A stretch of 19,341 nucleotides of DNA from Thermodesulfobacteriota bacterium (GTDB taxonomy: Bacteria > Desulfobacterota_D > UBA1144 > Nemesobacterales > N074bin48): the NCBI GenBank assembly GCA_041572575.1, contig JBFFSH010000047.1:1-19341 (forward strand). The letters are read 5' to 3'. The position numbers and the translations under genes were made by a program. This document shows positions 1-19,341 of the stretch, piece by piece (within the stretch, counting starts at the first letter, position 1; each line of letters starts with the position of its first letter). The notes beneath the pieces were generated by a model that saw only the letters and a program-made list of their open reading frames with translations, did no database searches and was not told the DNA's origin.

Positions 1-1
1 C

Positions 2-2218
2 CTTAGTGAACTATGGATACATACGAATAATTCTTGCAACCTTCAGTGTACCCACTGCCTGGTTGAATCAGGCCCATCAGGAGATAGGGGACTGGAAACC
101 TCAGTTCTTAAAGACCTCATTGATCAGGCAAAAAAGCTTGGTGTGTATAGATTCTATTTTACTGGTGGAGAGCCGTTTATTAGAAAAGACATATTTGAAC
201 TAATTGATTACATCACAACCGCCCCTTATACAGAACTGATTATACTTACAAATGGAATGTTCTTTAATCATAAAGATAATTTAAAACAGTTTCAAAAAGT
301 AAGCCGCGGCAGGGTTAAGCCACAGATAAGCCTTGACGGCTCGACTGCAAAAGCCAACGATTCTATTAGGGGTAAGGGAACATTTAAAAAAATCATTGAA
401 GGAATTAAATCAGCAGTGAAAAGTGGTCTTGATCCAACTGTAACAACGGTTGTTAATTCTGATAACCTGCATGACATCACCAATATCACAAGACTTATTC
501 ATGGTTTAGGAGTAAATAATCATCATCTTCTGTGGGTGCATCAAAGAGGAAGAATCTCTCAAAATGACAGCATGATAGTACCTACATACAAACTGATAGA
601 AGTACTTAGAGAAACAAAATCAGTTGCAGATGAGCTTGGAATTAAAATAGACAACTTTGAAAGCATAAAGACTAAACTTAAATCCAAAAAGTTTACTAAA
701 CATGACCTAAGCAATGCATGCTGGAAAAGCCTGTGTGTATATTCAGACGGGAAGGTTTATCCATCGGCAGCATTTGCAAATTACCCGGGTCTTAGCGGAG
801 GCAGTATTTTAGATAACACTCTTGAATCCATATGGAAGGAGAGTCCGGTTTTTAATAAGTTTAGAACTGCTACGGTACAAAAAAAGACAAAATGCAATAA
901 TTGCTATATAAAATATATATGCGGTGGAGGAGATATTGAGCATACATATTTCTATACAGCTTCCACTTTTGGTAAAGGTGATCTTGAGGGGCTCGATCCA
1001 TACTCTGAGCTGCATGAATATATCATTAATACTTCACTATATGAGCTTGCACAAGAAAGTGCCCGGAAATTTAACAGGGCCTCTGGATTTGATTCACCCA
1101 TTGTTTACAAATCCATGGGAGAAGAAGTACTGGACTGCAACATTAACGGCAATGGAAATACAAATGGAAACGGCTTATCATCAAATGGCCATCCCAATGG
1201 AATACATAACTACACAGATCTAATAATCGAAGTATCGCATTCAAACTGTGTACTCACCTATGATTTTGATAAATCAAGGGAATCTGTAAGAGATTTTTAT
1301 GGTAAAGCTGCTGAGCAACCTCAGGCAGATCTATGCTGTCCAACATCTTATCCCTTGGATGACACAAGCCATATCCCACAGGATGTAATAGACAGGTTTT
1401 ATGGTTGTGGAAGCCCCATGAACATTGCTGAAATTAAGGAGGGAGAGGTTGTTACAGACCTTGGCTCGGGAGCAGGAATCGACTGTTTTATAGCTTCAAA
1501 AAAAGTTGGTCGGAAGGGAAAGGTGTTTGGAATCGATATGACAGACAATATGCTAAAAGTAGCAAATGAATGTAAATCTGTTGTCTCAAAAAATCTTGGA
1601 TTCAGCAATGTTGAATTTAAAAAAGGATTTTTAGAAGAAATACCTCTTGAAAATGAATCTGTAGACTTAATTACATCGAACTGTGTAATAAATCTCTCAC
1701 CTAATAAAAAAACCGTGTTTTCAGAAATGTGGAGAATACTAAACGATCACGGACGTATAGTGATAAGTGATATTGTATCAGAGAAAGAAGTGCCTCCTCA
1801 TATAATTAATAATCAACAGCTTTGGGGTGAGTGTATAGCAGGCGCATTAACTGAGGAACAGTTTATAAGCTACCTGGAGCAATCGGGATTTTATGGTATA
1901 CAGGTGCTTGCAAAGTCTTATTGGAAAACCATAGAGAGCTATAAGTTCTATTCTGTATCAGTAAGAGGTTATAAATTCAGCAAAAAAGCAGGATGTGTCT
2001 ACATAGGTCAAAAAGCCATATATCATGGTCCTTTCAAGGCAACATTGGACGAAGAAGGTCATATATTCCCAAGGGGTGAAGCAGTAGAGGTATGCACTGA
2101 CACTGCGCGCAAGTTATCACATCACCCGTACAGTTCATTTTTTACTATTACAGATCCAACTGATAAGGTCTCCGATGACTTTACATGCTGCAGTGATTCA
2201 GTTACCGGATGCTGTTAG
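2..2218 (+). CDS. Radical SAM/SPASM - arsenite methyltransferase (ArsM/AS3MT-like) fusion protein, 5' truncated by the window edge
   Basis: The frame of ORF 143..2218 stays open back to base 2 and reads LSELWIHTNNSCNLQCTHCLVESGP..., giving the CxxxCxxC motif at 35-58 that the ORF track missed. It continues with FTGGEP, ISLDG and RGKGTF (rSAM core) and a SPASM-like region (DGKVYPS; CNNCYIKYICGGGD). An N/G-rich linker leads to the ArsM domain: LCCP, YGCGSP, SAM motif DLGSGAGID, GIDMT, SNCVINL, WGECIAGA, an AS3MT-like C-terminal subdomain and a CC...CC tail. Confidence 0.88.
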   Translation, partial: LSELWIHTNNSCNLQCTHCLVESGPSGDRGLETSVLKDLIDQAKKLGVYRFYFTGGEPFIRKDIFELIDYITTAPYTELIILTNGMFFNHKDNLKQFQKVSRGRVKPQISLDGSTAKANDSIRGKGTFKKIIEGIKSAVKSGLDPTVTTVVNSDNLHDITNITRLIHGLGVNNHHLLWVHQRGRISQNDSMIVPTYKLIEVLRETKSVADELGIKIDNFESIKTKLKSKKFTKHDLSNACWKSLCVYSDGKVYPSAAFANYPGLSGGSILDNTLESIWKESPVFNKFRTATVQKKTKCNNCYIKYICGGGDIEHTYFYTASTFGKGDLEGLDPYSELHEYIINTSLYELAQESARKFNRASGFDSPIVYKSMGEEVLDCNINGNGNTNGNGLSSNGHPNGIHNYTDLIIEVSHSNCVLTYDFDKSRESVRDFYGKAAEQPQADLCCPTSYPLDDTSHIPQDVIDRFYGCGSPMNIAEIKEGEVVTDLGSGAGIDCFIASKKVGRKGKVFGIDMTDNMLKVANECKSVVSKNLGFSNVEFKKGFLEEIPLENESVDLITSNCVINLSPNKKTVFSEMWRILNDHGRIVISDIVSEKEVPPHIINNQQLWGECIAGALTEEQFISYLEQSGFYGIQVLAKSYWKTIESYKFYSVSVRGYKFSKKAGCVYIGQKAIYHGPFKATLDEEGHIFPRGEAVEVCTDTARKLSHHPYSSFFTITDPTDKVSDDFTCCSDSVTGCC

Positions 2219-2228
2219 TGGTCTGTAA

Positions 2229-2840
2229 ATGAAAAGACACGTTAATCATCTGATTATTTTTTTAAAATATCCACAAATTGGTAAGGTTAAGACCAGGCTT
2301 GCAAAAGATATTGGAGATGTTAAAGCCCTTAATATATATAAACTTCTCGTATCGAGTACCTTAAATAAGGTTCAAAGTACTAGCTTTGATATTTCTATTT
2401 ATTACACACCAAAAGATAAAGACAAAGAAGTACGAAAGTTTATAGATTTTAATGATGTAAATTATTATTCACAAACCGGAAACAATTTAGGCGCTAGAAT
2501 GTTAAATGCCTTCAGTGAATCTTTTACAGCCGGTTATAAGAAAACAATTATAATCGGAACAGATTGTCCTGATATTAATTACAATACCATCTCAGACACT
2601 TTTAATTTGCTGAATAATCACGATTTAGTATTAGGTCCGGCTACTGATGGTGGATATTATCTAATTGGACTTTGTAAAATCAGCATAGAATTATTTAATA
2701 ATATTGAATGGAGTAGTGATAAAGTACTTAAAAAAACTCTAAACATTGCAAATAAGCTCAATTTTAACTACAAATTGCTAGATTTCAGAGCAGATATTGA
2801 TACAATTGCAGATTTAAACAACCATAAATATCTGTTTTAG
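2229..2840 (+). CDS. TIGR04282/DUF2064-family (CofC-like) transferase, arsenosugar-biosynthesis-associated glycosyltransferase
   Basis: Family motifs IFLKYPQIGKVKTRLA, QTGNNLGARM, IIGTDCP, LGPATDGGYYLIG, IEWS and DIDT..DL. It starts 10 bp after the stop of the rSAM-ArsM gene. Confidence 0.88.
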   Translation: MKRHVNHLIIFLKYPQIGKVKTRLAKDIGDVKALNIYKLLVSSTLNKVQSTSFDISIYYTPKDKDKEVRKFIDFNDVNYYSQTGNNLGARMLNAFSESFTAGYKKTIIIGTDCPDINYNTISDTFNLLNNHDLVLGPATDGGYYLIGLCKISIELFNNIEWSSDKVLKKTLNIANKLNFNYKLLDFRADIDTIADLNNHKYLF

Positions 2841-2887
2841 ATACAATCCTGAAACCTTCCTCTATTATATGCATCCTAGTTATTAGA

Positions 2888-2917
2888 TTGATAGTTAATA
2901 TGAATATTAATTATCAA
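2888..2917. promoter_or_regulatory. 14-2-14 inverted repeat (one mismatch), candidate operator or hairpin
   Basis: ttgatagttaatat-ga-atattaattatcaa, ending 35 bp upstream of the ATG at 2953 and ahead of a strong RBS (gaggaggtg). Confidence 0.5.
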
Positions 2918-2952
2918 AAACGTAATAACTCTATATGAGGAGGTGAAAATAT

Positions 2953-3339
2953 ATGAGATTTTTTAGTATATTTAGTGTTTTTGCAATAGGTGCAGTAATG
3001 TTTATATCATCAGCAACTGCAGGTGATATGAAAATGAATGAATCCACAGACATTTCTGTTACCGGAAGAGTAGTAGACCCTGCTTGTTACATAAAGGCAG
3101 GCATGAAAGGCGCTGATCACAGAGTATGTGCTCAGGCATGTGCCAAGGCAGGCCAGGCTTTTGGAATACTGGATGAGACAAACGGCGTTCTCTACCAGGT
3201 TTTAGCAACAGGAATGATGAAAGATCCTAACGAAGGACTTATGGATCATGCAGAAGAAATTGTAACAGTTGAAGGTAAACTTTTCGAAAAAGACGGTATG
3301 AAAGGTATCGTTCCAACCAAGGTAAAAAAAGGAAGTTAA
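2953..3339 (+). CDS. Secreted hypothetical protein, Cys/His/Met-rich, possibly metal-binding
   Basis: Strong RBS GAGGAGGTG and a signal peptide (MRFFSIFSVFAIGAVMFISSATA|G). Contains the motif DPACY...HRVCAQAC...G and 9 Met in 128 aa. Confidence 0.75.
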   Translation: MRFFSIFSVFAIGAVMFISSATAGDMKMNESTDISVTGRVVDPACYIKAGMKGADHRVCAQACAKAGQAFGILDETNGVLYQVLATGMMKDPNEGLMDHAEEIVTVEGKLFEKDGMKGIVPTKVKKGS

Positions 3340-3349
3340 TCTATATTTT

Positions 3350-3386
3350 AAGGAAGCATGAAAAATCATGCTTCCTTTTCCTTTTT
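3350..3386 (+). terminator. Rho-independent terminator
   Basis: Perfect 12-bp stem aaggaagcatga-aaaa-tcatgcttcctt followed by a T-rich tail (ttccttttt), 10 bp after the stop at 3339. Confidence 0.85.
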
Positions 3387-3460
3387 CTTGCTATCTAATA
3401 ATTTATACTTATCATATTTACTGATTTAAATTCAAAAATACTGATTAATTTTATGAAAAT

Positions 3461-4006
3461 ATGAATAGATACTTCCAAATTACAATGCTTCTATGTGCTT
3501 TTTTTATTTTTGCGTGTGAACAAAAGGTGATCACATCTGAAGAAACCCCTCAGAATACTGAAACACAAGAGAAAGAAGAATTAAAAACAGCCTATAATTT
3601 CAAATTAGAAAATTTGGATGGGTCAGGCACTGTTGAGTTAAGTGATTTTAAAGATAAACCTGTGATAGTGAATTTCTGGGCTTCATGGTGTGCACCATGC
3701 AGAGAAGAGATGCCGTTTTTACAAAAAACCTGGGAAGAACATAAGGACAAAGGGCTTGTTTTTATTGGAATAGATGTGATAGATGATACGGCAAGCGCTA
3801 AAGAATTTTTAGATTCTTTTAATATTAATTATTTAAACTTAAACGACAGCAAAGGTAAAACATCAAGCAAGTATAGTGTAATTGCTCTTCCTGCGACATT
3901 CTTTATTAATAGAAAAGGGAAGATTGTAAAACAAAATTACGGTCCATTCTTAGGTGAGAGCGGAGAAAAATTATTTAACAAATATTTAGAGGAAATACTT
4001 AATTGA
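3461..4006 (+). CDS. TlpA/ResA-family thiol-disulfide oxidoreductase, probable lipoprotein
   Basis: VNFWASWCAPCREEMP active site and LPATFFIN cis-Pro loop. The N-terminal hydrophobic stretch ends in a lipobox-like IFA|C. Confidence 0.9.
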   Translation: MNRYFQITMLLCAFFIFACEQKVITSEETPQNTETQEKEELKTAYNFKLENLDGSGTVELSDFKDKPVIVNFWASWCAPCREEMPFLQKTWEEHKDKGLVFIGIDVIDDTASAKEFLDSFNINYLNLNDSKGKTSSKYSVIALPATFFINRKGKIVKQNYGPFLGESGEKLFNKYLEEILN

Positions 4007-4758
4007 GCGGAGCCGAAGTACAGGTAAGCTGGGTATTTGCTTTCTTGGCAGGAGTAGTATCATTCATCTCTCCATGTGTTTTACCATTAATCCCAGGATA
4101 CATATCACTTGTAACTAAATTATCGTTTGACGAGCTTACTGAGAAAAAAGCTTCTAATACACTAAAAAAAGTATTAATTCCAAGTATATTTTTTGTACTT
4201 GGATTTTCCTTTCTTTTTGTGACACTTGGCGCTTCAGCAACTTTTTTAGGTGGTTTTCTACAACAAAATAAGTTCCTTCTACTCAAAATATCAGGTGTAG
4301 TAATTATCATATTCTCTCTTTTCGTGCTGGAACTAATTAAAATACCACAACTTTACGGTGAAAAGCGTTTAGAAATAAAAGATAGTAATTTAAACTACTT
4401 AGGGCCATTTCTTCTTGGGATTGCCTTTGGTTTTGGATGGACACCGTGCGTAGGTCCTATTCTTGCTTCAATTTTGCTTTATGCAAGCACTGCAGAGGGA
4501 GCCTCAGAGGGTGCCATATTGTTGTTTATATATTCCTTGGGTTTAGGGCTTCCTTTTATCATTACGGGTCTTGCTCTTACAAAGGCATTATCTGCATTTT
4601 CTTGGATAAAAAGAAACTATGGAATATATAAATATGTTACTGGGGGCGCCTTGATGATTATTGGAATCTTAATGGTCACAAATACACTTTTTTACCTAAA
4701 TATTTATGGCCAAAAGATACTAGACTCTCTTGGACTCGATTTTTGGAAATCCTTTTAA
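4003..4758 (+). CDS. ccdA: Cytochrome c biogenesis / thiol-disulfide membrane transporter CcdA
   Basis: AFLAGVVSFISPCVLPLIPGY and GWTPCVGPIL catalytic Cys motifs, with about six hydrophobic segments. The TTG start overlaps the upstream TGA (TTGA). Confidence 0.92.
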   Translation: MSGAEVQVSWVFAFLAGVVSFISPCVLPLIPGYISLVTKLSFDELTEKKASNTLKKVLIPSIFFVLGFSFLFVTLGASATFLGGFLQQNKFLLLKISGVVIIIFSLFVLELIKIPQLYGEKRLEIKDSNLNYLGPFLLGIAFGFGWTPCVGPILASILLYASTAEGASEGAILLFIYSLGLGLPFIITGLALTKALSAFSWIKRNYGIYKYVTGGALMIIGILMVTNTLFYLNIYGQKILDSLGLDFWKSF

Positions 4759-4981
4759 TAGAATAAAAATAATGAATATTTAATTAGTTACTTCAAGTTA
4801 TAGTCTTAACTCCCTCTAATGTTTTAATTCTATTATATGTTATTCTAATGAACAACAAATATTTCAGCTGTTGAATTTTTTTATTAAAAATAATTGAAAC
4901 TAATGCATTAATCATGTAACTATATAGCTTTTATTTTAATACAGTATTAAAAGATATATTAATTCTGGGATATATTAGTAA

Positions 4982-6268
4982 ATGGATAAAATGAAGGAAG
5001 CAGCGCTACAGTATCATAGTTCTGACCCAAAAGGTAAAACCGGAATACATACGACCAAACCATGCGATACTCAGTGGGACTTATCACTGGCATATTCTCC
5101 CGGTGTTGCAGAGCCATGCAGAGAGATAGAACAGACTCCAGACCTTGTTTATGACTACACAAACAGAGGAAATCTTGTAGCTGTTATTAGTAACGGGACG
5201 GCAGTTCTTGGTCTTGGTAATATAGGTGCTCTTGCCGGCAAACCCGTAATGGAAGGTAAAAGCGTACTATTTAAAAAATTTGCTGATATTGATGCATTTG
5301 ATTTAGAACTAAATACCGAAGACCCAGACGAAATTATAAAAACAGTAAAACTGCTTGAGCCCACATTTGGGGGAATTAATCTAGAAGATATAAAGGCTCC
5401 AGAATGTTTTTATATCGAAGAAGAACTTAAAAAAATAATGAATATTCCTGTCTTCCACGATGATCAGCATGGCACCGCTATAATATCAGGTGCAGGTCTG
5501 ATAAATGCCTGTGAAATAGGCAATAAAGATATTGCAGACGTACGAATTACTATAAATGGAGCTGGAGCTTCTGCTATTGCTTGTGGCGAGTTTTTTATAC
5601 AAATGGGCGCCAGAAGAGAAAACATGATATTGTGTGATAGCAGGGGTGTTATATATAAAGGCAGAGAAGAAGGAATTAATGAACAAAAAGAACGTTTTAT
5701 GGTAGAGACGAATTTGCGTACCTTAGAAGATGCAATGAAAGGTGCAGATGTATTCGTTGGACTCTCTGTTGGCGGCAGAGTTAGCAAGGAAATGGTAAAG
5801 TCTATGGCTGACAATCCAATAATCTTTGCAATGGCTAATCCTGATCCCGAAATAACCTATGAAGATGCTATGGATGCAAGACAGGACATTATAATTGCAA
5901 CAGGTAGATCGGATTATCCTAACCAGGTTAATAATGTGCTTGGTTTTCCATTTATCTTCAGAGGAGCTCTAGACGTTAGAGCAAAAACCATTAATGAAGA
6001 AATGAAAGTAGCAGCTGCTCATGCGCTTGCTGATCTTGCAAAAAAGGGTGCCGATGAATCTGTTGCAAAGGCATATGGCAAATCCCATTTTGAATTTGGC
6101 CCCAAATACATAGTCCCCAAACCATTTGACCCAAGAGTCCTTCTATTCGAGTCTTATGCTGTAGCAGAAGCTGCAATAAAATCAGGAGTTGCAAGAAAGG
6201 AATTTGATTTGTCCGGATACAAACAAAGACTTGAGCAAAAAGTAATTCAGCTCTTAGAAGATGACTAA
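4982..6268 (+). CDS. NAD(P)-dependent malic enzyme, MaeB-type ME domain without the PTA domain
   Basis: Motifs [77 protein letters not shown] and PKPFDPR; 428 aa. Confidence 0.93.
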
Positions 6269-6277
6269 ACAACAGTC

Positions 6278-6309
6278 ATATGTAATTCTTGCACTCTGGA
6301 ATTACATAT
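6278..6309. terminator. Hairpin between convergent genes (possible bidirectional terminator)
   Basis: Perfect 11-bp stem atatgtaattc-N10-gaattacatat, overlapping the GGDEF stop codon. No clear U-tract. Confidence 0.5.
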
Positions 6310-7222
6310 CATCTACAGTGTGAGGAAGTTTTGAAGCATATACAATCTGACCTTTACCCCTTCTTTTAGCTTCAAGCAGCGCAGTATCGACTCTTCTGTA
6401 ATATTTTTCAAAATCATAATCACTCTTATACTGTGATACTCCAACACTTATAGTAAGTTTTATTGGCCCATAAGACGAAGGAATTGCGTTTTCTTCCAAT
6501 GACAATGTTATTCTTTCAAGTACGTTTGATGCGTATATTTCATCAGAATCGAAAAGCATTAGCATAATTTCATCACCGCCCCACCTTGCAAGCCAATCGC
6601 TCTCTCTAATATTACTTTTGATAATATTTACTACATGTTTTAAACAGAAATCACCGATATCATGGCCATACTTATCATTAATTTTCTTAAAATCGTCAAG
6701 ATCAATAAGAACAAGGCTCATCTTATGTTCCCCTCTGGATGATCTTGCAATATCTTCCTTTAATCTTGTCTCTGCTGAAAACCTGTTATAAGTTCCAGTA
6801 AGATAATCAGTGCTCGATGTTTTTTCCAGTGATCTTATGAGTTTATCTATATGAGAAACCGTGTACTGCACATCTGACATCAGCTGCCCTGCTCCGTCTT
6901 TATAATATGTAGGAAGATTAGGCATTTTTTTATCAGTTATGTATTCTCTTAATTTTTGTGAAGCCAGGGATACAGGTGCTAATAAATAATATATTACATA
7001 AAGTGTAAAAGCTGTTCCCATTACAGAGGCTATAACTGTAGCTGCAAGTATTCTTATAGACGATTCCGGCCCCTGGGGATTAGAATAGACGGAATAAATA
7101 ATTAATGTAATAAGGGGTACCTGTATACCAAAAAACGCAACAAGTATGATTTTCCCTAAATAGCTATTGGGAAAAGGGAAACGTGATAAAAATTTATATA
7201 CTCTAAGGCTTTGTTCTTCCAA
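6302..7222 (-). CDS. Membrane-anchored diguanylate cyclase (GGDEF domain)
   Basis: Two N-terminal TM helices and a HAMP-like linker, then TDYLTGTYNR, IDLDDFKKINDKYGHDIGD, the RESD I-site, ARWGGDEI, TISVGV and KRRGKGQ. TTG start. Confidence 0.92.
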   Translation of the reverse strand: MEEQSLRVYKFLSRFPFPNSYLGKIILVAFFGIQVPLITLIIYSVYSNPQGPESSIRILAATVIASVMGTAFTLYVIYYLLAPVSLASQKLREYITDKKMPNLPTYYKDGAGQLMSDVQYTVSHIDKLIRSLEKTSSTDYLTGTYNRFSAETRLKEDIARSSRGEHKMSLVLIDLDDFKKINDKYGHDIGDFCLKHVVNIIKSNIRESDWLARWGGDEIMLMLFDSDEIYASNVLERITLSLEENAIPSSYGPIKLTISVGVSQYKSDYDFEKYYRRVDTALLEAKRRGKGQIVYASKLPHTVDDM

Positions 7223-7308
7223 AATTATTACTCAATTAAATAATTTTATATATTACTCTAATTTCAGAAAGTTTCTATATAGATATAGGTATTTAGTATT
7301 ATTATAAA

Positions 7309-9489
7309 CTAAAGCGTACTTATTTTTTTAAGTAGATCTCTCACTTCTTTATAAGAATGGATTTTATATGAGGCTTTTGATGCCCCAAACCCTATTTTTA
7401 TAGAATAAGCATCCCTGGGTAGTACTTCAAATACATCTTCATCTGTCCAGTCATCTCCAACAGATAAAATAAAATCCCAACTATTTGAATCCAACCATTT
7501 TCTCACAGCCCTTCCCTTATTGATGCCGGTATTCTTTATTTCAACAACCTTGTTGCCCTCAAGTACCCCCAAATTCAGATTAGCTATGGCATGAATTAGA
7601 ATATATTTCAGCTCCCCTACCCTAATGTTTGCTAGTGATGGATCAACTTTTCTGTAGTGCCATACGAGTGAAAATTCTTTTTCTTCAAGAAGTGATCCCG
7701 GAGTCCTGTCCACAAACATCTCTACAATAGATCTTATTTCATCCTTCCAGCTATTATCGAGTTTTTCAATAGTACTCCAGCTTCCATTTTTTATCCAAAC
7801 CCCATGCTCTGCTACCATTCCGTGAGTGAGATTACCAAGCCAGGATTGCAATGTGCCTCTGTCCCTTCCGCTTACAATTACAACAGTGTTTCTTTTATCA
7901 TTCTTGAGATTTGATAGTATTTGTATCACTTCTTTATCCGGGCTTACATTTGCCGGATTCTCATTAAACGGCATGAGTGTGCCATCATAGTCTAAAAGCA
8001 ACAGCCTCTTTGATGCCTTTTTATAATCATTTATAAGACTATTCTTACCATTGCCCGCTAGCACCTTGGATTCAATTTGTTTCTGTACATCTTTAATCTG
8101 ACTTAGTCTATCCATAAAGTCATTTGTCCATTTCTTAATATCATATCTTTTAAGTCTTTTCTGCATTGATTTCATTCTTGCAGTTTTATCATTTATATGC
8201 ATTTCCAAAGCTTTTTTGAGCGCATTTGAAGTTTTCTCAATATCATTAGGGTTAATAATAATGGCTTCTCCCAATTCCTTAGCAGTACCTGCCATTTCTC
8301 CCAGGATCAAAACCCCATTACCATCATTTTTCGTTGCAACATATTCCTTTGCAACAAGGTTCATGCCATCTCTTATTGGTGTAATGTACAAAATATCCGC
8401 AATAGAATAGAGAGCTATGAGATCGTCAAATTCAAATGACCTATATAGATACCAAATAGGTGTCCATCCTATGGAACCATGTTTTCCATTAATTTTACCG
8501 GTAAGATATTCAACATTTTCTTTTAATTTTTTATAATGCTCCACCTCTGTTCTTGACGGAACGGCTACAACAATAAATATTACTTTTTGCTTATATCCGG
8601 GATTATTATCCAGGAAATGCTCTATTGCCTGCAACCTGTTTGGTATACCCTTAGTATAATCCAGTCTATCAATTGATAGTATTACTTTATAATCTCCGCC
8701 AATTTCCTTTTTTAACTTAGATATCTTTTCTTTGACTACCGGTTCTGATGGGGATTTCGAAAATTTATTATAGTCTATACCCATAGGAAAAGTATCAACC
8801 CGCACTGCCCTGCTCCCAAGAGTGAACTGTCCAAGTGTGTGTTCTATCCCTACTATTCTTCTAACACTTTCGGCAAAGTGTCTAACATAATCAAACGTGT
8901 GAAATCCTATAACATCTGATCCAAGCAGACCATCGATAATCTCCCTGCACCATGGAATAAGCCTGAAGATCTCAGAAGAAGGAAACGGTATATGAAGGAA
9001 AAATCCAATTCTTGCATCAGGAAGTTTCTGTCTTATCATATTGGGTAGAAGCAGCAGGTGGTAGTCATGAATCCATATTATGGAATCGTGCCGGGCTTCT
9101 TTTAATACTGCATCACAAAATTTTTGATTTACGCTTCTGTATGTATCCCAAAATGTTTTCTCATAAATTGCATATTGGACAAAATAGTGAAATAGCGGCC
9201 ATATCGTCTCATTGCAAAAACCTTCATAGTATTCTTTGATTTGTTTACTGTTAAGTGATACAGGCCTGTAATCATATTGTTTTAATAGTTCTTTTATCTC
9301 ATCATTCTCTGATTTATTGCGTTTATCTAAAACACCGGGCCAGCCAATCCACACTTTTTCAGACATTTTTTCAAATGTACTAAGTGCTGTGACAAGACCG
9401 CCGCCGCTTGCGATGGCTTCGAGTTCATTGTTTTGATCTCTTTTTATTGTTACAGGAAGCCTGTTGGATACAAAAATTATTTTATTCAT
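7309..9489 (-). CDS. Bifunctional trehalose-6-phosphate synthase/phosphatase (OtsA-OtsB fusion)
   Basis: GT20 motifs VSNRLP, GGLVTAL, WPLFHY, WIHDYHL, FFLHIPFP, DRLDYTKG and DGMNLVAKEY. C-terminal HAD motifs DYDGTL, SGR, AEHG and GDDWTDED. Confidence 0.95.
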   Translation of the reverse strand: MNKIIFVSNRLPVTIKRDQNNELEAIASGGGLVTALSTFEKMSEKVWIGWPGVLDKRNKSENDEIKELLKQYDYRPVSLNSKQIKEYYEGFCNETIWPLFHYFVQYAIYEKTFWDTYRSVNQKFCDAVLKEARHDSIIWIHDYHLLLLPNMIRQKLPDARIGFFLHIPFPSSEIFRLIPWCREIIDGLLGSDVIGFHTFDYVRHFAESVRRIVGIEHTLGQFTLGSRAVRVDTFPMGIDYNKFSKSPSEPVVKEKISKLKKEIGGDYKVILSIDRLDYTKGIPNRLQAIEHFLDNNPGYKQKVIFIVVAVPSRTEVEHYKKLKENVEYLTGKINGKHGSIGWTPIWYLYRSFEFDDLIALYSIADILYITPIRDGMNLVAKEYVATKNDGNGVLILGEMAGTAKELGEAIIINPNDIEKTSNALKKALEMHINDKTARMKSMQKRLKRYDIKKWTNDFMDRLSQIKDVQKQIESKVLAGNGKNSLINDYKKASKRLLLLDYDGTLMPFNENPANVSPDKEVIQILSNLKNDKRNTVVIVSGRDRGTLQSWLGNLTHGMVAEHGVWIKNGSWSTIEKLDNSWKDEIRSIVEMFVDRTPGSLLEEKEFSLVWHYRKVDPSLANIRVGELKYILIHAIANLNLGVLEGNKVVEIKNTGINKGRAVRKWLDSNSWDFILSVGDDWTDEDVFEVLPRDAYSIKIGFGASKASYKIHSYKEVRDLLKKISTL

Positions 9490-9631
9490 TGCATATTTTT
9501 AATAAATCGATATTTTATAACATGTATATATAATAAGATTATATCAGATGCATTTTGGGAAAGTGAATAATTTATTAATAAACATCTATTTAAGATATTA
9601 TATATGTAAGTCTATGAAATTAAACTAATAT

Positions 9632-10174
9632 ATGAAATATATCCCTAAAATACTGCAAATATCCACATTTTTACTCATAGGATGTTTTATAGCTATACTA
9701 GCTATTTCTATTCTCGGTAACAAAGATAATAAACCCCGAATATCTCCGTTGATTGGTAAAAACTTTCCAAACCATGATATAGAGCTTTTTAGTGGAGATA
9801 AAATTAATATAGATAAATTAAAGGGAAATACTTTACTCATAAATTTTTGGGCATCTTGGTGCAATCCATGTAAAGAAGAATTTCCAGCCTTAGAAGCTTC
9901 GTGGTTAAAGCATAAGAACAACAACGTTATATTCCTTGGTATAAATATTTTAGATGACAAGGATCAAGCTGAGCATTATCTCCAACAATATAAGAGTAAC
10001 TATCCAAATGGTGTTGATATAGACGGAAATATTGCAGTAGATTTAGGCATTGGCGGAGTGCCCGAAACATTTTTTGTTAATGATAAAGGTATTATAGTAG
10101 AAAAATATGTAGGACCACTAACTGAAGAAATAATAGATTTCTATATTAACAAAACAAAGTTATCAAATGGCTAA
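9632..10174 (+). CDS. TlpA/CcmG(DsbE)-like membrane-anchored thioredoxin
   Basis: N-terminal TM anchor, INFWASWCNPCKEE and GVPETFFV (CcmG-like). Overlaps the downstream ccmH. Confidence 0.88.
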   Translation: MKYIPKILQISTFLLIGCFIAILAISILGNKDNKPRISPLIGKNFPNHDIELFSGDKINIDKLKGNTLLINFWASWCNPCKEEFPALEASWLKHKNNNVIFLGINILDDKDQAEHYLQQYKSNYPNGVDIDGNIAVDLGIGGVPETFFVNDKGIIVEKYVGPLTEEIIDFYINKTKLSNG

Positions 10175-10655
10175 ACAATTAAAAATTAACAATTTACTAA
10201 AATCAACATGTATTTTGATCATACTATTTCTATTTAGTTATACTGCAATTGCATATTCTCAACAAGCAGATGATATAGATAACCAGATAAGAGAAATCTC
10301 TAATCACCTGATGTGTCCAGTTTGCAGCGGACAGTCTGTGTCAGAATCAAATGCTCAGCTTGCAAAAGATATGAGACTTACTATCAGGCAACAACTAGAA
10401 GATGGAAAATCTAAGGAACAGATTCTTGCTTATTTTGTTGAAAGATATGGAGAGAACATCCTTTCCAGCCCTCCTGCTAAGGGATTTAATATACTCATAT
10501 GGATTTTACCCATAGCTGGAATAATAATTATTGGTTTTATTTTAGGCAATTATCTGTATAAATCAAAGAAAGATAAAAGTAATCAGGTTAAAGAAGGTTA
10601 TGATGATTCAAAATTTAAAAATATTGAAGATGAGCTAAAAGACTTTGATGCTTAA
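10167..10655 (+). CDS. ccmH: Cytochrome c-type biogenesis protein CcmH (short form, no TPR)
   Basis: LMCPVCSGQSVSESNAQLAKDMR, YFVERYGENIL..PP and WILP followed by a TM helix. Confidence 0.9.
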   Translation: MAKQLKINNLLKSTCILIILFLFSYTAIAYSQQADDIDNQIREISNHLMCPVCSGQSVSESNAQLAKDMRLTIRQQLEDGKSKEQILAYFVERYGENILSSPPAKGFNILIWILPIAGIIIIGFILGNYLYKSKKDKSNQVKEGYDDSKFKNIEDELKDFDA

Positions 10656-10885
10656 TTTTCAAGCTGAGTTTTTAAAAATTCCTTTAATCTCGATCTTATT
10701 TCGGGAGTAACAAAAGTTTTTTCTTTTAATTTACCGGAAAGCTCCAGCATTTTCTTATAAGTATTGGCAAACGATTTACATTCCGGACACTCGCCCAAAT
10801 GCCCCTCAAGGGCTTCTAATGTATTATAGTCTAATTCAGAATCAATATAGCCCATAATATTTTCGACTACATCTTTACACATCAT
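10652..10885 (-). CDS. Small zf-HC2 (ZAS anti-sigma-type) zinc-finger protein
   Basis: MxC...YIDSELD...HLGECPEC (Cys + HxxxCxxC); 77 aa with no TM segment. Its stop shares TTAA with the ccmH stop. Confidence 0.85.
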   Translation of the reverse strand: MMCKDVVENIMGYIDSELDYNTLEALEGHLGECPECKSFANTYKKMLELSGKLKEKTFVTPEIRSRLKEFLKTQLEN

Positions 10886-10977
10886 ATATAATCTTTCTCT
10901 CCTGGCATATAGCAGTTTCTTTTCGTTCTTATTAAAATTAGATGTATCATATTACATTAAGACTCAAATTATTTAAA

Positions 10978-11862
10978 TTAACATAAATATTTTTTATTTA
11001 ATTTATAATTATATACCTGTTTTTTATTGTAACTAGACCTTGTATGATTTCTGGATTTGATTTCTACCAAGCTACTACCACAATTTAGACTTATTATAAA
11101 TGATTCAGAATCTTTAAATCCCATCAATTCACGCCTGATTGATGAAATATTAAGAAATTTTGTGTTCTTAAACTTTTTATTGGATGTGAAATTGCTAACA
11201 ATAGAATGAGGAATATGAAGGTGACCTGATAGCCATAGATCAACCCCATTTGATTTAAGCATCTTAGTAAATCTATTGGAATCTATAATATTTCGCCTGT
11301 TAAATGATGAAAATGTAATGCCGCTTCCCTTTAGAGGAGCATGTGTTATTACAAATATTATTTTGTCCTGATTATTTATTACAAGCTTTTTCCACCAGTT
11401 AAAGGTCTCATTAGATATATCACTTGCAGAACTCCTCTTTTCATCAGACATAAATATCATGAGAAGATTATTTTTGGTAACTGTATAATTAAGTTGACTA
11501 TTTAATTTCTTTTTATAAAGAACACCCTCATCAGGCTTAAGGTCGTGGTTGCCAGCAATCTCATACCACTCTTTTATATAAGATTTATTTTTAGCATCTA
11601 TATACCAGTCAAAACTATCTTCAGTTGTCATGTCTACAATATCTCCAGCAACAACCGTAAAATCAATATCGGCAATATTTTTATTTATTTCCTTAACTGC
11701 ATTTTCAAAATCTTTTCTTTCTTTTTTATTTCTGGGCTGTATGTCTGACAGAAACCATATCTTAAGTTCCTTATCAGGATTATCTTCACTCGTATTTCCA
11801 AGGGCGCATATTGTGAAACAAGAAAAGAATAGGGTAAATATTGCAAGCAGTTTGAATTTCAT
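10978..11862 (-). CDS. Secreted calcineurin-like metallophosphoesterase
   Basis: Signal-peptide-like N-terminus and the motifs SDIQ, GDIVD, GNHD, THAP and SGHLH. Confidence 0.85.
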   Translation of the reverse strand: MKFKLLAIFTLFFSCFTICALGNTSEDNPDKELKIWFLSDIQPRNKKERKDFENAVKEINKNIADIDFTVVAGDIVDMTTEDSFDWYIDAKNKSYIKEWYEIAGNHDLKPDEGVLYKKKLNSQLNYTVTKNNLLMIFMSDEKRSSASDISNETFNWWKKLVINNQDKIIFVITHAPLKGSGITFSSFNRRNIIDSNRFTKMLKSNGVDLWLSGHLHIPHSIVSNFTSNKKFKNTKFLNISSIRRELMGFKDSESFIISLNCGSSLVEIKSRNHTRSSYNKKQVYNYKLNKKYLC

Positions 11863-11891
11863 TTGAAAATATTTTAATAACTATAAATTTA

Positions 11892-13184
11892 TTAGTGAGC
11901 ATATTTTGATGCAATAAGAATATCGTCCTTCAAGCCAGATACCCTTACATCAATAAGTTCACCTTTAGTATAGTTATCTTTAACCAGCCTAACTGTAATA
12001 TAGTTACGCGTAGTTCCTTTTGAATTGTTTTCCACAAGTACTTCAAGCTCTTTACCAACAAATCCGGAGTTAAATTCAATTTTCTTCTTCATACCAAGTT
12101 CTCTTAGTATTCTGCTGCGCTCTTTTATAACATCCGGCGCAATCTGATCATTCATCGAAGCTGCTTTTGTACCCTTTCGTTTCGAATATGAAAAAACGTG
12201 AAAATATGTAAGTTCCGATTTGTTGAGCAAATGATATGAATTTTCAAACTGTTTTTGAGATTCACCCGGAAAGCCAACCATTATATCAGTACCTATACTT
12301 GCCTCAGGCATCGTACTTCTGATATTGCTTGCTAATTCTAGAAATTGCTCAGGCTTATAGCGTCTTCTCATTTCTTTCAATATCTTCTCATCACCACTTT
12401 GCAAAGAAATATGAAAGCTTGGGCATACCGTCTCAGACTCAGATAGAAATTTTATGAAATTTTCATTTATATCCGCTGGGTCTAAGGAGCTTAGTCTTAT
12501 TCTGTTTAATATTTTTTCTTCTTCTATTCTTTTTAGTAGCGTAAGCAATTCACAACCTATGTCCCTGCCATAACTCGCAAGATGAATTCCTGTCAGTACG
12601 ATCTCTTTATAACCTGATTCCCTTAAAAGCCTAATACGACCTAGCACATCATCTATATCAAGGCTTCTCGATCTGCCCCTTGCGTAAGGGATAATACAGA
12701 ATGTACAAGCATAGTTGCACCCATCCTGCACTTTTAAGAATGCTCTTGTCCGGTCGGGGAAAAAATCAATATCAGGTGTTTCAAACTTTCGCTTTTTCTC
12801 TTTAAATATATCGCTTATGAAAACCTTTGGTGTGTCCTGAACAGATCCTTCTCTTACTATTTTCATAAGAGATGAAAATTTATCGGAATTTCCAACTACA
12901 TAGTCAACACCCTTTAACTGACTTATTTCATCTGCAGAAACCTGTGCATAGCAACCTGTAACTACCACTACCCCACTTGGATTTATTCTTTTAGCCCTGT
13001 TGATATAGTGCCGGGCCTCTGCATCTGCTTTATGGGTAACCGTACAGGTATCAATAACATAAACGTCGGCTTTTTGAGGAAATGGTACAGTAGTATATTT
13101 ACTCTTGGGAAGCTTGTTTTTAAGAACCGCAGTATCGTACTGGTTTACCTTACAGCCAAGTGTTACAAAAGAGATGCTCTTCAT
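11892..13184 (-). CDS. mtaB: tRNA t6A37 methylthiotransferase MtaB
   Basis: TLGCKVNQYD, DTCTVT, TGCYAQ, RTRAFLKVQDGCNYACTFCIIP and HISLQSG, with a short TRAM-like C-terminus. The ATG at 13184 overlaps the mnmA stop (TGATG); the ORF track starts one codon earlier at a TTG. Confidence 0.9.
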   Translation of the reverse strand: MKSISFVTLGCKVNQYDTAVLKNKLPKSKYTTVPFPQKADVYVIDTCTVTHKADAEARHYINRAKRINPSGVVVVTGCYAQVSADEISQLKGVDYVVGNSDKFSSLMKIVREGSVQDTPKVFISDIFKEKKRKFETPDIDFFPDRTRAFLKVQDGCNYACTFCIIPYARGRSRSLDIDDVLGRIRLLRESGYKEIVLTGIHLASYGRDIGCELLTLLKRIEEEKILNRIRLSSLDPADINENFIKFLSESETVCPSFHISLQSGDEKILKEMRRRYKPEQFLELASNIRSTMPEASIGTDIMVGFPGESQKQFENSYHLLNKSELTYFHVFSYSKRKGTKAASMNDQIAPDVIKERSRILRELGMKKKIEFNSGFVGKELEVLVENNSKGTTRNYITVRLVKDNYTKGELIDVRVSGLKDDILIASKYAH

Positions 13185-14251
13185 CAATGAAGCACCTCAT
13201 TTATCCATCCTCCGCCTATAACCTTATCATCGTTATAAAACACAATAGCCTGCCCGGGTGTAATAGCTCTCTGTGGCTCATGGAAATTGACTATTGCTTC
13301 ATCTTTATTGTTAATAACCAAATTAGCAATATTTTCCTTATGCCTGTATCTTATCTTGGCATTAACCTCAAACTCTGAATCCGATACTTGGCATACCCAG
13401 CTAAGTCCGTTTACAATTAATGTCTTGCTATAAATATCCTCTTCATCACCGATTACTACTTTATTATTCTTTGTATCAATCCTAACTACATACTGAGGCT
13501 TGCCATTAGCATAACCAAGTCCTCTCCTCTGACCGATCGTATATGAGAATATTCCCTCGTGCTTACCGATTATATTTCCACTAGTATCTACCATATCTCC
13601 TTCAGTGTTAGATGCTTCGGTGTGATCCTTCAAAAAATCCTTATAGCTGCTTCCTGTGATGAAGCACAGGTTTTGACTCTCTGGTTTCTTGGCAACTTTT
13701 AGTCCAAACCCCTCTGCTATACTACGAACCTCTTCTTTTGTTTTATCACCAAGTGGGAAAAGTACTCTCGATAGCTCCTTTTGCTTTAGTGTAAAAAGAA
13801 AATATGACTGATCCTTATTAGAATCTACTGCCTTCTGAAGTCTGTAGTTTCCAAGATCATCCTTTTCTATTCTTGCATAATGTCCTGTAGCAAGATAGTC
13901 GGCATCAAGCTCTAAAGAACGCTTTAAGAGAAAATCAAATTTCATGTATTCATTACAAAGTACGCAGGGTGACGGGGTTTTGCCGTCCATATACTTATTT
14001 ATAAAATCAGAAAGGATAAATTCCTTAAATTTATCCATATAGTTTACAACATAGTGAGGAATACCTACCTGATCTGCTACTCTTCTTGCATCACGAACCT
14101 CATCCACTGAGCAGCACCCTCCCTCTGCATCTCCATAATCCCAGAGCTGCATTGTGACTCCTATGACCTCATGCCCCTCGCTCTTTAAAAGGGCTGCCGT
14201 TGTGGCACTATCTACTCCACCACTCATAGCAACCATTATTCTCTTTTTCAT
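13184..14251 (-). CDS. mnmA: tRNA-specific 2-thiouridylase MnmA
   Basis: VAMSGGVDS PP-loop, GGCC, TPSPCVLCN, ATGHY, KDQSYFL, YTIGQRRGL and ITPGQ. The likely start is MKKRIMVAMSGG at 14251, not the TTG at 14290. Confidence 0.95.
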   Translation of the reverse strand: MKKRIMVAMSGGVDSATTAALLKSEGHEVIGVTMQLWDYGDAEGGCCSVDEVRDARRVADQVGIPHYVVNYMDKFKEFILSDFINKYMDGKTPSPCVLCNEYMKFDFLLKRSLELDADYLATGHYARIEKDDLGNYRLQKAVDSNKDQSYFLFTLKQKELSRVLFPLGDKTKEEVRSIAEGFGLKVAKKPESQNLCFITGSSYKDFLKDHTEASNTEGDMVDTSGNIIGKHEGIFSYTIGQRRGLGYANGKPQYVVRIDTKNNKVVIGDEEDIYSKTLIVNGLSWVCQVSDSEFEVNAKIRYRHKENIANLVINNKDEAIVNFHEPQRAITPGQAIVFYNDDKVIGGGWINEVLH

Positions 14252-14333
14252 AACCGGAGGAAATGTTACCAGAGATTGTATTATAAACAATAATTACTAA
14301 CAATATTGGTAAGTTATAAACCAGAATTTATTA

Positions 14334-15305
14334 TTAAAGTTCTCTGCCCTTCCCTGAATCCGTGATGTTCATTAGCTCTTCAGGATAAGGACTGAAGAAT
14401 GTTTGCTCCATAAGATATTCCTGTTCATATTTTATGACCCATGATCTAAGAAGAGTGATTATACTGCTTACAGGCAATTTATCATTTCTATACTTTTGCA
14501 AACTTTCCAAAAAGAAGGATTTCTCTTTTGAATTCAGGTTTTTTGAAAAATAACCGAATACGTGCATAAACATGTTAATATTTGAGCTTTTTCTTGTGGG
14601 ATTTTTTAGTGCCGTCTTTAATGTCCTCTCATAACTTTCATATATTTGATCTATATTGCTCTTATCATAACTTCCAATAACCTTACCAAGCTCTCTCATT
14701 TTGGTCTGGTTGTAAGACATAAGAATATACTTGTTTATGGTATGATAATTTATAAGCGCCTGAATAGTTTTTTTCTTCTTTAGTTTTCTAAATTCAGCAA
14801 GCATATACAGTTTAGTCAGAAAATGTTCCCTTATCCTGTAATTCGTAAGCCTTCCTTCATCTTCAATGGCAAGACCATCAAATCTGTTCAATACTTCCCT
14901 TGCAAAAAAACCTGTTGTATTCCCTATCTTGGGACCTTTTTCCATACTATCAGATAACTTCACATCCTTTATACCACAAGATGGAGACCTGCTTTTTAAT
15001 ATAAATCCATCAACTTCCTCAATAGAAGCATTATAGTTTTTTGCAAAATTACTCATGGGTTTGGAAAAGTCTTTCCCTGTAGAGGGCTGCATGAGACTCT
15101 CCTTGTCATTTTTTAAAACTATCTTAATCGGATCGCGCGGGACACCCATACCAATCTCTACTTCGGGACACACTGGCTTATATATAACAAATGCTTCAAG
15201 CTGCTTTACAAAGCTATTAGGAATAAGCTCTCCGTTATATCTGCAGGCTTTATACTCAAGACAGTTGCTTAAAACTACAATTGGTTTAATTCTTTTTTCA
15301 GTCAT
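14334..15305 (-). CDS. DUF523 (TudS thiouracil desulfidase) - DUF1722 (YbgA) fusion, RudS-like
   Basis: TudS Fe-S motifs SNCL...RYNG, VCPEVEIGMGVPR and LKSRSPSCG, then IEDEGRL..RE.F. DUF1722 motifs H..NKY.LM, N...H.FGYF and FFSPYP. Confidence 0.88.
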   Translation of the reverse strand: MTEKRIKPIVVLSNCLEYKACRYNGELIPNSFVKQLEAFVIYKPVCPEVEIGMGVPRDPIKIVLKNDKESLMQPSTGKDFSKPMSNFAKNYNASIEEVDGFILKSRSPSCGIKDVKLSDSMEKGPKIGNTTGFFAREVLNRFDGLAIEDEGRLTNYRIREHFLTKLYMLAEFRKLKKKKTIQALINYHTINKYILMSYNQTKMRELGKVIGSYDKSNIDQIYESYERTLKTALKNPTRKSSNINMFMHVFGYFSKNLNSKEKSFFLESLQKYRNDKLPVSSIITLLRSWVIKYEQEYLMEQTFFSPYPEELMNITDSGKGREL

Positions 15306-15377
15306 ATTTATAATGATTTATTTAATTTAATTATAGCCCCTACAATAATGCTGTAAAAATAATATAAGGACAATTTT

Positions 15378-16586
15378 ATGGATACTCTTAATATTAGTTT
15401 TAGAAATAGAAACAATTTTGAACTTTCGGCAAGAATGGATATGCCGGTTGGAAAACCAAAAGCGTACGCAATATTTGCTCACTGCTTTAGTTGTTCAAAA
15501 AATATTAAAGCCGCTTATCATATAAGCCGCTCTCTGGCAGGAAAAGATATCGCAGTATTGAGATTTGATTTCACAGGACTTGGTGAGAGTGAGGGTGATT
15601 TTTCTGATACGAATTTTTCATCTAATGTAGAAGACATAATAGATGCTGCTAATTATTTATCCGAAAACTACGAGTCACCAAGTATTTTAGTAGGTCACTC
15701 CCTTGGGGGAACAGCTATCACAAAGGCAGCAGTATCTATTGAGAGCTCAAAAGCCGTAGTAACTATAGCTTCCCCTTTCGATCCTTCACACGTTGAAAAA
15801 ACTATTACAGGTGGTGCATCTGATAATAACGATCAAAATTATCAGATAACCCTGGGTGGAAAATCGTTTAATATCAAGAAACAATTTATTGATAATTTAA
15901 AACACTCAAGCATTGAAGATGATTTAAAAAGATTAAATAAAGCACTTCTTGTTATGCATTCACCATTTGATAATGTTGTGTCCATTGATAATGCATCGAA
16001 AATATTTCTTGCTGCAAAACACCCAAAAAGCTTTATATCACTGGATGATGCAGATCATTTACTATCTGATCAGAATGATTCCGTATATGTTGGAAAATTA
16101 ATATCAGAATGGGCCGGTAAATATATAAATTTATCAGGTAATAAAAATACTCAAGCAATAGATAATAAAGTAGTCGTTCAAACAGGTAGCGGCAATCTGA
16201 AAACTGATATTTTCGTAGGCAGACACTCTATGGTAGCAGATGAACCAAAATCAGTAGGAGGAACTGATCTGGGTCCTAACCCTTATGACTTTCTTCTGGC
16301 TTCTCTTGGTTCATGTACAACAATGACAATTAAGATGTATGCCAATAGAAAAGGCTGGAAACTGGATTCTGCAAAAGTAATTATGGATCACAAGAAAATA
16401 TATGACGAGGACTGTGGAGAATGTGAAACCAAAACAGGGAAAATAGACTATATCGACAGACAGCTCTATCTATATGGTGATCTTGATGAGGATCAGAGAA
16501 ACAGACTCTTGGAGATAGCTGACAGATGTCCTGTGCATAGAACCTTACATTCCGAAATAGTTGTTAAAACCAAATTATTAGACTAA
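15378..16586 (+). CDS. Bifunctional alpha/beta hydrolase - OsmC family protein
   Basis: FAHCFSC, RFDFTGLGESEG, the GHSLGG nucleophile elbow and ADHLL. OsmC domain: ADEP..GG.D.GP.P, LGSCT and RCPVHRTL. RBS AAGGA. Confidence 0.9.
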   Translation: MDTLNISFRNRNNFELSARMDMPVGKPKAYAIFAHCFSCSKNIKAAYHISRSLAGKDIAVLRFDFTGLGESEGDFSDTNFSSNVEDIIDAANYLSENYESPSILVGHSLGGTAITKAAVSIESSKAVVTIASPFDPSHVEKTITGGASDNNDQNYQITLGGKSFNIKKQFIDNLKHSSIEDDLKRLNKALLVMHSPFDNVVSIDNASKIFLAAKHPKSFISLDDADHLLSDQNDSVYVGKLISEWAGKYINLSGNKNTQAIDNKVVVQTGSGNLKTDIFVGRHSMVADEPKSVGGTDLGPNPYDFLLASLGSCTTMTIKMYANRKGWKLDSAKVIMDHKKIYDEDCGECETKTGKIDYIDRQLYLYGDLDEDQRNRLLEIADRCPVHRTLHSEIVVKTKLLD

Positions 16587-16604
16587 AATCCAGTTCCTCA
16601 TTTT

Positions 16605-18302
16605 ATGGAGCAATTGATGAATTCTGAAAATATCAATAAAGATTTTATAAGAGAAATAGTAGAGCAGGATATAAAAGATAATAAGCATGGCGGGAATATT
16701 GTTACAAGATTTCCCCCTGAACCAAATGGTTATCTGCATATAGGACATGCCAAATCTATATGTCTCAACTTTGGTATCGCTAAAGAATACGGAGGCATTT
16801 GCAGTCTGAGATTCGACGATACAAATCCTGCAAAAGAAGAGACTGAGTTTGTAGAATCTATAAAAGAAGATGTGAAGTGGCTTGGTTATGATTGGCAAGA
16901 TCGTCTTTATTTTACATCCGACTATTTTGATAAGTTATACGAATTTGCATTAATGCTAATTAATGACGGTAAGGCTTATGTGGACAGTCTTTCTATGGAT
17001 GAAATAAGAGAATACAGAGGAACTCTCATAGAACCAGGAAAAGATAGTCCCTATAGAGATAGATCTATAGAAGAAAATTTGAAGCTTTTTAAAGAAATGA
17101 AAGATGGTAAGTTCGAAGAAGGTGAGCATGTATTAAGAGCCAAGATTGATATGGCCTCTGGCAATATAAATATGCGTGACCCTGTAATATACAGGATAAT
17201 AAAGACTCCACATCACAGAACAGGATCAAAGTTTAATATTTACCCAACATATGATTTTGCTCATGGTCAGTCTGACTCTATTGAAGGTGTTACCCATTCA
17301 CTATGCACTCTGGAATTCGAAGACCACAGACCTCTTTATGATTGGTTTATCAAAGAGCTTGATATTTTCAAATCCAGGCAAATAGAATTTGCAAGACTAA
17401 ATCTTAGTTACACAATACTAAGTAAAAGAAAATTAAGTGAACTGGTAAAAAATAAATATGTATCTGGCTGGGACGATCCCCGGATGCCAACTATTTCCGG
17501 TCTTAGAAGACGAGGTTTTACTCCGGATTCAATTATTAATTTTTGTGATCAGATTGGGGTATCAAAAAATAACAGCGTTATCGATGTTTCACTACTAGAA
17601 TATTGCGTTAGAGAAGACCTAAACAAAAAGGCTAAGCGGGCTATGGCAGTATTAAATCCCGTAAAGCTTATAATTGATAACTACCCTGATGATTTAGAAG
17701 AAGAATTAGATGCTATTAATAATCCAGAAGATGAATCTATGGGAAGCAGGAAAGTGCCATTTTCGAAAACACTTTATATAGAAAGGGATGATTTTAGAGA
17801 AGAATCTTCTAAAAAGTTTTACAGACTATCCCCTGGAAAAGAAGTAAGACTTCGTTATGCATATTTTGTTACATGTACGGACTTTAAAAAAGATGATAAA
17901 ACTGGCGAAATTACCGAAGTTCACTGCACTTACGATCCTGCCACAAAGGGCGGCTCATCACCTGATGGCAGAAAAGTAAAAGGGACCATTCACTGGGTTT
18001 CTGCAAGGCACTGTATTGAACCTGAAGTCAGAATATATGACAGACTTTTTTCAGTACCCGATCCGGATGTAGCTAAAGATGACAATGACTATACAGATTA
18101 TTTAAATACTGACTCGATACAAATATTAAAATCATGCAAGTTAGAACCGTCATTAAAAGAAGCCAAGCCATTTATATATTATCAGTTTGAAAGGCTTGGA
18201 TATTTTTGTGTCGATCCTAAAGAGTTTGAAAATGGTAATTTTATTTTTAATAGAACCATAGGGCTTAGAGACAGCTGGGCAAAAATAGATAAGTCAAAGT
18301 AA
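16605..18302 (+). CDS. glnS: Glutamine--tRNA ligase
   Basis: [18 protein letters not shown] (HIGH), [34 protein letters not shown] and QFERLGYF; 565 aa with no C-terminal YqeY extension. Confidence 0.96.
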
Positions 18303-18307
18303 TCATT

Positions 18308-18343
18308 TATATCCAATACTTATCTGCTTCGATATTGGATATA
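18308..18343. terminator. Hairpin between convergent genes (possible bidirectional terminator)
   Basis: Perfect 11-bp stem tatatccaata-N14-tattggatata that fills the 43-bp gap between glnS and the FHA gene. Confidence 0.55.
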
Positions 18344-18345
18344 TA

Positions 18346-19059
18346 TTAGTGTTGGTATACAACCTTTACATTTCCTACTTCGATTACATCTCCGCTATCC
18401 AGTATCTTTTGAGAAACAGATGTTCCATTAACTTTGGTAGGAGCCAGGAAAGAACCATAACTAATCAGCTTATAGGTTTTAGGATTCAATCTGACAATAT
18501 TAGCTTGCAAATTTTTCACAAACCAACCTCTCACTTTTAAGTTATTACCGGTGCTCTTTCCTATAGTAAAGTGATTGTTACTAATATGAAATTCTCTATT
18601 ACTTGCAATAAGAGTAGGGATTGTACTAATTTTATCAGATTTAACTTTATCTAATATTCTTTGCTTATCCTGTTCATTAACTCTAAACGTTCCATCAGGA
18701 AATGATTCTTGTTCACCTTCACTCTGGAAAGCCAGGTCTATAACCGTATCTTCATCATGATCCACATCTTTTATTTTATATCTGATTATCATTTTCCCTA
18801 TTATAATTTCATCTCCTACATCCAGCTGTTTTTCCATTACTCTGTTGTTATTAACAAATGTGCCGTTCGTGCTTCCGGAATCAACTATCACAACAGTATT
18901 TACATTAGTAAAAATAGTAGCATGATGTCTGGATACTGCAGGGTTATTTATTACAATATCATTCTCTGATCCCCTACCTATTGTAATTTCAGGTTTTTCC
19001 AGTCTTTTGGTATCGAGCACCATTCCATTTAATGAAATTTCTAGTATTTGTTCCTTCAT
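18346..19059 (-). CDS. Tandem FHA-domain protein
   Basis: FHA1 is canonical (IGRGSENDIV, VSRHHA, DSGSTNGTFVN, GDEIIIG). FHA2 is degenerate (FTIGKS...KVNG...SGDVIEVG). RBS AGGAG spacing favours the second ATG (19059) over 19065. Confidence 0.88.
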   Translation of the reverse strand: MKEQILEISLNGMVLDTKRLEKPEITIGRGSENDIVINNPAVSRHHATIFTNVNTVVIVDSGSTNGTFVNNNRVMEKQLDVGDEIIIGKMIIRYKIKDVDHDEDTVIDLAFQSEGEQESFPDGTFRVNEQDKQRILDKVKSDKISTIPTLIASNREFHISNNHFTIGKSTGNNLKVRGWFVKNLQANIVRLNPKTYKLISYGSFLAPTKVNGTSVSQKILDSGDVIEVGNVKVVYQH

Positions 19060-19201
19060 ATTCATGCTCCTAAAATTTAATATTATACTACATTGACATA
19101 CTATCTAAGTCTTAGACATCAAATTGCATTATATAAAACTTTAGATTTACACATATTCTAACAAATATATTATATTAATGCAATACATTTTTTATATTAA
19201 C

Positions 19202-19341
19202 TGACCTTCACCCTGCAAACTGAACCAGGTAAAAGTAGAGAAATCTGGCAAAATAATGCAATAAATCAGGAGGTATTTTGCCATGAGGAAGTCAAGATTT
19301 ACAGAACAACAGATAGCATTCGCTTTAAAGCAGGCAGAGAC
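19202..19341 (+). mobile_element. Left end of an IS3-family insertion sequence (IS407-group-like), truncated
   Basis: Abrupt shift out of AT-rich DNA at a 5'-TGACCTTCACCC terminus (IS3-type TG end), followed by an RBS and an OrfA start. Confidence 0.8.
19283..19341 (+). CDS. IS3-family transposase OrfA, N-terminus only (runs off the window)
   Basis: RBS AGGAGG at 19268-19273. Translates MRKSRFTEQQIAFALKQAE, the typical OrfA HTH N-terminus. Confidence 0.85.
   Translation, partial: MRKSRFTEQQIAFALKQAE

Follow-up and report, generated by a model that had tools for sequence, protein, structure and literature searches.

A radical SAM-ArsM fusion gene of a Thermodesulfobacteriota bacterium as a possible one-chain stand-in for ArsM and ArsS

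A single gene that joins a radical SAM (rSAM) module to an ArsM domain, with a TIGR04282 gene as its neighbour, was confirmed at the start of the window, that is, the whole 19,341-nucleotide stretch of DNA analysed (contig JBFFSH010000047.1). Our best reading, to which we give a probability of roughly 0.55, is that the fusion acts as a one-chain stand-in for ArsM plus ArsS and feeds an arsenosugar or arsenolipid pathway. The swap of the fusion with ArsS among genomes of the same order suggests, at the level of gene content, that both make one product or very similar ones. The fusion is thus probably a second, undescribed way to build carbon-arsenic compounds. The earlier note, made from the letters alone, had interpreted the fusion as methylation and radical As-C bond formation joined for channelling, with a product that may differ from known arsenosugars, and this interpretation is partly supported.

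Domains of the fusion gene and its neighbours

The frame at 2-2218 was stop-free and open at the 5′ end, and it encodes 738 aa, the last 738 of a complete protein of 848 aa. Contig G000:C87 shares 141 identical bases with the window start and adds 110 N-terminal residues upstream, with the start codon at position 9820 of that contig. The following features were assigned:

2..718, + strand: radical SAM core, residues 111-349 of the 848-aa protein (CxxxCxxC at 35-58, GGEP motif; PF04055 76 bits)
719..1006, + strand: degenerate SPASM domain (PF13186 31.5 bits, aa 240-302, cut-off passed)
1007..1264, + strand: tail of the rSAM module with Cys379 (nt 1136), HSNC motif Cys416 (nt 1247) and an Asn/Gly-rich spacer
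1265..2218, + strand: predicted ArsM/AS3MT-type arsenite methyltransferase domain (CmArsM alignment; NF008823 243 bits; NF038099 165 bits)
2229..2840, + strand: TIGR04282/DUF2064 CofC-like nucleotidyl- or sugar-transferase (TIGR04282 210.5 bits, cut-off 134; PF09837; PDB 3CGX E 6e-30)
3461..4758, + strand: TlpA/ResA-like thioredoxin and CcdA/DsbD membrane protein (Pfam and NCBIfam)

The single frame joining an rSAM core to an ArsM domain, as claimed in the earlier note, was present, and its Cys codons (CxxxCxxC 35/47/56, CC 1334/1337, Cys 1406, 1682 and 1832) were all verified; its gene description was right in these respects but fell short in that the window covers only part of the gene and the PqqD-like start on C87 had not been seen. 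The HMM searches it proposed placed Radical_SAM (PF04055, aa 9-165 of the window frame), PF13186 and Methyltransf_31 (aa 478-626) over the Pfam cut-offs and TIGR04282 over its own. The frame starts at the contig edge, which would fit an assembly chimera of two genes. However, a public 848-aa protein (P0274), found on 45 contigs, matches the window piece and the C87 piece identically, a 13.9-kb contig from a sequencing run that is possibly this DNA's own source covers window 1-4800 without joints, and the rSAM and ArsM domains were both present, in this order, in 80/80 related loci. Absence of the fusion in homologues had been named as the sign of a chimera; the homologues refuted it, and the chance of a chimera is practically nil.

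The 110 N-terminal residues are PqqD-like, with a weak match to PF05402 (E 3e-4, 21.5 bits vs cut-off 23.4); PF05402 was over the cut-off in the relatives P0181 and P0191. The NCBIfam models closest to the rSAM part were NirJ2, AhbD, WgkB and StsB (125-135 bits, among the best 25 of 105 matches), all scores for models of RRE-rSAM-SPASM peptide maturases, AhbD and NirJ being far under the cut-off. A feature search of the ESM Atlas returned generic radical SAM/SPASM clusters alone. In the SPASM domain, with ligand positions assigned by sequence analogy (alignment, and comparison with CteB/PqqE/anSME entries), Ser255 and Asp311 replace Cys of full-SPASM relatives and Ser335 substitutes for the last ligand in this protein, while Cys245 is invariant in the alignment columns. 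CxxCx5C (298/301/307) is retained here and missing from many relatives. Among 89 close homologues, one auxiliary cluster-I position was Ser/Ala in 89/89 and the other Asp in 89/89, and the auxiliary cluster-II triad was found in about 72. Judged by these columns, the domain is degenerate, unlike a working two-cluster SPASM, and the ligands of the first auxiliary cluster are lost. A SPASM-like domain in place of the ArsS C-terminal domain, as had been suggested, is indeed not that of ArsS, but by the column counts it is no intact SPASM domain.

The tail of the rSAM module was highly conserved: C379 was present in 86/89 close and 41/46 distant alignment rows and C416 in 89/89 and 43/46 (C245, C379 and C416 are numbered by the window frame). 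The C379/C416 tail is retained in unfused rSAM forms and missing from stand-alone ArsM, and its cysteines are candidate arsenic-binding thiols. The rSAM part also carries its own conserved His/Trp/Arg/Asp pocket residues. Five relatives (P0162, P0306, P0308, P0175 and P0251) stop one residue short of the C416 position, P0162 and P0175 ending in HCA. An in-frame stop at the C416 position was found in 0/125 motif matches in the fetched loci; selenocysteine at this position in some relatives is a lead.

For the ArsM domain, window residues C446, C469, C561 and C611 aligned with C44, C72, C174 and C224 of CmArsM (PDB 4KW7/4FR0, E 2e-41; residue numbers hand-counted from the printed alignment), the four positions defined in PMC5552862. 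Class membership was taken as a SAM-binding class I fold with at least three of the four Cys equivalents, and all four were aligned, in agreement with the catalytic-position cysteines described earlier. The four were invariant in 89/89 close homologues. The curated cut-offs were missed, narrowly for NF008823 (243 vs 263 bits) and widely for NF038099 (165 vs 400). These data support an ArsM-type domain, predicted to be an As(III) methyltransferase. Like arsenosugar-type ArsM, it has a long C-terminal extension, and it ends in Cys-Cys, as do 82/89 close homologues. This ending was considered as an ArsL-like tail and rejected; it belongs to ArsM, because stand-alone ArsMs also end in CC.

The TIGR04282 gene starts with an ATG at 2229, 10 bp past the fusion stop, as reported in the earlier note, and its score clearly exceeds the cut-off. 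TIGR04283-like GT2 and DUF547 genes were found on contig C36 of the same genome. TIGR04282/04283 owe their 'arsenosugar' names to annotation by association, and our literature search found no paper testing these families biochemically. The TlpA-CcdA pair, used as a synteny marker, forms a conserved flank on the downstream side of the slot in the order and also follows TIGR04282 in two ArsS loci (L113, L118). A role of the pair as ArsM reductant was judged unlikely, because both proteins appear to be exported. Promoter-like sites in 2200-5000 were no more frequent than expected by chance (13 vs 13.5). As evidence of transcription, RNA-library contigs were rejected: those of X17 and X19 were scattered pieces of 151-356 nt, and the coverage of X15 was even and DNA-like. 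Habitat records for the sequence came from sediment, soil and estuary, and these may themselves be the origin of this DNA.

Exchange with ArsS within the order

The distribution of the fusion was compared with that of ArsS across 61 genomes of its order. These are related by descent, so that Fisher tests overstate the association and were given no weight. ArsS was found in 41 genomes and the fusion in 11 (10 intact, 1 broken), and no genome had both. TIGR04282 was over the cut-off in 10/10 genomes with an intact fusion, 39/41 with ArsS and 0/9 with neither, and was thus restricted to ArsS or fusion genomes (49/49). Moreover, the two occupy the same slot: first a HAD gene and frequently arsR, next the fusion or, in its place, arsM-TIGR04169-arsS, and last TIGR04282. 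Mutual exclusion and a shared slot tie the fusion to the ArsS/TIGR04282 cassette more strongly than the earlier note could have shown.

Fourteen stand-alone ArsMs, 58-69% identical to the fused domain, all adjoin arsS. In the tree, 12 of these formed one clade (98/97) nested in the fusion clade of the order (99/97). The AU test did not reject a topology that unites all fused ArsMs (p 0.30), so the swap may have gone either way; within the order, it may have been a single event. No ArsM match at E 1e-40 was found in 23/41 ArsS genomes, and NF008823 scored at most 77 bits in 5/5 such genomes checked. Therefore, the slot does not always require an ArsM of its own.

Homologues, proposed mechanism and alternative explanations

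Of the best 120 homologues listed, almost every one was a full-length fusion, and many phyla were represented. The 80 fusion loci contained PiT (33), TIGR04282 (28), a MerA-like oxidoreductase (22), DedA/VTT (21), DUF547 (21), TIGR04283 (17), ArsC (6) and ArsS (0); at genome level, 50 of the 80 were examined, and TIGR04282 was found in 48 and ArsS in 5. By comparison, in an Acidobacteriota sample, ArsS was present in 32/55 non-fusion TIGR04282 genomes, and 23/58 TIGR04282 genomes carried neither ArsS nor the fusion. Other members of the rSAM family were joined to ArsM of another clade in reversed order (P0160, P0162, P0175) or to TIGR04283 (P0142), and genuine fusions of ArsS with ArsM were seen (P0163, P0247). 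Subfamilies add a DUF5714, TusA or B12 radical SAM partner. In one full-SPASM clade, the fusion accompanies a B12 radical SAM gene in 22/23 loci, in which TIGR04282 gave no match; the family may therefore yield more than one product. Eight unfused full-SPASM relatives had no arsM in their loci, and TIGR04282 was present in 7/8, with lipid genes for a CDP-alcohol phosphatidyltransferase (2 loci), an LPG-synthase membrane domain (3) and GDPD (2).

By analogy with CmArsM, the C-terminal domain would bind As(III) on its cysteines and, with SAM as methyl donor, convert it to MAs(III) and DMAs(III). By analogy with ArsS, with which it swaps, the methylarsenical would move to the cysteine tail of the rSAM module (C379, C416, perhaps C245), the [4Fe-4S] cluster would cleave another SAM molecule, and addition of the 5'-deoxyadenosyl radical to arsenic would yield 5'-deoxy-5'-dimethylarsinoyl-adenosine or a closely related compound. 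The reaction may be redox-neutral like that of ArsS, which would explain why auxiliary clusters are dispensable. More speculatively, TIGR04282, the TIGR04283-like GT2, DUF547 and DedA/GT-C membrane proteins could activate the ribose and transfer it to an acceptor, either glycerol-phosphate or a lipid. The PqqD-like domain probably either is a structural element retained from an ancestor or serves as a dock for the protein's tail. A bolder version, tentative and on the unlikely side, is a peptide-maturase scaffold turned into a third class of C-As-forming radical enzyme, in which the PqqD-like domain would hold the protein's own Cys tail (Sec in some relatives) as a tethered arsenic carrier that swings out of the ArsM site into the radical site. 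The end product of the pathway would then be an as yet undescribed membrane glycolipid or surface glycan containing arsenic, made by sediment, groundwater and anammox bacteria across many phyla.

It is also conceivable, though unlikely, that a C-As bond is formed or tailored and the product differs from that of ArsS, through use of a different SAM fragment or acceptor or through a later arsenosugar step. An ancestry different from ArsS (nearest to the NirJ2, AhbD, WgkB and StsB models), the distinct pocket residues, the retention of both enzymes in 5/50 fusion genomes and the subfamilies with additional partners would fit such a product, but the total exclusion of ArsS, the same slot and the same TIGR04282 partner in the 61 genomes are most easily explained by one product. 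We think it improbable that the rSAM enzyme and TIGR04282/04283 serve a general envelope sugar or lipid modification on a non-arsenic substrate (sulfur, selenium or another group on the Cys tail), the ArsM-type domain methylating that substrate or merely detoxifying arsenic. ArsS with TIGR04282 does occur without a close ArsM (the 23/41 genomes above), unfused relatives adjoin TIGR04282 and lipid genes in the absence of arsM, and TusA fusions and rhodaneses occur. On the other hand, genomes without ArsM could import methylarsenicals, the ArsM cysteines are invariant in the close homologues, the ArsM fusion arose in two orientations, and arsR, arsC and phosphate/arsenate-type transporters recur nearby.

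A RiPP maturase, in which the PqqD-like domain binds a precursor peptide that the rSAM enzyme cross-links or arsenylates, would match the layout of RRE, radical SAM and SPASM, and the best solved structures for unfused relatives were CteB-type 5WGG, PqqE and SkfB. However, among 5473 short + strand ORFs in the 80 loci, the 25 largest clusters were of the Scalindua group only, bar one Omnitrophota locus, and none extended across phyla, in a search that would miss fast-evolving or distant peptides. With the auxiliary cluster I ligands lost in the clade and sugar and lipid genes as neighbours, we consider a maturase very unlikely.

If the stand-in for ArsM plus ArsS is the correct reading, an unrelated SPASM-type enzyme swapping with ArsS would be the third C-As-forming radical SAM enzyme; ArsS and ArsL are the two described in the literature covered. 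Among the listed results of our literature search, no paper on an rSAM-ArsM fusion was found, and supplements may list such homologues. Complex organoarsenic synthesis would extend to Dadabacteria-like bacteria, marine anammox Scalindua, Nitrospirota, Acidobacteriota and others, in which surveys would score the fusion gene simply as arsM. Methylation and radical steps would lie in one polypeptide, and the shared partners would be a starting point for work on the steps that follow the adenosyl-arsenical.

Comparison with known systems

The closest system is ArsM plus ArsS (oxo-arsenosugar; NF038099 and TIGR04167), which likewise has an ArsM-type methylase, a CxxxCxHC rSAM enzyme and a cysteine-bearing tail, shares the partners TIGR04282, TIGR04283 and DUF547, and in this order shares the chromosomal slot. 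The co-occurrence of ArsS-type enzymes with TIGR04282/04283 and ArsM was found for the fusion as well. In contrast, the fusion rSAM scored 59.5 bits on TIGR04167 (cut-off 300), over model positions 8-147 only, with 23% profile identity (hhalign), so the likeness to the ArsS cluster motif seen earlier is real but holds only at the family level. The fusion has a PqqD-like domain, a degenerate SPASM and the fused ArsM, without a TIGR04169 neighbour. A YDCDFNQ hairpin and an HCxGC...SSC tail are invariant in 12 rows of ArsS; the fusion instead has a YPS hairpin and an HSNC tail.

ArsL plus ArsM (arsinothricin; NF040542, NF040538) also pairs an rSAM enzyme with ArsM, and ArsL carries an As(III)-binding cysteine tail; ArsS chemistry and this tail are described in PMC13598754 and bioRxiv 2024.02.01.577332. 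NF040542 was absent from the best 25 of 105 NCBIfam matches, NF040538 reached 217 of 500 bits, and the RCCLKC tail was absent from the fusion translation. CmArsM/AS3MT (PDB 4KW7, 4FR0, 8XT7) aligned over its full length with C44/C72/C174/C224 matched, whereas the fused ArsM sits behind about 530 residues of rSAM module and has CC at the first position. RRE-rSAM-SPASM peptide maturases (PqqE, SkfB, CteB-type) and AhbD/NirJ share fold ancestry and domain order with the fusion, which differs from the maturases in the loss of auxiliary cluster ligands and in having no conserved precursor peptide across phyla in the 80 loci.

The fusion gene and its homologues

The window corresponds to contig C47, part of a 2.6 Mb genome (96% complete). 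The coordinates that an earlier note had given for the frame and its motifs were all correct, frame 2-2218 being open over 738 codons. The gene is truncated at the window edge, where 141 bases are identical to the end of contig C87, which gives an in-frame start 110 codons upstream; this N-terminal piece matched PqqD weakly. An 848-aa protein found on 45 contigs (P0274) is identical to the C87 and window pieces, and the domain order is PqqD-like, radical SAM, SPASM-like, cysteine tail and ArsM. The following TIGR04282 gene was confirmed as a genuine family member by its NCBIfam profile score. Other features of the window and of C87 (locus L001), where the repeat proteins lie upstream of the fusion on either side of a GMC oxidoreductase pair, were as follows.

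Window 2953-3339: exported protein, 128 aa, bearing the pattern CxxxG...HxxCxxxC; no family over cut-off in Pfam or NCBIfam
Window 3350-3377: strong terminator-like hairpin after the 128-aa protein gene
Window 19202-19341: contig-end repeat, common to at least 8 other contig ends at 84-100% identity, probably a mobile element
L001:6578-7531 and 3372-4187 (C87), minus strand: two repeat proteins, both acidic, rich in cysteine and secreted-looking

A homologue search gave 7999 candidates, with 2095 proteins at E 1e-50 or better. Among the 120 homologues listed, all but a few span 98-100% of the query (52-100% identity), and the closest named relatives among the matches listed are labelled Dadabacteria or Thermodesulfobacteriota. 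The earlier note had named absence of the fusion from homologues, as expected of an assembly chimera, as grounds for refutation. Both domains were present in the same order in 80/80 genome loci and, together with the near full-length homologues, this rejected a chimera. These loci span Scalinduaceae, Nitrospirota, Nitrospinota, Acidobacteriota, Omnitrophota, Gemmatimonadota, Planctomycetota and others. Two copies occur in some genomes (G047, contigs C102 and C112; loci L032 and L058).

The fused methyltransferase aligned with CmArsM over about 290 residues. The claim that it retains four catalytic-position cysteines held, as C44, C72, C174 and C224 were all matched and were invariant in alignment columns of 89/89 close homologues; PMC5552862 uses these positions as the criterion for ArsM. 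Because the domain scored narrowly below the NF008823 cut-off and widely below that of NF038099, it is designated ArsM-type by its residues, not by HMM membership.

Gene slot and exchange with ArsS

In 61 genomes of the order, ArsS was found in 41, the fusion in 11 (broken in G023, as is TIGR04282) and both in none. TIGR04282 exceeded its cut-off in 49/61, each with ArsS or the fusion, and in 0/9 with neither. In the common slot, a divergent HAD gene and often arsR precede either the fusion or arsM-TIGR04169-arsS; TIGR04282 comes next, followed by TlpA/CcdA or Pst/PiT. In 14 ArsS genomes there is a stand-alone ArsM with 58-69% identity to the fused domain, adjoining arsS in 14/14. In a 58-row tree, 12 of these formed one clade nested among the order's fusions, as sister to the window protein with weak support (86/63); a 134-row quick tree showed the same nesting. 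Exchange in place between the fusion and ArsM plus ArsS is claimed here, and no direction, because an AU test (p 0.30) did not reject all fused forms as one clade.

In G059 (85% complete), the radical module was deleted in frame and a genome search found neither ArsS nor TIGR04282. Its 336-aa ArsM (L097 / L128:5612-6619) resembles the fusion N-terminus at its start and then skips straight to the HSNC region, in which the Cys is altered; loss of the entire module could be an assembly artefact. The window's genome has a TIGR04283-like gene, below cut-off (172.9 bits, cut-off 182), beside DUF547 on contig C36; PiT, DUF3179 and an ArsC gene adjoining pst genes lie elsewhere, and ArsS was not found in it.

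Across phyla, 50/80 fusion loci, picked for length and spread (3/50 already in the order set), were searched at whole-genome level. TIGR04282 was found in 48 (42 over cut-off) and ArsS in 5. In 151 genomes of Acidobacteriota, the phylum of G098, TIGR04282 was found in 58 and ArsS in 33 (55 and 32 without the unpublished G133, G158 and G255), 32 of the 33 also having TIGR04282. The fusion's radical SAM family was present in 4/151, none with ArsS and three with TIGR04282; in G164 it is unfused and alone. Neither enzyme was found in 23 of the TIGR04282 genomes, which makes the rule less strict beyond the order.

Radical SAM module and family variants

By profile and alignment comparison, the radical SAM module is neither ArsS nor ArsL, and no NCBIfam model among the 25 best matches listed was over cut-off on it. 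It derives from the PqqE/NirJ/AhbD SPASM group. The SPASM-like domain named in the earlier note is degenerate in its cluster ligands. In distant relatives the SPASM cysteines are all retained and the sequence finishes with an HCxC tail. In 89/89 close rows the YPC cysteine is Ser or Ala and the GGGC cysteine is Asp, indicating that the first auxiliary cluster has been rebuilt or lost. About 17/89 rows lack the second-cluster triad, and in the window protein the last ligand is replaced by Ser. Conserved in their place are C245 (89/89 close and 7/46 distant rows), C379, C416 and several His, Trp, Arg and Asp residues. C416 belongs to the radical module because unfused forms stop just past it and stand-alone ArsMs lack it.

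Besides unfused forms and genuine ArsS-ArsM fusions, a 50%-cluster search yielded fusions in reverse order with another ArsM clade, a triple fusion that includes TIGR04283, forms with DUF5714 at the C-terminus, and TusA fusions. Fusions of 1000-1080 aa (P0133, P0144, P0145, P0147, P0154 and similar) extend at the C-terminus into an additional region that matches DUF5714 (in P0133) as well as part of the selenoprotein MbdU model; in many, Asn occupies the first ArsM cysteine position. In P0181 and P0191 (also L188, L192), the module is joined to TusA sulfur-carrier domains, not ArsM; TIGR04282 and a phosphonate-binding protein lie close by in L192. Among 80 metagenome loci, a B12 radical SAM gene is next in 22/23 full-SPASM fusions. 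In these 22 loci (L138-L171), it encodes a 493-aa B12-binding protein, a divergent NifA-like sigma-54 activator occurs in some, and no TIGR04282 match was found.

Proposed function and comparison with ArsS and ArsL

We favour, at a little over even odds (about 0.55), sequential arsenic methylation and radical adenosylation in a single chain, by analogy with ArsM and ArsS. The strongest point against this reading is that 23/41 ArsS genomes of the order (e.g. G002, G008, G012, G014, G024) have no close ArsM, so the cassette can function without its own methylase. These genomes, which are small (1.2-2.4 Mb) and keep arsS and TIGR04282, may import methylated arsenic, or ArsS may have another substrate.

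A different C-As product of the fusion is possible but unlikely, and so is a non-arsenic envelope modification. Eight complete unfused full-SPASM genes in the 80 metagenome loci have lipid-related genes near and no arsM in their loci; 7/8 are beside TIGR04282, so the TIGR04282 link travels with the radical module. More than one product may come from the radical SAM family. That the fusion is a peptide maturase is highly improbable.

Judged from result listings, open-literature searches returned no account of the fusion. New here are the within-order exclusion and common slot, the ArsM tree, the stepwise SPASM-ligand loss and the ArsS genomes without ArsM.

In the favoured sequential reading, one chain would methylate arsenic and then adenosylate it by radical chemistry, as separate ArsM and ArsS do; ArsS converts DMAs(III) to DDMAA in a redox-neutral reaction, according to PMC13598754. 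The spacer separating two tail cysteines (window 1139-1210) is repetitive, Asn/Gly-rich and longer than in most homologues. P0162, P0306, P0308, P0175 and P0251 end one residue short of a conserved tail cysteine, a position that is possibly an unrecognised selenocysteine. The ArsL tail binds As(III), as stated in bioRxiv 2024.02.01.577332 and 2026.04.29.721666, and by analogy the fusion's tail is a candidate arsenic binder. ArsS ends in a three-cysteine tail, and the radical module of the fusion has a cysteine tail too.
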